This document shows, in pieces, positions 1 to 64,000 of a stretch of DNA of 64,000 nt; position 1 is the stretch's first letter; each line of letters starts with the position of its first letter. Under the pieces are notes generated by a model. It was not told the origin of the DNA and made no database searches. It worked only from the letters and a program-made list of their open reading frames with translations. Position numbers and translations under genes: made by a program. The stretch spans positions 29,451 to 93,450 of the forward strand of contig JAKURL010000006.1 in assembly GCA_022449345.1 (NCBI GenBank), given 5' to 3'. This DNA comes from Candidatus Thalassarchaeum sp. (GTDB taxonomy: Archaea > Thermoplasmatota > Poseidoniia > Poseidoniales > Thalassarchaeaceae).

Positions 1-653
1 AGGGCTATACGTTAGGTGATAGAGATATTATCGCAGTCGAATTCACTCCAGGACCTATACGAATCGATCTCCTAGTGAAGGATTCCAGAGGAGTGTCTTC
101 AACCGCTTCGGTAAATCTGACAATCGGTTCATCCTCGCCGATACTAAGTGGAATGGAAATTAGTCCACTGGAGATTGAACTTGAGAAATCGACTCAAATG
201 ACCATAACCGTCAATCTAGACGATGCCGATGGAACAACTCAAGTGGTTAGAGGGGTAATGAAAACCGGTGGAACGGAACTCATTCTTATCTTCCAAGACG
301 ATGGAATGCGAGGCGACGAAGTCGCCGGAGATGGCATCTGGACCTACGTTGGTACTTGGATCATAGAAGAAGAGGGATGGGTAAATGTTGAGGTCTGGGC
401 GGTTGATGGTGAGTTTACCAGCCCCACACTGGTTGAGACAATTTCAGTAGAGGAACCCCAAACCACTTCCTTGGTTAAATGGCTAGCCGGTGGTGGGCTT
501 CCATACCTAATTGCAGTACTTGTCATCTTCATTCTACTCGGTATGGCTTACCAGAAGCAAAGGAATGAAGCGATTCGCCGAGATCTAGAGATGATCGAGT
601 CGTGGTCAACATTCGACCCAAGAGAACTCGACGAAGAGTTCGATGCTGACTGA
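1..653 (+). CDS. C-terminal part of a surface protein, 5'-truncated by the window edge. It has Ig-like repeats, a C-terminal TM helix (LPYLIAVLVIFILLGMAY), then a basic and an acidic cytoplasmic tail.
   Basis: The reading frame is open from position 3 with no stop, so the gene extends upstream of the window. A hydrophobic helix is followed by QKQRNEAIRR and a DEEFDAD tail. Confidence 0.5.
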   Translation, partial: GYTLGDRDIIAVEFTPGPIRIDLLVKDSRGVSSTASVNLTIGSSSPILSGMEISPLEIELEKSTQMTITVNLDDADGTTQVVRGVMKTGGTELILIFQDDGMRGDEVAGDGIWTYVGTWIIEEEGWVNVEVWAVDGEFTSPTLVETISVEEPQTTSLVKWLAGGGLPYLIAVLVIFILLGMAYQKQRNEAIRRDLEMIESWSTFDPRELDEEFDAD

Positions 654-744
654 GAATCGAACCAATAACCCAATGCCACCGCAGGTGGAGAAAAACTCCG
701 GCTTTGAAAAGGCACGTAAATTAGTCTAAAATCACACAAAATAA

Positions 745-763
745 TGTCAAATCACTGAACCAA
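745..763 (+). promoter_or_regulatory. Conserved upstream motif TGTCAAATCACTGAACCAA, copy 1, 36 nt upstream of the ATG at 799.
   Basis: 18 of 19 nt match 7637..7655, which sits at the same distance upstream of another secreted-protein gene. Confidence 0.4.
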
Positions 764-798
764 GGTCTTTATGTCAAAAACATCGATGGGCCTTAATC

Positions 799-1422
799 AT
801 GGACCGAAAAATGGACCTAACAATCGCTGCGCTGATCTTCTTGGCCGGCACAGCAGGCCTCGTCTCTGGTGAGGATATCGGAGGCGTTGAAACAACGAAC
901 GACAAGGATGGAGAGTCGATAGAGACTGCTCCCGAGGTTGACCGTCACCTTCGTGGTGATGCAAACGACGACGGGAGTGTAGATATTGGCGACTTCATAG
1001 TGATGACACAGTACATCATGGGCTACGGCAGGGAACCTGCTTCCATGGCACAGGCAGACATCAACGGCGACAGATCCGTCGACGTTGCTGACCTAGTGTT
1101 GCTAGCTGATTATCTGTGGGGAGAGGACGAGTCTGACTCAGGCCCTCAAGCAATAGATAGTCGTGACTTCAGGGAAAGCAAGTCTGAGAAGGCCGAATTG
1201 GTAACCTGCTTCGAGCCATCTAGAGTGCTACGTGGTGACGCGAATGATGACGGAACCGTCGATCTCGGTGACTTCATTGTAATCGTACAGTACATCCTTG
1301 GATATGGCGACGCACCTGCCTCGATGCAAGGAGCTGACATCAACGGTGACCACGCCGTCAATGTGCTGGATCTGGTTGTGCTAGCTGACCACCTTTGGGG
1401 CGGTCAGTGCGAGCGCTGCTAG
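799..1422 (+). CDS. Small secreted protein (207 aa) made of a signal peptide and two tandem dockerin modules.
   Basis: Signal-peptide-like N-terminus MDLTIAALIFLAGTAGLVSG. Two copies of the pattern GDANDDGxVDxGDF...YIxGYG...ADINGDxxVxVxDLVxLADxLWG, which are Ca-binding dockerin repeat pairs. The two halves are about 60% identical at the nucleotide level, indicating a diverged internal duplication. Confidence 0.6.
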   Translation: MDRKMDLTIAALIFLAGTAGLVSGEDIGGVETTNDKDGESIETAPEVDRHLRGDANDDGSVDIGDFIVMTQYIMGYGREPASMAQADINGDRSVDVADLVLLADYLWGEDESDSGPQAIDSRDFRESKSEKAELVTCFEPSRVLRGDANDDGTVDLGDFIVIVQYILGYGDAPASMQGADINGDHAVNVLDLVVLADHLWGGQCERC

Positions 1423-1513
1423 AACCATCAACCATACTGGGCTAAGCCCGGCTGCAACCTACGCGAGCCCCTCGTCCCATTTGGGGCGGGGGGCCGCCAA
1501 CTTGTTTCGGAAT

Positions 1514-2245
1514 TCACTCTGGACCCCAAGCCGTAACTTGACGGGTCAATCCAAGTCTGTGAGTAAATAGGAATCTGAGGTTGAGAAATCCATCTCCCCA
1601 GGTGTTGATCTCTGCCTCACCTACGCGAGGTCGGTACGGTACACTCACCTCAGCTGTCTTATTCTTGCTGAGATAGCGTCGAGCGCGTATCTTGAACTCC
1701 TGAGATAGAGGCATTCCATCGTGCTTAGGACGAACACGCCTGTCTTCGAAAATCGACTTTCGAAACACCCACATTCCACTCTGAGAATCATGTATTCCAT
1801 ACCAATAGAGTAACTTTGCAGTGGTTGACAAGACCCAGTTACCAAATCCATGTAATCCGGGCATTGCACCTTCTTCGGCCCTTCGAAGCCTATCGCAGGT
1901 AATCCATTGCAAATCCTCTTGCAGAAGTTTGCGAACTAAATCTGGGACTTCTTCACCAGGATAGGTGCAATCTGCATCCATTGTGACGATGACATCTCCA
2001 GCAGCCATAGCAAATCCAGTCTTGTAAGCGCGTCCATATCCCTTGCGTGGTTCTAGATAGACACTTGCACCTTCTTGCTCCGCCAACTCTCTGGTGCGAT
2101 CGGTCGAATTACCATCGATGATTAGGAAGTCCAATTTCTCACACCAGCCATCGTTGGGTACAGAGCAAATAGTGTCAACGATGGCTTCTTCCTCATTACG
2201 GGTTGGAATAACCACAGTAACGTGTACAGGCAGTGGTTCAGACAT
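1514..2245 (-). CDS. Glycosyltransferase family 2 (dolichol-phosphate sugar transferase-like).
   Basis: VVIPTRNEEEAI...DGNSTDRT...TMDADCTYP, the GT2 DxD-containing fold signature. Confidence 0.75.
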   Translation of the reverse strand: MSEPLPVHVTVVIPTRNEEEAIVDTICSVPNDGWCEKLDFLIIDGNSTDRTRELAEQEGASVYLEPRKGYGRAYKTGFAMAAGDVIVTMDADCTYPGEEVPDLVRKLLQEDLQWITCDRLRRAEEGAMPGLHGFGNWVLSTTAKLLYWYGIHDSQSGMWVFRKSIFEDRRVRPKHDGMPLSQEFKIRARRYLSKNKTAEVSVPYRPRVGEAEINTWGDGFLNLRFLFTHRLGLTRQVTAWGPE

Positions 2246-2401
2246 CTAAATCGAATGCGGCGACCTAACCGGTCGCTATGAATGATACTGGTGCTAGGAC
2301 TACTGGAATTCATCAATCTCTAAGTCAAATTAAGCAGGTTCTTCATCGACGGGAAGGCCATTCGATTGAAATGAGCATCCCTTGAGCGAGAGTCGGTTGA
2401 G

Positions 2402-3592
2402 ATGGGTCTGCACATCGCTATGCTGTCAGCGGAATACCCTCCACGATGGGGTGGAATGGGTTCGACGGTCTACCACCTTTCGGCTGCTTTAGTCAAACTT
2501 GGCCATCGAATTACCGTAATCACCCGAAATGGTGGTGGTCAGACCCCTGAACAGGAAGGGGTTAGCATTCGCGAAGTCAAATGGCTCTACGCTCCGATGG
2601 CATTCACAAAATCATACGGAAAGCACGCACTTTCCGACCTCAAGAAATTGCATTCGAAAGATCCTGTAAACATCGTACACCTTCACTGTCCAATGATATC
2701 TTGGACAGAATCACAATTCGTCGATTGTAGAGAAAATGTCGCTCCAATCGTCTCTTCTCTTCACGGTTCATGGCTCGGGGAAAGAGACGGATTGCAGACA
2801 GCGGCGGCCCAGAGAGAAGCAGCAGTTTGGACCAATCCGAATGACTTAGCGATTCTACTAAGCGCAGGTTATTATGCAAAATTTGAGAGAGCAGCTCTGA
2901 CAGGTTCAGATATTTGCGTAGCGAATTCAAACGCAACCAAAGAGGACTTTCTCGAAAGATACTCTCCTCCTGCCGAATGGAACTGCGAGGTCATACATTG
3001 GGGAGTTGACACGGATATGTTCTACCCAAGCGATTCTGCAAAGGAGACTGAAACAAGCCATCTCCTCGCAGTTGGCCGATTAGCCGCTCGCAAGGGATAT
3101 TATTCGCTATTGAGAGCATTTGCCGAGGTTAAGCAGCGAAGACCGAATTCAGAATTACTAATCGTTGGTCGAGGCCACCTGAAAAAGAGGCTGGAAAAAC
3201 AGGCGAAAAGCTTAGAAATTTCTTCCTCAGTTCGAATTGATTCGGGAATGCCCTTCGACAAATTAGCCGAAGAATTCCGCAAGGCAGATCTTGTAGTCTA
3301 CCCTTCTTACTACGAAGGACAAGGACTGATTCCCCTAGAGGCCATGGCTTCTGGAACTCCGGTTGCGACCGTAGACCATGGTCCGTTGCCGGAAATGGTA
3401 GATGATTCGGTCGGGGCGCTATTCACCATGGCTGACATCGACTCCATGTCGAGTGCCATACTCAGCCTTCTTTCCGACCCCGAAGGCCTAACAACTCGTG
3501 GAAAGGCGGGTCGTGAAAGGGTGTTAGAGAGTTTTCCCTTCAGTCACAACGCAGAAAGATTCTCTAAAATTTATTCGGATTTAACAAACTGA
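2402..3592 (+). CDS. Glycosyltransferase family 4 (GT-B fold).
   Basis: C-terminal EGQGLIPLEAMASGTPVATVDHGPLPEMV, the characteristic GT4 nucleotide-sugar binding motif (E-x7-E). Confidence 0.75.
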   Translation: MGLHIAMLSAEYPPRWGGMGSTVYHLSAALVKLGHRITVITRNGGGQTPEQEGVSIREVKWLYAPMAFTKSYGKHALSDLKKLHSKDPVNIVHLHCPMISWTESQFVDCRENVAPIVSSLHGSWLGERDGLQTAAAQREAAVWTNPNDLAILLSAGYYAKFERAALTGSDICVANSNATKEDFLERYSPPAEWNCEVIHWGVDTDMFYPSDSAKETETSHLLAVGRLAARKGYYSLLRAFAEVKQRRPNSELLIVGRGHLKKRLEKQAKSLEISSSVRIDSGMPFDKLAEEFRKADLVVYPSYYEGQGLIPLEAMASGTPVATVDHGPLPEMVDDSVGALFTMADIDSMSSAILSLLSDPEGLTTRGKAGRERVLESFPFSHNAERFSKIYSDLTN

Positions 3593-3599
3593 TTCTGGG

Positions 3600-4694
3600 G
3601 TGAGGTTGATGGGGACTAACCTCACCGAACCCCTCATGAGCGCATCCACCAACAAGACCTTTCGAGGAGTGGAAGTCAGTACTTTGAGTCATATTGCGAT
3701 TCTTTTGTTAATCTCAATACTAGCCATTATTCATCTGAAATCAATCATTCAACCCCTAGTTGTCGCCATTCTACTATTCTTCCTAATTCGACCTCCTGCT
3801 CAATGGTTGGAAGACAGATATGGCCATCCTTTGGCTGCATATGGGATTCTAACGACAGGGGTTGTGATGGTGTTCCTTATTGGAGCGAATATTCTGTATC
3901 AAAGCCTGCAGGATTTCAGTTCCGAGGCCGGTACTCTCTCCGAAAAGATGACGGAAAAGATTGCATGGTTTTCCGACCTAACAGTCTACGGATATTCTTT
4001 CGATACCAGTGCACTGACCGACTTGATTACAGTAGAACGGATTAACGAAATTACAACCGATTTCGTCGGTACACTGGCCGGATTCACTGGTAGCGCAATT
4101 ACAATCTTTATCTTCCTAATTTTCATCATCGTAGAAGCAGAGACTCTTCCACGAAGACTAGAGGCGGCTTATCCTGAGGAAATGGATCGCTTCTCCTCAA
4201 TCGTCGAAAATGCAGGAGCTGGGATCAATACCTACGTGATTACCAAGGCGTCTGTTGCTTTTGGTCAAGCGGTAATCGTTGCCTTAATCTTGAGTTACAT
4301 GGGAATCCCTGGTTGGTTTATGTGGGCTTCGATTACCTTCCTCCTCGACTTCGTACCCTATGTTGGAGCCCCGCTTTCGTTTATCCCCCCAACGATAATT
4401 TCGTTCATCCTTTTCGAGCCTCTTACCGCCCTTCTGATTCTCGCAGCACTATTTGGAAATCAGGTAGTATGGGGGCAATTCGTCGAGCCTCAACTTGCTG
4501 GTCAGCGACTCGACATGTCACCAATTGTACTCTTGATCCTCGTCGCTTTCTGGGGCTGGGCCTGGGGGATTATGGGAATGATTCTCGGAGTACCTTTGGC
4601 TGTAATTATGAAGCTGGTACTCGAGAGCGATCCTAGAACTCGTCCAATCGCTATGTTGCTCTCGCTAAACCCGAATTCAAATGATGAATCTTGA
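3600..4694 (+). CDS. AI-2E family (PerM/UPF0118) membrane transporter.
   Basis: Polytopic membrane protein with the LDFVPYVGAPLSF motif typical of the AI-2E family. The start may be the ATG at 3609. Confidence 0.55.
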   Translation: MRLMGTNLTEPLMSASTNKTFRGVEVSTLSHIAILLLISILAIIHLKSIIQPLVVAILLFFLIRPPAQWLEDRYGHPLAAYGILTTGVVMVFLIGANILYQSLQDFSSEAGTLSEKMTEKIAWFSDLTVYGYSFDTSALTDLITVERINEITTDFVGTLAGFTGSAITIFIFLIFIIVEAETLPRRLEAAYPEEMDRFSSIVENAGAGINTYVITKASVAFGQAVIVALILSYMGIPGWFMWASITFLLDFVPYVGAPLSFIPPTIISFILFEPLTALLILAALFGNQVVWGQFVEPQLAGQRLDMSPIVLLILVAFWGWAWGIMGMILGVPLAVIMKLVLESDPRTRPIAMLLSLNPNSNDES

Positions 4695-4705
4695 TCCTAC
4701 ATGGC

Positions 4706-5314
4706 TCAAGAGTGGAAGATTACTGCTAGAATACCATCTGTACTAACAGTGATGTTCTCTCCAATCGATTGGTTATGCAAGCCTTGGGTTGAGAACTTCA
4801 TCGGTTGTGATTCTAAGTTCCAGCGTGCTCCGCTGATTGTTACAGATTCACACAATTCTAGCGCGAAAATTGAGAATTCATCCCCCGCAGGGATGAGAAA
4901 TTCCAGAGCGCTATCATGGGGATGTAATCGCTTGGTAATTCCTGTTGAGTGATGCAGTTGTATGGAGAGCCCAGCAGGGGCTTCTGTCAGGGCAGCCCAA
5001 GTTCCGAGAATGTGGTCTGGGCTACCTCCATCAATTCCTACAACATCGATTTCGGTGAACCCCCTCTCGTGTAGCAGTCCGAGAGATTTTGCAAGGTCGC
5101 TAGAAGAATCATCCGAAAGTAAAGTCAACCTACCGTGCCAATCTGCTGGTTCGATGGAATCTAGGTCTCCTAGAACTTCTGTCACCTCAAAGCCGGCGGC
5201 TACGGATTTTGCAGCACCGCCGTCGACCCCAAACAAGGTAGCACCGTCGAGCAAACTAGTGACGGTATCAAAGTCTGGAGAATCTCCATTGCACCAAAGA
5301 ACCGCTCGCATCAT
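4706..5314 (-). CDS. Thiamine pyrophosphokinase-like protein.
   Basis: FGVDGGA and VLGDLDS motifs, as in TPK catalytic domains; about 200 aa. Confidence 0.4.
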   Translation of the reverse strand: MMRAVLWCNGDSPDFDTVTSLLDGATLFGVDGGAAKSVAAGFEVTEVLGDLDSIEPADWHGRLTLLSDDSSSDLAKSLGLLHERGFTEIDVVGIDGGSPDHILGTWAALTEAPAGLSIQLHHSTGITKRLHPHDSALEFLIPAGDEFSIFALELCESVTISGARWNLESQPMKFSTQGLHNQSIGENITVSTDGILAVIFHS

Positions 5315-6342
5315 CTCACCTTTGCAGTCACTTTACCTTTGATTAGTAGGTCAACATCTTCCAACGCTACACTGGCTTTTCTACAAACACCTCTGATGTG
5401 TATTGGGACATTGACAGTTCCACCCAGAGCCATGTTGTTGCCGATACCGAAGTAAATCGCGCCTCTGGTCACCAAATCCTCCAGAGGATTACCAATTAGT
5501 TTGGCTCTGGGATTCATTCCAAAGCCAAATTCGGCAAGATTCCCAACCAATGCTGCCTTCGAGGGCCTCAATCCTGAACGAGCGTCCTCTAGTTGCTTCC
5601 AGATATTTTCTGCGGTCTCGTTCCCGCTGATATCTGTGACAATCCCCTCTTCGACCAACATTGAGATTGGCTTTTCCAATTTCGCACCTTCCCAAGATCC
5701 GTCGATAACGATTCTACCGCTCGCAGTACCTTCTTTTGGTAGAACAAAAACCTTTCCTGCAGGTAGATTTGTTATCGCCCCAGGTCGATTACAGATTCCA
5801 TTATCTTCCAATATCCAGCGTCCTCCCGTAGTGAATTTGAGATCGGTTCCTGATTCACTAGTGACGTGAACTTCGCGCCTCCTGCGAAGAATCGAGTTTA
5901 ATCCAGAAATTTCCTTCTGTAGGGCATTGTAATCAGCAGTCATTCCACCAGTTGCGAAAGTATCTGCATCGATTCCGGGAAGAGAGGCTATTCTGACATT
6001 TTCTCGGGATGCGTTTGCCCTTGCTCGAGTATGTGTCAATGAGTGTTTGGTTGCCATCAATACCACATCCTGACGCCGCATTAGGTCGGCTACTGGATTC
6101 GGGGGCTCATTCCCCTCACGGTGACTTGGTGGCATCATCATCAGAAGCACTCTATCAGTTACTCGTGCAGTTGCTTCGTACAATGCCCTTCCAACCTCTG
6201 ATGAATTTGGGTCGGTAAGAATCAGCACCGACTCCACCGTTCGTACCTGCATGCAAGTTCTGACGACCGATCTAGCCGCTGTGAGCATGGCTTCCTCGCG
6301 TAGCTCATCAGCATCCGGCTGAGTCTCATCTGCTTCGCTCAT
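5311..6342 (-). CDS. Putative M29-family (aminopeptidase T/PepS-like) aminopeptidase.
   Basis: Length and C-terminal G-rich segments (GFGMNP, IYFGIGNN) resemble thermophilic metalloaminopeptidases. This is a weak, by-eye assignment. Confidence 0.35.
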   Translation of the reverse strand: MSEADETQPDADELREEAMLTAARSVVRTCMQVRTVESVLILTDPNSSEVGRALYEATARVTDRVLLMMMPPSHREGNEPPNPVADLMRRQDVVLMATKHSLTHTRARANASRENVRIASLPGIDADTFATGGMTADYNALQKEISGLNSILRRRREVHVTSESGTDLKFTTGGRWILEDNGICNRPGAITNLPAGKVFVLPKEGTASGRIVIDGSWEGAKLEKPISMLVEEGIVTDISGNETAENIWKQLEDARSGLRPSKAALVGNLAEFGFGMNPRAKLIGNPLEDLVTRGAIYFGIGNNMALGGTVNVPIHIRGVCRKASVALEDVDLLIKGKVTAKVR

Positions 6343-6443
6343 CTCGACAACCTCCTGAGGCCGCTTCCCCTTATTGAAAGCCGCTCCGGAATGTCAAATC
6401 ATCTAACCAAGCGCCTCTTATTCTCCCTATCACACGCCTCATC

Positions 6444-7292
6444 ATGGACGGAGTGTCCGCAGTTAGGGCCTACACGCTAATTGCGGTGCTGGCCTTATTG
6501 GCCGGAGGATGGATGCTAAATGAGGCACCGACCCAAGAAATTGAGGACGATAAACAGTTTTTATCCGGAGATACAGATGCCCTCCCTGCATCTACAGAGG
6601 AACAAGGTGGAGATGACGATTCTCCCGAACTTAGACGAGGTGGCGGAGAGGAGGAAAGCGACGGTTTCGCCTATGATCTTCCGACAAGCTTAGTCGCTGG
6701 AGGGGGCGCAGCTCTCGGTTCACTCGCTTTGGGTTCATTTTTGTTTGAGGCGATGCGGGTCACTGTCCTGATTGCCCTCGCTACCCCGCTATTGGCTAGG
6801 ATGAAAGCAAATCGGGATGATATGCTAACCCGCGGTCGAATCCTGGGTTACCTAGAGGCGAATGCAGGAATCCACTTCTCTGCGCTTAGAGATGCCTTAG
6901 GCCTAGCAAATGGTGTCTCAGCGTACCACCTTCATACCCTTGAGGGTCAAGGTGAGGTTATTTCATGGAGAGATGGAAAACTTCGCCGCTACGCAGTATC
7001 AAGCCTGACTAAGGAGGAATTGAGCAGAATCCGCAACCCGATTGCTGGAACACGCCTAGCGATTCTTGAGGTGTTGTCGGATTCCGGCCAACTAGGCTTG
7101 AAGGGAAGTGAAATTCGAACCAAGTTGCAGATTTCCCGACAATTGTTGAGCCACCATCTATCGGAGTTGAGGTCATCAGAACTCGTTGAGGCAGCAAGTG
7201 ATTCTCGAAGGCCAAATTGGCGTCTCTCATCCGTCGGATTAGCAGCTCTCATCAACAGTCGTGATGTTGCTCGACTTGAGGCCGCAGGTTAA
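6444..7292 (+). CDS. Membrane-anchored transcriptional regulator with two predicted winged-helix (ArsR/TrmB-like) domains.
   Basis: N-terminal TM helix, then an acidic linker, then two copies of the L..L...G....S.L......S...vS.HL..L...GlV pattern. Confidence 0.45.
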   Translation: MDGVSAVRAYTLIAVLALLAGGWMLNEAPTQEIEDDKQFLSGDTDALPASTEEQGGDDDSPELRRGGGEEESDGFAYDLPTSLVAGGGAALGSLALGSFLFEAMRVTVLIALATPLLARMKANRDDMLTRGRILGYLEANAGIHFSALRDALGLANGVSAYHLHTLEGQGEVISWRDGKLRRYAVSSLTKEELSRIRNPIAGTRLAILEVLSDSGQLGLKGSEIRTKLQISRQLLSHHLSELRSSELVEAASDSRRPNWRLSSVGLAALINSRDVARLEAAG

Positions 7293-7293
7293 G

Positions 7294-7315
7294 CGTCAAA
7301 TCGGCGAAGCCAACC
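7294..7315 (+). promoter_or_regulatory. Degenerate third copy of the upstream motif (CGTCAAATCggcgaAGCCAACC).
   Basis: Shares the GTCAAATC and AxCCAACC halves with the motifs at 745 and 7637. It begins 2 nt after the regulator's stop codon. Confidence 0.2.
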
Positions 7316-7427
7316 GAATTCCGGAAGTTAATTTCCCACAGGTCCGCAGTATTCGGAAAGTGGGTGAAGCATGTTTGAAGCAGGAAAGGAAGTTGCTTAA
7401 GGTACAAACAGTGATGAGTCCGGATTG

Positions 7428-7628
7428 ATGACCCACAACGCGGACATGCATTTTGCTGCGCTGATTTTCATGGTCGGTGCGGGAGGCCTCGCCTCCGTAT
7501 TGGAGGTGGGTGTAGCTGAACAGACGAAAGCCCAGAGCATTGAAGAGGACGATTTAGATGATCCAGCCCCATCAAATGAATTGAATCTGAGCAATCCGAA
7601 TAATTTGGGTCTCTCGTTGGATTACTGA
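7428..7628 (+). CDS. Small secreted acidic protein (about 66 aa).
   Basis: Its signal peptide HFAALIFMVGAGGLASV is closely similar at both amino-acid and nucleotide level to that of the dockerin protein at 799. Confidence 0.3.
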   Translation: MTHNADMHFAALIFMVGAGGLASVLEVGVAEQTKAQSIEEDDLDDPAPSNELNLSNPNNLGLSLDY

Positions 7629-7636
7629 TGTCATTT

Positions 7637-7655
7637 TGTCAAATCATTGAACCAA
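7637..7655 (+). promoter_or_regulatory. Conserved upstream motif TGTCAAATCATTGAACCAA, copy 2, 35 nt upstream of the ATG at 7690.
   Basis: 18 of 19 nt match 745..763, with the same spacing to the start codon. Confidence 0.4.
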
Positions 7656-7689
7656 CCGCTTGATATCTAGAACTCAGTTCCGTATTCAC

Positions 7690-10044
7690 ATGCCGCAACG
7701 CAAGGCTGCCATTCTAGTGCTGGCGATGATGCTCACATCCGGATGTCTAAGTGCTATAGAAGAAATCGAGGATGAGTTTGATCGAACAATAGAAATTATC
7801 GTTGAAGATTATCCAAAATTGGACCTTCCTGAAAGAACTCGAACACAGCCAAATTTGCAATCTTATGACGAATGCGACGCTCTGTTGTTAGACCTCAAGA
7901 ATGCCTTATTCGATGAGATGCTAGTCCGTTTAGATCAGGAATCCTACTACCACTGGATAGGTGGACCATGGATTTGGATGGAGGGTGACGTTGCAATGAT
8001 GGATGGAGCTTCTGAGGCTGCAGCCGACGATTCAGGTTCAGCCACCTCATCAACTCGAGAAGGGCAATTTTCCGAGACCAATAATCAGGAAGCCGGTGTT
8101 GACGAAGCGGATTTCCTCAAGACCGATGGTTATCACATCTACATGCTAAACGGACAGAGTCTAGTTATCATGGATGTTCCAGAATTTGGGCAAGTAGGCC
8201 TCACCTCTGAGATGGAAATCGAGGGCAGTCCTCTACAGATGATGATTGACGGCGATAAACTGGTCATCGCTTCGATGGTCTATGCTTGGAATCTTCCAGA
8301 AGACCATCCTCTGCGCGACCTGCTAATCGAGGAGGTTCAGTGGGGAGAGGGTAAGGAATCCTACACCTATTACCGCGTGCAGAACCTAGTCAAGTACACT
8401 ATCGTTGACATTACTGACAGGGATGCACCTGAAGTAGAGCGTGAACTCTTCATCGAGGGTTACTATCATACCGCAAGAATGGTCGAAGGAACAGTTCGTT
8501 CAGTTACCCACAACTACGCCAACTTCGATGGCCTACGCTACTGGGTTAGCCTGCCAAGCGATTACTGGGAGTTAGATAACGAGGAGGACAGAATGGCGGC
8601 TTGGGAGTATCATTTGTTTGAAACTGTCCAACACAATCAGGATATCATCAACAATCTAACTCTTGCAGATTTCGCCCCGCAAATGTATGAGATGACAGAA
8701 TCAGGCATAACCTCACTTCCAACCACATCTGAGGATTGTTCAGAATTCGCAGCGAGTACAGACAGTGTTTCAAAGGGATTCACCTCAATCATCACCTTCC
8801 AGTTGTTAGAATCTGATGTCGAGCTGGAGGTTGATCACATCGCTTCCTCTTGGGCTCACGTTTATGCATCTCAGGATATGCTAATCCTCGCAGAACCTGC
8901 AAACGATTGGTGGTGGTTCTGGCGCAACTCAGACTGGGAGGATGCAACAAATATCCACGCATTCGATATCTCGGACACCACCACAACCAGCTACCTTGGC
9001 TCTGGTCGAGTAGATGGAACGGTTCAAGATCAATTCTCGATGTCCGAGTATGAGGGCTCGATTCGCATTGCAACAACCTCGGATATCTGGGGTCGCTGGT
9101 GGTTAACTGACGAGGTTGATCCAGAAACTGGAGAGCCAATTTTCGAGGGTCCAACCAACGGTGTAACCATATTGCAGTATGATGGACAAGAGACACTCGA
9201 GGAAGTTGGAAAGGTCGATGGAATCGCTCCTGGAGAGCGCATTTGGAGTGCTCGCTTCATCGGTGAGAAAGGATACCTCGTAACCTTTCGCAACATCGAC
9301 CCTCTATGGGTAATCGACCTTTCAGATCCAACTAACCCAACTATCCTCGGAGAGTTGGAAGTACCTGGAGTCTCAACCTACATTCACCCAGTGAATGAAG
9401 ATACTTTGCTGACAATCGGAATAGGACCGGGAGAGGATGGGCTAGGTTTGGACTGGTCAATGACTCAGATTTCACTATTCGATGTCAGTGATCCAACAAA
9501 TCCAACTTTGGCGGATTCCCTACCCCTATCACCAGCCTACACCGATGAGAACTGTGAGAATGTTCGCACCTGCGGATGGTCATGGTCATGGTCAGAAGCC
9601 ACTTATGAACACAAGGCGTTCACATATTGGGCACCTGAGAATTTACTCGCAGTGCCCCTTTCCACCTACCGATATGTGTATGATGAAGATGGACGATATG
9701 GTGGCTACGAATATGTCTCAATGCTCAAGCTAATCAATGTCGACGCAGAGAACCTAAGCCTCTCAGAGCACGGAGAAGTCGACCACTCACCATTCTACAA
9801 CAACGAGGATGGAGATAGCAACTGGTGGTACTCCTACTCGACGAGCATTCGTCGCTCGATATTCATGGGTGACTATGTCTACGCATTCTCCGCTCTCGGG
9901 GTTACGATCCACAGCACCTCTGATTTGACCCCAATCGAAGAATTACAAATCCCAGGTCATCAGATGCCTTCGTGGTATTACGATGAGGATGCTGTCGAAG
10001 AAGAAGAGTCGGAAGATGACTCAGCAGATCCGGATACCAATTGA
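7690..10044 (+). CDS. Secreted beta-propeller-domain (lipo)protein with an acidic C-terminal tail.
   Basis: N-terminus MPQRKAAILVLAMMLTSGC has a lipobox-like cysteine. The long central region resembles the archaeal/bacterial 'beta-propeller domain' family. The table's longest ORF starts at a TTG at 7660, but the ATG at 7690 is more plausible. Confidence 0.5.
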   Translation: MPQRKAAILVLAMMLTSGCLSAIEEIEDEFDRTIEIIVEDYPKLDLPERTRTQPNLQSYDECDALLLDLKNALFDEMLVRLDQESYYHWIGGPWIWMEGDVAMMDGASEAAADDSGSATSSTREGQFSETNNQEAGVDEADFLKTDGYHIYMLNGQSLVIMDVPEFGQVGLTSEMEIEGSPLQMMIDGDKLVIASMVYAWNLPEDHPLRDLLIEEVQWGEGKESYTYYRVQNLVKYTIVDITDRDAPEVERELFIEGYYHTARMVEGTVRSVTHNYANFDGLRYWVSLPSDYWELDNEEDRMAAWEYHLFETVQHNQDIINNLTLADFAPQMYEMTESGITSLPTTSEDCSEFAASTDSVSKGFTSIITFQLLESDVELEVDHIASSWAHVYASQDMLILAEPANDWWWFWRNSDWEDATNIHAFDISDTTTTSYLGSGRVDGTVQDQFSMSEYEGSIRIATTSDIWGRWWLTDEVDPETGEPIFEGPTNGVTILQYDGQETLEEVGKVDGIAPGERIWSARFIGEKGYLVTFRNIDPLWVIDLSDPTNPTILGELEVPGVSTYIHPVNEDTLLTIGIGPGEDGLGLDWSMTQISLFDVSDPTNPTLADSLPLSPAYTDENCENVRTCGWSWSWSEATYEHKAFTYWAPENLLAVPLSTYRYVYDEDGRYGGYEYVSMLKLINVDAENLSLSEHGEVDHSPFYNNEDGDSNWWYSYSTSIRRSIFMGDYVYAFSALGVTIHSTSDLTPIEELQIPGHQMPSWYYDEDAVEEEESEDDSADPDTN

Positions 10045-10051
10045 ATCCAAA

Positions 10052-11404
10052 TTAGCTAAACTTCAACACTCGCCCTGTGCTTCCTGGCTTAGCGACGACG
10101 ATGCCTCGCAGAGAGCCACCAGCCTCACGCTTGTGGACCACATTCCCATCGACGATGGTGTACATTGGCCACCCTGTAAGTTCCATGCCCGCGTACGGAG
10201 TCCATCCTACTCTGGTCCAAGTATCTGCATCGGTAATGGTCCGGCGAATCTTCAAGTCGACGAGAGTCAAATCGCCGTCATATCCCTCAATTAGAGATCC
10301 CTTGTTTTGCATACCATAGACCTTAGCTGGTCCAGCACACATCCAATTTGCAACATCGGTGATTCTACATTTTCCATTCATCGCGTGGGTCAACATCAGT
10401 GGTAGTGAGGTTTCAACTCCCGGCATTCCTGCAGGTGCATTCGGATATCCTACCGACTTGGCTTCCAATGTGTGTGGTGCATGGTCGGTTACGACACAAT
10501 CGATAGTGCCATCCTTGAGGCGTTTCCACAGTGTTTCCTTATCCTCAGTATAGCGAATCGGCGGATTCATCAAAACTCGCACTCCCAATTCTTCTACGTC
10601 ATCTTGGTCATAAGTAAGGTGTTGAGTACAAACTTCAGTGGTAATCAGGTCTCCTTTGTTATTGTTCAACCAGTCCGCTTCCGTCGCGCTAGTCAGATGC
10701 ACGATGTGGAGTCGGTGATTGTGGTCATTTGCAAGAGCAGCCGCTCTCTTTGTTGCTAGGAAGGCAGATTCTACATCTCTACATTCTGCATGGGAGGCGA
10801 TGTCGGTGCGATGTCCAAACTCTGCTATGCGTTGCTGAAGTCGATCTTCATCCTCTGCATGGGTCGCGATTATGCCTCCCGTGTTGGCGAATATATCCTC
10901 TAGATGCTTTTGTTCATGGACGAGCAAATCTCCTGTACTGCTTCCCATGAAGATCTTGATTCCACAGACTCCATCCATACCTTCAACACTTTGCAGATCG
11001 CTGACGTTGTCTTTGGTTGCCCCGATGAAAAAACCATGATGAGACACCGCCTTTTTTCCGGCGAGGTCAATTTTTTCTTCCAGAGTTACTCTGTTAGTTG
11101 CGTTCGGTACATTGTTTGGCATATCGAGAAATGCAGTAACTCCGCCAGCAGCAGCTGCGCGACTGCCGCTCTCCAAATCCTCCTTCTCAGGATGTCCAGG
11201 TTCTCTGAAGTGGACATGTGGGTCGATAGCCCCAGGGAGTAGATGTAAGCCTGTTGCATCGATTAGTAGTTCGTTATTTTTCGACTCCAAACCCCCTCCT
11301 TGTGCTACGGTTTGGATTGAACCATTTGCAACCCGTAAGTCCCCCTCAACAACTCGATTAGCCAAAACTAGGGAGGCATTCTGAATCAACACATTGCCTT
11401 GCAT
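10052..11404 (-). CDS. pyrC: Cyclic amidohydrolase, most likely dihydroorotase.
   Basis: IDPHVHFREPG metal-binding motif and DMPNNVP, in a protein of about 450 aa in the amidohydrolase superfamily. Confidence 0.55.
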   Translation of the reverse strand: MQGNVLIQNASLVLANRVVEGDLRVANGSIQTVAQGGGLESKNNELLIDATGLHLLPGAIDPHVHFREPGHPEKEDLESGSRAAAAGGVTAFLDMPNNVPNATNRVTLEEKIDLAGKKAVSHHGFFIGATKDNVSDLQSVEGMDGVCGIKIFMGSSTGDLLVHEQKHLEDIFANTGGIIATHAEDEDRLQQRIAEFGHRTDIASHAECRDVESAFLATKRAAALANDHNHRLHIVHLTSATEADWLNNNKGDLITTEVCTQHLTYDQDDVEELGVRVLMNPPIRYTEDKETLWKRLKDGTIDCVVTDHAPHTLEAKSVGYPNAPAGMPGVETSLPLMLTHAMNGKCRITDVANWMCAGPAKVYGMQNKGSLIEGYDGDLTLVDLKIRRTITDADTWTRVGWTPYAGMELTGWPMYTIVDGNVVHKREAGGSLRGIVVAKPGSTGRVLKFS

Positions 11405-11484
11405 GGTGGGTTCAGGTGCTGTCGGAATGCTGACATCTCAAGACTGTTCCCATCTCAGAATCGAGATTATATCTCCCCGCGCGC

Positions 11485-11492
11485 TTCAAATA
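11485..11492 (+). promoter_or_regulatory. TATA-like box (TCAAATAA) about 25 nt upstream of the tRNA-Met gene.
   Basis: AT-rich octamer at the canonical archaeal distance from the mature tRNA 5' end. Confidence 0.3.
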
Positions 11493-11514
11493 ACCTATGC
11501 TTTAGCGGGGAGGC

Positions 11515-11592
11515 AGCGAGTTGGAGTAGCCAGGTTATCTCGTCGGGCTCATAACCCGGAGACCGGTGGTTCAAATCCACCACTCGCTACCA
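11515..11592 (+). tRNA. tRNA-Met (anticodon CAT), initiator-like, with encoded CCA.
   Basis: Cloverleaf folded by hand. Acceptor AGCGAGU/ACUCGCU gives an A1:U72 pair. Anticodon stem UCGGG/CCCGG has three G:C pairs, and the loop is CUCAUAA. The T-arm is GGUGG-UUCAAAU-CCACC and the 3' end is ACCA. This resembles archaeal initiator tRNA. Confidence 0.8.
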
Positions 11593-11760
11593 ATTTCTTA
11601 AATTCATTAGTGAAAGCTAAAAATAGAAACTAAATGAAAACTGAAAGTGAAAAAGAAGATTACTGAAAGGCTATTGTGGTATTAAATCACTTTCAATAAT
11701 GCAAAGGGGGTCTTTCGGTTCTTCATATACCGTCTGAGTCTCAGGGTTAGTGAAGGATAG

Positions 11761-12777
11761 GTGAGAAAGATGACTGACAAGACAGCAAGTGAGAAATTAG
11801 ACGAAGACGACGGTTCGATTGTGATAGACGTGGATGAAGAGCAGGCTACCATAGAAGATCTGCCAGGTGTAGGTCCTGCAACCGCGGAAAAACTACGTGA
11901 AGCAGGATTCGAAGAATTACTTGCCATTGCGGTAATGAGTCCCAATGAGCTAGCCGAGCAGGCAGAATTGGGTGAAGCGGTCTCGTCTAAGATTATTCAA
12001 GGCGCCAAGAAGATGGCGAACATTGGCGGATTCATATCTGGAAACAAACTCCTTGAACGTCGCCGTGAGGTTCAGAAATTAACCTCAGGATCGGCTGCGC
12101 TGGACGAATTGCTTGGTGGAGGATTCGAGACACAAGCAATCGTTGAGGTGTATGGTGAATTCGGAAGCGGGAAAACGCAAATCGGTCATCAATTAGCGGT
12201 CAACACGATTCTACCGGTTGAGAAAGGTGGATTCGATGGCGAGATTTTCTATATCGACACCGAGGACACTTTCCGCCCAGAAAGGATTGCGCAGATGGCC
12301 GAAGCCGTCGGCTTAGATCCAGAGGGGGTTCTCGACAGGATACACGTAGCACGTGCATACAATTCTGCTCATCAGATGTTACTAGTCGATGAGATAAAGA
12401 AACTCTCAAAGAATGTCGATGTTAAACTGATTATCGTAGATTCTCTTACCAGTCATTTCCGAGCCGAATATGTTGGACGAGGGATGCTAGCCCCAAGGCA
12501 ACAAAAACTCAACAAACATATGAAGGAACTCAAACAATTGTCAGATGTTCACAATGCTCTGGTTTTGGTGACCAACCAAGTCATGTCTAGGCCAGATGCT
12601 CTTTGGGGAGACCCAACCAAGGCCATTGGAGGCCATATTGTTGGTCACGCCAGTACTTTCCGTCTCTACCTCAGGAAGTCGAAGGGTGGCCGAAGAATCG
12701 CTCGCCTGGTTGACAGCCCCAACCTACCTGAGGGAGAGGCTGTGTTCACCGTGACTGCCGAGGGTCTCAAGGATTGA
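11761..12777 (+). CDS. radA: DNA repair and recombination protein RadA.
   Basis: N-terminal HhH segment [18 protein letters not shown], Walker [10 protein letters not shown], and a RecA/Rad51 core. Confidence 0.95.
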
Positions 12778-14044
12778 TTTCTGAGAGGTCCTCGGGGTCC
12801 GAATGGTTGCCAAACCACTGCATGAATAATACAGTGGAGATAGCGTAAGTCACGGCCATAATCACGAATGGTGTTCTGTAATCTCCGGATGCCATCAGGG
12901 TGGCTCCTAGGTATCCTGCGATCGCCATTAGGCCAGCGCTGAAGAATCGGGATATACCAACAAAGGTGGCGCGTTCGCTAACTTCTAATTCACTCATCGT
13001 AAAGGCCTCCATTACTGGATTTGACATATTGAACAGTGTGTTTCTGAGAACCCATGCCAGACCTGCAATCGATACCACCGTTGTCGGTGTAGCGAGTTCG
13101 GGTGCAAATCCAATCAATAGAATGAAGGGAATCGCTGCAAAACGTGTCCAGACGATAGTCGCTATCTGACCCAATCGATCGACGACGAATGGCACGAGGA
13201 AGGCACCGATAGCCAGTGCCAGCGAGGAGGCGGCATAGATCATCCCTATCTCGTGTTCGTGTGCCTGAATAGATCCATGCTCGTGGAAGAAGATATTTCC
13301 TAGGCGCACGACGAATCCAGCTCCCAATCCGATGAAAGCAGAAATAATCACGAATCTACGAATCGTGATAGGATTCTTAATTCCACTGAACAATCCACGA
13401 CCACCTTCCTTCTCCTCAGGTGGGCTGTCGAGTTTTCTTAGAAGCACGGCTGGAATTAGCGAAAGGAACCACCAGCCGATGGCGAACTGAACCGCCAATC
13501 GGTAAGCCTCGATGACACCGATATCGTAGGTGTCACCCAAGTAGGCAGGTAGTAATCCAGCAACAATCGCACCTAGCATTGCAGCCAGAGTCCGGAATCC
13601 TGACCCAACCGCAAAGAGGTGAATTCTCTCACTTGGCTCGGAATTCTCAGCCATGAACGGAACCTCCGTCACATGGTGTAGTGAACCGAAGCATGCTGCA
13701 ACTGCGGAGAAGCTAAGAATTACTGTTGGGTCTTCACTCGTAATCAGAATTAACGAACAAACAGCACCTCCACCATCACCAATAATGAACCCCCATTTTC
13801 TGTCTAAACTGTCAGCAAATTTTCCCGCAGGAATCGAGGATAGCGCTCCTGCGACCCCCATCACTGCAATGCGCAGTCCAACGAATGCAATTCCAAGATC
13901 GGGAAAAATTAGCAGAAGATAGAGATTGAACAGAACTTCCCATGCTCCGTGAATAACGTCCATTCCGAAAATGTGAAGTAAGTACATTCGGGCATTCCAG
14001 CTGAACAGCTTGATTCGTCCGAAGTAACTCAATTCATCATCCAA
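12767..14044 (-). CDS. MFS transporter.
   Basis: About 12 predicted TM helices with an MFS-type internal repeat. It converges on radA and overlaps it by 11 nt. Confidence 0.65.
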
Positions 14045-14053
14045 TAGTTCACC

Positions 14054-15736
14054 TCACGCGGGGATCTCCGCGAGGGCGTCGTCTATCTCACCGATGAGGC
14101 TACCGACGTATGATTCGGAAAATGACAACTCTAAACCACTAGCCTCAAACAATTCGGTGAGTCCTCGAGTGTATCCTAGTGAGAGTCCTGCTTTGTATCG
14201 GGTGAGCGCATCTTCAGTATCTCGGCGATGGTACTTCCACATCTGCAAAGCACCCAGTTGTGCAATTCCGTATTCGACATAATAGAATGGGACACCGAAT
14301 AGATGTCCTTGGCGCTGCCAAGAAACCTTGTGAATTTCCTCAAATCCACTCATGTCAACCTTGGGTCCGAAGCGTTCTGCAAGTTCTAGCCACCTCTCCG
14401 CCCTCTCTTCTCGAGAGTGGTTTGGATTAGCGTAAACCCAGTATTGGAAGGCGTCTATTGTAGCCATCCATGGCATGAAGGAAATGATGTCTTCTAGGTG
14501 TTTACGTCTTGCTCTATCTGCATTCTTTGCATCGTAGAACTCTTCCCAATGAGGATGGGTTAGAAGTTCCATAGACATACTGGCAACTTCAGCGAACTCA
14601 ATGGGAGAATCTCTCTCATGAATAAGGTCTAGGTGGCCGGAATAGAATGAATGGAAGGCGTGACCGGCCTCGTGAATCATTGTCTCTACATTTCGCTGAG
14701 TTCCAGCTGCGTTCATGAAAATGAATGGCATTCTGCTCTTTTGCAAATAGTATTGGTATCCACCGGGCGCTTTGCCCTTTCTACTATCCAGATCTAAACA
14801 ATCATTTGTGTCGAGTTGATCGAAGTAATTTCCGAGTTCTTCCGACATTGTGTGGAATATACGAGAGCAGCCATCAACCATCTCTTGGACTTCATTGAAT
14901 GGCTGAAGTGGAGGCCGCCCTTTCACATCGACACCCATATCCCAAGGTCTAAGCGACCCTAGTCCCAACTCCTGCTCTCTTTCTTCGTCGGTTCTGAGAC
15001 GTAAGGGCTGGCAAACCGATTCGATAGAGTCGTGGAATTCAAGACAATCTTCGATGGTGTAATCGTACCGATGCATCGAGGCGAACATATACTGTTGAAA
15101 TCCCTCATATCCCGCATTTGTTGCAATCTGATGGCGAATCTGAATTAGTTCATCGTAAATCTCGGAGATTCTCTCATTATCTTCAAATCGTCTCTCAGAA
15201 ACCGCTTTCCAAGCCGCCTCTCGAATCGACCGTTCCGTGTTTTCGAGATAAATCGCCATCTGAGCAAAGGTCTTCTGCTCATCATCAAATTCTACCATTT
15301 GGGCTCCACAAATCTCATTGTATTCTGTAACAAGTTTTGTTGCCTGTGTGTTTAGTGGTATGTTTTCTTCTCTAAAAATTTCGATGTCTGTCTTTAGTCC
15401 CTTGACCAATATATCGAATCTTTCAGGAAGCTCCTGTACGGCTTTATGTTCAATCAGACGACGGTTGAGTATGTCGCTATATTCCGATAGTTTTGGTTGT
15501 ACATTTTCGACGAAGGCCATCCAAGCCTTCTGGATATCCTCATCATCAGTGTGACAGGTCATATCGATGTAGAGTCTGGCTCTCGCCTCTGAGATTACTT
15601 CTGAGAGATTAGACCTGTCAGCGATGAAAGTCTCAAGACAATTCGAGCAACTGAGAGTCCGATCCCGTAAGTCGTTCATATAGGGTTCAATTGACTCCCA
15701 AGATGCCCCATCTATATCATCGTGAATGAAATTCAT
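14054..15736 (-). CDS. pepF: Oligoendopeptidase F-like M3B zinc metallopeptidase.
   Basis: HEAGHAFH zinc-binding motif; length and context match M3B family peptidases. Confidence 0.8.
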   Translation of the reverse strand: MNFIHDDIDGASWESIEPYMNDLRDRTLSCSNCLETFIADRSNLSEVISEARARLYIDMTCHTDDEDIQKAWMAFVENVQPKLSEYSDILNRRLIEHKAVQELPERFDILVKGLKTDIEIFREENIPLNTQATKLVTEYNEICGAQMVEFDDEQKTFAQMAIYLENTERSIREAAWKAVSERRFEDNERISEIYDELIQIRHQIATNAGYEGFQQYMFASMHRYDYTIEDCLEFHDSIESVCQPLRLRTDEEREQELGLGSLRPWDMGVDVKGRPPLQPFNEVQEMVDGCSRIFHTMSEELGNYFDQLDTNDCLDLDSRKGKAPGGYQYYLQKSRMPFIFMNAAGTQRNVETMIHEAGHAFHSFYSGHLDLIHERDSPIEFAEVASMSMELLTHPHWEEFYDAKNADRARRKHLEDIISFMPWMATIDAFQYWVYANPNHSREERAERWLELAERFGPKVDMSGFEEIHKVSWQRQGHLFGVPFYYVEYGIAQLGALQMWKYHRRDTEDALTRYKAGLSLGYTRGLTELFEASGLELSFSESYVGSLIGEIDDALAEIPA

Positions 15737-15745
15737 TTGTCCCCC

Positions 15746-15994
15746 TCAATCCTTCTTTGTTGGGAGTGGTCCGACTGGCAATGGACCTTCTTCTCGACTG
15801 TACTTTTGCTGCTTCCACTTGGCTGCTGCCTCTCGATTTGCAACTCTGATTTCTTCGATATTCTCGTGCTTGGGGTTCTCCTTTTCGATCCAACAAGCAG
15901 TGCAGAACCGCTTACCTTTATGGTCAACAAAATTTCCTGGCGTGCAGCTTTCATCGCAGACGTTGCAGGTTCGGAATCCGTGGAATTTTGACAT
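15746..15994 (-). CDS. Small zinc-ribbon protein (CxxC-x17-CxxC), function unknown.
   Basis: CNVCDESCTPGNFVDHKGKRFCTAC, followed by a basic tail. Confidence 0.4.
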   Translation of the reverse strand: MSKFHGFRTCNVCDESCTPGNFVDHKGKRFCTACWIEKENPKHENIEEIRVANREAAAKWKQQKYSREEGPLPVGPLPTKKD

Positions 15995-16046
15995 ATTACC
16001 GAATAGACGCTAGAGGCACTCGTCTATCAGTTTGACCCCAGAGGGG

Positions 16047-16637
16047 TCAACTACTCATATCTGCCATCGCAGCGTGCAATAAGAATGCAGATTCAAGTTC
16101 CAAAGGCCCAGAATTATCCATATCTATTTCATGCCCCAATCTCTGCAATCCAGCAGATGTTGGTATGGGTCTTTGCGCCACTAGGTTCGCCTTGAGGTGA
16201 AGCATCAGCCTCTCAGCTTCTTGGGTTGAATCGTTGAATGATTCTCTGGGAATTTCCAAAGTGGTTTCCTCCTCGCTTATGAATGGGTTTTCTCCTCCGA
16301 ATTCAGGCAGATATACTATCCAAGCAGTTTTGTCTCCCTTACTTAGTCCAGCACGCTCGAAAGCCGTGCGAATTTGGTGAGTGCCGGAAATCAACCGAAG
16401 GAACTCTGTATCAACACTGTTGCCAATCATCGAGTTACGTAATTCCCTCCTCCTAAGTGCGTGCCAAACCGTCCAAAGGTGTACCTCACTGGCCGCGGCC
16501 GAGAAGGAGATTAACAACCAACGTTCACTCGGCCTCCATTCATTGAATGTTGAAATTACAAATTGCGGATCATCCAATGTCTCAGGAAATCGTATTCCCC
16601 AAGCAGGGAACCAAGGCACTCGATGGTCCTCAGCCAT
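16047..16637 (-). CDS. cgi121: KEOPS complex subunit Cgi121-like.
   Basis: The segment TEFLRLISGTHQIRTAFERAGLSKGDKTAWIVYLPEFG aligns by eye with human TPRKB/Cgi121 ([37 protein letters not shown]). The C-terminal LLHAAMADM resembles LLDAIICRM. Confidence 0.5.
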   Translation of the reverse strand: MAEDHRVPWFPAWGIRFPETLDDPQFVISTFNEWRPSERWLLISFSAAASEVHLWTVWHALRRRELRNSMIGNSVDTEFLRLISGTHQIRTAFERAGLSKGDKTAWIVYLPEFGGENPFISEEETTLEIPRESFNDSTQEAERLMLHLKANLVAQRPIPTSAGLQRLGHEIDMDNSGPLELESAFLLHAAMADMSS

Positions 16638-16673
16638 GCTTTGCGATGAGGTCTGATTGATGAAATGTGCAGG

Positions 16674-19226
16674 TCAGCCTTGTCGTCTAACCGATCTGGC
16701 TGCAGCCTCAACCAAATTGTCTACCAAGCGAATGCTCCAACCTCTCAGACTTGCGAGATTTTCTCGATCCCTCTCAGTCATTGAGGCGACGTCTGAGGCG
16801 TTCTCAACCCCAAGTAAATCAGCCATTTCTCTGGCACGAATTCGACCAATCCCCCTAATTGTCACCAATCCAAGTAGTTCTGCTTTGCATCCGTTTCTGA
16901 CCCTTCTGTGTAATTCATTAACAAATTCGACTAGCACTTTGTGTTGCGATGAGTCCAATTGTCTAAGTTCCTCGTCATCATTGAGAATTTCTCTCATTGC
17001 GTATAGCAACCATTCAGCCAAATCGACTCGACTCCGAACGTCGCCTGGTTGAACATTCCAATTCTTTTCGAGATTTTCGAAGCTCGCCTCATCGATCCAA
17101 TCCTCAAGCACCAATACGCCTTTCATCCTCCTTTCAATATCAGAATCGACTGCCTCAGTGAGGAATTCACGCTGGTGAGAATGTATTGCAGAGTGTATTC
17201 TCTCAGCCTCCTCCTTTCTTGGCCAAAGGGCTAGGAAATCTGGTGTACAGGACACTAGATGCAGCAAACTCAGAGGAGATAATTGGTGAACATCGTCAGT
17301 TCCAATCATGATTCTCATGGCCCTTTGCAAACCATCGTGAATCATTCTACCAGAAATTGGATTTAGATACAATCTAGCGACCCGATGTCCAAGAGCAGTC
17401 GAAGAATAGGTCATCGAGGCTGGGTCGGGAAGGCTCGGCTCGCTAGTAATCCTTTGACTAGCCTTTGCAAAGCCGAAGATTGCAGGCCCTTTTCGCGGTG
17501 TTAGAGTGGTCGGTGAGGTAATTTCTGATTTTGAAATTTCTAAGCCAGGTACACTTTGACTCGTCTTTGCCCATTCGGGCATTTCATCTTGCCATTCCTC
17601 TGGTTCAGAAGGTGTTTGTTCTCTTTCCTTTATTCTCGATAGTACCTCATCCGATTCACCTTCACGAGTAATCATTCCATTTTCTGCCAACCATCCAATT
17701 ACATCGTCAAGTCGGGCTTCCAGACTCTGTTCATCCATGTGAGTTGCTAGGAATGTCTGGCGAAAAAACCGTGAGACTGAGTCTCTATCACGTATCCCTC
17801 CGGTGGCCATAATTGAAAGAAGGTGTGTCAATAGTGCAGGGTCCTCTTCTGCTCTAATAGCTGAGGGATTTGCCAATTTCGAAGTGACCTCTTCGGGCTC
17901 ACTTAGCATGTATAATTCAACGATATTCAATTCATCATCATCATCTTTAGCCAATATCCATGCGTCTCCAGAGTCGTCAAATTTAGGCCTACCTGCTCTT
18001 CCCAACATCTGTCGTATTTCCATCACAGGCAGCGGCATCGACCCACCTCCCACTGAACTCCATCTTCGGTGGTCTCGGATGATAACTCGTCTTGCGGGTA
18101 GGTTAACCCCTTGTGCGAGTGTTGGGGTTGCAACGATTGCAAGCAAACTCCCCTCTCTAAACGCCTCTTCTACGGTCTTGCGCTGGGTATGAGTTAGTCC
18201 AGCGTGATGGAATGCTACACCTCCTCGAATCGCCTGTGCAAGTGATCTTCCCATCACTGAAGTATCCTCGCGACGAGTCATACGTTCAGAGATGTCACCC
18301 CATTTTTCGACTAATTCAGCATCATATCTAATTGAATTGTCAGCGATTTTTTTTCTGATATGTTTGGACAATTCCCGCGCTTCCTTTTGGGCAGAAGCTC
18401 TAGAATTGACGAAGACCAGCATCTGCCCACCGGATGAAACCGAATCATCCAGAACGGCTTGTAGCCTCTTTGTGTTTCTTCCTTCAATAGTCCTAGGTTC
18501 TGGCCATTCCACATGGTCTGGACCATCGATGCGGTGAATCTTGACATTTAGTCCAGTCAAGGTTCCTGAGTGCAATTGAATGGGTCTCCAATTCGATTGG
18601 ATTAACTTAGCATCTAACCAATCGGCCATCTCCTGAGAATTTCCTACTGTTGCCGATAGAGCAATTAGTTGTGCCTCAGGCTGAGAATGTCGAATTCTCG
18701 AAAGAAGAACTTCTAGAGTTGGCCCTCTTGAAATATCGTGAAGGAGATGGAACTCATCCGCAACAACTACACCAATTTTCCCCATTATTCCATCACGAGT
18801 TCGAAGCATAGAATCGAGTTTCTCACTCGTGCAAACAAGTATGTCTGAGTCATCAATACCGCTGGTCTCTCCACTTCTATCTCCAATTGCTATGCCGACG
18901 CTAAGTCCAACTAAACTAGCGAGCTCTCGTAATTCCTCGACTTTCTCAGAGGCGAGCGCTTTTAGGGGAACTATGTACAGACCTTTTGCCCCATTCAAGT
19001 CGGTGATGAGTCGTTGAATGATAGTCAAATGTGCGACCAATGATTTCCCGCTCGCAGTCGGTATTGTCAACATCACATTGCGGCCGGCAAGTGCATACGG
19101 TAGAGCCTCGCGTTGAGGTAGAAATAGTTCCTCAATCCCCCATTCTGAACGAAGGTGGTCAATAATCCTCTGATCGACTTCTAAGTCTGCGAGACTTACC
19201 TCAGGGAGGTCTTCGCCCACCGCCAC
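16674..19226 (-). CDS. hel308: ATP-dependent DNA helicase Hel308 (Ski2-like), with a long disordered insertion.
   Basis: Walker A PTASGKS, DEFH box, and helicase C motifs (HHAGL, QMLGRAGRP). It is 850 aa, against about 720 aa typically. The surplus is an S/T/P/E-rich insertion of about 90 aa (aa 521-608). Confidence 0.9.
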   Translation of the reverse strand: MAVGEDLPEVSLADLEVDQRIIDHLRSEWGIEELFLPQREALPYALAGRNVMLTIPTASGKSLVAHLTIIQRLITDLNGAKGLYIVPLKALASEKVEELRELASLVGLSVGIAIGDRSGETSGIDDSDILVCTSEKLDSMLRTRDGIMGKIGVVVADEFHLLHDISRGPTLEVLLSRIRHSQPEAQLIALSATVGNSQEMADWLDAKLIQSNWRPIQLHSGTLTGLNVKIHRIDGPDHVEWPEPRTIEGRNTKRLQAVLDDSVSSGGQMLVFVNSRASAQKEARELSKHIRKKIADNSIRYDAELVEKWGDISERMTRREDTSVMGRSLAQAIRGGVAFHHAGLTHTQRKTVEEAFREGSLLAIVATPTLAQGVNLPARRVIIRDHRRWSSVGGGSMPLPVMEIRQMLGRAGRPKFDDSGDAWILAKDDDDELNIVELYMLSEPEEVTSKLANPSAIRAEEDPALLTHLLSIMATGGIRDRDSVSRFFRQTFLATHMDEQSLEARLDDVIGWLAENGMITREGESDEVLSRIKEREQTPSEPEEWQDEMPEWAKTSQSVPGLEISKSEITSPTTLTPRKGPAIFGFAKASQRITSEPSLPDPASMTYSSTALGHRVARLYLNPISGRMIHDGLQRAMRIMIGTDDVHQLSPLSLLHLVSCTPDFLALWPRKEEAERIHSAIHSHQREFLTEAVDSDIERRMKGVLVLEDWIDEASFENLEKNWNVQPGDVRSRVDLAEWLLYAMREILNDDEELRQLDSSQHKVLVEFVNELHRRVRNGCKAELLGLVTIRGIGRIRAREMADLLGVENASDVASMTERDRENLASLRGWSIRLVDNLVEAAARSVRRQG

Positions 19227-19313
19227 GTTTAGACATAGAATCCGCCGTTCTAAAGGATACCGAACCCATCTTGTAGATTCAATGGTTTAGGGATTGAAGA
19301 GTGGAGAAATTCA

Positions 19314-19820
19314 TCAATTCCATCGATGGTGTGCAGGATGGCCTTCTTTAACAGCAACAAACAGTCCTTCTCCAACAGCACAGAGGTTTCCATCTGCGCT
19401 CAATTTCATCTTGACTTTAGCTCGATCATCTGCTAATTCGATGACTTCACCGGTTACATGCAATTCATCGCCGAAAGGGGTGGGTCTTCGAAGTTTGATG
19501 CTATAATTCGCTGTAACGGTGCAGGGTGGCTCGGAATCTCCTGATTTATCCATTAGTGCGATCGCTGCAGTCCAATTTCCATGACAGTCCATTAGTGCCC
19601 CAATTATTCCGCCGTTAATCATACCCGGAAATGCTTGGTGCGCTGATGAGGGATTAAACCTCATTTCTAGGCCCTTATCGCTGCGAAAAGAGCGAATTTG
19701 CAAACCTTCTTGGTTTGCCGGACCGCAACCAAAACAGATGCTATTTGGAGCATGTAATTCCTGCACTGAGGTCTCCTGTGCCCCGCTCATTGTCTTCTCG
19801 ACAGAAGAAGCAGAATACAA
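19314..19820 (-). CDS. PaaI-family hotdog-fold thioesterase.
   Basis: CFGCGPANQEGL motif and the hotdog length (168 aa). Confidence 0.65.
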   Translation of the reverse strand: MYSASSVEKTMSGAQETSVQELHAPNSICFGCGPANQEGLQIRSFRSDKGLEMRFNPSSAHQAFPGMINGGIIGALMDCHGNWTAAIALMDKSGDSEPPCTVTANYSIKLRRPTPFGDELHVTGEVIELADDRAKVKMKLSADGNLCAVGEGLFVAVKEGHPAHHRWN

Positions 19821-19895
19821 CGATTGCCCATGAGAAAAGTGAGATGATTACTCAATCCTTCTATGCTAATCCTCTTATTTGGTTGACTCCACAGC

Positions 19896-21263
19896 GTGGC
19901 ATTGGTGGATTCCGAAGAGACTTCTAAGCCATCCAAAAAGGATGACGGGAACGTTCGAGTTCCAAGGGCAAAGAGGCGTCGCCATCAGCCACTCAAAGTA
20001 TCCAATCAGATACCAACAAGACGCCGAAAACAGATTAAGAAAGCCTTGGAAGAGCCGAGCAGCACTCCGAAATCATGGTCTCGCTCGAGCGGCTGGAAAT
20101 CGCATCGAATTGGCCGCAAACTTGTGAAACCAGGGACAATTAGACAAATCGAATACGACCTAATGGACGTTGAAATTGGAGAATCTTGGCCAATCCCGAT
20201 TACTGTAATTCATGGTTCAAGACCAGGCCCAGTTGTTACCCTAATCGGTGCATTACACGGGAACGAATTAGTCGGCCCATTGGCTCTTACCTACCTACAA
20301 TCGCATAGCATACTTGGAGAGGACAAACCGATTGATCCAGCCAGTCTTGCAGGAACAATTCGAATTATTCCAATTGTGAATATGCCCGGATACCGTCGTA
20401 GAAGTAGATACATGACTGATGGTAGAGACCTGAATCGATTCTTCCCTGGAAAAGAGGATTCAAACACTACTTCTAGGGTTGCGAATAGATTGTGGAATGA
20501 GATTTTTTCCAATTCCAACCATATCGTCGACCTGCACACCGCTGCATTGGGTCGTACAAATATGCCTCAGATACGTGCTAATTTGGCAAATCCAGCTAGC
20601 AATCGAGCCGCCCGTTCCTTCGGAATCGAAGTCATTCTAGACAGTCAAGGGCCTAAGGGCTCTTTGAGGAGAACTGCCGATGAGGCAGGAATCAGTTGCA
20701 TTACCTACGAAGGTGGTGGAGCCGACGAGGCGGACCCCGAATCTATCCAGATTGCTATGTACGGTATTCTCAACGTTTTGAGAAGTCTCAAAGTGATTCC
20801 CGGATACTCTAGTAGACCCCGATTTAGGCTACTCGCTTCGGGTTCAGTTTGGATTCGTTCCGATCACGGTGGCCTAATCGATGTTCTGACTCCGGCCGGT
20901 TCTTGGGTCGAAGAGAATGAATTGGTAGCAACGGTATCTGATCCAGAACACCCAGGTGTGTCGATGGAAATTCGTTCACCCACAGAAGGACTGCTAATTT
21001 GCATTGCAACCCATCCATTCGTAACTACGGGTACTCCCATAGGTCATCTGCTTCCAATCGTCAAGGGGATCAAGACGGTAAAACGCCGTCTTGATGACGA
21101 AGGTGTCTTGGTATTGAGCGGCGCCGATGGTGAGCCTCCATGGCGTGAGGATGACGAAATCGAGGATATCTCCGTTGAAGGAGAGTGGGAAGGTGGCTCG
21201 CCGGACGCAGAGTGGGGGGAAAATCTCCCAACCGCGGCAGAAGAGGAAGCAGACGAAGCCTGA
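19896..21263 (+). CDS. Succinylglutamate desuccinylase/aspartoacylase (AstE/AspA) family zinc hydrolase, with a basic N-terminal extension and an acidic C-terminal tail.
   Basis: ITVIHGSRPGPVVTLIGALHGNELVG and VDLHTA motifs. The first roughly 85 aa are K/R-rich, so the true start may be the internal M at about 20154. Confidence 0.55.
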   Translation: MALVDSEETSKPSKKDDGNVRVPRAKRRRHQPLKVSNQIPTRRRKQIKKALEEPSSTPKSWSRSSGWKSHRIGRKLVKPGTIRQIEYDLMDVEIGESWPIPITVIHGSRPGPVVTLIGALHGNELVGPLALTYLQSHSILGEDKPIDPASLAGTIRIIPIVNMPGYRRRSRYMTDGRDLNRFFPGKEDSNTTSRVANRLWNEIFSNSNHIVDLHTAALGRTNMPQIRANLANPASNRAARSFGIEVILDSQGPKGSLRRTADEAGISCITYEGGGADEADPESIQIAMYGILNVLRSLKVIPGYSSRPRFRLLASGSVWIRSDHGGLIDVLTPAGSWVEENELVATVSDPEHPGVSMEIRSPTEGLLICIATHPFVTTGTPIGHLLPIVKGIKTVKRRLDDEGVLVLSGADGEPPWREDDEIEDISVEGEWEGGSPDAEWGENLPTAAEEEADEA

Positions 21264-21266
21264 ATC

Positions 21267-24200
21267 TCATTCTTCCTCGTTTGAATCTTCACTCTCAACT
21301 GCATTTGCTTCAATAGTGACCACTGTGGATTCAACCACTGTAGACTCTAACATAGGTATAGAATCAACGCGAGGAGGATTATTGTCACTATGCTGACTTA
21401 GCAGCGCACTAATATCAGGAGCAGCAGGAAGTTCAGTTTCTCGATGCTCTGGAGCAACGCCAGGAGGACGCTGGTCCACCCTGAATTCAGCATAAGCCTC
21501 AGCGATCATTCTGTTTTCTCTAATTTTTATTCCAGCGAATGCTACCCCACCAACAATCGCTAGTAATAATACCAAAATTACAACGATTCCAATGGTGGAT
21601 CCAAGGAATGAGAATAAAGATTCAATCAATGTCGGAGGTGGGACGTATACCTTTACATCTACCATCCATTGCAGTTTGGTTTCAAATCCAGAATCTGTTA
21701 TCGTGAAATTTAGTTCACGCATTCCATTGCGCTCTGAACATAGAATTTCTGCCAGTTGCCAATCTTTGGATTTGCAATCGATTTCTTCTATAATCAAGGA
21801 TTGACCGTCTTCGCTCACATTTCCAGATAGAATAACTCCTTCCATTTCCCAGATAACGGTCTTACTGACAGTTGTTGGAATCCCATGGATCTCAATACGC
21901 AGAGTCTCATTGACCGAATCCCAATCGAGACTGCTTGTTTTGCTAGGAGTCGATAGAATCAGTTCAGTTCGAACTAAGGAATCATCGACAACGTCGTTGC
22001 AGTCGTCATCCCAGCTATTCCAAGTTTCACTTGCATCTGGGTTAATGCTGTCAATCAAATCCTCACAATCTTCGAAGGCATAGAATCCATCTTCGTCACG
22101 GTCATGATCGAATACCAATGGATTTGAGTCGGTTTCTTTGACCTCTTTTCCATCACTCATTCCATCGTCATCAGAGTCAGAGTCATTTGGATCGGTTGAA
22201 AGGTTGTGATACTCATCGTAATCCTTCAAGCCATCTTGGTCTGAATCAAGGGCATGGAAGTCCTCGTCTACTTCATCGTCGCAATCATTGTCTTTTGCGT
22301 CTAACGATTCCGGTAGCAGTGGAGCTCTCTCCGAGTCATCATCTTGGCAATCTTGGAACCAGTACCAACCATCGCCATCATCGTCTGGGTCGGCCCAAAG
22401 TGGATTAGATTCGTAGATGTTCACTTCTAGACCATCTGGTAAACCGTCATCGTCGGTATCTCCGTCATACGGGTTAGTCGTAAAATTGTGGTATTCGGCG
22501 TAATCATCCAATCCATCTGAATCGGAATCTAACTCCCAGAATCCGTCATCGATTACTAAATCACAATCGTTATCCTTGTTATCGAGCAATTCGGGTAGGG
22601 CTGGATTCCGGTACTCGTCCTCATCGTCACAATCGAGGAACCAATGGAATCCGTCCTCATCGGCATCTGGATCGTAAGTCAATGGATCAGAGCCATGCGT
22701 TTCAACCTCGACACCATCATCTAATCCGTCATCATCGGTGTCGGCATCCTCGTAATCTGTACCGTGAATATGGTATTCTGGCCAATCCAAAAGCCCGTCT
22801 GAGTCCCTATCGGTAAAGTTGAATCCTTCATCAGTAAAGTCGTCACAATCATCGTCAATTCCATTCAATCTCTCGTACGTACCTGGATTGACGTCAGGAT
22901 TGTTATCGTTACAATCTTGGAAATGATAGAACAAATCATTGTCCGCATCGGGGTCGTAATCCAAAGGATCAGTTCCCCAGTAGTTGACTTCTAATCCATC
23001 GGATAGCCCATCGTTGTCGCTATCGGAGTTCATTGGATTTGTTCCGTGAGTGAAGATTTCCTGCTCATCGGTTAATCCGTCTGTGTCGGAATCACTAGCC
23101 AGAGGGTTGGTTCCGTGAATCATTACTTCGTCATAATCCGACAATCCATCATCATCGGAATCGGAATCATAGGGATCGGTTCCCCAAACCGAAGTTTCAT
23201 TTTCATCAGAAAGACCATCGTCGTCATGGTCCAAGTCGTTATCTACTCCATGGAAAATCACCTCCCATGAATTCAGGGTTCCACTTCCCCCGGCGCCGGC
23301 CCTCGGAGCATCTCGAACCTTTAGAGTCCAAACTCCAACACTTGATTCTCCCCAATGATGGACGGTATTGAATAGCCAATTGGAATAATCGTCATTCCCA
23401 TCACCATTGCTCACGGCTAACCAAGATTCGGTTCCATCAGGTGATTGCAAAATAATGTCTAGGTCGCCGCGGTAAGTGTGGTTGATGTCTACAATAACGT
23501 CTACGCTTTCTATCGATAGTTCGGTTGTAACGGTAAACGGAAATTCACTCCAAGAAACATTTCCATCTGGGATATCGAAGTTTTGCAAATAAGGCCCATA
23601 GGTTGAGTTAATTTCCTGATCTAGGTACGTCCAATTGAGAGCCATAGAAACGGCCGCTCCGGCATCTACTGCACCATATCCGTACTTGTGAGAGACATCA
23701 TGTCCAGCTCCATTTGTATTCCAAGAAGAATCGGTGGGGTCATTCATACGTGATGTGTGAACTAGAATTTCCTGAACATCGCGCCATGACAAAAATGGAT
23801 TCGCGTCGTACATTAGTGCGATTACTCCAGCGGCTAGTGGTGTTGCGCTAGAAGTTCCCCCGAATGTATGTGTAACGTTTCCACTACCGTTGTACCCCCC
23901 ACTTCCTGTGATGTCGGTAGTGGTTATTCCCTCGCCGTCACCATTCGAGTGTGCTGCAACGAGGATATTTGATCCTGGTTCAGCATAGTATGATTGTTCT
24001 CCTTCATGCGAAATTGCCGTCACTGCAATAGTGAAGCGACTGTTTGCGTATCCATCCTTATTTGCATCATCATCGCTACCCAAACCATTCCCAGCAGCCC
24101 ATGTAATCGAATTGCCCAATCCTTTCCTCCCATGGTAGGCATCTTCCTCAAAGGCCGCTAGAGTAAGAGGTCCTGGGCCTGATAGTGTAGAGCCATCATC

Positions 24201-25100
24201 TGCTGGACCCCATGAATTCGAGTAGATATCGATATCATCATTCTCGAAGGAGAGTGCATCAGCTTCGGTGCTATCTCCTGCCCAACATGCAATCAAAGTA
24301 GAGCCGCCGAGAGTGGCTTCCCAAGCGGCTCCAGAAACGTATAGCGAATTGTTTCCTACCGCGGCCGCAACTCCTGCTGCAGCGGTACCGTGTCCATCCC
24401 AAGCGCTCGGTGCGGGGTCACTATCGTCATTGCACCAATCGTAAGAGTAGTTTGAATCGTAATTATCCAGAATATCTGGATGTTGGTGATCTAATCCATC
24501 GTCGACTATGCTGATTATCACCCCTTCCCCACGGTAGTTGTCCCAAACATCTGTAGCATTGATATCCTCTCCACTAAGTCCACTTGTTTGACCTGTATTT
24601 TCAAGATGCCATTGTGCGGTAAATTCCGGATCATTGGGATTGTTTCTGGGGAATTGTTGGCGCTCGACTAGGGGTGAATAGGACTCGATATGGCCAATTT
24701 CGACAGACATTTCTAGATCGTCGATAACATCCAATGGATTGTCAAAATACCAGATAAATGCGCCACGAAGAATAGATGTCGGCTCGACAGATTGTGGCTT
24801 TGCCAGCGTGAAAGTTTGTTTCTCGATTGGAATTTGTGTGACAACCAACCATTCGTTTGTTTGAGACAACTCGTCTTGAGTATACTGATCTAGATTTTCC
24901 ACTCTGTCGAAGGCTAATTGCACAGCCCTAGAATAAGTGGGCAATATTGGCTCTCCGTTTATTTCAAAGTTAATCTGTGAATTTTGTTCCTCGCTTATAG
25001 TTGCGGCGACAGGACTTACGAGCATCAGAACTAGCAGCATCGCTGTCGTACGCATAAGGCAACTTCGACAATGTGGGGGTTTTAGCCGTTGCCGGTGCAT
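21267..25100 (-). CDS. Cell-surface subtilisin-like serine protease (S8) with a P-domain, four calcium-binding TSP3-like super-repeats, a C-terminal TM anchor and an acidic tail.
   Basis: Signal peptide. S8 catalytic triad motifs (VDDGLD; HGTAAAG; GTSSATP). P-domain-like segment (GDLDIILQSPDG). Four repeats of about 95 aa, rich in DxDxDGxxD. TM helix at aa 1166-1190. Confidence 0.8.
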   Translation of the reverse strand: MHRQRLKPPHCRSCLMRTTAMLLVLMLVSPVAATISEEQNSQINFEINGEPILPTYSRAVQLAFDRVENLDQYTQDELSQTNEWLVVTQIPIEKQTFTLAKPQSVEPTSILRGAFIWYFDNPLDVIDDLEMSVEIGHIESYSPLVERQQFPRNNPNDPEFTAQWHLENTGQTSGLSGEDINATDVWDNYRGEGVIISIVDDGLDHQHPDILDNYDSNYSYDWCNDDSDPAPSAWDGHGTAAAGVAAAVGNNSLYVSGAAWEATLGGSTLIACWAGDSTEADALSFENDDIDIYSNSWGPADDGSTLSGPGPLTLAAFEEDAYHGRKGLGNSITWAAGNGLGSDDDANKDGYANSRFTIAVTAISHEGEQSYYAEPGSNILVAAHSNGDGEGITTTDITGSGGYNGSGNVTHTFGGTSSATPLAAGVIALMYDANPFLSWRDVQEILVHTSRMNDPTDSSWNTNGAGHDVSHKYGYGAVDAGAAVSMALNWTYLDQEINSTYGPYLQNFDIPDGNVSWSEFPFTVTTELSIESVDVIVDINHTYRGDLDIILQSPDGTESWLAVSNGDGNDDYSNWLFNTVHHWGESSVGVWTLKVRDAPRAGAGGSGTLNSWEVIFHGVDNDLDHDDDGLSDENETSVWGTDPYDSDSDDDGLSDYDEVMIHGTNPLASDSDTDGLTDEQEIFTHGTNPMNSDSDNDGLSDGLEVNYWGTDPLDYDPDADNDLFYHFQDCNDNNPDVNPGTYERLNGIDDDCDDFTDEGFNFTDRDSDGLLDWPEYHIHGTDYEDADTDDDGLDDGVEVETHGSDPLTYDPDADEDGFHWFLDCDDEDEYRNPALPELLDNKDNDCDLVIDDGFWELDSDSDGLDDYAEYHNFTTNPYDGDTDDDGLPDGLEVNIYESNPLWADPDDDGDGWYWFQDCQDDDSERAPLLPESLDAKDNDCDDEVDEDFHALDSDQDGLKDYDEYHNLSTDPNDSDSDDDGMSDGKEVKETDSNPLVFDHDRDEDGFYAFEDCEDLIDSINPDASETWNSWDDDCNDVVDDSLVRTELILSTPSKTSSLDWDSVNETLRIEIHGIPTTVSKTVIWEMEGVILSGNVSEDGQSLIIEEIDCKSKDWQLAEILCSERNGMRELNFTITDSGFETKLQWMVDVKVYVPPPTLIESLFSFLGSTIGIVVILVLLLAIVGGVAFAGIKIRENRMIAEAYAEFRVDQRPPGVAPEHRETELPAAPDISALLSQHSDNNPPRVDSIPMLESTVVESTVVTIEANAVESEDSNEEE
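21981..23243 (-). repeat. Four in-frame super-repeats of about 285 nt encoding D-rich calcium-binding (thrombospondin type 3-like) units inside the S8 protease gene.
   Basis: Each repeat carries ...DSDxDGLxDxxEV...GTDP...DPDADxDxFxxFxDCxDxx...DNxDNDCDxxxDxxF. Confidence 0.6.
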
Positions 25101-25135
25101 GAGTTAGTTTCGCTTCGGCTTGGATTACTATGTAA

Positions 25136-26440
25136 TCAGTTGTTTTTCTTGTATTCTGATATGGCTTGATGGACTTCTTCATCGCTCATCAAACGACGTT
25201 GGTTTTTGGCAATTTCAAACATATGGCCAACCAGTCCATCATCGGCCTCGTAGCCATTTTGTTCTAGCCACCAGATGATGTTTGAGCGTCCACTCATGTG
25301 TCCAATTCGGATGACTTGTTGAAGGCCGTAATCCTGAGCGGGGACTCCTGAATATACACGGTCTGCAAGCCAATGGTCGCCCTTCTTCATGGCCTTGATT
25401 ACGGCGCTTGCATGCACTCCAGTTCCAGTTTCAAAGGCATCCTCTCCAAAGACGGGATAGTTCCTAGGAAGAGCCACTTCGACATACTCGTGTGCCTTTC
25501 TCATGTACTCATTCAAGGCGGTTAGGTCATTTTCGATAACTCCCATCAATGAGAGATTAACTAGAGTTTGATCCAACGGAGCATTTCCGGCTCTTTCACC
25601 TACACCTAGTGCGGTTCCGTGAATGACATCGGCGCCGACCTCAACAGCCGCAAGGTTGTTTGCAACACCCAAACCCCTGTCTTGATGACCGTGCCAATTT
25701 ACTTCGATGTCTCGACGCTTTACACCAGCGTCTGGAATCACTTCGTCCTGAATGAAAGTCAGTAATTTACGCACTCCATTTGGAGTCACGTGACCACAGG
25801 TATCGCAGACACAAATCCGGTCTGCCCCTAATTCGATTGCCCTCGTATACACCGCCTTGATTTCTTCGGGTTTCGAGCGAGTAGTGTCTTCGGTGACAAA
25901 CATTACGGGAATGTCGTTGTCTACCGCGAATGTCACCGCTTTCTCGGCGGTGCTGAGAATGCGCTTCATCGTCCATCCCTCTGCAAATTGTCTAATAGGG
26001 CTGGTTCCGAGGAAAGCACTGGCCTGAATTTCCCTCTCGTGCTTAGCCTGCAAATCCACTAGCGGTTCAATATCTCCAACGACTGTGCGAACCGCACATC
26101 CAGGTCTCAATTCGTAGTCATTCTCACCCATATGAGAAAGCATTGCATCGATGTGGCTGACATGAAATGGGCCTGCTCCTGGAAGACCAAGGTCCACTTT
26201 CTGAATTCCAAGGCGTTCCATGTAATCGATTAGTTCGATCTTTTGCTCAATTGTTGGATTGCGAGCGCTTGGGCTTTGTAGTCCGTCACGAAGAGTCTCA
26301 TCATCGAACCAAACATCATGAGGATGGTTAGCCGGATTACGCTCGATTTCGTAATCTATGACATTCCAATCGTAGATGAGTTCCCGCTCATTCATCCTTG
26401 CCCCTCCTGCCGCTAAACGCGCGCTACGCCCGTCGAACAT
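25136..26440 (-). CDS. LeuA/CimA/homocitrate synthase family (DRE-TIM metallolyase) protein, short form.
   Basis: ETLRDGLQS near the N-terminus and HxH...GVGERAGNAPLDQ. It lacks a long LeuA regulatory domain. Confidence 0.6.
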   Translation of the reverse strand: MFDGRSARLAAGGARMNERELIYDWNVIDYEIERNPANHPHDVWFDDETLRDGLQSPSARNPTIEQKIELIDYMERLGIQKVDLGLPGAGPFHVSHIDAMLSHMGENDYELRPGCAVRTVVGDIEPLVDLQAKHEREIQASAFLGTSPIRQFAEGWTMKRILSTAEKAVTFAVDNDIPVMFVTEDTTRSKPEEIKAVYTRAIELGADRICVCDTCGHVTPNGVRKLLTFIQDEVIPDAGVKRRDIEVNWHGHQDRGLGVANNLAAVEVGADVIHGTALGVGERAGNAPLDQTLVNLSLMGVIENDLTALNEYMRKAHEYVEVALPRNYPVFGEDAFETGTGVHASAVIKAMKKGDHWLADRVYSGVPAQDYGLQQVIRIGHMSGRSNIIWWLEQNGYEADDGLVGHMFEIAKNQRRLMSDEEVHQAISEYKKNN

Positions 26441-26469
26441 ACAGGCAGGCGTTTGAGGATTTCCTGAAA

Positions 26470-27594
26470 TCAGGCTGAAACATCATCCGAAGGCTTTCTT
26501 GCGTTCCATTCATCTCGAAGTATCATGGTAGCGGCCAGAACCGCTCCAAGAATAGCTCCCTGCAAGCCAGCGCTGGCAGTCACGACAATTACGAACATTA
26601 GGGCTAGATACACCATCGAGACAAAGAAAGAGCGAGCCGCAGTGGGGATTCGGCCAGATTCAGTACGCGACTCATCTGGGTCGATGATGAATACAGTTCT
26701 AGCATACCAGATATTGACGATTACAGCAGTCCAGCCGAAGACATGGTAGATTGTATCGTGTCTATCCATATCACCCATTGCAGCCGGCGCAAGTAGGGCT
26801 AGAATTACCAGTAGCACAGCATAAATCTTCATCTCTAGCAGCGTGCGGCTATGGCCTTTAACTCCCGGCATCATCGGAATTCCAACCGCGTCATATTCCT
26901 TTGAGCGGTATAGAGCGAGAGCCCAGAAGTGAGGTGGAGTCCAGAGGAAGATCAGCAGCAGTAGATACCATGGCATCCAACTACCAAGGTCAAAGATTGA
27001 GTTTGCAAAATCCTTCAAGGAATCTGTATTGATGCTTAGATCGCCAGCCGCAGTAGCCCATCCGATTACTGGCGGAGTGGCTCCTGCCAAACCTCCGATG
27101 ACTATGTTTTGAACCGAAGTGCGCTTCAACCATATGGTGTAAATCAAGACGTAGAATAAGATGCTGAATGTCGCCCAAAACGCAGCTACTTGATTTGCGC
27201 ATTCAAGAAACCAAACAACTCCTAGCAGAGAGATAACGATGCCAAATGCAAGAGCTGCATTCGCACTCACACGACCTGAAGGAATCGCCCTTCGCGAGGT
27301 TCTTTCCATGATGGGGTCAATATCGCGATCATACCACATGTTGATTGCATTCGCTCCACCTGCGGTCAGATAACCTCCAACGAATACGATGGCCATGGTC
27401 CTGAGGGACTCGTTCCAATCCATGTCTCCGAATCCATTTGCTTCTAGCAAATCATGAGATAACACCGCACAGAGCGCAGTAATTTGCAGTAGCACCACGA
27501 CTCCAGGTTTAGTGAGGGAAAGCCAGGCTCGGAGGCCACTCAGACTCTCTGCCATAGCACGCCCTTCGGGCGTGAGTCCTTCAATTCGACTCAT
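26470..27594 (-). CDS. ctaB: Protoheme IX farnesyltransferase (heme O synthase), UbiA family.
   Basis: YDRDIDPIMERTSRRAIPSG Asp-rich prenyltransferase motif; polytopic membrane protein. Confidence 0.7.
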   Translation of the reverse strand: MSRIEGLTPEGRAMAESLSGLRAWLSLTKPGVVVLLQITALCAVLSHDLLEANGFGDMDWNESLRTMAIVFVGGYLTAGGANAINMWYDRDIDPIMERTSRRAIPSGRVSANAALAFGIVISLLGVVWFLECANQVAAFWATFSILFYVLIYTIWLKRTSVQNIVIGGLAGATPPVIGWATAAGDLSINTDSLKDFANSIFDLGSWMPWYLLLLIFLWTPPHFWALALYRSKEYDAVGIPMMPGVKGHSRTLLEMKIYAVLLVILALLAPAAMGDMDRHDTIYHVFGWTAVIVNIWYARTVFIIDPDESRTESGRIPTAARSFFVSMVYLALMFVIVVTASAGLQGAILGAVLAATMILRDEWNARKPSDDVSA

Positions 27595-28652
27595 CAGAGG
27601 GCCTCTGGTGTAGGCTCATGTAAAGCGAAGGTAGAGATTGCCAACCAAGCGGTTGCCAGAGTCAGGAAAGATGTAGAACCTACAAGCAGGTGAATCAGAG
27701 ATGTCATTTCACGGAAAGTTTCGCTGTCCGGCGACCAAGAAAGGATGTATAGAGCGCCGATTAACATATTCAAAATAAAGAATCCCGTGGCCGCCCAAAT
27801 CCAATTTCTCAGGACGATTCCATGTTGGTGTTGAGTTTGTTCTTTCCAAACGAACCAAGCCGCAACTAGTAGACCAATTTCGACAATTGCAACCACCCAA
27901 CGATGGATTATTTGTGATTGATTTTCTAAATCGACAATCTCTGGGAAAAATTGCCCATTACAAAGCGGCCAAGAATCAACATCTCCAACCCCACAGGCAT
28001 TGTCTGCTCCTGGGGTTGTAGCGACGAATACTCCGATAAATACCGAGCTGAATGTGCCAAGTCCTAACCAAGCGATACGATTCCTCCATTGAGAAGCAAG
28101 AATCGGGTCGAAATCAAACCAAGATGGTTTAACCCCTTCATCACGATTCAAACAAAGCCACAACCAAATTAGTGACAAAATGAATGCTAGAGCACTGGAT
28201 AGATGTAGAGCCACACTCCATTGCTCATTGTCAATCTTTACGGTAAGCCAACCAAGTGCTCCTTGCCAAATAATCAGAACCAAGGCCAAACTAGAACCAA
28301 ACTTGGTTGTAGAGGAGGCCTCTTCTTTTCGGCGAATAGCTAGCCAGTTTAGAATAACTAGTGGGCCAAGAATTACTCCAGCCAATAGCCTGTGAAACCA
28401 TTCAGTAAATATCTCAAATGTGGTGTATCGGTGATGTTCTCCTCGCGAATCTATCTCATCTGGATTTACGTTCCACCATGCCTCTTGTTCCTCGGGGTTG
28501 ACATCGAATCCCCATGTGCCAAAACAGGTGGGCCAATCCGGACAGGATTCCCCAGCATCTGAAACTCTAACCAATCCGCCAACAGCGATTACCAGAAAGG
28601 TGAGAACGATTAGACCAGCGGTTAGTCGCTTAGTATCGATTTTCTCAAGCAT
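27594..28652 (-). CDS. ctaA: Heme A synthase (CtaA/COX15-like).
   Basis: CPDWPTC motif, several His-containing TM helices, and a 1-nt overlap with ctaB. Confidence 0.6.
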   Translation of the reverse strand: MLEKIDTKRLTAGLIVLTFLVIAVGGLVRVSDAGESCPDWPTCFGTWGFDVNPEEQEAWWNVNPDEIDSRGEHHRYTTFEIFTEWFHRLLAGVILGPLVILNWLAIRRKEEASSTTKFGSSLALVLIIWQGALGWLTVKIDNEQWSVALHLSSALAFILSLIWLWLCLNRDEGVKPSWFDFDPILASQWRNRIAWLGLGTFSSVFIGVFVATTPGADNACGVGDVDSWPLCNGQFFPEIVDLENQSQIIHRWVVAIVEIGLLVAAWFVWKEQTQHQHGIVLRNWIWAATGFFILNMLIGALYILSWSPDSETFREMTSLIHLLVGSTSFLTLATAWLAISTFALHEPTPEAL

Positions 28653-28658
28653 CGCTTA

Positions 28659-28666
28659 CCCCCCCC
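28659..28666 (-). repeat. G8 homopolymer (C8 on the plus strand), 6 nt upstream of the ctaA ATG.
   Basis: Read directly from the sequence: GGGGGGGG-TAAGCG-ATG on the coding strand. Confidence 0.9.
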
Positions 28667-28692
28667 GCAATGGACGATAAGCTGGAGTGTCC

Positions 28693-28953
28693 TCACACCT
28701 CCTCAGTGTGAGGATCTACGTCGATTGGAATGCGGTGAGAATCATACTCTAGCATTGCAATCTTGAGAGGGTCGAGTACGAATCTTGCCTTCGCATCCTC
28801 GATCCCATAAAGTTGGATTAGTTCTTCCATGAAATTCTCACGGAGTTCCTCTTCGGATACATATAGCGGTGCGCCCATGCTGATTTGCAATGCTCGCGCA
28901 CCGATGATTCGCGCCTTCTCAAAGCGAGTGTGCTGCCGTAATGGAGTGACCAT
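28693..28953 (-). CDS. rpoK: DNA-directed RNA polymerase subunit K (Rpo6).
   Basis: [15 protein letters not shown] core motif and small size. Confidence 0.75.
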
Positions 28954-29032
28954 CGAGGGCGGCGACCCAAGACCTCCCTATTAGCCCACCGGCGGTCCTT
29001 CGCCCCCTTTGGGGGCGTATTTCCGGCCTCAA

Positions 29033-30190
29033 TCAAGCCTCAATCAGCATCCCAACAGCGTTACCGCCGCCAAGGCATATTGTCACAATTCCTCGCTTAC
29101 CACCAGTGCGATTGAGAGCATTGGTGAGAGTCATTAGACAACGTGTTCCAGTCGCTCCGAGTGGATGCCCAAGGGAGACTGCTCCACCATGAGGATTGAA
29201 TCCTACATCTGGGAAATCAAATGCTTGCTGAATGGCGCACGAGGCGGCTGCAAACGCCTCGTTATGCTCTAGAATTTCGATATCCGTAATTTCCAATTGG
29301 TTTCTATCGAGTAGCATTTGCACCGCAGGAATTGGAGCAGACATGACTCTATATGGTTCAACGCCAGATGTTACGAAATCGACAATACGGGCTAGTATTG
29401 GCCAGCCATTCGATTCAGCCGCATCCTCAGATGCAAGTAGGACGGCTGAGCCACCATCTGATATCTGACTCGCGTTTCCTGCGGTCACTTGCCCATCATC
29501 CTTGAACACGGTCCGAAGTTCAGCAAGGCCTTCCCTTGTAGTATCTGAGCGGATTCCCTCGTCTCGATTAAGCTCCTCCATAACTATACACTCTTCTGCT
29601 AGCCAGCCTTGCTCCCAAGCCATGGTTGAACAGCTGTGTGATCTTACGGCATAAGTGTCTGATTGCGTTCGTGAAATTTTCGCTTCTTCGGCTATGGTCT
29701 CGCCGGTTATTCCCATCATTGAACCATCATATGCATCCTTCAGACCATCGTGACTCAGTATTCCGGTTAAGTCTGCAAATGAGATTTTGTCACTAGACCT
29801 TGCTCCTCGGATGAAATGAGGCGCTTGACTCATCGATTCCATTCCACCGGCGATGACAACATCTGCACGCCCAGCCATTATTTCGGTTGCAGCGATCATC
29901 GCCGCCTTGAGACTAGAACCACACACCTTGTTGACGGTGGTACATGGGGTTGAGTATGGTAGTCCAGCATCAATAGCTACTTGTCTTGCAGGTGCTTGCC
30001 CTGATCCTGCCTGAAGCACCTGACCCATGTAGACTTGATTCACGATGCCGCTGCTGGGGTCGATTCCAGCCCTAGCCAATACCCCCTCTACGGCCAATGT
30101 GCCCAATTCGATTGCAGTGTAATTTGCTAGTGCTCCGCGAAAGCGGCCAAAGGGAGTTCTAGCGTATGCGCAGATGACCGGCGTCGACAC
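29033..30190 (-). CDS. Acetyl-CoA C-acetyltransferase (thiolase).
   Basis: VNKVCGSS active-site Cys region, NEAFAA, and C-terminal GGGNAVGMLIE. Confidence 0.9.
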   Translation of the reverse strand: MSTPVICAYARTPFGRFRGALANYTAIELGTLAVEGVLARAGIDPSSGIVNQVYMGQVLQAGSGQAPARQVAIDAGLPYSTPCTTVNKVCGSSLKAAMIAATEIMAGRADVVIAGGMESMSQAPHFIRGARSSDKISFADLTGILSHDGLKDAYDGSMMGITGETIAEEAKISRTQSDTYAVRSHSCSTMAWEQGWLAEECIVMEELNRDEGIRSDTTREGLAELRTVFKDDGQVTAGNASQISDGGSAVLLASEDAAESNGWPILARIVDFVTSGVEPYRVMSAPIPAVQMLLDRNQLEITDIEILEHNEAFAAASCAIQQAFDFPDVGFNPHGGAVSLGHPLGATGTRCLMTLTNALNRTGGKRGIVTICLGGGNAVGMLIEA

Positions 30191-30249
30191 AGGCGAAGCG
30201 AGCGAGTTACTCCCCTTGAAAGGTGCGATGGTCGCACCGCCGCTATCCC

Positions 30250-31371
30250 TCAGTTTTCAGACGAATAACCGTAAAATTCTGCATTCTCTAATTCGGGTCT
30301 TGAATCTGGCCTCACCAATATTGTTCGAACCGCCCAGAGATCCTTGAAGATGCGATACTGGGAGGTGGCATCGAGATAATCGACACCACTTGTTCCTCCT
30401 GTACCGATTCTCCTCCCCATGATTCTCTCTACCATTCGGGCATGGGCGTGTCGCCACTTGACCATCGCCTCTTCTAGTTCGACAATGGCATCGATTAGAG
30501 TTCTAGGCCATGTCAATAATGGTAATTCTCTGTAAGATTCGATGAATAGCAGTCCAGCCCGAGCTCGGCTGACTTCCCCATCGGGTTTGAGGTAATCAAT
30601 CGCAGCTTGGTGCGATGAAGCAAATCTATCTGCAGCCTTCTCCGGCGAAGAAGCACCGTAGCCCGACATCCTTGCAGCGGCCTGCTTTCCGAGTTTATTA
30701 TGAGAATTTAGGTGAGCATCAACATAGGCTTCCACCACTGAATCGTCACCGTCGCTACCTGCGGTCGAACCCATAATCGGAGTTCTAGACACCCAGCGTA
30801 GTATCGAATCGAATAGTGATGGTTTGGAAGCTACATCCTCCAGTCGAGCGAGAATCACAGCATCTCTCTCGGAATTTTCTGCTAACTTTCGGAAGGTGCT
30901 AATTGGGTCCATTCCGTAGAGGCGGTCCTCATTGGCTAATCCCAGCAGCATCTCAAATTCCCTCATCTGGTAAGATTCGAATCCAGATGCTGTCCCGAGT
31001 CCATCTCGGAATGCTAGGAATCCCTGTGGGGTCAGTGTCTCCAAAACGGTCCATTGATTGGCCATTAATCGAAAAATCTCGGTTGTTCTACAGAGATGGT
31101 CCACTGCCCTTGGTATGTGTTCCTCTGGAACGTGGTCTTGGGCTAGTATGTCCCGAACCTCAGTCAGTTCACGAATTATCTGCTTGAACCAAAGTTCGAA
31201 GGTCTGATGAACGATGATGAAATGCATTTCATCAGGGCTGACACCTCTATCTTCACCTTGAAGTTCTAACAAAGCGGGTAATTGTAGATAGTCCCCGTAT
31301 GTCCAATTGCCCTCGCTGCCTGAGCCGCTCATGCTGTGCGGATGACGCTTTACGCTTGAATCGTTACCCAA
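30250..31371 (-). CDS. kynA: Tryptophan 2,3-dioxygenase.
   Basis: YGDYLQLPALLELQ, FIIVHQTFELWFKQ, WTVLETLTPQGFLAFRDGLGTASGFES and GTGGTSGVDYL all match TDO signatures. Confidence 0.85.
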   Translation of the reverse strand: MGNDSSVKRHPHSMSGSGSEGNWTYGDYLQLPALLELQGEDRGVSPDEMHFIIVHQTFELWFKQIIRELTEVRDILAQDHVPEEHIPRAVDHLCRTTEIFRLMANQWTVLETLTPQGFLAFRDGLGTASGFESYQMREFEMLLGLANEDRLYGMDPISTFRKLAENSERDAVILARLEDVASKPSLFDSILRWVSRTPIMGSTAGSDGDDSVVEAYVDAHLNSHNKLGKQAAARMSGYGASSPEKAADRFASSHQAAIDYLKPDGEVSRARAGLLFIESYRELPLLTWPRTLIDAIVELEEAMVKWRHAHARMVERIMGRRIGTGGTSGVDYLDATSQYRIFKDLWAVRTILVRPDSRPELENAEFYGYSSEN

Positions 31372-31423
31372 GCCACAGTTCCGAATCCGAACCCTCTAAA
31401 CCACTGAATTTAGCCGCCATTTC

Positions 31424-32029
31424 ATGGCTGGTAGATGCGGAGGGCCGCAGCAAGATGGCGGCGACCTACGACCGGCAACGCGTATAGATGTAGAAGAGGG
31501 GCTAGAACTTTCTTTGATTGGAATGGATGATGCATCTGAGTTATTTTCAGTAGTTGATTCCAACAGAATGCACCTTAGGGAATGGCTTCCATGGTTAGAT
31601 GGAACAAAAAGTATCGAGGACGAAAATTCGTTCATCTCTATGAGTCTAGAAGAGTATGAGAAGCGAGAGGGAATAATCTACGCTATTCGTTTAGATGGCA
31701 ATATAATCGGAACGATTAGTTTGAATTGGATTGATTGGGTAAACAAGGGATGTGGAGTTGGCTATTGGTTGGTCGAAAATCTAACCGGAAATGGTTATGT
31801 GTCGAAATCTTGTATTCGATTGATGGAACATTGCTTCGACGACCTAAACCTACACAGATTCGTCCTCGAGGCTGCTGTCGACAATGTAGCAAGTTGCGAG
31901 GTAGCAGAAAGAATCGGAATGAGATTAGAGGGCATAACCAAGGATAGGGAATGGCTCTACGACCACTATGTTGACGCCAAATTATACGCTATCACAAAAC
32001 CTGAGTGGGATGAAAGGCAGTCTAAGTGA
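31424..32029 (+). CDS. GNAT family N-acetyltransferase (RimJ/RimL-like).
   Basis: GNAT motif A region (GYWLVENLTGNGYVSKSCIRLMEHCF) and FVLEAAVDNVAS. The true start is probably M34, at 31523. Confidence 0.65.
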   Translation: MAGRCGGPQQDGGDLRPATRIDVEEGLELSLIGMDDASELFSVVDSNRMHLREWLPWLDGTKSIEDENSFISMSLEEYEKREGIIYAIRLDGNIIGTISLNWIDWVNKGCGVGYWLVENLTGNGYVSKSCIRLMEHCFDDLNLHRFVLEAAVDNVASCEVAERIGMRLEGITKDREWLYDHYVDAKLYAITKPEWDERQSK

Positions 32030-32031
32030 CT

Positions 32032-34248
32032 TCAACCCAAGAGTCCGTGATCTACGATTTCACAGATTCCTGATGGTAGGGTTGCAAGAACATCATCTTG
32101 CGCTAGACCGGTTGCCTTGGCGATTCGATTAGCAATAGTTTCCTTCTTCTCACGCCCCGGTCGGATAATCGCCCACCTTTGGCAGAGATTGGATACTCCG
32201 GCCGCTGTTCCTGAAATTGGAATTGGAATATTGTTGATTATGGCGAATCCGATGGCTATCTCCATCTCGACATCACGATACCAAGTTCGCTTTCCCCTTA
32301 CGACAAATGCTCCACGACCTAACGACTCGCCGCTCTCGGTTTGCTTGGATACCTGCGTCGGTCGAGCATGGAATGCAGTTGCAGTCGCACTACCACTCCC
32401 CCAAGCCCGAGACCAGCAAATTGCCAATTGTGCGGCTTCTTGGATTATATCGCTGGGTAGATTCTGTGCATCTTCTAGTGAGCCAGCAAAGTCTTGCGAG
32501 ATTCGTAAAGATGCGACTCCTTCTGGCCTGAATCCAATTGGATGAGGATCGACCTCTAGTCCATCGTGTAATCTCAAAGAGCACGATGGAGCTCCGTGTA
32601 GGTCAGCATGAACGTAGAGGTCGGTAGAACGCAGATATTTCCTAACAACTGTGTCATTGCCCTTGGCATCGCGTCCTCCAACGACCATTCTACCATCGGA
32701 CAAAACTCCCCATCGATGTTTCTCGAACCAGAACCTCTTGCTTCGCTTTCCGATTCTAACTCGTCCAGAGGCTGCTTCTTTCTCCCGCTTAGCGGCGTCT
32801 TTGGCGGCTTGAGCCTCAGTTCTTTCCAAAGCCGCCTTGGCCCCCTTGGCCTTTTCTTTGAGTGTTCGAGCCTGTTTGAAATAGGTTTGAGCATTCTGGT
32901 GAACTGTATTTTCTACAGAAAGAGTTACGCTAGAGCCAGGCTCGCTCTCTTCGTCTGGTAAACGCGCAAGAATCGTGCGTTTTGCAGCGTCGACTCTGTC
33001 GATCCACACAACATCTGGAATCTTGGAGTCTAGGCTTTGCCAGCCTTCGCTTGAAATTATTGAGTTGACTTGTCCTAACAGGTCATCGATGTGCGTCCAA
33101 TTATCTTGTATCGACTTGGCTAATTCCTGAGCTAATGCTGCTTCTGACTCAAAGCGTTCGATGGACGAACGTTGCTGAGCAGCTCTTCTGTCGAGTTTTG
33201 CTTTCTGCTCTTCATCATCTTCTCCCACCGCGACGAGTTTTTCTTCCTCGCGGCGGATATATGCGATTGCATCATGAGCACCGAATATCGCGTCGTAGGC
33301 CCCGGATAAGTTAGAGATATCCGCCCTGAGACTGGAATCCATGAAAGGCAGGTCAATTGGTGAAAATTCGCTGATCATTCCACTCGCTGAGTCCCTACCT
33401 TGAGGGTCATCTGTAGATGAATCCCAAGAATCCAGTCCATCTTTTTCTTCTAACCAAATATATGCTCCTTGACCATCTGCTAATTCATTCAATAACTCAT
33501 TCATCGATTCACTGAGAGCCTGTCTCTGATCTTCATCAAGAGAATCGGCAGGGTCATCTAAATCGATTCCAGCGGCGCTACAAACCGCATTTCCATAGAT
33601 TCGTCCAAGGTTTGCGCGCGCCGCTAAGGTTCGAATCAGAGAATGATCGGAATTATCCAATAAATTGTCTAGACCATTTTTGTCGAGTTCACGAGGGTCT
33701 AGGGTTTCCGGAGGTGGTGCGTAGGGTTCGCCTCTCTTCAATGCTCGACTTGCGTACTTGGCGTGGGTAAGTGGCTGAATGATGACATCTTCATCATCTA
33801 GAAGCAATACATTCCCATCTCTGAACAATTCGATGACTAGTTTGTATTGACCGCCTCCATGTTCGAAGGTCAAAATGACCACCCTGTCGAAGCCGATTTG
33901 GTCCACCGCGACCAAGCGTGAATTTGCTAGATGCTTTCGCAAAACCATAGCGAAAGGTGACGGATTATTCGGCATTGGTCTATCACGTCTCGACATATAC
34001 AGTCTCTTTCCGCGTACAATCACCAAATCCACCGAGGGTTCACCTTTCGGATTGAGTCTCAAAACAACTTGCTCGTGATGCGGCTGGTAGGCTTTACGTG
34101 CACGGGTTCCAATTATTCCACGCAACTCTCTGACCATGCGGGCGACATCGAATGAGGAAGACTGCGCGCGCATGGCTCTCATTACGAGGGCAAGCACGCC
34201 CTTCATCAGACAATCGCTTGATATCTGACGGCTCGGGCTCGATGACAA
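32032..34248 (-). CDS. NFACT-family protein (FbpA/RqcH/NEMF-like ribosome quality-control homologue).
   Basis: N-terminal NFACT-N-like segment, a coiled-coil middle region, and DLYVHADLHGAPSCSL matching the NFACT-R motif. Confidence 0.55.
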   Translation of the reverse strand: MSSSPSRQISSDCLMKGVLALVMRAMRAQSSSFDVARMVRELRGIIGTRARKAYQPHHEQVVLRLNPKGEPSVDLVIVRGKRLYMSRRDRPMPNNPSPFAMVLRKHLANSRLVAVDQIGFDRVVILTFEHGGGQYKLVIELFRDGNVLLLDDEDVIIQPLTHAKYASRALKRGEPYAPPPETLDPRELDKNGLDNLLDNSDHSLIRTLAARANLGRIYGNAVCSAAGIDLDDPADSLDEDQRQALSESMNELLNELADGQGAYIWLEEKDGLDSWDSSTDDPQGRDSASGMISEFSPIDLPFMDSSLRADISNLSGAYDAIFGAHDAIAYIRREEEKLVAVGEDDEEQKAKLDRRAAQQRSSIERFESEAALAQELAKSIQDNWTHIDDLLGQVNSIISSEGWQSLDSKIPDVVWIDRVDAAKRTILARLPDEESEPGSSVTLSVENTVHQNAQTYFKQARTLKEKAKGAKAALERTEAQAAKDAAKREKEAASGRVRIGKRSKRFWFEKHRWGVLSDGRMVVGGRDAKGNDTVVRKYLRSTDLYVHADLHGAPSCSLRLHDGLEVDPHPIGFRPEGVASLRISQDFAGSLEDAQNLPSDIIQEAAQLAICWSRAWGSGSATATAFHARPTQVSKQTESGESLGRGAFVVRGKRTWYRDVEMEIAIGFAIINNIPIPISGTAAGVSNLCQRWAIIRPGREKKETIANRIAKATGLAQDDVLATLPSGICEIVDHGLLG

Positions 34249-35276
34249 TGACTGGCATGGGAGGGCTGCGCATGGACGATGGTGTGCCCTTCGTGCATGG
34301 TCCGGAAACGATGGGAGAGGCCGATGTTGGTCTCAGAGCATTTTGGTATCGGCCAATGCTTCTTCGCAATTCGATTGAAGTGGATGTAGACCTCGATTGG
34401 GGAATTCACTGCAATGCAGATGCATTGGCCGAGCAAGCAGCTGTAATTGCAAATCGAATGAATGCTGATGGGATTGAGGATGCAGAGGTGTTGGCGTTAG
34501 ATTTGGCTTTCATTTTCGGATTTGACCACGAGTATTTCCATCACCGGTTTGATTCAGGAATTACCTCTCATGTTATGCGAACCCACGCTCAAACCGGTGC
34601 TTTACCAGCAAATTTTGGTGATTACGAAGAATTACATGACTCCATTTCCACCCGGCGTGAAGGACCAGAATGGTGGTTGTTGACTGAGGAAACCTTAGCC
34701 AATGCTCACATCGTAATGGATCAGACTAGACTTGGTGGGCTGAAGGACGCATTCATCGAGCATGGCTTACTTCCTGAACCAGGGGATCGCACACGCGGAC
34801 CATACGCAGGATGGCGATACGTTGCTGCTGACCCTTGGAAATTCAATTGTTTGTCACACCACACATGGTTGCAAATTTTGACTGGAGAACTAGATCCTCT
34901 TGGAATCATACCGGCAATCGAGGCAATAACCCACGAAGGTGGACTAGATGCGGCATATGACGCACTAATCGACTCGATTGTCGATGCCTGTGGTTTACCT
35001 GAAGATGAGGACTCAATCCCCGACAGAGTGCTTGGTCGAAGTGGTTCCGAGCATCTCTTTGCTATGGGAGGTGTTCCAGATGGAATGCTACGCCGCCTTG
35101 AGGTTCCGATGCACTTCCACGGCGGCGAGGCCAATAGGATGGCTGAAAGATATGGCCCAACAAATCCAGATTGGCCCTATGCCATCATTGAGAATCTCTA
35201 CGACTGCCTAGGGCGTTACGACGACGGGACGATTGACCCATGGGGCGGTGACGACCCATTCACCTCATTGGCTTGA
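34242..35276 (+). CDS. Hypothetical protein with an HExxH (HEYFHH) motif; possible zinc metallohydrolase of unknown family.
   Basis: FDHEYFHHRFD lies at aa 124-134 of the longer ORF. The start was chosen at an internal Met that abuts the neighbouring gene. Confidence 0.3.
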   Translation: MTMTGMGGLRMDDGVPFVHGPETMGEADVGLRAFWYRPMLLRNSIEVDVDLDWGIHCNADALAEQAAVIANRMNADGIEDAEVLALDLAFIFGFDHEYFHHRFDSGITSHVMRTHAQTGALPANFGDYEELHDSISTRREGPEWWLLTEETLANAHIVMDQTRLGGLKDAFIEHGLLPEPGDRTRGPYAGWRYVAADPWKFNCLSHHTWLQILTGELDPLGIIPAIEAITHEGGLDAAYDALIDSIVDACGLPEDEDSIPDRVLGRSGSEHLFAMGGVPDGMLRRLEVPMHFHGGEANRMAERYGPTNPDWPYAIIENLYDCLGRYDDGTIDPWGGDDPFTSLA

Positions 35277-35279
35277 GAT

Positions 35280-36134
35280 TCAACCAAAACTTTCCATGAA
35301 TTGCTCGATTACCGGTATTGCAGCAGCCTCATGAGCAAATTGATTGCTCTCGATATCAATTAGTGTACAGTTTGGAATCTGTTTGCTGAGAATCCCGGCA
35401 TCAGAATGATCGTGAAGCGTGTCAGAAGAAGCCCGGAGGACTCCCACTGGGGCACTGCTACCCGTGAAATATAAGTCCATTTTGTAATTCTTGAAAACCA
35501 TAGAACATAGTCTCAGTCTATCGATTGGCGCAGCGAGTAAGGTTCGCCGATAGCGTATTCTCTGTCCTTCTTCTTTCAATATCTTTTCAAGATACCAAAT
35601 TACAAATCGAACCAGCGCGTTGTACATGAATAACGGCGCAGGAATTAGCGGTCTAGCCCATAGAGGAGGAATAAAGGCTAGATTAGGAGATAGCACCACG
35701 AGACTTCGAAATACCAAGGTGTCCTCTCTCAAGCCTTCAAGCAGTAGTGTAGCTCCTAGCGATGAACCAATGGCGTCACATTCTGCAGGATTGAGTTGCA
35801 TTTTTTGCAGAATAATCGGTAGATCAGAAGCGATGTTCGGGACTAAGAAAATTTCCTTTGAAATTGCCGAATCGATTCGACAGCTACCTTTCTCACGAGT
35901 TTCTATGTAAACTACTGGCCGGTGTTTAACCCACTCAGATAGAATTGGAAACCAGCCTTCCGGAACAGAATTCCAACCCGGAATCATCACCAAAGTTCGA
36001 GCCTGTTTGGCTTGCTCCTGTTCCGGTGTCCAGTGTAGTACTCTAAGATGAAATCCCGAATTTGCTTCAATCCAATGTTGTTCTACCGAAGCCCCTTCAA
36101 ATTCTGGAATTTCTTGCCACAATTCCGACTGCAT
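35280..36134 (-). CDS. Alpha/beta hydrolase fold protein.
   Basis: GSSLG nucleophile elbow (GxSxG) and the expected length. Confidence 0.5.
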   Translation of the reverse strand: MQSELWQEIPEFEGASVEQHWIEANSGFHLRVLHWTPEQEQAKQARTLVMIPGWNSVPEGWFPILSEWVKHRPVVYIETREKGSCRIDSAISKEIFLVPNIASDLPIILQKMQLNPAECDAIGSSLGATLLLEGLREDTLVFRSLVVLSPNLAFIPPLWARPLIPAPLFMYNALVRFVIWYLEKILKEEGQRIRYRRTLLAAPIDRLRLCSMVFKNYKMDLYFTGSSAPVGVLRASSDTLHDHSDAGILSKQIPNCTLIDIESNQFAHEAAAIPVIEQFMESFG

Positions 36135-36146
36135 TACATTTCCCCT

Positions 36147-37649
36147 TTAGCAGGCCCGCCAATTTCCGTTATGCTTCTTAATTTCCCCTGATTTCTCAAG
36201 CGCGATTAAGTGAGAAAGGGTTTGGTCGTTGGCTAGATTTGGATGCGCATCAGGAGTGTCTGCGTAGGCTTCACTGGTGATTGCATCTAGGCCGCCTTTG
36301 CCCGATTTGACCGCTTTTAGAACTCTGGAGTGTCGTGCTTTTCGATGATTGAGATAATTATTCAGTAATCTCGTAGGATTCGCAACCATCGGACCGTGTC
36401 CAGGGAATAGTAGGCGGGGATTAAGATCTCGAAGCCGTTCCAATCCAGATAGATATTCATTCATGTCGCCATCTGCGGATGGCACTAGAATCGTTCCAAA
36501 CACCACTGCATTGTCTCCGCTGACTATTCCAGCCCGACCTACTAAGCAGATGTGGCCGGGGCAGTGTCCAGGAGTTTCCAAAACAGTCCATTTTTCTTCA
36601 CCTAGGTCGATTTCATCTCCTTCGAAAAGAATTCTGTCAGTGTCACACTGAGGGATCACTGACAATGTCTCTCGACTTGCGAAAATTGGTGCTTGGTAGA
36701 TTTTTGAGATGGCCGACAAGTCACCGATATGATCAGGATGTTTGTGAGTAAACACTGTAGCGATAATCTCGCTTCCTGAGGCCTGAACTTCCGCAACTTT
36801 GGCCTTAAGAATCTCCAGAGCCTCAGTAGACTTAGCAGCGGGATCGACAATAATTCGTGGTCCACCAGCGTAGCCGATGACGTAGCAATCTGTGTGGGTT
36901 GCTGGTGGGATGGTAATAGTCGGAATTGCAACCAATTCAACACCTGGAGCGAATTCGATGATATGGTAACCGGAAGGTGGCTCAGCGGCTAGGTCTTGCA
37001 TCCCACGTTCTACTATGTCACGAACTAGGGTGACTTGCGGAGGTGGCATTTTAACCTCGTGAGAAAGCCATGCAGCGAGAAGGTCATCAGGTTTCCACCA
37101 TTGGAATTCATCGAATTCAGAGAGTCCATCTGGTAGGGTCGGCTCTACTGCAGATTCTCCCAAAGAAATGTGATAGAATCTGTTGGCAAAGCGGACGGGT
37201 GCAATCGGCGGAGTGGTCCGTTCGGTGATTAGAATAGCCTCAAAGCCATCGATTTGTAGATCGCCGGCTTCGACATATTTTGCCCACTCATTTTTTCCGC
37301 TGTTTACTTGTTTTCTAACATCTTTAGCCACGCTAAGGAATCCACCTAAACCATCTGGTGCAATGCCTATTTCCTCCACCATTTCTCTCAACAGGGCAAT
37401 CAAAGATGTGCGGTCTTCTCTGGCCGAAAACCAAGTTGGATTAGTTTCTGCGGTGAATCTGTCCACTCTACTAACTCCGCCGCCTGGAAAAGCCCAGAAA
37501 TCTGGAAAGTTCGGTACTTCTGAGACTCTATGGCAAAGAAGAATCTGTAATTCATCGCCATCGAATCGGCTGATTACTGCAGCCGCAGATTGACGTGGTT
37601 TTACGACTTCTGCGGAGGACAACTCGACCCCCTCTGGCAACTCAGCCAT
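36147..37649 (-). CDS. Fusion protein with an N-terminal Nudix hydrolase and a C-terminal MBL-fold metallohydrolase.
   Basis: Nudix box ...REMVEEIGI... downstream of GGGVSRVD. MBL motif HKHPDHIGD plus downstream His/Asp ligands. Confidence 0.65.
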   Translation of the reverse strand: MAELPEGVELSSAEVVKPRQSAAAVISRFDGDELQILLCHRVSEVPNFPDFWAFPGGGVSRVDRFTAETNPTWFSAREDRTSLIALLREMVEEIGIAPDGLGGFLSVAKDVRKQVNSGKNEWAKYVEAGDLQIDGFEAILITERTTPPIAPVRFANRFYHISLGESAVEPTLPDGLSEFDEFQWWKPDDLLAAWLSHEVKMPPPQVTLVRDIVERGMQDLAAEPPSGYHIIEFAPGVELVAIPTITIPPATHTDCYVIGYAGGPRIIVDPAAKSTEALEILKAKVAEVQASGSEIIATVFTHKHPDHIGDLSAISKIYQAPIFASRETLSVIPQCDTDRILFEGDEIDLGEEKWTVLETPGHCPGHICLVGRAGIVSGDNAVVFGTILVPSADGDMNEYLSGLERLRDLNPRLLFPGHGPMVANPTRLLNNYLNHRKARHSRVLKAVKSGKGGLDAITSEAYADTPDAHPNLANDQTLSHLIALEKSGEIKKHNGNWRAC

Positions 37650-37686
37650 GACTCAACGAGGGGGTCGACCGCTTCAATCCAGCCCC

Positions 37687-37709
37687 GAGCCCTGCCTCTC
37701 GGCAGGCTC
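37687..37709 (+). promoter_or_regulatory. Imperfect inverted repeat (GAGCCCTGCC-TCTC-GGCAGGCTC), 27 nt upstream of the aldo-keto reductase ATG, in a divergent promoter region.
   Basis: Read directly from the sequence: a 9-bp stem with one bulge. Confidence 0.25.
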
Positions 37710-37735
37710 AAGTTTAGCATCTGTTAGGAGATGCC

Positions 37736-38599
37736 ATGAGCACTGCCGGGTTTGACAGCATTACCATTGGGCACACCAACACGGCCACTGGTCAGAGAGA
37801 GCACGAGGTTGAGATGCCAAGGTTCGGCCTCGGTGTTTGGCAAATGTCCGAAGGAGGGGAATGCCGCAACGCTGTGCAGCATGCAATTAGTAGCGGTTAC
37901 CGTCTAATCGATACGGCGCGTTCCTATGCAAATGAAACTGAGACTGGGGCGGCGATTCGAGATAGTGGCGTTGCGAGAGAGGAGATATTCGTCGTTACAA
38001 AACTACGCCAACCTCATGCAACAAGTTACGAAGCAGCCCTAGAGCATTGTCGAAGTAGCCTCGATATGCTCGGTTTGGATTGCATAGATCTGTATCTTGT
38101 ACACGCTCCACCAGAAGATATCGATGCTAGAGCAGGCGTTTGGAAAGGTATGGAAGAATGTCTTGCTCGAGGTTGGGCTAGGTCGATTGGAGTTAGCAAT
38201 TATGGGGCTCATCATCTAGATGATATGCGAGCATATGCCAAGATTTTACCAGCGGTAAATCAGGTTGAACTTCACCCTTGGAATCAGCGCCCTGCACTTC
38301 GAGCAGCAATCGAAGCAATTGGAGCTAAGGTGATGGCTTACTCACCATTGGCAAGAGGCCACAAAGTAGGATGTAGCAATCTCGTAAAGATTGCAGAATC
38401 AGTTGGTTGCACCCCAGCACAGGCAGCAATAAAGTGGGTTTACGACACCGGTGCAATTACAATCCCCAAGTCAAGTAATCCAGGTAGAATCGATGAGAAT
38501 ATTGCAAGTTTGAAGGTCGATCTCGGCGGTACGAAATCCATTTTCAATTCGATGGAAGAAGCCTATGTTTCTGGCTGGAATCCTACTGCTGAGCCTTGA
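37736..38599 (+). CDS. Aldo/keto reductase (2,5-diketo-D-gluconate reductase-like).
   Basis: GLGVWQ, LIDTARSYANE, IFVVTKL and LYLVHAP, the AKR signature set. Confidence 0.9.
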   Translation: MSTAGFDSITIGHTNTATGQREHEVEMPRFGLGVWQMSEGGECRNAVQHAISSGYRLIDTARSYANETETGAAIRDSGVAREEIFVVTKLRQPHATSYEAALEHCRSSLDMLGLDCIDLYLVHAPPEDIDARAGVWKGMEECLARGWARSIGVSNYGAHHLDDMRAYAKILPAVNQVELHPWNQRPALRAAIEAIGAKVMAYSPLARGHKVGCSNLVKIAESVGCTPAQAAIKWVYDTGAITIPKSSNPGRIDENIASLKVDLGGTKSIFNSMEEAYVSGWNPTAEP

Positions 38600-38608
38600 G
38601 GGATTTCC

Positions 38609-38788
38609 ATGAGGGACCCCGAGACTATCGAAGAAGAATTGGCTCTTTTCGCAGAAGCGATTGAATCGGGAATCAACCCTTTTCCTGAGCCAATAAAGGA
38701 GACTCCATGGGCGAAGTATGCAATCGGTTGGTTCATGATAATCCTGATGATATCTTTCGCATCTAGGATTCTAAATCGTGCCCTGTAA
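38609..38788 (+). CDS. Possible small membrane protein (59 aa); below the ORF-track size cut-off.
   Basis: ATG..TAA ORF with host-like codon usage and a C-terminal TM helix (WAKYAIGWFMIILMISFASRIL). Confidence 0.25.
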   Translation: MRDPETIEEELALFAEAIESGINPFPEPIKETPWAKYAIGWFMIILMISFASRILNRAL

Positions 38789-38834
38789 TTCGAGTATAAT
38801 TCATAGGGAAAATAGGATTAAATGTATAGTAAGA

Positions 38835-38842
38835 TTTAAATA
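38835..38842 (+). promoter_or_regulatory. Canonical archaeal TATA box TTTAAATA, about 28 nt upstream of the ATG at 38866.
   Basis: Exact match to the consensus at leaderless-type spacing. Confidence 0.4.
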
Positions 38843-38865
38843 TTAGAACAGAAATATTTAGTGTT

Positions 38866-39087
38866 ATGAAATATACAATAGTTATTGCAGAAAATATGAA
38901 CAAACCGGAAAAATATGCTGTATTTAATCACCATACTTGGGACAGACCTTGCTTAATTGAGCAGGTACAAATTCGAATCAAAGATGGTTGGAAACCTATT
39001 GGTGGTGTCTCATTCGGAAAACATGAAGAATTTGAGAAAGAAGTTTGGGCACAAGCTATGATTAAAGAAGATAGTGAGGAAGAATAA
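38866..39087 (+). CDS. DUF1737-like small protein (73 aa) with AT-rich codon usage.
   Basis: MKYTIV... and IKDGWKPIGGVSF resemble the MKY...GWxPxGGVS pattern of DUF1737. The codon usage is strongly AT-biased, unlike the neighbouring genes. Confidence 0.4.
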   Translation: MKYTIVIAENMNKPEKYAVFNHHTWDRPCLIEQVQIRIKDGWKPIGGVSFGKHEEFEKEVWAQAMIKEDSEEE

Positions 39088-39122
39088 TTGCAATATCAGC
39101 ACTCTTCATGAGACTATGAGTT

Positions 39123-39198
39123 TGGTAGTCCCTCCCGGATTTGAACCAGGGTCATGGCATCCAGAGTGCCATATGATGGACCGCTACACTAAGGGACT
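39123..39198 (-). tRNA. tRNA-Gln (anticodon CTG) with encoded CCA.
   Basis: Cloverleaf folded by hand on the reverse complement. Acceptor AGUCCCU/AGGGACU. Anticodon stem UGGCA/UGCCA with loop CUCUGGA. T-arm CCUGG-UUCAAAU-CCGGG. 3' end ACCA. Confidence 0.8.
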
Positions 39199-39263
39199 AG
39201 CGATTTGCCGAGTCGTGTCGCATATTTCAACAAAACCACTGGATAGATAATCGAGTCCAAAGC

Positions 39264-40301
39264 TCATGTTCTAAAGGATTGGTTGAGTTCATCTAGGGCA
39301 ACCTTACTCGGCCTGAGTTGCTCCTCAGGTAGGTCAACCAGTGGAGTCTCAGTCAATCCTAATGCCTCGTCTGCAGTCTTCATCTTCGAGTCGTAGTAGA
39401 GAAGCCCAGTCACGTGCTTGTCATTCTGCTCAGCGTCATGTACTGCAGCCAATGCGGCAACAGCATCGCTTGGGTCATGATCTCCGCCAAGCGTTTCCAA
39501 CCGGAGTGTTGAACCATCGAATAGTTCGATGTCGTCGAATTCTCCTTCTGGAATTTCAACCTCTTCAATCGGTGTAAAGTGGGGGATGTAATCTACAGCG
39601 TGCAATTCCTCTTCATTTGTCTTAACATAATTGTAAGAACGGTAGGATTCGTCATTATTTGCGAAAGTTACGCAAGGTGAAATGACATCGATTACCGCCA
39701 TACCTCTATGTGATAAAGCGGCTCGCAGTAGTGCGGTTAGCTGCTTCTTCGAGCCGGAGAAAGACCTAGCTACAAAACCACATCCGAGATTGATAGCCAT
39801 CTTGCAGAGATCGATTGGTGGATTCTCATTAACCTCTCCCTTCTTTTTCTTCGAACCTCTCTCAACGGTTGCCGAATACTGTCCTTTAGTCAATCCGTAA
39901 ACACCATTGTTTTCGATGATGTAAACCATATTCAGATTACGTCGGATGGCGTGGACGAATTGGCCGATTCCAATCGAAGCGGTGTCTCCATCACCGGATA
40001 CACCAAGAAAGGCCAGGTCCTTGTTGACCATGTTTGCTCCCGTGGTAACCGAGGGCATCCTTCCGTGTACAGTGTTGAATCCATGCGACTTGCCTAGGAA
40101 GTAGGCCGGAGTCTTGGAAGAACATCCAATACCTGACATCTTGGCAATTGTTTCGGGTGCAATTCCGTTTTCCCAAGCAGCCTGAATGATAACGTTGGAA
40201 ATTTGGTCGTGCCCACATCCTGGGCAAAGAGAGGATGGTCCTCCAGTGTAGTCCGCCTTTGGTAGATCGATTACATTGAGTTGAATCTGTCTCATGCTCA
40301 T
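39264..40301 (-). CDS. korB: 2-oxoacid:ferredoxin oxidoreductase, beta subunit (TPP-binding).
   Basis: CPGCGH motif and GIGCSS...GDGD TPP-binding signature. It starts with a 4-nt ATGA overlap on the alpha-subunit gene. Confidence 0.9.
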   Translation of the reverse strand: MSMRQIQLNVIDLPKADYTGGPSSLCPGCGHDQISNVIIQAAWENGIAPETIAKMSGIGCSSKTPAYFLGKSHGFNTVHGRMPSVTTGANMVNKDLAFLGVSGDGDTASIGIGQFVHAIRRNLNMVYIIENNGVYGLTKGQYSATVERGSKKKKGEVNENPPIDLCKMAINLGCGFVARSFSGSKKQLTALLRAALSHRGMAVIDVISPCVTFANNDESYRSYNYVKTNEEELHAVDYIPHFTPIEEVEIPEGEFDDIELFDGSTLRLETLGGDHDPSDAVAALAAVHDAEQNDKHVTGLLYYDSKMKTADEALGLTETPLVDLPEEQLRPSKVALDELNQSFRT

Positions 40302-42106
40302 GCAATCACCTCTGTTGTATCGCTAGTCAAGGTCTTCAATATCATCTCAGCGTACACGCGTGCGCGCGGAGGTATTCCATCACTGAAGGCGACAGAATGC
40401 AATTTGCTAAGGTGCTCAACTGGTAACTCCTTGCGGAGGATTCCGTAAAGTTGACCATCTCTGTTAATTTCCAATACGATTACCTTGTCGTACTCTGCTA
40501 CGAAGCGTTCTACTTCCGAATGATATGGAAGTGCTCTAACTCTACATGTACTAACCTTCAGTCCGGTGGTAGATTCAAGAATATCATCAATCTCAGTAAT
40601 CGTATTCTCAACTGATCCGTAGTAGATTATTCCAACCTGCTTATCGTTTTCTTCACGGAGTATCGGAGCTGGAAGTAGGTCGCGAGCACCCTCTATCTTT
40701 CGCTTCAAGCGAGCCACGGTTGCAGCGTATATCCCAGGGTCTTCGGAGTATATTCCATCTTCATCGTGTCCTGTTCCTCTGTATAGAATCGGTTCTAATC
40801 CACTACCGGGTAAAGTTCGGTATGGGATTCCATCTCCATCGACATCTCGGTAGCGTCCGAAATTTTCAATGGCATCGAGTTGTTCTTGAGTTCGGATGAC
40901 CTTTCCTCTGTCCAATTTCTGGTCAGGATATTCGAATCCGGCAGTGGCCCATCGATTCATACCCAAATCTAGGTCAGAGAATCCGAAGACAAGGGTTTGG
41001 AATTGTTCAGCCACATCGAAAGCACGCCAGCCAAATTCGAAGCACTCATCGACAGTTCCTGGAATCAGAACGATGTGCTGGGTATCGCCATGGCTGGCTT
41101 CATAGAGAAGATTCAGGTCTCCTTGCTGAGTTCTAGTTGGTAGACCGGTTGAAGGGCCTACACGGTTGATGTCCCAAATTACTCCTGGTACTTCCGCGAA
41201 GTAAGCCAAACCAATGAATTCGGACATCAGTGAGATTCCGGGCCCGCTGGTGCAGGTCATTCCTCGTCCACCAGCCCATCCGGCTCCAACAACCATTCCA
41301 GCCGCTGCAAGTTCATCTTCGGCTTGGATGACCGCGCATGTAGCACCTCCGTCGTCAGCTTGACGAAGTTTTGGGAGCCAAGCGATGAGGGCTTCTGCTA
41401 GGGAAGAAGAAGGAGTAATTGGATACCAAGATAGCATATTTATACCGCCGAAAATACACCCTAGAGCCGCGGCTTCGTTCCCTTCGATTAGGAATGTGTT
41501 TGGATCTTTATCTCGTGCCTCGATGGCGTAGCCGATATCGCAATCCCAATTTTCTCTAGCATATTCGCGACCCTCAGAAATTGCCTGAAGGTTCAACTCG
41601 ATTGCTTTGTCCTTGCCCTTGAATTGTTGAGCGACCGCGGAGTTAATCGCGTTTTGGTCGATTCCAAGAGTTTCAGCTAGTGCTCCGACGTAATACATGT
41701 TAGCAATCATTCTCGCAAGCCTAGGATTAATCGAACGAGCCATCTTGGTCATCGGCATTCCAAGGACAACACAATCGTCTCGCTCAACTGGTAGTTTGAC
41801 ATCCATGTTGTGAATGATAATTGTACCAGCCTCAGCCTTCTCGACATCTGCTAGCCAAGTGTCCTTGTTCATTACAACTTGAACGTGGGTGGTATCGCCA
41901 GGGGCTTGATAACCTTCATCGCTGGCTCTGATGATAAACCATGTCGGCAAGCCAGAGATGTTGCTAGGGAATAGATTCTTTCCACTTACTGGAACCCCCA
42001 TCTCGAACATTGAGTGGAGAAGAATCAGGTTCGCAGACTGCGACCCTGTTCCATTTGCTGTGGCGATATTGATTGTGAAATCGTTGACGGTTTTTGCCAT
42101 CCTCAT
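40298..42106 (-). CDS. korA: 2-oxoacid:ferredoxin oxidoreductase, alpha subunit (fused gamma and alpha domains, two-subunit OFOR type).
   Basis: INIATANGTGSQSANLI N-terminus and the 2-oxoacid oxidoreductase domain order. The longest ORF extends to 42220 but the start is probably the MRMAKTVNDF Met. Confidence 0.85.
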   Translation of the reverse strand: MRMAKTVNDFTINIATANGTGSQSANLILLHSMFEMGVPVSGKNLFPSNISGLPTWFIIRASDEGYQAPGDTTHVQVVMNKDTWLADVEKAEAGTIIIHNMDVKLPVERDDCVVLGMPMTKMARSINPRLARMIANMYYVGALAETLGIDQNAINSAVAQQFKGKDKAIELNLQAISEGREYARENWDCDIGYAIEARDKDPNTFLIEGNEAAALGCIFGGINMLSWYPITPSSSLAEALIAWLPKLRQADDGGATCAVIQAEDELAAAGMVVGAGWAGGRGMTCTSGPGISLMSEFIGLAYFAEVPGVIWDINRVGPSTGLPTRTQQGDLNLLYEASHGDTQHIVLIPGTVDECFEFGWRAFDVAEQFQTLVFGFSDLDLGMNRWATAGFEYPDQKLDRGKVIRTQEQLDAIENFGRYRDVDGDGIPYRTLPGSGLEPILYRGTGHDEDGIYSEDPGIYAATVARLKRKIEGARDLLPAPILREENDKQVGIIYYGSVENTITEIDDILESTTGLKVSTCRVRALPYHSEVERFVAEYDKVIVLEINRDGQLYGILRKELPVEHLSKLHSVAFSDGIPPRARVYAEMILKTLTSDTTEVIA

Positions 42107-42280
42107 CGGGGTCTCCGGGGGGGTCTGGGTGCACCTGCGGTATGCTTGCGCAGCGTGCCCCGTGTTAAGTTCGGTATTAGCCGTTCCCGTTCCGTAATTC
42201 CTTAGCAAGATAGGGAACAAGCGGTCATAATCACTCCCAACCCGTTTGAATTTCCATCCGTTGCGGTTTTCAAGGGGTGT

Positions 42281-43366
42281 GTGGTCGGCCGCCCCATGCC
42301 CCCTATGCCGAGTGCCCTGAAGGCAGTCCTATCTCGGGCTCAATCGATGATTGATTCAGGTGACATAGATGATGCTTTAGAACTCCTTAGAACTGAGGCA
42401 TGGGACGGTGCCGAGAGTAATTCGCACAAGGTGCAAGTGATTTCCTTAGCGGCCGAGGCAAAGATTGCCAAAGGCGACATCGATATGGCAAATCGCAGGG
42501 TACATTGGCAGGATGCCTACAATAGTTACCAGCGCGCCTCGAAATTGGAACCATCGAACAAAGATGTTCGCCGTGCTCAGAATAAGTTGGCATCAATGAT
42601 GGATGAGCAAGCAATTTCGCTCGGTAAAGGCTGGCAAATGTTCGATGATGGCAACCCTACGCCAGTAGGACTTGCTGCCGCATTTGTTGCAATCGTGGTC
42701 TTCTTGGTGGCCTTCAAATTTGTAGGCGAGGGATTAGAGCAGCAAGCAGAAAATACCGAAGTTACCCTATTAGTATCATACATTCACCCTGATGATCCTA
42801 ACACCCGCGTTGAGGGAGAAATTGTCATCGAATTATACGCCTCAGAAGCACCCAAGCACGTAGAGAATTTCCTCTATTTGGTCGACAATGGAATGTATGA
42901 CCTCACCACCTTCCATCGAATTATTGGTGGATTCATGATTCAAGGCGGAGATATTGAGGCTCTAAACGGCGCCGGCGGCTATGCTGGCAAATGGTATGGA
43001 TACTGTAACGGACAAACAAAGGCCCCAAACGGCACTGCTTATACTCAGGAAACTTGCAATTTACAAGATTGGTCGCTTCCAGGGGAGCATGAGCAATCTT
43101 CCCTAAAGCACGAGCCCGGTGCTCTTGCAGCTGCTCACGCAGGATTGAACACTGATGGAAGCCAATTCTACATTGTACCTAGTGATTCTAATCCAACTTG
43201 GTTGGACTACGAACCGGGTAAGGATTGCAGTTCTAGTTCATGTCACACTGTATACGGAATGGTGATTTCAGGCATGGATCATGTAGATGCGATAAGCGAG
43301 GTCGAAACAGGTAATAACGACAAACCGGTCGATGATGTCCGTCTAATACAGGCTTACAGAAGTTGA
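42281..43366 (+). CDS. Membrane-anchored cyclophilin-type peptidyl-prolyl cis-trans isomerase.
   Basis: N-terminal helical (TPR-like) region, one TM helix, then a cyclophilin core (FHRIIGGFMIQGGD; NTDGSQFYIV). Confidence 0.8.
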   Translation: MVGRPMPPMPSALKAVLSRAQSMIDSGDIDDALELLRTEAWDGAESNSHKVQVISLAAEAKIAKGDIDMANRRVHWQDAYNSYQRASKLEPSNKDVRRAQNKLASMMDEQAISLGKGWQMFDDGNPTPVGLAAAFVAIVVFLVAFKFVGEGLEQQAENTEVTLLVSYIHPDDPNTRVEGEIVIELYASEAPKHVENFLYLVDNGMYDLTTFHRIIGGFMIQGGDIEALNGAGGYAGKWYGYCNGQTKAPNGTAYTQETCNLQDWSLPGEHEQSSLKHEPGALAAAHAGLNTDGSQFYIVPSDSNPTWLDYEPGKDCSSSSCHTVYGMVISGMDHVDAISEVETGNNDKPVDDVRLIQAYRS

Positions 43367-43456
43367 ACCTTGAGCAGCCACCAGCCACTTGCTAGACTGT
43401 AATCATAGTCACATTCATGGAGGGTTCACTAGCCCAATAAATCGAGGGGCATTGAA

Positions 43457-46141
43457 ATGGGCGACGGAGACGGCTTTGATTCAATTCGTTCATTCATCAA
43501 ATCTGACGGCTCCGAGGCCGACTATCACGCGCTTTCCCATCTGCAAGAATTGGGTCTTTGCGACCTCAATTCTCTACCTTTCACCATTCGATTATTGTTG
43601 GAAGCAGCACTCCGAAAGTGCGATGGATTTCTTGTCACTCGCAAAGATGTCGAGCGCATCGCATCTTGGACTCCAACAATGACCCCAGAAGAGATACCAT
43701 TTTCACCAAGTCGAGTAATTTTACAGGATTTCACAGGAGTTCCTGCGGTTGTTGATATCGCAGCCCTAAGAGATGCGATGGTTGAGTTAGGCGGAGACCC
43801 TAATCGAGTTAATCCACAGGTTCCAGTCGATTTGGTAATCGACCACTCGGTTCAGGTTGATGTTTCGGGCCTCTTCCCCGATGCTAGAGAGCGTAATTTG
43901 GAGATTGAATACCAACGTAATATGGAACGATATCAATTCCTCAAGTGGGGTCAGCAAAGTTTGGATAATTTCCGAGCAGTCCCGCCTGGTCGAGGAATTG
44001 TCCATCAAGTAAATCTTGAATGGATTGCCAGTGTTGCAAGGGAAGATGAGGGCGTATGGTTACCGGACACCCTTGTCGGTACAGATAGCCACACTACGAT
44101 GATCAATGGCCTAGGCGTTTTAGGTTGGGGCGTCGGAGGAATTGAGGCAGAGGCAGTAATGCTTGGTCAGCCGATTTACATGCTACTGCCAGAGGTTTGT
44201 GGCTTCGAGTTGACGGGCTCTTTGAGACCCGGAGTAACCGCCACAGACATGACACTAAGAATCGTTCAGATGTTGAGGGAGCATGGTGTAGTTGGAAAGT
44301 TCGTCGAGTTCCATGGTTCAGGGCTTGCTAATCTAAGTCTTCCAGACAGAGCGACAATCGCCAATATGGCTCCTGAATATGGCGCTACATGTGGCTTCTT
44401 CCCAGTCGATGAAACTACTTTGGATTACATGCGACTCTCAGGTAGAGAAGAGCCCCATATAGAGGATGTCAAACGCTATCTATCGGCCCAAGGAATGTTC
44501 CACACTTCGCAAACCCCCACACCTGCTTTCACAAGTTCACTCTCCCTCGATCTTTCGACAGTCGAACCCGCCCTCGCCGGACCAAAGCGCCCTCAGGACA
44601 GGGTCGATTTGTCTGCGATGAAGGAGCATTGGATAACTAGCCTCAATGCTCCCGTTGGCCATAGCGGTCACGGCATTGATGCAAGTAGAAACGATGCCTC
44701 AGCAGAAGTTGGTTCGAGAGGCATCGACCTAAAGCACGGCGATATCGTCATCGCCGCAATTACCAGTTGTACAAACACTAGCAATCCTAGTGTTATGATT
44801 GCAGCCGGCCTACTTGCTCGCAAAGCCAGACAGGCCGGCCTGTCAATCGCGCCTAGCGTCAAACCAAGTTTAGCCCCCGGTTCTAGGGTTGTTACCGAGT
44901 ATTTTGACGCCGCAGGACTTACCGTGGACCTCGATGCTTTGGGATTCAGCGTTGTGGGATACGGATGCACAACATGTATCGGCAACTCCGGTCCTCTTGA
45001 TGCTGACATAGATGCTGCAATCGATGAGGCTGACCTGATTGTTGGAAGTGTGCTATCTGGAAATCGAAATTTCGAAGGCCGTATTCACCAGAAGGTCAAG
45101 GCGAACTATCTAGCAAGCCCTCCTTTGGTAGTTGCTTATGCGATTGCGGGAACTCTTGGAATTAATTTTGAGACCGATCCAATAGGTCATGGCCAAGACG
45201 GCCCTGTCATGTTGGCCGACATCTGGCCAAGTGATGAAGAGATAAAGCAAACTATCGCGTCTTCAATCGATCCAGAAATGTTCAGAAAGCGCTACGCAGA
45301 TGTCCTGCAAGAGCCGCGATGGGATGCGATTAGCACTTCACAATCCGCACAGTATCCTTGGGCGGATGATTCAACCTATGTTCGACTACCTTCTTTCTTT
45401 GAAGGAATCCAGCCTCAACCGACTCCAATCGAACCGATTCACGGGGCAAAGGTTCTGCTGAAACTTGGGGATTCTGTCACTACAGATCACATCAGTCCGG
45501 CTGGGGCATTCCCCCATCACGGCCCAGCCGGTCAATACCTAATCTCAAAAGGGGTTGAACCTCGTGATTTCAACTCCTTTGGTAGCCGCCGAGGCAATCA
45601 TGAAGTTATGATGCGCGGTACCTTTGCCAATGTTCGAATCCGTAACCAAATTGCCTCCGGAACAGAAGGAGGTTTCACCACTCATTTCCCGACCAACGAA
45701 GTAGTCTCAGTATTCGATGCCAGTATGAGATACCAAGCCGAAGGGACTCCTCTAGTGGTTTTAGCCGGGACTGAGTACGGTACGGGCAGTAGCAGAGATT
45801 GGGCCGCCAAGGGCACACTGCTTCTGGGAATCAAGGCGGTGATTGCAACTTCATTCGAGCGTATCCATCGATCAAATCTCGTCGGAATGGGTGTATTGGC
45901 GCTGACATTCCCTGAAGGTGAAGATGCAGATTCATTGGGATTGGACGGGACTGAAACTTTCGATATTCCAGCCAGTGCCGATTTGGTGCCACTTTCCTCA
46001 ATAACGGTCACCGCAACAAAGGAAAGTGGCGAGGTAATTCAGTTCGATGCAGTCGTCAGATTGGACACTCCAGTTGAGGTAGATTACTACCGAAATGGAG
46101 GCATCCTTCAGACCGTATTGCGTAATCTGGCAAAGGCTTGA
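43457..46141 (+). CDS. acnA: Aconitate hydratase (AcnA/IRP type).
   Basis: 894 aa, with Fe-S cluster Cys motifs ([19 protein letters not shown]) and the SGNRNFEGR motif. Confidence 0.95.
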
Positions 46142-46172
46142 ATTGAAATCTAACTACCCAACCGGTGATTAC

Positions 46173-46799
46173 ATGGCCGACGAGGAAAACATCCGCTTCT
46201 CCTTCCGATCAAATGAGCATGATGTGGAAGTTGTAATCCAAGGACCTCCTTCTTGGGTCAACCTATACCGTGAGCGAATAGGCCTTGAAGGCGATATTGG
46301 ATACACCCAATCGGTTATCGATTCAAGCTCCGAATCTTCTGAAGGAGCGACAGAATCTAAGGCTACAAGAGAATTACCAGGTCCTCCTCCAGATCCAAGC
46401 CGCTTGCCTTCCATAGTGAGGGTAATCGGTGACCTCGATATCGACGCTGGTATCGCTGAATTAGGAGTCCCAGAACGAAGCGAACCAAACCTAGCAGAAA
46501 TCAGTTTATTTCTGGAAGAATTAGAGGAAAATCCAGAGCCATTGTCAGACAATATCTCCGGTGATCCAATGGCTGAGTCTTGGATTCAACTTGTTATGAC
46601 CTTGGTTGTCCGTGAACACGGCCATACCTCGCTTTCGGTTGGCTCTATTGAGAGCCTATTGGGAGAGCGAATAAACCGCTCTGGAGTAGAGTTACAAATG
46701 TTCCTAGATAGGCTTTGGTTGCTCGGAAAACTAGAGCGTATCCACGGTGGCGCCGAAACTCAATATGCACCTAATCCTAGTTGGCTGGAAGCCAGCTGA
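46173..46799 (+). CDS. Hypothetical acidic protein with a possible C-terminal winged-helix-like segment.
   Basis: The ORF track starts at 46095, overlapping acnA. The internal Met at 46173 (MADEENIRF) is more plausible. No family was recognised. Confidence 0.3.
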   Translation: MADEENIRFSFRSNEHDVEVVIQGPPSWVNLYRERIGLEGDIGYTQSVIDSSSESSEGATESKATRELPGPPPDPSRLPSIVRVIGDLDIDAGIAELGVPERSEPNLAEISLFLEELEENPEPLSDNISGDPMAESWIQLVMTLVVREHGHTSLSVGSIESLLGERINRSGVELQMFLDRLWLLGKLERIHGGAETQYAPNPSWLEAS

Positions 46800-46886
46800 T
46801 TTCGTTGAATTTTTCTCCAACTCCTACGGAGTTGCTGAATACATAACGGGCGAAGGCATAAGAGAGAAGCGAAATTCCGCGAAGTC

Positions 46887-49800
46887 ATGATGCCCCCGTC
46901 AAAGAACGCCCGAAACCAAACCAAAGGGGGTCGAATTGCGATTTTCTTGGTATTGTTGATGCTAAGTTCACCGATGTTATCGCTGGTTCCATCCACCTCA
47001 GCATCGCATATTACACAATATGCAGTCCAAAGAGATCCTGCATTCATTACCATAGGTGATATTGACTGCGATAACGACAATGATATCGTTTCAGCCAGTT
47101 CCATGGGTCACTTCATCACCGCCCTCTACAACGATGGAATGGGAGGCTTCGGAGATCGGCAGGACGTCTTCATCTCCAACAATGACTCACACCGCGCTGG
47201 ATTCAGGGATACAGCGGATGGAACAAGAGTCTACGTCGCTGACGTCAACGGGGACGACGTCAACGATGTTGTGTATTATCAACAGAATATCCGATTCGTT
47301 GGAGGGCCACACGTTCCAGGCAACCTAACCGTTCTTTGGGGGGACTGTAATGAGAGAATCAACAACTGGAATCCCTCAAATCCAATAACGGTCAACAACC
47401 CATATCTGACCGATATGGATGTTGCAGATATCAATGACGATGGAAATGCTGACATCGTCATGAATGTCATCGATGCGACTGCAACTAACAACTACCTGAT
47501 GATCTTCAAAGGGCCTGATCCCGCACAAATTACCAACCAACAAACCATACCTGTACCATTGACTAACGGACAATACTCCAACGTGATGCTAGGTCATTGG
47601 GGAGAGGATGTACTCGGTGGAGGTATTGGTGGTTCTTTGGGTGATTGCGAAGATCTGGACATTTGGCTACTTCGAACACCTCCTTACAACGTAGGAGTAG
47701 GGTACTCGCGAGGGCACTATGACAACATGACTGTACTCGAATACGATTGTACTCTCGGAACATATCCAAATCCACTAGATGCAACAGCCAACGGTGTCCA
47801 CAATTTCAAACTGGATGCAGAGCACAACTACCCTCTATATGGAATCGATATTTCTGACACTAACGATGATGGAGAGATTGACCTAATCGCGGCTGTTGAT
47901 GGAATTACTGGAAATATATCCTATGCAACCCGATCTGGTTCTTCATGGAACACTCAGAATTATGTGATGCTGGGTGATTACCTTGGTGCATCAATAACAA
48001 TCGCCGACGTTAACCGAGATGGGAATATGGACTTCTTCGTTCCAACTGAAGTTACCCTAACTCGTCTGCAAGATTCAACCTCTCAGAACCAAACCTACCT
48101 ACTTGTCGATAACCTAAGAGAGATCAATACTGTCGAAATCATACTTTCTAATCCGACCGGTACCGGGTATCTTTCCTCACTATCCTTCGATGTGGGTCGC
48201 CGTCCAACAATGGCTGTTCCAGGTCAACTGGCTGGCGGAGATAACAGCGCTTACGAAATTGCCATAGGTCAGCGAGACCGATCTTACAGATTCGCAAATA
48301 GCGCTATGTGGCTAGATACTCAAGGATGGGCGGGAGCAGGAGATTTCCTTTCCGTTCTTAGTCTCGATAACGAGGATGTGGGGATTACCGAGGTTACAAT
48401 TGCACCCGCAGCATATGACCCAGCGACTGGAGCTGCTAGAATTGGTGAGGGTACCAGATTCGTCAATTTGACAGTAAAGAACACTGGTCTAAACCCAATT
48501 TCTGGTTCAATTGATGTCGACCTAGAGGTTAAGGAAGTAATTGATGGAATTGACACCCTAGTATATTCCAATGACTTCGAAGGCAACATCGACAATACCA
48601 ATTGTCTTGCTTGCACAATCCAATTGAAGTCCTACACAGGTGAGTACGGGGACGGCGCATCATCTTGGCACGAGGAATGGAATGCATCTACCGATTCTAA
48701 CGGTTCTGCGACCGATGATTGGTACGAGGCTGACACCAACCCAACAACCTACATGTGGGCTGGAATGGACCACAATGGTGAGGATAACCAGTCGGGTTAT
48801 TACAACAATATGGATGAAGCATTCATCATCGAGAATGTCGATTTGACTGGCTCTGATGCTGCATATCTCGATTTGGATCTATTTTGCAGCACTGCTTTCT
48901 TTGAGTTGTATCTCGCTGAGCAATACGCAGTTGTTGAGCGATGGTTGTATGAGGACTCTTGTAGTATCGAGGTTTGGAGTGATGGAAATGGTTGGGAACA
49001 AGTGTTCTTTACCGGAGGTTGGGATAATGAGAGATTCTTCCGACTTTATACCTTAGGTTATGATCCTGAATACAATACTTACAATGGAAACTTCAACCAA
49101 AACACCGTCTTCCCTTGGGTAAGTTTTTCTGGTGATGATGCGATTGATCTAACTCGCTATGCGGGTGAAGTTATCGATATCCGCTTCCGTTTCCGCAGTG
49201 GATTGATGGGAAGTGTTGGACCTGACGGTTCATCTCAGGAAACCGAGCTTGATGGATTTGCGTTCGACAATATTTCGATTCGCAAAACCGACGTTCAGTT
49301 CGGAACCGAGGAAGTTGTTAGCCAGACCCTTACTTTCTCCGATTTTGCCGCTGGTGCAACTGAGGAAGTGTCGCTAACCGCCGACTTCATAGACAACCGT
49401 ACCTACTACATCAAGACGTCTCTAACCAATCCAACCGGATTTGACAATGCAGACGCAACAAATGACGAAGTAAAATTCCAAATTACTGTCAAAAATCTCT
49501 TCGACCCTGGTGTTGCAGAGGAACCTTGGATTAGTCTTGAGAACGGCTTGAGATATGCATCGGGTGACAGAGATATAGAAATCAAAGTTCAGAATTTTGG
49601 AAACACGGTAACTGATTTCCAATTGGAAACGGTAGTCAAGAATGCTCAACCCGACCTAATTGCTATCGAGGATTTCTCTGGATTAGAACCTATTTGGGAA
49701 GACGATGGAAATGAAAATGGTAGCCGCCTAGATGACACTAATGGCGACCACCCAATGCTCCCACAGAGTAGAGGTGTGTTCAACTCCTTTGCATATTGGT

Positions 49801-52800
49801 TGGGAGATCCAGATACCGGATATGGTGATAATTGGGATGAAACACTAACTTTGGATCCATTCCCAGTCGCATCTGGTGGAACCGATTTCACCTACCTCTC
49901 TTTCGATTACTTCGCAGAGGGAGATTTCCTTTCGGATAGCGATGGTAACATCCTAGCAATTCGTGATGCTGCAGGCCTAGAAATTGAGTGGTCAAAGGGA
50001 GGGGAGATATTCCGTGGAACTGTTTGGGGAAGCTGGACAGATCTAAACGAAAACGGAATTAGACCATTCGACGCCTGTGAGGATTTCGATAACAATGGTC
50101 GGTATGATGAGGTCGAATACATGGGAGACCACTCCGATCGCTACGAGTCTGTAGTTTGGTTTGATTCTGAGAGTTTGGTTAAGTCAGTCATCATTGACAT
50201 GACCCACATCACTCTGCTCAACCAAACATCCAATGACACCTTCGATTGGAGGACTGAGTGCACCGATCTTTCAGGTTCTGAGGTAACTTTGACCTGGAGA
50301 TTCCAATCGAACGATGACGGGGTTAACGGTAATGCGGGTCTTGCTGGAATGGGTGTAGACAATATCCGCATCGACGAGTTCACTTTCGAAAATGATGGAA
50401 AGTACATCAACGATGTAACTGGACTTGATGCATCCGAACGCCAGGAGTTAATGGTGGCGACGCATGATTTCCAATCGGGAATTTACCGAATCGATGCCAC
50501 CACGCTATTCAACAACACGATTGAAGGTACATCTTGGTTCAACCAAACTGAGATTACTACTGCAAATAATCACACTCAGATTATCTTCAGTATCGCAAGC
50601 GCGGACATCACATTGATGCAACCTAACGTACTCGATTGTGTATCCGATATCACCTACAAGTGTGTATATACATTTGACTCGGTATCTCAGCATTCATTCT
50701 CCGTACCTCTGCTAAACGGTGTAATCGCCGGAGAGTACGAGGTTTCGATGAAGATTGTAGATATGACGACCGGTCAAACTGTCTATGAACAACCCGCGGA
50801 TAATGGGCCGTTTGACTTAGATCCACACGCCCGTGACTTTGCTAACTGGACCGCTCCATACAACGGCTGGTACGATGGACATGAGTACAATATTAGCTTC
50901 TATGCAATCTTGACCGAGGATGGCGAACCATCCGGTAACGACCGATTCTTCGAGATTGAATTCTTCGACACTGTAGATGTCGTGATTCTATCAAACCCAA
51001 CCGACCAGAATCGCTTGCAGAGAGTAAAGCAGGACCTTGAAGAGATGGGAATGATCTACACTCAATTATTGGTCGATGACTGGGAGCGTTATGCAACAGA
51101 GAATTGGATGGCACATTACGAGAAGATTCTACTCCCATGGCAAACTGATTACAACGTAGAATACGGAGAATACTACGAAACTCTCGCAGCTACTCGAGAA
51201 TCTGATGGCCTTTCGGTCACCGAAGTCCTAGAGGCCTACATGGTCAATGGTGGAACAGTGCAGATCCACCTAGGTCCATATCGCAACGATTACCAGCCAA
51301 ACAGACTACCTTTCGGAATGGATATCGCTATGCGGAATCAATGGAATAACACTGTCACAAACGATGACCTCGTTGTTGTTGATGCATATCATCCATTGCT
51401 TGAGAACGTTGACACAGCAGCATTCGCAGGTGTGCACGGTGGTTCATACGTCGCCCTAGCGGGACTTGACACAGCACAGGTTCAATTTGACCAAATCCCA
51501 CAGGTTTGTGGTGGTCGAATTAGTGACCCAACGGGAACATTCCACACCCTGATGCGCAGTGAGTCATTCGATTCTCAGTCATTGCTTTCGATTTGTAACC
51601 GAGGTGCTGGTGGAATGATTGTCTCGACCTTAGACGTCGAGAATCCAAGCTTCTCTCAACCATTCGGTGGCACATCGATGCCACTTCTATCCAACATGCT
51701 GGGATACCAAGTTTCTCCATATCCAGCAAACTTTGGCATCGCCGGTGATGGCTTTGACTTGACAGTTAATGGCGAGGCACCTTCGATTGACACAGTAACA
51801 GGTGCCTACGCAACCATGTACATCAAGTCAAACTCAGAACTCGACTTCTCCTTCTTGACCTCAGATACATCGCTTGCTGATAGCATCATAGCCGATTGGA
51901 CGCTACAATCGACCGACATGAACGAATCAGTTACAGGATGGGAAGGCGAGATTATCGATTATGGTGAGATTAGCCACATTCGTCAGGATAGCCCGAGCAT
52001 CCCAACTCTTGGAAACTTCTGCGTTGGGGATACAAGTTCCTCGACTGGATGTCGAATAGGTGCAGAGTGGCTTCTAACTCTGTATCTACATGATGAGGAC
52101 GGACACACACGGATCACCTACATCCATCTAGTAAGCTATTTTACATTGGCAGACGAGTTTAGACCGACTGCAGATCTGCAGTTGGTTGAAGATACAGTCA
52201 CTGACGATTACGTTACTCTAGAGGGAAGCAAGACGGTCGGTGGTGTCGACTGGCCGATATATCGTGTACGATTGACGGACAGCGGTGACATCAGTTTGTC
52301 CTTTGATTCCTCGGCCAGTTCTGATGCAGACGCTCCAGAGGGAGAGAGAGGAATTGAGATGTTTGAATATCGTGTATTCTTCGATTACCCAGTAGATTCT
52401 TCCAACCCAACTCTAGAGGGGCACACCTACCAAGTTCCAAACGCGGCTGGTGGAGACTTGTGGAATTACGTATTCCGAAACATGACCAGTGATGGAACAC
52501 TCGAGAATCAGATTAGGCTGGAACTCATTGTCTACGACAGAGCCGGAAAACAATCAGAGAAGGCTAGAATTTACTTCATCGTAGTCGGTGAGGACTTTGG
52601 AGACGACCCACCAGACGTAGAGATAACCTCACCTCGTTCCACAGATTCACAGAGTCAGGATTTGGTAACCATAAATGGAGTAGTTAACTCAGGTGCTGAG
52701 AATGGTGTGGAGATTGAGGTTGCTTTGGATGTCGAAGTGTTAGATTGGACACCATCACCAAAGGCTACCCAGAAGGCACTTGGTAATTACAACTCAACCG

Positions 52801-53294
52801 GCCCAGCCCCACTCGGTGATGGGGATTCATTCACTTTGACCTTGAACATTGCAAATCTTTACTCAGAAACTACTGGAGTTCAAGTCACAGTTTACTGGAG
52901 AGTGGTTGAAGGTGACGGAAGCCGATACACATTGGATAACCAGTTCACAATCGACTTACTTCCTCGACCAAGCGATCCATGTGCACTGAACCCTTCAGCT
53001 GAGGGTTGTGAGTCGGATAGCGGAAATACGCAGTTGATCATGATCGCTGCTATCGGAGTTATCTTGATTCTAGCAATAGTTGGAGTTACCTTAGTTGTAG
53101 TCCGATCAAAGGGTAAGTCAGACGACACAGATGATACAGTACAACAGTTCGGTGGTGTTGAACAGATGGACCCGGTCGAAGCCTACGTCCAACAGATGGT
53201 TGGTCAAGGTTATGACGAGGCTACTGCGAGGGAATATGCCGAGCAGTATTACGCAGCATATTACGCTCAGCAAGACGAAGGTGGCGGCAGTTGA
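46887..53294 (+). CDS. Giant (2135 aa) cell-surface protein with N-terminal FG-GAP/beta-propeller repeats, two jelly-roll (MAM/lectin-like) domains, a C-terminal TM anchor and a Tyr/Gln-rich cytoplasmic tail.
   Basis: Signal peptide. Repeated DxDxDGxxD FG-GAP-like units (DIDCDNDNDIV, ADVNGDDVNDVV, ADINDDGNADIV, ADVNRDGNMDFF). FRFRSG...DNISI and TWRFQSNDDG...DNIRI beta-sandwich signatures. TM helix IMIAAIGVILILAIVGVTLVVV. Tail YAEQYYAAYYAQQ. Confidence 0.7.
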   Translation: MMPPSKNARNQTKGGRIAIFLVLLMLSSPMLSLVPSTSASHITQYAVQRDPAFITIGDIDCDNDNDIVSASSMGHFITALYNDGMGGFGDRQDVFISNNDSHRAGFRDTADGTRVYVADVNGDDVNDVVYYQQNIRFVGGPHVPGNLTVLWGDCNERINNWNPSNPITVNNPYLTDMDVADINDDGNADIVMNVIDATATNNYLMIFKGPDPAQITNQQTIPVPLTNGQYSNVMLGHWGEDVLGGGIGGSLGDCEDLDIWLLRTPPYNVGVGYSRGHYDNMTVLEYDCTLGTYPNPLDATANGVHNFKLDAEHNYPLYGIDISDTNDDGEIDLIAAVDGITGNISYATRSGSSWNTQNYVMLGDYLGASITIADVNRDGNMDFFVPTEVTLTRLQDSTSQNQTYLLVDNLREINTVEIILSNPTGTGYLSSLSFDVGRRPTMAVPGQLAGGDNSAYEIAIGQRDRSYRFANSAMWLDTQGWAGAGDFLSVLSLDNEDVGITEVTIAPAAYDPATGAARIGEGTRFVNLTVKNTGLNPISGSIDVDLEVKEVIDGIDTLVYSNDFEGNIDNTNCLACTIQLKSYTGEYGDGASSWHEEWNASTDSNGSATDDWYEADTNPTTYMWAGMDHNGEDNQSGYYNNMDEAFIIENVDLTGSDAAYLDLDLFCSTAFFELYLAEQYAVVERWLYEDSCSIEVWSDGNGWEQVFFTGGWDNERFFRLYTLGYDPEYNTYNGNFNQNTVFPWVSFSGDDAIDLTRYAGEVIDIRFRFRSGLMGSVGPDGSSQETELDGFAFDNISIRKTDVQFGTEEVVSQTLTFSDFAAGATEEVSLTADFIDNRTYYIKTSLTNPTGFDNADATNDEVKFQITVKNLFDPGVAEEPWISLENGLRYASGDRDIEIKVQNFGNTVTDFQLETVVKNAQPDLIAIEDFSGLEPIWEDDGNENGSRLDDTNGDHPMLPQSRGVFNSFAYWLGDPDTGYGDNWDETLTLDPFPVASGGTDFTYLSFDYFAEGDFLSDSDGNILAIRDAAGLEIEWSKGGEIFRGTVWGSWTDLNENGIRPFDACEDFDNNGRYDEVEYMGDHSDRYESVVWFDSESLVKSVIIDMTHITLLNQTSNDTFDWRTECTDLSGSEVTLTWRFQSNDDGVNGNAGLAGMGVDNIRIDEFTFENDGKYINDVTGLDASERQELMVATHDFQSGIYRIDATTLFNNTIEGTSWFNQTEITTANNHTQIIFSIASADITLMQPNVLDCVSDITYKCVYTFDSVSQHSFSVPLLNGVIAGEYEVSMKIVDMTTGQTVYEQPADNGPFDLDPHARDFANWTAPYNGWYDGHEYNISFYAILTEDGEPSGNDRFFEIEFFDTVDVVILSNPTDQNRLQRVKQDLEEMGMIYTQLLVDDWERYATENWMAHYEKILLPWQTDYNVEYGEYYETLAATRESDGLSVTEVLEAYMVNGGTVQIHLGPYRNDYQPNRLPFGMDIAMRNQWNNTVTNDDLVVVDAYHPLLENVDTAAFAGVHGGSYVALAGLDTAQVQFDQIPQVCGGRISDPTGTFHTLMRSESFDSQSLLSICNRGAGGMIVSTLDVENPSFSQPFGGTSMPLLSNMLGYQVSPYPANFGIAGDGFDLTVNGEAPSIDTVTGAYATMYIKSNSELDFSFLTSDTSLADSIIADWTLQSTDMNESVTGWEGEIIDYGEISHIRQDSPSIPTLGNFCVGDTSSSTGCRIGAEWLLTLYLHDEDGHTRITYIHLVSYFTLADEFRPTADLQLVEDTVTDDYVTLEGSKTVGGVDWPIYRVRLTDSGDISLSFDSSASSDADAPEGERGIEMFEYRVFFDYPVDSSNPTLEGHTYQVPNAAGGDLWNYVFRNMTSDGTLENQIRLELIVYDRAGKQSEKARIYFIVVGEDFGDDPPDVEITSPRSTDSQSQDLVTINGVVNSGAENGVEIEVALDVEVLDWTPSPKATQKALGNYNSTGPAPLGDGDSFTLTLNIANLYSETTGVQVTVYWRVVEGDGSRYTLDNQFTIDLLPRPSDPCALNPSAEGCESDSGNTQLIMIAAIGVILILAIVGVTLVVVRSKGKSDDTDDTVQQFGGVEQMDPVEAYVQQMVGQGYDEATAREYAEQYYAAYYAQQDEGGGS

Positions 53295-53298
53295 GTAG

Positions 53299-53314
53299 AC
53301 CCCCGTGAGGGGGT
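53299..53314 (+). terminator. GC-rich hairpin (ACCCCC-GTGA-GGGGGT) 5 nt after the giant gene's stop codon.
   Basis: Perfect 6-bp stem with a GTGA tetraloop. It is followed by only a short T stretch, so terminator function is uncertain. Confidence 0.3.
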
Positions 53315-53359
53315 TGCTCAAAACGCACCTTGAAGACCCAGCGTTGCCCGTCGTAGACT

Positions 53360-54625
53360 GTGGACGAAGGCGACACATACACTGTGGCTGACCTCTCTTT
53401 AGCAGAGGCTGGTGGGTCTAAGGTAGCTTGGGCTCGAAGTAGGATGCCGGCTCTTGCCGCATTGCGTGCCGAAGCGGAGAAAGACCAACCATTAGCAGGC
53501 CAGAGAATTGCTGGTTGCCTACATGTTACGAAAGAGACTGCGGTATTAATCGAGACAATAGAGGCTGCTGGGGGCAAGGTGTCATGGTCTGGTTGTAATC
53601 CTCTTTCTACTCAGAACGATGTGGCAGCCTGGCTCGCATCTGAGGGATACGATATCCATGCTTGGTATGGTCAAAATACAGAGGAGTTCTATCAATCGAT
53701 TGATCGCACTCTGCAGATTAAACCGACGCTGACTCTCGACGATGGTGCAGACCTAATTTATCGAGTTCACAGTAAATTCCCAGAACTCGCAGAAGGTATC
53801 ATTGGTGGAACTGAGGAAACTACCACTGGTGTACACCGACTAAGAGCCATGGGTGAAGCCGGAGAACTGCTCTATCCGGTAATTGCAGTCAACGACGCAT
53901 CCACCAAATGGGATTTCGATAATGTGCACGGAACTGGTCAATCGACTATTGATGGAATCATCCGAGCAACTAGTGTTTTGCTAGCGGGCAAGTCGTTTGT
54001 TGTTGCTGGATATGGCCACTGTGGGAAGGGGCTGGCAAATCGTGCACGTGGAATGGGTGCGAATGTAATCGTTACAGAAGTCGATCCAATAGCTGCACTG
54101 AAAGCAGTCATGGACGGTTACCGAGTAATGCAGATGGATGACGCAGCAAAGATTGGAGATATTTTCTGTACCGCGACCGGAATGAAAGACGTCATCGTCG
54201 GTCGCCATTTCGACTTGATGAAAGAAGGAGCAATCGTCTGCAATACAGGACACTACGATTGTGAAATCAATATCCCAGACCTTGAAGAAAGGTCTGACAA
54301 TATCTACACGATTAGAGATGATAACGAAGCCTTTCAACTCAAGGATGGACGCACCATCCACCTGCTCGCTCGTGGAAGGTTAGTTAATCTAGCAGCGGCA
54401 GAAGGACATCCCAGTGAAGTAATGGATATGTCATTCGCTAATCAATTCCTAGCACTTTGCGACTTGGCTACAGTTGGTGAAGGATACCAAAATATCGTTT
54501 ACGATATTAGTGCGGAGCAAGATAGAGGATTAGCGGGATTGAAACTTACTGCCGAGGGAATTGAGATTGACACCCTAACCGAAGACCAAATTGCCTATCT
54601 AGAAGATTATTCAGCCGGTACATGA
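53360..54625 (+). CDS. ahcY: Adenosylhomocysteinase.
   Basis: YTVADLSLAEAGG N-terminus and NAD-binding GYGHCGKG; full-length AhcY architecture. It probably uses a GTG start. Confidence 0.95.
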   Translation: MDEGDTYTVADLSLAEAGGSKVAWARSRMPALAALRAEAEKDQPLAGQRIAGCLHVTKETAVLIETIEAAGGKVSWSGCNPLSTQNDVAAWLASEGYDIHAWYGQNTEEFYQSIDRTLQIKPTLTLDDGADLIYRVHSKFPELAEGIIGGTEETTTGVHRLRAMGEAGELLYPVIAVNDASTKWDFDNVHGTGQSTIDGIIRATSVLLAGKSFVVAGYGHCGKGLANRARGMGANVIVTEVDPIAALKAVMDGYRVMQMDDAAKIGDIFCTATGMKDVIVGRHFDLMKEGAIVCNTGHYDCEINIPDLEERSDNIYTIRDDNEAFQLKDGRTIHLLARGRLVNLAAAEGHPSEVMDMSFANQFLALCDLATVGEGYQNIVYDISAEQDRGLAGLKLTAEGIEIDTLTEDQIAYLEDYSAGT

Positions 54626-54638
54626 GCATCTCATTTGG

Positions 54639-55667
54639 TCAATCCTCAGATTCTTCTTTCTCGCCCCACCAGTTCTCTGACTTAGAGAAGTCAGGAATAA
54701 TGGGCTTCCATTTTTGCCCGAGCACTTCTTCTGCTTCTACAATCCTATCATGCCTGTCTCTGAAGGCTTCTGTGCGTTTACCAATCGTATGATTGTAGAG
54801 TTTACTCTCTCGAATGTCCGATGGTACGCAGACCTTTCCTGAAGTACTCTCGACATCGATTGCCCGTTCTAGGTCAAGTGCGTGTCGATTCAGGGATTGT
54901 AGTAAACCAGCACCTACTCGACTTACCCCCATGAATAATCCTAGAATAATCAAGAAAACCAAGATGAATCCGAATTGAGTTCCACCCAGCAATTGCATCG
55001 CTACGGTTCCGATTAGGAAAACTATTGGTGCTACAAAAGTGAATAGGAAGAATGTCTCAGAAAGCGGTTTACGTCCTTTCATCCGACCAATTATTTCCCA
55101 ACGAGGATCCTTGGGATTCTGTGGCCTGAAAACCTCTTCTTTTTCCATTTTTGCCGCCTTGTCAACCATCTGCCTAACCCGATCCATATTCGCAAGTTGC
55201 CTTCTGTCGGGTTTTTCCATCTCGGGGTCGAACATTACTTCCAATAGTTCACTCGCCTCAGCGTACATGCCTAGACGGACCAGAATGGCAATTTGTTCAA
55301 TTAATGGTGTTACATCTGTAGGGTTGACCGCCCTCATTTGCTGCCACCATTCGAGGGCTTCTTCTAGCATACCGAGATGGTCCACGAGGAGGATTCCTCC
55401 CAGTGCCCAAGATTCTGTGTCATCCGGTTCTAGTCTGACGACACTCTGTAGTGCAGCGTAAGCACTTGCTGCTTGGGCGAGAGTGGGCATATCCTGAACG
55501 CCTCTTCGAGCTACTGGCAGAACCATCCTAGCGGTCATTTTCCAAGCCGCCGCATGGTTAGGCTCCATTCGGGTAATTTGGCGGCACAAATTGAGGGCTT
55601 CTTCCCTCTCCCCTGCCTCTTCATGCTCTAGAACTTCATCCCAGAGCATAGCCGCCTTGCTCGCCAT
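54639..55667 (-). CDS. TPR-repeat membrane protein (cytoplasmic TPR region plus two TM helices).
   Basis: Helical TPR-like N-terminal half, and hydrophobic segments FFLFTFVAPIVFLIGTVAMQLL and FGFILVFLIILGLFMGV. Confidence 0.45.
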   Translation of the reverse strand: MASKAAMLWDEVLEHEEAGEREEALNLCRQITRMEPNHAAAWKMTARMVLPVARRGVQDMPTLAQAASAYAALQSVVRLEPDDTESWALGGILLVDHLGMLEEALEWWQQMRAVNPTDVTPLIEQIAILVRLGMYAEASELLEVMFDPEMEKPDRRQLANMDRVRQMVDKAAKMEKEEVFRPQNPKDPRWEIIGRMKGRKPLSETFFLFTFVAPIVFLIGTVAMQLLGGTQFGFILVFLIILGLFMGVSRVGAGLLQSLNRHALDLERAIDVESTSGKVCVPSDIRESKLYNHTIGKRTEAFRDRHDRIVEAEEVLGQKWKPIIPDFSKSENWWGEKEESED

Positions 55668-55714
55668 AGGTCGTGCTCGGGTTTAGACAAGAAGAATGCT
55701 GGGGTGGCCCAAAC

Positions 55715-56620
55715 TCAGCGCCTTCCACTACCTCTTCCGGGTCGGTTACTTCTCGGACCGCCACGCCCAGTGCCTCTGAATCCAGATCTGTGTGGTCGGC
55801 TGGCACTTCCTGGTGCCCGACCTCGTCCTCGTTCAGAACGACCAACTTGTGATCTAGAATTTCGACCCCCGAATCCACTTTTAGTTCTGGACTTAGCATC
55901 AGAACTAGGCTTGTCGGCTTTACACTTGTTACACTTGTCGCGGAAGGCGAAATTCGAATTTTTACACTTGGGGCAGTTCCAGTCTCCCGGTTTCTTCCCC
56001 CCGCCGTCTCTTCCATCTGAGCGGCGTTCATTTCGCCGTCCGCCTCCTCGACTGCCTTGCGGTCGGTCGGTTTCGCATCGATGGCATTTTTTACGGAACG
56101 CGAAGTTTGAATTTTTGCACTTGGGGCAGTCCCAGTCTCCAGCCTTCTGCCCAGTATTGCCTCTCCCATTTGAATTTCTTTCGTTTCTTCCTCCACCGCC
56201 CCGGGGCCGGTCGGCTTCACAGCGATTGCACTTATTGCGGAAGGCAAAATTGGAATTTTTGCACTTAGGGCAAGTCCAATCCTCGCCTTTATTCCCATCT
56301 TGTCTTCCACGTCGATCATTACGCCGGTCATCTCTGGGTGAGCGTCTTTCTCTATCCCTTCCTCTACCTTGGTTTTTCCATCGCTCTCTGGGGGCGATTT
56401 CAACCGGTGAACCTATTGCATTCGAGGATTCTATTTCCTCAGGGATTGGATGGATGTGAATCAGGGCTCGATCTACTGCGCCAATTACAGAATTCACCTT
56501 GCCGATTGGCTTTCCACCGATTATTCGTAAAGTAGCCCCAAGCCTTGGCGCACGCCCCTCAAAGGCAACTAGGAGTCCACCTTCATGCGACTCCCTCTCG
56601 ACTGTCCCTGAGAAGCTCAT
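55715..56620 (-). CDS. Gar1-like beta-barrel protein carrying three RanBP2-type zinc fingers and RGG/RG-rich linkers and tail.
   Basis: The N-terminal approximately 80 aa (GTVERESHEGGLLVAF...IGKVNSVIGAVDRALIHIHP...IGSPVEI) resemble archaeal Gar1. Three repeats of DW[TDN]CPKCKNSNFAFR[NKD]KC[NH][RK]C fit the RanBP2 ZnF consensus exactly. Low-complexity RGG segments lie between and after them. The start was set at Met17, just after the upstream gene's stop. Confidence 0.6.
   Translation of the reverse strand: MSFSGTVERESHEGGLLVAFEGRAPRLGATLRIIGGKPIGKVNSVIGAVDRALIHIHPIPEEIESSNAIGSPVEIAPRERWKNQGRGRDRERRSPRDDRRNDRRGRQDGNKGEDWTCPKCKNSNFAFRNKCNRCEADRPRGGGGRNERNSNGRGNTGQKAGDWDCPKCKNSNFAFRKKCHRCETDRPQGSRGGGRRNERRSDGRDGGGKKPGDWNCPKCKNSNFAFRDKCNKCKADKPSSDAKSRTKSGFGGRNSRSQVGRSERGRGRAPGSASRPHRSGFRGTGRGGPRSNRPGRGSGRR
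55922..56278 (-). repeat. Three tandem coding repeats (about 150-nt period), each encoding one RanBP2-type zinc finger plus an RGG linker.
   Basis: Fingers at 56219..56278, 56075..56134 and 55922..55981. The repeats create long spurious ORFs in the other frames. Confidence 0.7.
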
Positions 56621-56624
56621 AGAA

Positions 56625-58622
56625 TCAGCCGCGTCGGCCCGAGTATATGAGTGCCGCAGATGCTGCAAGAATCAGTCCAGTCAATCCCATTGAGGGTAGG
56701 ATTGACGAGTTATCACTAGGTGGTTGAGGCTCAGGTTCAGGCTCAACAAATAGGTGAGAGTTGTCTACACTGCGCTGTTGACTTACACAGAGTTCCGACT
56801 CATCGCAACCTCGAACTTCAACAATGTGAGATCCTTCTGCCCAGACTGAGAAATCGATTGGTGGTGTAGACCACATATTACCGGAGACTGTAATGCTACC
56901 AACCGACGAACCGTCTATCATTAGGCTGAAACTAACCGCTTCGCCATCGGGGTCGGAGAATTGTCCGCTCATCGACCATGTATCTCCATCCCATCCTTCT
57001 GAGTTAACGGTCATTATCGGCGCACTGCTAGCCTTTTGGATTCCTAAATCGTAGGTTGTTTGCAAAGTGTAAACTCCGTCTCCGGTAATTCTAACCGCAA
57101 CGTAAGCAGGACCAGGAACAACACCTAATGCCGCAACATCTTGAGTTATTTCGGAGTCTTGAAGCGTGTATGAGCCAGAGTATGTTCCCGCATTGCCGAA
57201 GGTTGAGGTAAATCCTATTTCTACGGATAATTCTGGCCAGCCAGCGGTTGGAGAGATTGTAATTGGATGAGGGTCTAATAAATCGGTCGAAGTTGTTGAA
57301 ATTTGGAATGGCACACCAATATTCCAAGTTCTATTACCCGACGATTGACCAGCACTGTCAATAGCCTCACAGGTGACTTCTCCTGCTTGACCCCTTGGAA
57401 CATCCATTGATAGTTCTCGTTCTGAATATGCGATGACTAATCCAGCGTCACCTCGACAATTGACATCAAGACTCGAGACTCCCGCCTCGTCGACAAACCA
57501 ATTTTGGATATCATTCCAGTTTGCAATTATCTGTGAGCCTCCGCTCGCGCGAGGAAACCATGCACCATCAGCAGGGGCGTTTTCAGTCCATACTGGTGGC
57601 TCATCTACAGGAATTGGAGCAGTGGTAAAGTCGGCGAACAAATCTTCACCGATCGGCCATTGAGGCATGTCTGGATAGAAGGAGTAAGTCAGGCTACCAT
57701 CTTCATTCTCAATGATTTCGTAAGTGCTAGAACCGTCTCCAACGCAACTACCTCGTAGTGGGGCAACACCAGCAAAATCACCCATATCCGCCTGCACATC
57801 TCGTCCCTCACATTCTTCCCACATATCTAGACGCAATCCCTCGGTAATCGGGAATATTATGTGGTACTCAGCACCACTCATGTTAGAGGCGTTGTAGGTG
57901 AAGGTGAACTCGCTAGGATCATTGATGTTTGAGATTGTCAAGGTCGCATTAAGCCAGAGTATCAACCGACACTCATCTTGTCCACTTGAGGCATCAACTT
58001 CTGTATCACAATCTCGTTCATTGTTAGGGTATACTGGTACCTCGTAGCAATCGCTGCTACTACCAATACCTGAACACTCTCTGGATTGTGAATGTCGAGG
58101 TGGCACTAGATTCCATTCTTCGACTAGAACTTCATCCTCAGTCCAAGTGATATTCTTCCAATCTGTCCCCTCTCCACCTCTGTGAGGACTACCATCGCGC
58201 ATCCCCATTCTTGTCAGAGTATATTGTACGCACTCGGAAGCGATGGCTCTGACTCCTTCTCTCTCGTCGGTGGAAATCCATTCATCATCACCGCTGGGGT
58301 AAACCGCTGCGATGTATTCATCTAGGCTATGTCTGACATCATCCGCAAGGGTTTCATTGACCCATGCTACCGCTTGTACTTCGGCTGAAGCCCAATCATT
58401 CGCAACATGAATATTGAATATCGCTCGGGTATATTCGAACATATCTTCAAATGTTATCGTGCTACATTGTTCCTCCAGAGTAGGACCATCTGGGCCAAGC
58501 TGTTCTCGTCGCTCCTGAGATTCATCTAGACCACCTTCGTGACTACTAATTGGCATCCAAGAAATCATCATTGCAAACATAGTCATCAGCACAGCGATTC
58601 GTAGTGCGCCTTCCCGACTCAT
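56625..58622 (-). CDS. Secreted/surface protein with an N-terminal signal peptide and a C-terminal TM anchor (hypothetical).
   Basis: MSREGALRIAVLMTMFAMMISW signal/anchor. C-terminal LTGLILAASAALIYSGRRG. Cys-rich extracellular region. Confidence 0.45.
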   Translation of the reverse strand: MSREGALRIAVLMTMFAMMISWMPISSHEGGLDESQERREQLGPDGPTLEEQCSTITFEDMFEYTRAIFNIHVANDWASAEVQAVAWVNETLADDVRHSLDEYIAAVYPSGDDEWISTDEREGVRAIASECVQYTLTRMGMRDGSPHRGGEGTDWKNITWTEDEVLVEEWNLVPPRHSQSRECSGIGSSSDCYEVPVYPNNERDCDTEVDASSGQDECRLILWLNATLTISNINDPSEFTFTYNASNMSGAEYHIIFPITEGLRLDMWEECEGRDVQADMGDFAGVAPLRGSCVGDGSSTYEIIENEDGSLTYSFYPDMPQWPIGEDLFADFTTAPIPVDEPPVWTENAPADGAWFPRASGGSQIIANWNDIQNWFVDEAGVSSLDVNCRGDAGLVIAYSERELSMDVPRGQAGEVTCEAIDSAGQSSGNRTWNIGVPFQISTTSTDLLDPHPITISPTAGWPELSVEIGFTSTFGNAGTYSGSYTLQDSEITQDVAALGVVPGPAYVAVRITGDGVYTLQTTYDLGIQKASSAPIMTVNSEGWDGDTWSMSGQFSDPDGEAVSFSLMIDGSSVGSITVSGNMWSTPPIDFSVWAEGSHIVEVRGCDESELCVSQQRSVDNSHLFVEPEPEPQPPSDNSSILPSMGLTGLILAASAALIYSGRRG

Positions 58623-58723
58623 TACGATAGTCGAAAAGGCCTCACACGATATTGCTATCGGCGGAACAAATATCGCTATTTTTCTAGAAAATACCTCATT
58701 TAGACACTAGTAAACATTCGGAA

Positions 58724-58740
58724 TTTAGGGCAACCTAAAA
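58724..58740 (+). promoter_or_regulatory. Palindromic site 1, TTTAGGGCAACCTAAAA, in the divergent region upstream of the phosphonate-type ABC operon.
   Basis: TTTAGG/CCTAAA inverted halves. A second copy sits 44 nt downstream. Confidence 0.4.
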
Positions 58741-58767
58741 TAGATAAGGGAGACTACTCCCGGAAAG

Positions 58768-58784
58768 TTTAGGGAAGCCTAAAA
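58768..58784 (+). promoter_or_regulatory. Palindromic site 2, TTTAGGGAAGCCTAAAA, abutting the ATG of the substrate-binding protein gene.
   Basis: Same half-sites as site 1; it ends 1 nt before the start codon. Confidence 0.4.
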
Positions 58785-59861
58785 ATGACGAGGAACAAGC
58801 TAATAGCAAGCACACTGATTGGAATTATACTCTTTTCAACCTTGGCAGGTTGTTTGGAGTCGGAAGAAGATGAAAAGGTGATAAAAATCGCTTTCAAAAC
58901 ACAGGATGATTATGAAAATCCTGCAGTAAATCCACAAATTTTGGCTGATTATATTGCAGACAAATCTGGATACAAAGTTGAACTATATCCAATAGACTCA
59001 GATATTGCAGCAATCGAGGCATTACGCTTTGGCCATGCCGACATTGCATTCCTTGACGGAGGTTCGGCTTGGATAGCATGGAAGCAGCATGGCCTAGACG
59101 CTATAATTGCAGATCAGAAAGACGATGGTAGCACATTCTATACCGCGCAGGCATGGGTTCTTGCTGATTCTGAAATTCAAACACTTGAAGATCTCGAAGG
59201 AAAAGATTCCTGCCACACTGGGTGGTTGAAATCTGCAGGTATGCTTATGCCGATGGGCTACATGATTAACAACGGAATCGTAGAGGTTTCAGGTGATGAA
59301 AATGATATTTCTTCACTTAGAACTACAATCGAAGCACATTTTGGGGATGCTTCCATTCCAGAGAAGGGAGATTTGTATTACAGTTACAGTGGGGCCTTCC
59401 GTTGCATGACTGAAGGGGTAGGAGATGTTGCATTTGGAAAGTCGACGTCCTACGAAGACCATTGTGAGGGTAATGATTGGTGCCTAGAGAGAGAAAGCTA
59501 TCGGCCACTAGAACCTGCTTTTGGACAAGTTCCAAGTCATCCTGTAATGGTCAACAAGGAAACAACAAGTCAGGAAGTGATAGATGTAATCATTTCCTCA
59601 TTTTTAGAAATGAATAATGAAATGTGGGTAGAAAATTATTCTATGGGTGGTCAAACTTTCACAGGCTGTTACAATACTCAAACACACGAACTTAACAATA
59701 CAATTACAAAGGACTCCTGTGGTGGTGAAATTTTAGAAAATATTCTGAATACACCAGCTATTTCTCAGGTAGATACCGAGGAACACCTTGGTTCATATAG
59801 TGATGCAATCGGGGCAATTCCAGGAATCGCTGCATACTTCGACGACAAGTACAGTTCGTAA
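58785..59861 (+). CDS. phnD: ABC transporter substrate-binding protein, phosphonate/phosphite (PhnD/SsuA/transferrin-like) family, with a lipoprotein-type N-terminus.
   Basis: Signal peptide plus AGC lipobox-like N-terminus. It sits in an operon with a PhnC-like ATPase and a PhnE-like permease. Confidence 0.65.
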   Translation: MTRNKLIASTLIGIILFSTLAGCLESEEDEKVIKIAFKTQDDYENPAVNPQILADYIADKSGYKVELYPIDSDIAAIEALRFGHADIAFLDGGSAWIAWKQHGLDAIIADQKDDGSTFYTAQAWVLADSEIQTLEDLEGKDSCHTGWLKSAGMLMPMGYMINNGIVEVSGDENDISSLRTTIEAHFGDASIPEKGDLYYSYSGAFRCMTEGVGDVAFGKSTSYEDHCEGNDWCLERESYRPLEPAFGQVPSHPVMVNKETTSQEVIDVIISSFLEMNNEMWVENYSMGGQTFTGCYNTQTHELNNTITKDSCGGEILENILNTPAISQVDTEEHLGSYSDAIGAIPGIAAYFDDKYSS

Positions 59862-59891
59862 GTAGAACAAATTCTGGATAGGGGAGATGAA

Positions 59892-60626
59892 ATGACAACT
59901 CAACCCCCAGTCCGCCTAAATATGGCAAATGTTACGATTGGTTTCAACCAAGAAGAACCTCTTATCGAATGTGTAGACTTAGAAATAAGAGCGGGAGAAA
60001 TCGTTGGCCTAACCGGAAGATCTGGAATTGGAAAGACAACACTTCTTCGTACTGCAGCTGGCCTAGTGCGTCCACTTTCGGGCTCGGTTGAATGCTGCTG
60101 TACGGCCGATACTAGGGCTGAGAAGGGGGCAATTGGTCTGATACCACAGAGGTTGGGATTGGTTCAGCATCAAACCGTTGGCTACAATGTCTTGATGGGA
60201 GCTTTAGCAGAAGCTAACTTACTTCAGACCGCTCTCTCACTTCCGAGTAAGAAGATGAGAGAGGAAACACGTTCGGTAATAGAAGAGGTGGGTTTGGCTG
60301 ACAAAACCATGGAATCTGTCAATCGACTATCTGGTGGGCAACAGAGGAGAGTTGCAATCGCTCGAGCGATGTTGCAAGAACCAGATTTGCTACTTGCCGA
60401 CGAGTGTCTTGGAGAATTGGACGCAGAAACCGCGAGAGGAATCATCGAATTATTCCAACACATGGCCAAGGACCACAATATGGCTATACTAATTGTCGAC
60501 CACAATCCGGTTCGAGCCAAAACCTTCTGCGACAGAGTATACCAATTGAGAGGAAGGCGATTAATTCCGTTCGAAGAAGAGCAATCGTCTCCAGCACTTC
60601 CTGTAATTGGGGAGGCATCTGCTTGA
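59892..60626 (+). CDS. phnC: ABC transporter ATP-binding protein (PhnC-like).
   Basis: Walker A GRSGIGKTT, signature LSGGQQRRVAIARA, and Walker B LLLADE. Confidence 0.8.
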   Translation: MTTQPPVRLNMANVTIGFNQEEPLIECVDLEIRAGEIVGLTGRSGIGKTTLLRTAAGLVRPLSGSVECCCTADTRAEKGAIGLIPQRLGLVQHQTVGYNVLMGALAEANLLQTALSLPSKKMREETRSVIEEVGLADKTMESVNRLSGGQQRRVAIARAMLQEPDLLLADECLGELDAETARGIIELFQHMAKDHNMAILIVDHNPVRAKTFCDRVYQLRGRRLIPFEEEQSSPALPVIGEASA

Positions 60627-61543
60627 ATGATAGATTCTCCAATACGATTAGACAAATTATCCGTCGACCAATACTTAGGAAGTTGATATTGCTAGGAATT
60701 ATCACGGTTATAGTGACTAATCATCTACAGATAACCATTTGGAAATTACTCGATGGTTGGAACAATCTGCAAAAGTTGGGATCAGAAGCATTTCCACCTG
60801 ACTTTACAGTACTAACTGAAAGGGCAGGATGGACTCATCCACCTTGCACTTTCGAATCAGATGTTTTGTGTAGCCCAGCGGTAGTCGGCATGACTCAGAC
60901 GCTTGAGATAGCATTCCTTTCAACAGTCTTCGGAATGTTGCTCTCACTTCCACTTGCTGCTATGGCTGCTTCCAATCTCTCTCCATATTGGTTATCTCAA
61001 TCTGTTAGACAATTACTCGCTGCGATGAGGGTGCTTCCATCGCTAATTTGGGCTTTGATATTCGTCATTGTTGTGGGTATAGGACCACTTGCAGGAGTTC
61101 TTGCAATGACCATGTATACGGTTGGATATTTGGGTAAATTGCAGTACGAGGCCTTAGAGGGAGTCAGCAAAGAGCCATTGGAAGTCGCTCGTGCAATGGG
61201 TTTGCCACGTTGGCAGGTGGCACGTTTTTTCGCAATACCAGAGGCTAGCAATGCTCTGATTAGTCAAGCACTATTCATGTTCGAATACAATGTACGTCAT
61301 GGCTCAGTAATCGGATTGGTAGGTGCAGGTGGAATTGGCTGGTACATGAACCACTATCTTTCACCATTCCAACTCTACGACAAGGTTCTGGCCTTAATTA
61401 TCGTCATGTTCGTTGTCGTTGTTATTATTGATCAGATTTCCTTGAGTATTCGACAACGATTCATGGACGGAGAAACACACCCACAAAGAGCTCGTTGGCG
61501 CGATATAATACCATTCTTCAAGATTCGAGAGGTGCGAAATTGA
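60623..61543 (+). CDS. phnE: ABC transporter permease (PhnE-like).
   Basis: ETL..A..GT...LP.A..AA.N region (MTQTLEIAFLSTVFGMLLSLPLAAMAASN) and the PhnE hallmark GLVGAGGIG. There is no in-frame ATG before TM1. The proposed start is a TTG at 60623, preceded by GGGGAGG and overlapping the phnC stop (TTGA). The ORF track's longest frame starts at 60404. Confidence 0.65.
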   Translation: MNDRFSNTIRQIIRRPILRKLILLGIITVIVTNHLQITIWKLLDGWNNLQKLGSEAFPPDFTVLTERAGWTHPPCTFESDVLCSPAVVGMTQTLEIAFLSTVFGMLLSLPLAAMAASNLSPYWLSQSVRQLLAAMRVLPSLIWALIFVIVVGIGPLAGVLAMTMYTVGYLGKLQYEALEGVSKEPLEVARAMGLPRWQVARFFAIPEASNALISQALFMFEYNVRHGSVIGLVGAGGIGWYMNHYLSPFQLYDKVLALIIVMFVVVVIIDQISLSIRQRFMDGETHPQRARWRDIIPFFKIREVRN

Positions 61544-62460
61544 ATCGTTGGAAAAAAGTACTCGTAGCCATCGTGTGTGCAACTATTCTTGGTTCGGGAT
61601 ATTGGTATCACCTGGTAACTTCTTATGAGTCGGAATTAGGAACAACGAACACCTTTGTAATCAGAGATGCTGAATCTTCAGTATCAAATGCCACCAATGA
61701 TAGCTTGTTATTTCTGGAGTTTGATAGTGGGTTTGACCAACTCGAATGGACTTATACTACAGTCTCGATTTCTCAAGGTAGCAATGTGCATGATTGTACA
61801 TTGGGCGGTCTGACATCTGTTCAGCAACAAAGCGGGAAAGTGCAAAGCAAATTGAATGCAGACAGTCAAACATTCACACTATTGGTTGATGCAACATCTG
61901 AAACTTCCTTCACTAAATTTTCACTAGACACCATGAGTGAATCGACAACCTCAAATTTTTCACTACGTTTTTCCAAAACCGATATTTTTCTTGCAGACCA
62001 TTTGTCTTGGTTTGTTGTTGAAGATATAGAATATAATCAGTTGAGTGAAGTTCCTGAGGGTAATGTTAGCGATGAAAATTCAGAGGGTTTGAATTGGTAT
62101 GAATATGATATATCTACGCATAGGGTAGAATCACTTGACCAGATATACATCGTTGATGACGGTTCCACAATTTACAAGATTCAATTTCTGAGTTATTACA
62201 ATCAAGAGGACGAATCTCGCCACATCACCTTCATTGCATCTTGGTTGGCAGGAGATTCAATCGCTGCAATAAACGATCCAAATTTGGTGAAAATATCCCC
62301 TTGTATCATCGTTGATGATAATCTAGTCTGGTCGCTTTCTGAATCAATCTTAATTTATGAAAATGGATACCAGATTTGTCAGTTTAGTTGCCAACTAGAG
62401 GTTGTTGTGAGATTTGAGAATGTCAAAGTCAAGGGCGATAAAAGCATTGAGTTACATTGA
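61540..62460 (+). CDS. Hypothetical membrane-anchored protein, probably co-transcribed with phnDCE.
   Basis: N-terminal TM helix VLVAIVCATILGSGYWY. Proposed TTG start at 61540, preceded by AGAGGTG and overlapping the phnE stop (TTGA). The longest ORF starts at 61495. Confidence 0.35.
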   Translation: MNRWKKVLVAIVCATILGSGYWYHLVTSYESELGTTNTFVIRDAESSVSNATNDSLLFLEFDSGFDQLEWTYTTVSISQGSNVHDCTLGGLTSVQQQSGKVQSKLNADSQTFTLLVDATSETSFTKFSLDTMSESTTSNFSLRFSKTDIFLADHLSWFVVEDIEYNQLSEVPEGNVSDENSEGLNWYEYDISTHRVESLDQIYIVDDGSTIYKIQFLSYYNQEDESRHITFIASWLAGDSIAAINDPNLVKISPCIIVDDNLVWSLSESILIYENGYQICQFSCQLEVVVRFENVKVKGDKSIELH

Positions 62461-62464
62461 GTAA

Positions 62465-63475
62465 TTAGGCTTCATATGCTTCCACCATTCGGCGAATAGC
62501 ACTAGAGACCTCTTCTTTCCCTTCAAGTAAATCGCCTAGGGCCATAATGAATGGAACATCGATTTCCAACCTACTGGCTCGGTTGAGGAACATTCTGGTA
62601 GCCCTAACACCCTCAGCCACCATGTGCATCTCTGAAAGTGCTTGTTCGAGGGATTTTCCAGAGCCAAGCTTCTCCCCTAGAGTTCGGTTTCTCGAGCGTG
62701 GGCTGGTTGCTGTAACATATAGGTCACCAATACCAGCAGGTCCGAAAGCAGTGCCGGCGTTTGCGCCCATTGCATCTAGCAGAACGAGTCCTTCAGAGAA
62801 TCCTGCTAGAACCAAAGCCGCCTTGAGATTGTCACCACCGATTCCATCTCTCAAACCATCGACTAGACCACAAGCAAGGGCTACTGTATTCTTGTAAGCC
62901 CCCCATAATTCTGCACCTTCAACGTCGTTGGTTGCAGTTAGTACCAAAGTTTCCGTCGAGAGTCGCTCTGCGATTCTATCTGCTACCGATCGGTCATGGC
63001 AGGCAACCAGAGCTGTTGTCATAACACCTCGAGCGACTTCGGGAGCGATTGTTGGTCCGGTCAATACCACAACAGGATTTGCCTTTCCATTAGCAGATAG
63101 TCTAGACTCAATCTCTTGAGAAATCATTCCAGATTCACTCTCAGCGGTCGGAGCCAATCCTTTGGCTAAGTCGATTAGAACATGTGAAGGGCGAAGAAGC
63201 GGAATTAGGTCATTCACGACAGATAGAATAACGCTGCTTGGAAGTGCTAGGACAAGAATCTCACAGGTATCGGTCAGGTCAGATAATTCCATTGTAGAAT
63301 CAAGATTAGGAATCTCGTGTTCTGGAAGGTACTTTTCATTGATATTCGTAGTCATCAAAGACTCGTATACTTCTGATTCGATTGTCCAACCCATGACGTT
63401 GTGGCCGTCTTCACACCAGATCTTTGCAAGGGCAGTACCCCAGTTGCCAAGGCCAAGAATACCTATGCGAGCCAT
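62465..63475 (-). CDS. gpsA: NAD(P)H-dependent glycerol-3-phosphate dehydrogenase.
   Basis: MARIGILGLGNWGTALA Rossmann N-terminus and a GpsA-like C-terminus. The longer ORF (to 63739) would run through tRNA-Leu, so the start was set at the Met at 63475. Confidence 0.85.
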   Translation of the reverse strand: MARIGILGLGNWGTALAKIWCEDGHNVMGWTIESEVYESLMTTNINEKYLPEHEIPNLDSTMELSDLTDTCEILVLALPSSVILSVVNDLIPLLRPSHVLIDLAKGLAPTAESESGMISQEIESRLSANGKANPVVVLTGPTIAPEVARGVMTTALVACHDRSVADRIAERLSTETLVLTATNDVEGAELWGAYKNTVALACGLVDGLRDGIGGDNLKAALVLAGFSEGLVLLDAMGANAGTAFGPAGIGDLYVTATSPRSRNRTLGEKLGSGKSLEQALSEMHMVAEGVRATRMFLNRASRLEIDVPFIMALGDLLEGKEEVSSAIRRMVEAYEA

Positions 63476-63579
63476 GTGCACCCCAGAATCACTTCGCCTA
63501 ATGCACCCGTTATGACCCCTTTGGGGCGAGAACTGACTACCGTTGGATTCTTGATGTCGAGTTTGCGGCCGAGGGTTAA

Positions 63580-63664
63580 GCAGGGGTTCCCGAGCGGTCA
63601 AAGGGGCTGGGTTTAGGTCCCAGTGCGTAGTGCTTCGCAGGTTCAAATCCTGTCCCCTGCACCA
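63580..63664 (+). tRNA. tRNA-Leu (anticodon TAG), type II with a long variable arm and encoded CCA.
   Basis: Acceptor GCAGGGG/CCCCUGC. Anticodon stem CUGGG/CCCAG with loop UUUAGGU. T-arm GCAGG-UUCAAAU-CCUGU. 3' end ACCA. Confidence 0.8.
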
Positions 63665-63758
63665 CTTTTTCATAACACAGAAGCCATAATGCAAGGTGCC
63701 CCTACCGATAGCCGTGGAAGACACGATATCGGGATTCAAATTTGAGTCCCGTCATAAA

Positions 63759-64000
63759 ATGGCAATTTTTTCGATAATTGTTGTTGTTGCCTTCATTTTG
63801 GCCAGCATCGTGACAGTTTTTTTCTATTGGATAGATGATTACGGAGAACAATTACGAGAAGAAGAATTGAAGAATACTCCAAATCCAACTTGGCCAAACG
63901 CCACATTAGTAGTAGATGATATCGAATCACTCGCTGATTTCGGTTATCGAAAGATCGACACCGTTGCTCACGCCAATGCCGGCGACTTCATCCAATTTAG
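63759..64000 (+). CDS. Partial ORF (3'-truncated) for a membrane-anchored hypothetical protein.
   Basis: ATG at 63759, then a TM helix (AIFSIIVVVAFILASIVTVFFYW). It stays open to the window end. Confidence 0.2.
   Translation, partial: MAIFSIIVVVAFILASIVTVFFYWIDDYGEQLREEELKNTPNPTWPNATLVVDDIESLADFGYRKIDTVAHANAGDFIQF

What the first reader, a model, noticed from the sequence alone, without database searches (positions are those of the whole stretch)
55715..56620. Archaeal Gar1-like domain fused to three eukaryote-type RanBP2 zinc fingers and RGG repeats
**What the sequence shows.** The N-terminal approximately 80 aa align by eye with the archaeal H/ACA RNP protein Gar1, over the beta-barrel core (recalled Pyrococcus Gar1: LGKVLHYAKQGFLIV...FVGIVKDVFGPVKMPYVAIKP...VGEVLYV).

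Downstream come three near-identical modules: DWTCPKCKNSNFAFRNKCNRC, DWDCPKCKNSNFAFRKKCHRC and DWNCPKCKNSNFAFRDKCNKC. Each satisfies the RanBP2-type zinc-finger consensus W-x-C-x2-C-x3-N-x6-C-x2-C exactly. Each also carries the NFAxR and CN[RQ]C residues of the ssRNA-binding subclass seen in ZRANB2 and in FUS/EWS/TAF15.

The fingers are separated by RGGGGRNERNSNGRGN-type linkers. They are followed by an RG/RGG-rich tail of about 55 aa.

**Why it matters.** Eukaryotic Gar1 is flanked by glycine-arginine-rich (GAR) domains. Archaeal Gar1 is normally a bare barrel of about 75-100 aa. RanBP2 zinc fingers are essentially a eukaryotic invention.

The flanking genes are unambiguously archaeal, so this is a FET/ZRANB2-like RNA-binding layout grafted onto an H/ACA RNP subunit in an archaeon. 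It could be a lateral acquisition or convergent evolution. Either is of evolutionary and functional interest for RNA targeting or modification.
Basis: partly seen in the sequence, partly recalled or inferred. Interest (0 to 1): 0.85.

Follow-up and report, generated by a model that had tools for sequence, protein, structure and literature searches.

The report
Archaeal Gar1 carrying RNA-type zinc fingers
A marine archaeon's version of Gar1, a small subunit of the RNA-guided pseudouridine-making complex, carries three eukaryote-style RNA-binding zinc fingers and an arginine/glycine-rich disordered tail; this layout turns out to be shared by the whole Marine Group II order, whereas reviews say archaeal Gar1 lacks such extensions.

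Summary
On the minus strand, 55715-56620 encodes a 301-aa protein.

- **Gar1 barrel (aa 1-80).** The curated Gar1 HMMs are not reached (Pfam 11.6 bits, cut-off 29.3). A family profile and an AlphaFold model (pLDDT 90.5) both point to Gar1: hhalign gives 99.2 % against canonical archaeal Gar1, and the top 18 PDB fold matches are all Gar1 or Naf1.
- **Three zinc fingers.** They score 91 bits against Pfam's RanBP2-type zinc finger model (cut-off 27). The closest solved structure is the FUS finger bound to UGGUG. The ZRANB2 residues that contact GGU are nearly invariant across 172 family fingers.
- **Linkers and tail.** They are 47 % Arg+Gly and predicted disordered.

It is not contamination, a chimera or a repeat artefact. 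The finger modules are only 69-72 % identical in DNA, with many synonymous differences. GC3 matches the neighbouring genes. Relatives were found in 215 species-representative genomes; all but two of the 80 loci retrieved are labelled archaeal, mostly Poseidoniales, and the two bacterial-labelled contigs show the same archaeal synteny. Gene order is conserved. Finger number varies from 0 to 5 by clade.

Most likely this is the order's Gar1 subunit with an added single-stranded-RNA-binding arm, analogous to the GAR domains of eukaryotic Gar1. Binding to Cbf5, binding to RNA, and the absence of a second Gar1 are untested. I found no description of it in the literature. I rate it a new variant of a known kind, of moderately high interest.

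The parts
55715..56620 (-). Complete coding sequence of the Gar1-zinc-finger protein (301 aa plus the stop codon at 55715-55717)
   Evidence: ORF list and translation. The ATG start is supported by homologues that begin MSFSG. A 93 % identical protein, P0001, is in public data.
56381..56620 (-). Gar1-type beta-barrel domain, aa 1-80
   Evidence: AF2 pLDDT 90.5 with six strands. In Foldseek against the PDB, the top 18 hits are all Gar1 or Naf1; the best is P. furiosus Gar1 2ey4_D (E 4e-4, TM 0.75/0.82, rmsd 2.4 A). The profile search of the PDB puts Gar1 2hvy_B first at E 7.5e-4. hhalign against canonical Gar1 gives 99.2 %. Pfam Gar1 scores only 11.6-15.3 bits against a cut-off of 29.3.
56288..56380 (-). 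Arg/Asp/Gly-rich disordered linker, aa 81-111
   Evidence: pLDDT below 50 over aa 81-111. Mean identity to 22 homologues is 0.25, against 0.63 for the barrel.
56201..56287 (-). RanBP2-type zinc finger 1, aa 112-140 (GEDWTCPKCKNSNFAFRNKCNRCEADRPR)
   Evidence: Coordinates; Pfam PF00641. The best PDB sequence match is the FUS finger 6g99_B at E 1.4e-6. pLDDT is 82-90. The Asp, Asn, Phe, Arg and Asn that correspond to ZRANB2 D68, N76, W79, R82 and N86 are all present.
56144..56200 (-). Gly/Arg/Asn-rich linker, aa 141-159 (GGGGRNERNSNGRGNTGQK)
   Evidence: pLDDT below 50 over aa 142-159. Mean identity to homologues is 0.27.
56057..56143 (-). RanBP2-type zinc finger 2, aa 160-188 (AGDWDCPKCKNSNFAFRKKCHRCETDRPQ)
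   Evidence: His replaces the Asn that corresponds to ZRANB2 N86.
55991..56056 (-). Gly/Arg-rich linker, aa 189-210
   Evidence: pLDDT below 50 over aa 190-209.
55904..55990 (-). RanBP2-type zinc finger 3, aa 211-239 (PGDWNCPKCKNSNFAFRDKCNKCKADKPS)
55718..55903 (-). Arg/Gly/Ser-rich disordered C-terminal tail, aa 240-301
   Evidence: In aa 238-301, 16 Arg, 15 Gly and 12 Ser out of 64 residues. pLDDT below 50 over aa 241-301. The last ~36 aa are conserved within the MGIIb subclade.
56625..58622 (-). Context only: conserved upstream neighbour. A 665-aa protein with a signal-peptide-like N-terminus and a C-terminal hydrophobic anchor. Its stop codon lies 4 nt before the gar1 ATG.
   Evidence: No Pfam hit. 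A homologue lies directly upstream in 77 of 80 related loci and in L081-L086.
54639..55667 (-). Context only: conserved downstream neighbour. A 342-aa protein with TPR repeats and hydrophobic segments.
   Evidence: Pfam TPR_14 and TPR_19. A homologue lies downstream in 63 of 80 loci; most of the others end at a contig edge.

Best explanation
This gene encodes the Gar1 subunit of the box H/ACA pseudouridylation RNP in a Marine Group II archaeon (order Poseidoniales, family Thalassarchaeaceae). Its normally short basic C-terminus has been expanded into a beads-on-a-string RNA-binding arm.

**Proposed mechanism.** The N-terminal barrel would dock on the catalytic domain of Cbf5. There it would hold the root of the thumb loop, controlling substrate placement and product release, as canonical archaeal Gar1 does. 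The three RanBP2-type fingers would each grip a short single-stranded G-rich triplet (GGU/GGN-like), by stacking the conserved Phe between two guanines and reading the bases with the conserved Asp, Asn, Arg and Asn. The Arg/Gly-rich disordered linkers and tail would add non-specific RNA affinity. The result would be a Gar1 that touches RNA itself. It could help capture, hold or hand over rRNA or other substrates, or concentrate the RNP on nascent RNA. That is the role proposed for the GAR/RGG domains of eukaryotic Gar1.

**Shown here:** fold and family of each module, conservation of the RNA-contact residues, disorder of the linkers, purifying selection on each finger, order-wide vertical inheritance, and a variable finger number.

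**Inferred:** Cbf5 binding, RNA binding and its GGU-type specificity, and that this is the only Gar1 of these genomes.
For: **Gar1 identity.**
- The profile of 16 N-domains searched against the PDB puts P. furiosus Gar1 in the top four places (E 7.5e-4), with yeast Gar1 also listed.
- 13 of 16 members give Pfam Gar1 as their best hit.
- The AF2 model (pLDDT 90.5) superposes on Gar1 in Cbf5-Nop10-Gar1 crystals (TM 0.75/0.82, rmsd 2.2-2.4 A), followed by human, yeast and insect Gar1 and by Naf1.
- An unbiased HMM search of 1.84 billion representatives returns 131 proteins. The 109 with E <= 1e-10 belong to the family, as do most of the weaker hits. Among the weakest, six of the seven short proteins I scanned against Pfam gave Gar1 as their only hit (four above the cut-off), including Methanothermus fervidus Gar1.
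- hhalign of the family against canonical Gar1 gives 99.2 %, E 1e-19, over 80 columns.
- JGI's pipeline names several members 'rRNA processing protein Gar1'.

**Fingers.**
- Pfam scores 91 bits with three matched stretches.
- The closest PDB sequences are FUS ZnF (E 1.4e-6), ZNF265/ZRANB2, RBM5, TAF15 and RBM10, ahead of the Ran- and ubiquitin-binding fingers.
- The full-length model matches FUS-ZnF:UGGUG and the Nup153/Nup358 fingers.
- Over 172 distinct family fingers, the ZRANB2 contact positions are kept: D68 in 171/172, N76 in 166, an aromatic at W79 in 172, Arg or Lys at R82 in 172, and N86 in 165. The contacts are taken from PMC11789483.

**Disorder.** pLDDT is below 50 in aa 81-111, 142-159, 190-209 and 241-301. 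The extension is 47 % Arg+Gly.

**Selection.** The fingers and the barrel are 0.59-0.63 identical across 22 homologues, against 0.25-0.27 for the linkers. Paralogous fingers differ at 8-12 synonymous codons out of 29.

**Native, old gene.** Relatives occur in 215 species-representative genomes; the retrieved loci cover both Poseidoniales families. The up665-gar1-TPR-AhcY-giant protein-aconitase synteny is conserved. GC3 is 0.43 against 0.39-0.46 for the neighbours.

**Role of Gar1 and GAR domains.** From PMC8096250, PMC4551948 and PMC7991803.
Against: - The N-domain does not reach the curated Gar1 thresholds: Pfam 11.6-15.3 bits against 29.3, NCBIfam 15.5 against 107. It is therefore a divergent Gar1.
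- No H/ACA partner gene (cbf5, nop10, l7ae) and no H/ACA RNA lies in the window or next to the gene in any related locus.
- I could not examine whole Poseidoniales genomes, so a second, canonical Gar1 is not excluded.
- Two clades have no fingers at all, so the fingers are not indispensable.
- ZRANB2 R81, which contacts G1, is Phe here. FUS and EWS have Trp at that position, but specificity may differ.
- The conserved operon-like position behind a secreted or anchored protein gives no support for an RNA-modification role.
Confidence: 0.62

Rival explanations
1. It is a lineage-specific RNA-binding protein that merely reuses a Gar1-like barrel: a paralogue or a divergent offshoot. It would work outside the H/ACA RNP, for example as an RNA chaperone or a ribosome-biogenesis or mRNA-binding factor. 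The true Gar1 would be a separate small protein elsewhere in the genome.
For: The barrel scores below every curated Gar1 cut-off. There is no genomic link to cbf5, nop10 or l7ae. NCBI annotates members only as 'zinc finger protein' or 'hypothetical protein'. Naf1 shows that the Gar1 fold can serve other roles.
Against: In 1.84 billion representatives, the checked relatives outside the family were Gar1 proteins. The alignment with Gar1 is full-length, at 99.2 %. The archaeal Gar1 structures, not Naf1, are the best structural matches. There is no second Gar1-like ORF in the 64-kb window. The search with the canonical-Gar1 profile returned no hit labelled Poseidoniales, but that search is word-limited and so weak evidence.
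Confidence: 0.22
2. The barrel is Gar1, but the fingers are protein-binding modules, as in the Nup153/RanBP2 (Ran-GDP) or NZF/TAB2/TRABID (ubiquitin) classes. They would recruit a small GTPase or a ubiquitin-like protein (SAMP) rather than RNA.
For: The RanBP2 fold is shared by the protein-binding classes, and the model superposes well on the Nup153/Nup358 fingers (rmsd 0.5-2.8 A).
Against: Sequence ranking puts the RNA binders first: FUS at 1.4e-6 against Nup153 at 3e-3 or worse and TAB2/TRABID at 0.03-0.7. The ZRANB2 RNA-contact set (Asp, Asn, aromatic, Arg/Lys, Asn) is nearly invariant. The fingers sit in Arg/Gly-rich linkers typical of RNA binders. From my own knowledge, the NZF ubiquitin-binding signature T-F...Φ is absent (not formally scored).
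Confidence: 0.08
3. The feature is an artefact: eukaryotic contamination, a chimeric contig, or a mis-assembled repeat that inflates the number of fingers.
For: Several public MAGs do have gaps or frameshifts inside this repeat region (L017, L041, L025). The closest relative, P0001, has a differently arranged linker.
Against: The finger modules are only 69-72 % identical in DNA and TRF finds no tandem repeat. The same architecture occurs in well over 100 independent assemblies, with conserved archaeal neighbours on both sides. GC3 equals that of the flanks. One ORF runs continuously from the barrel to the tail.
Confidence: 0.02

Closest known systems
Canonical archaeal Gar1 (e.g. Pyrococcus furiosus PF1791 in PDB 2HVY/2EY4; Methanothermus fervidus WP_013413548.1)
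   Same: Same six-stranded barrel over about 78 residues (TM 0.75/0.82). Shared core residues: G15, L17, P25, L27, G40, V42, V45 and G47 of the family are identical in P. furiosus Gar1. The barrel is followed by a basic C-terminus.
   Different: Canonical proteins in the search were 76-128 aa with at most a short Lys/Arg tail. This one is 301 aa, with three zinc fingers and about 160 aa of Arg/Gly-rich disorder. Identity is only about 21-22 %, below the curated HMM cut-offs.
Eukaryotic Gar1/GAR1 with N- and C-terminal GAR (RGG) domains
   Same: A Gar1 core plus Arg/Gly-rich disordered extension(s) thought to add accessory RNA binding (PMC8096250). Some family members carry true RGG arrays (L062 has 36 RGG).
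   Different: The extension is C-terminal only. It is interrupted by zinc fingers, which no described eukaryotic Gar1 has to my knowledge. The window copy has only 3 RGG and no di- or tri-RGG box. The extension most likely arose independently. Arginine methylation is unknown.
ssRNA-binding RanBP2-type zinc fingers of ZRANB2 and the FET proteins (FUS, EWS, TAF15), and of RBM5/RBM10
   Same: Same consensus, and the same RNA-contact residues. The sequence similarity to the FUS finger is the strongest of any solved structure (45 % identity in the structural alignment). As in FUS, the fingers are flanked by RGG/RG-rich disorder, and the array is tandem as in ZRANB2.
   Different: No RRM, SYGQ-rich or SR domain. 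The position of ZRANB2 R81 is Phe. A second family class has Cx4C in the second knuckle (45 of 172 fingers). The host is an archaeon and the fusion partner is Gar1.
Naf1 (eukaryotic H/ACA assembly factor with a Gar1-like domain)
   Same: Same barrel fold (2v3m and 2eqn hits).
   Different: Naf1 ranks below all the Gar1 structures. Naf1 is eukaryote-specific and has no RanBP2 fingers.

Membership tests
Gar1 (H/ACA RNP subunit; Pfam PF04410 Gar1/Naf1) | Score above the curated family HMM threshold | tested here: not met
   Pfam scores 11.6 bits for the full protein and 15.3 for the domain alone, against a cut-off of 29.3. The best family member reaches E 2.7e-4. NCBIfam NF009632 scores 15.5 bits against 107.
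Gar1 (H/ACA RNP subunit; Pfam PF04410 Gar1/Naf1) | Homology to bona fide Gar1 detectable at profile level, with reciprocal retrieval | tested here: met
   hhalign gives 99.2 %, E 1.1e-19, over 80 columns. The profile search of the PDB puts P. furiosus Gar1 in the top four. In the search of 1.84e9 representatives, six of the seven short tail hits that I scanned gave Pfam Gar1 as their only hit, four of them above the cut-off; one is annotated M. fervidus Gar1.
Gar1 (H/ACA RNP subunit; Pfam PF04410 Gar1/Naf1) | Six-stranded Gar1-type beta-barrel fold | tested here: met
   AF2 pLDDT 90.5. In Foldseek the top 18 hits are Gar1 or Naf1, with rmsd 2.2-2.4 A to 2hvy_B and 2ey4.
Gar1 (H/ACA RNP subunit; Pfam PF04410 Gar1/Naf1) | Binds the Cbf5 catalytic domain and thumb loop within a Cbf5-Nop10-L7Ae-guide RNA particle | not testable with these tools
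   No multimer prediction was available, and no Poseidoniales Cbf5 sequence was in hand. No partner gene lies in the window or the flanks.
Gar1 (H/ACA RNP subunit; Pfam PF04410 Gar1/Naf1) | Is the (single) Gar1 orthologue of its genome | tested here: inconclusive
   There is no second Gar1-like ORF in the 64-kb window. The family is present in 215 species-representative genomes with fixed synteny. Whole genomes could not be scanned, and the canonical-Gar1 search was word-limited.
RanBP2-type zinc finger (Pfam PF00641) | W-x-C-x2-4-C-x3-N-x6-C-x2-C consensus and the Pfam threshold | tested here: met
   There are three exact matches. Pfam scores 91.1 bits against 27. D, W and the four Cys are invariant in all three fingers across 23 aligned homologues; the consensus Asn is invariant or nearly so.
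RanBP2-type zinc finger (Pfam PF00641) | Two-beta-hairpin zinc-ribbon fold | tested here: met
   The finger segments have pLDDT 82-92 with paired short strands. They superpose on the FUS, Nup153 and Nup358 fingers with target TM 0.66-0.82. Zinc binding itself is not testable.
ssRNA-binding subclass of RanBP2 fingers (ZRANB2 / FET / RBM5-10) | Aromatic stacking residue (ZRANB2 W79) plus base-reading Asp68, Asn76, Arg82 and Asn86 | tested here: met
   Window fingers: Asp, Asn, Phe and Arg are present in all three. The Asn86 equivalent is Asn, His, Asn. Family-wide values are 171/172, 166/172, 172/172, 172/172 (Arg or Lys) and 165/172. The contact list comes from PMC11789483. The Arg81 equivalent is Phe, where FUS has Trp.
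ssRNA-binding subclass of RanBP2 fingers (ZRANB2 / FET / RBM5-10) | Demonstrated binding to GGU/GGN single-stranded RNA | not testable with these tools
   This needs RBNS, SELEX or EMSA with recombinant protein.
FET family (FUS/EWS/TAF15) | SYGQ-rich low-complexity domain plus an RRM plus a single finger between RGG boxes | tested here: not met
   Pfam detects no RRM or other FET domain. Only the finger-in-RGG layout is shared, so it resembles FET locally but is not a member.
GAR / RGG-box domain | Clustered RGG repeats (di- or tri-RGG with spacers of 0-4 residues; this definition is recalled from the RGG-motif literature) | tested here: not met
   The window copy has 3 isolated RGG and 10 RG, and no di- or tri-RGG or tri-RG. 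Across the family, 15 of 179 proteins have tri-RGG and 116 of 179 have tri-RG.
GAR / RGG-box domain | Arg/Gly-rich, intrinsically disordered region | tested here: met
   39 Arg and 37 Gly in 161 non-finger residues. pLDDT is below 50 throughout the linkers and tail.

The most novel reading that the evidence does not exclude
The Poseidoniales H/ACA particle may be a hybrid-guided enzyme. Sequence-reading zinc fingers on Gar1 would select or tether G-rich single-stranded RNA alongside the guide RNA, and the multivalent finger/RG arm would drive condensate-like clustering of rRNA-modifying machinery in a cell without a nucleus. A linked reading concerns origins. The FET/ZRANB2-type RNA-binding finger embedded in RG-rich disorder, and a GAR-like extension on Gar1, may have existed in archaea independently of eukaryotes or before them. 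In that case these 'eukaryote-specific' features would be either archaeal in origin or a striking case of convergence.
Probability: 0.12. Interest if true: 0.85.

Novelty: new variant of a known kind. Interest (0 to 1): 0.62.

Why it matters
Reviews state that archaeal Gar1 lacks the glycine/arginine-rich regions of eukaryotic Gar1, and treat those regions as eukaryote-specific (PMC7991803, PMC8096250). The role of those regions in H/ACA RNPs is still called elusive.

Here an entire, globally abundant archaeal order carries a Gar1 with an Arg/Gly-rich disordered arm plus 0-5 FET/ZRANB2-type RNA-binding fingers. That gives three things:

1. **A natural series for testing function.** The series runs from no fingers to five, and from RG-poor to 36 RGG. 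It can be used to ask what an RNA-binding arm on Gar1 does for substrate capture and turnover.
2. **A large archaeal family of a domain known almost only from eukaryotes.** It is well conserved and bears on the origin of RanBP2-type RNA-binding fingers.
3. **A candidate for multivalent RNA-protein assembly in archaea.**

On the practical side, curated Gar1 models miss the family. NCBI labels members 'zinc finger protein' or 'hypothetical protein', so Gar1 probably looks absent from Marine Group II in HMM-based annotation.

Tried and rejected
**Searches that found nothing**
I also looked for the TruB motif G[TS]LDP and a Nop10-like pattern. Nothing beyond the gene itself turned up. Rfam on the window gave three tRNAs and no H/ACA RNA.
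- *Tandem repeats in the gene.* TRF found nothing relevant. My first repeat finder failed on the strand syntax.
- *Mobile or viral source of the fingers.* There was no relative in IMG/VR, and no tblastn hit for the three fingers in 50,697 phage records or 72,556 plasmid records.
- *Other RanBP2-finger genes near the locus.* In 928 kb of Poseidoniales loci I found only frame-shifted pieces of the same gene.
- *Literature.* Eight full-text searches combining Gar1, RanBP2, zf-RanBP, archaea, Marine Group II, Poseidoniales and RGG found no description of this architecture.

**Searches that were uninformative**
- *Canonical-Gar1 profile search, meant to reveal a second Gar1 in Poseidoniales.* It returned 97 hits; most of the named ones are Thermococcales and none is labelled Poseidoniales. 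It is limited by the word index and so says little.

**Readings rejected**
- *Contamination, chimera or repeat collapse:* see the rival explanations.
- *FET-family membership:* there is no RRM or low-complexity domain.
- *A functional link to the conserved neighbours* (a secreted ~650-aa protein and a TPR membrane protein): no evidence, left as unexplained.
Full report
**1. What is in the sequence**

The finding's coordinates delimit one ORF on the minus strand. It starts at the ATG at 56620 and stops at 55715-55717, giving 301 aa. A longer TTG-initiated version from 56668 would overlap the upstream gene. The homologues start at MSFSG, or the equivalent MF.G in more distant clades, so the ATG is the real start. 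The upstream gene ends 4 nt before that ATG (TGA-TTCT-ATG, read).

In window coordinates these are 56201-56287, 56057-56143 and 55904-55990.

**2. The zinc fingers**

Pfam Zn_ribbon_RanBP (PF00641) scores 91.1 bits, E 2.4e-26, with three matched stretches, against a cut-off of 27.

One finger searched against all PDB sequences finds these first:
- FUS ZnF (6g99_B, E 1.4e-6)
- ZNF265/ZRANB2
- RBM5
- TAF15
- RBM10

The Ran-binding Nup153 fingers and the ubiquitin-binding TAB2/TRABID fingers rank lower. In the full-length AlphaFold model the three finger segments are confident (pLDDT 82-92). The model also hits FUS-ZnF:UGGUG and the Nup153/Nup358 fingers in Foldseek.

According to PMC11789483, the ZRANB2 finger reads GGU as follows. 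Trp79 stacks between the two guanines. Asp68 and Arg81 contact G1, Arg82 contacts G2, and Asn76 and Asn86 contact U3.

I extracted 172 distinct fingers from the family. At the equivalent positions they show:

| ZRANB2 position | Family fingers |
|---|---|
| Asp68 | Asp in 171 of 172 |
| Asn76 | Asn in 166 |
| Trp79 | Phe in 137, Tyr in 35 |
| Arg82 | Arg in 127, Lys in 45 |
| Asn86 | Asn in 165 |
| Arg81 | Phe most often; FUS has Trp here |

Two spacing classes exist: CxxC…CxxC (127 fingers) and CxxC…Cx4C (45 fingers). In the window copy, finger 2 has His in place of the Asn86 equivalent.

The subclass assignment is therefore supported by sequence. RNA binding itself is inferred.

**3. The N-terminal domain**

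With single sequences the Gar1 call is sub-threshold. Pfam Gar1 gives E 0.25 and 11.6 bits against a cut-off of 29.3. NCBIfam Gar1 gives 15.5 bits against 107. Four independent lines nevertheless converge on Gar1.

- **Profile against the PDB.** A profile of 16 diverse N-domains (alignment A1) finds P. furiosus Gar1 in the first four places (E 7.5e-4). Yeast Gar1 is also listed. Scanned individually, 13 of the 16 members have Pfam Gar1 as their best hit.
- **Structure.** The AlphaFold model of the domain is confident (pLDDT 90.5). Its first 18 Foldseek matches in the PDB are all Gar1 or Naf1. The list is led by Gar1 in the P. furiosus Cbf5-Nop10-Gar1 and H/ACA RNP crystals (TM 0.75/0.82, rmsd 2.2-2.4 Å over 77-78 columns). 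The full-length model reproduces this.
- **Unbiased library search.** An HMM search of 1.84 billion representative proteins returned only 131 hits. The 109 hits with E ≤ 1e-10 belong to the family, as do most of the weaker ones that I inspected. Among the weakest hits I scanned seven short proteins (75-95 aa) against Pfam. Six gave Gar1 as their only hit, four of them above the cut-off, and one is the annotated Gar1 of Methanothermus fervidus.
- **Profile against profile.** Comparison of the family with those canonical proteins plus P. furiosus Gar1 gives 99.2 % probability, E 1e-19, over 80 columns. There is some circularity, because seven of the eight canonical sequences were chosen from the family's own hit list. 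However, they were independently confirmed as Gar1 by Pfam and by annotation.

I conclude that the domain is a divergent member of the Gar1 fold and superfamily. Whether it is the functional Gar1 of the cell is inferred.

**4. Linkers and tail**

In the full-length model, aa 81-111, 142-159, 190-209 and 241-301 have pLDDT below 50. With the fingers masked, the extension (161 aa) contains 39 Arg and 37 Gly. It has only 3 RGG and 10 RG, and no di- or tri-RGG box. So the window copy is RG-rich rather than a classical RGG array.

Other members differ. L062 has 36 RGG. Across the family, 15 of 179 proteins have tri-RGG and 116 of 179 have tri-RG.

Against 22 homologues, the barrel and the fingers are 0.59-0.63 identical to the window protein, while the linkers and tail are 0.25-0.27. 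The composition of the linkers is conserved but their sequence is not.

**5. Not an artefact, not foreign**

- The three finger modules are 69-72 % identical at the DNA level. Each pair differs at 8-12 synonymous codons out of 29, and TRF finds no tandem repeat. They are old duplicates under purifying selection.
- GC3 of the gene (0.43) lies within the range of its neighbours (0.39-0.46). The higher total GC (0.53) reflects Arg and Gly codons.
- A protein search found 427 relatives. The closest is 93 % identical, and all 120 listed hits carry the precomputed PF00641 domain. NCBI labels members as Euryarchaeota, Poseidoniales or Thalassarchaeaceae MAGs. JGI names several 'predicted nucleic-acid-binding Zn-ribbon protein/rRNA processing protein Gar1'.
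- A scan of one genome per GTDB species found the N-domain in 215 genomes. Of the 80 loci retrieved, all but two are labelled archaeal; the informative labels are Poseidoniales and include both Thalassarchaeaceae (MGIIb) and Poseidoniaceae (MGIIa). The window's closest relatives are Thalassarchaeaceae (87-91 % identity in the barrel).
- Gene order is conserved across the order. An ABC transporter is followed by a ~650-aa protein with no Pfam hit, then gar1-ZnF, then a ~340-aa TPR/membrane protein. These are followed by AhcY, a ~2,150-aa FG-GAP protein, a ~210-aa protein and aconitase.
- The upstream neighbour is present in 77 of 80 loci and the downstream one in 63 of 80; most of the rest are cut by contig ends.

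**6. Variation within the family**

In complete ORFs from the species representatives, the finger count is 0 (16 loci), 1 (10), 2 (24), 3 (11) or 4 (4). One protein from the first search has 5.

On a neighbour-joining tree of the barrel, the count is coherent by clade:
- An MGIIa clade has 3-4 fingers.
- Another clade has one finger plus long RGG arrays.
- Two clades have none, but keep a 70-130-aa Arg/Gly/Lys-rich tail.

The tree rests on 78 residues and is only indicative. The simplest reading is an ancestral fusion followed by duplication and loss.

Some MAG copies contain assembly gaps or frameshifts in the repeats (L017, L041, L025), so the counts are lower bounds. A divergent Thalassarchaeaceae clade has one degenerate ribbon that lacks the RNA-contact residues.

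**7. Mechanism proposed**

Established knowledge comes from PMC8096250, PMC4551948 and PMC7991803:
- Gar1 is the only H/ACA protein that does not touch the guide RNA.
- It binds Cbf5 and the root of the thumb loop, and it promotes correct substrate placement and product release.
- Eukaryotic Gar1 additionally has GAR/RGG domains of unclear role that affect RNP dynamics and substrate turnover.
- Archaeal Gar1 is said to lack those domains.

I propose that the Poseidoniales protein is the order's Gar1. Its C-terminal arm would add direct, multivalent binding of single-stranded, G-rich RNA to the particle, through three GGU/GGN-type fingers and RG-rich disorder. This is functionally analogous to the eukaryotic GAR domains, and to the finger-in-RGG arrangement of FUS.

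Canonical archaeal Gar1 proteins already end in a short Lys/Arg tail. The arm therefore looks like an elaboration of that tail.

Confidence in the domain identities is high. Confidence in the functional reading is about 0.6. The reasons for holding back are:
- Cbf5 binding and RNA binding are untested.
- There are no partner genes nearby.
- I could not scan whole genomes for a second Gar1.

**8. Origin of the fingers**

The fingers match the FUS finger more strongly than any other solved structure (45 % identity in the structural alignment). They share the whole RNA-contact signature with the eukaryotic RNA-binding subclass. That argues for common ancestry rather than convergence of the finger itself.

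No relative was found in IMG/VR, in the phage records or in the plasmid records, nor elsewhere in 928 kb of Poseidoniales loci. Whether the domain entered the Poseidoniales ancestor from a eukaryote or is older cannot be decided here.

The pairing of Gar1 with an Arg/Gly-rich region most likely arose independently of eukaryotes. It is C-terminal only, interrupted by fingers, and confined to one order.

**9. Novelty and score**

Eight full-text searches found no description of this architecture. Automated JGI names show that pipelines have seen both domains. NCBI calls the proteins 'zinc finger protein' or 'hypothetical protein'.

It is a new variant of a known kind: a Gar1 with an unprecedented domain architecture, running against review statements about archaeal Gar1. 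It is not a new kind of system. Interest is 0.62. A specialist in H/ACA RNPs or in the evolution of RNA-binding domains would be surprised, and the family offers a natural series for testing what RNA-binding extensions on Gar1 do. The biochemistry, however, is entirely inferred.

Noticed in passing
L017, L041 (N-runs inside the gene) and L025 (frameshift at about 6628): Several public Poseidoniales MAGs break, gap or frameshift inside the finger/linker repeats. Further fingers are then readable in another frame, so finger counts taken from MAGs are lower bounds.
   Followed up: partly
L047 (PBUF01000091.1) and L050 (PARX01000028.1): These contigs are deposited in MAGs labelled Gammaproteobacteria and Rhodobacteraceae. 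They carry the archaeal up665-gar1-TPR synteny, so they are almost certainly mis-binned Poseidoniales contigs.
   Followed up: yes
window 56625-58622 (-), 55715-56620 (-) and 54639-55667 (-): An order-wide, operon-like trio: a ~650-aa signal-peptide/C-terminal-anchor protein with no Pfam hit, then gar1-ZnF only 4 nt downstream, then a TPR membrane protein. It is conserved in 77 of 80 and 63 of 80 loci. No functional link to RNA modification is apparent.
   Followed up: partly
proteins P0195, P0205, P0211 (Thalassarchaeaceae): A divergent subclade has a single degenerate ribbon, TWVCxxCRxxNSxTxKCxxCG. It has x5 spacing and no aromatic or Arg at the RNA-contact positions, and Pfam zf-RanBP scores only 20 bits. 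The finger may have changed or lost its function.
   Followed up: partly
window 62465-63739 (-) and 63580-63664 (+): The mechanical ORF for the glycerol-3-phosphate dehydrogenase is over-extended at its 5' end. A tRNA-Leu(tag) on the opposite strand lies within it, and the Pfam domains start only at aa 87-92.
   Followed up: partly
protein P0001 compared with window 55991-56200: The closest relative (93 % identical, 298 aa) has the first linker sequence (RGGGGRNERNSNG.G.TGQKAGDW) repeated in place of the window's second linker. This suggests recombination or concerted evolution among the repeats, or assembly variation.
   Followed up: no
window 55718-55830 (aa ~265-301): The last ~36 residues (RGRxPGSxSRPRRSGFRGxxRGxPRxNRPGRGSGRR) are well conserved within the MGIIb subclade although predicted disordered. 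They may form a short linear motif.
   Followed up: no
window 46887-53294 (+): A 2,135-aa protein with faint FG-GAP matches and a C-terminal transmembrane anchor. It is conserved in the same position across MGIIa and MGIIb (2,149-2,228 aa in L081-L086).
   Followed up: no
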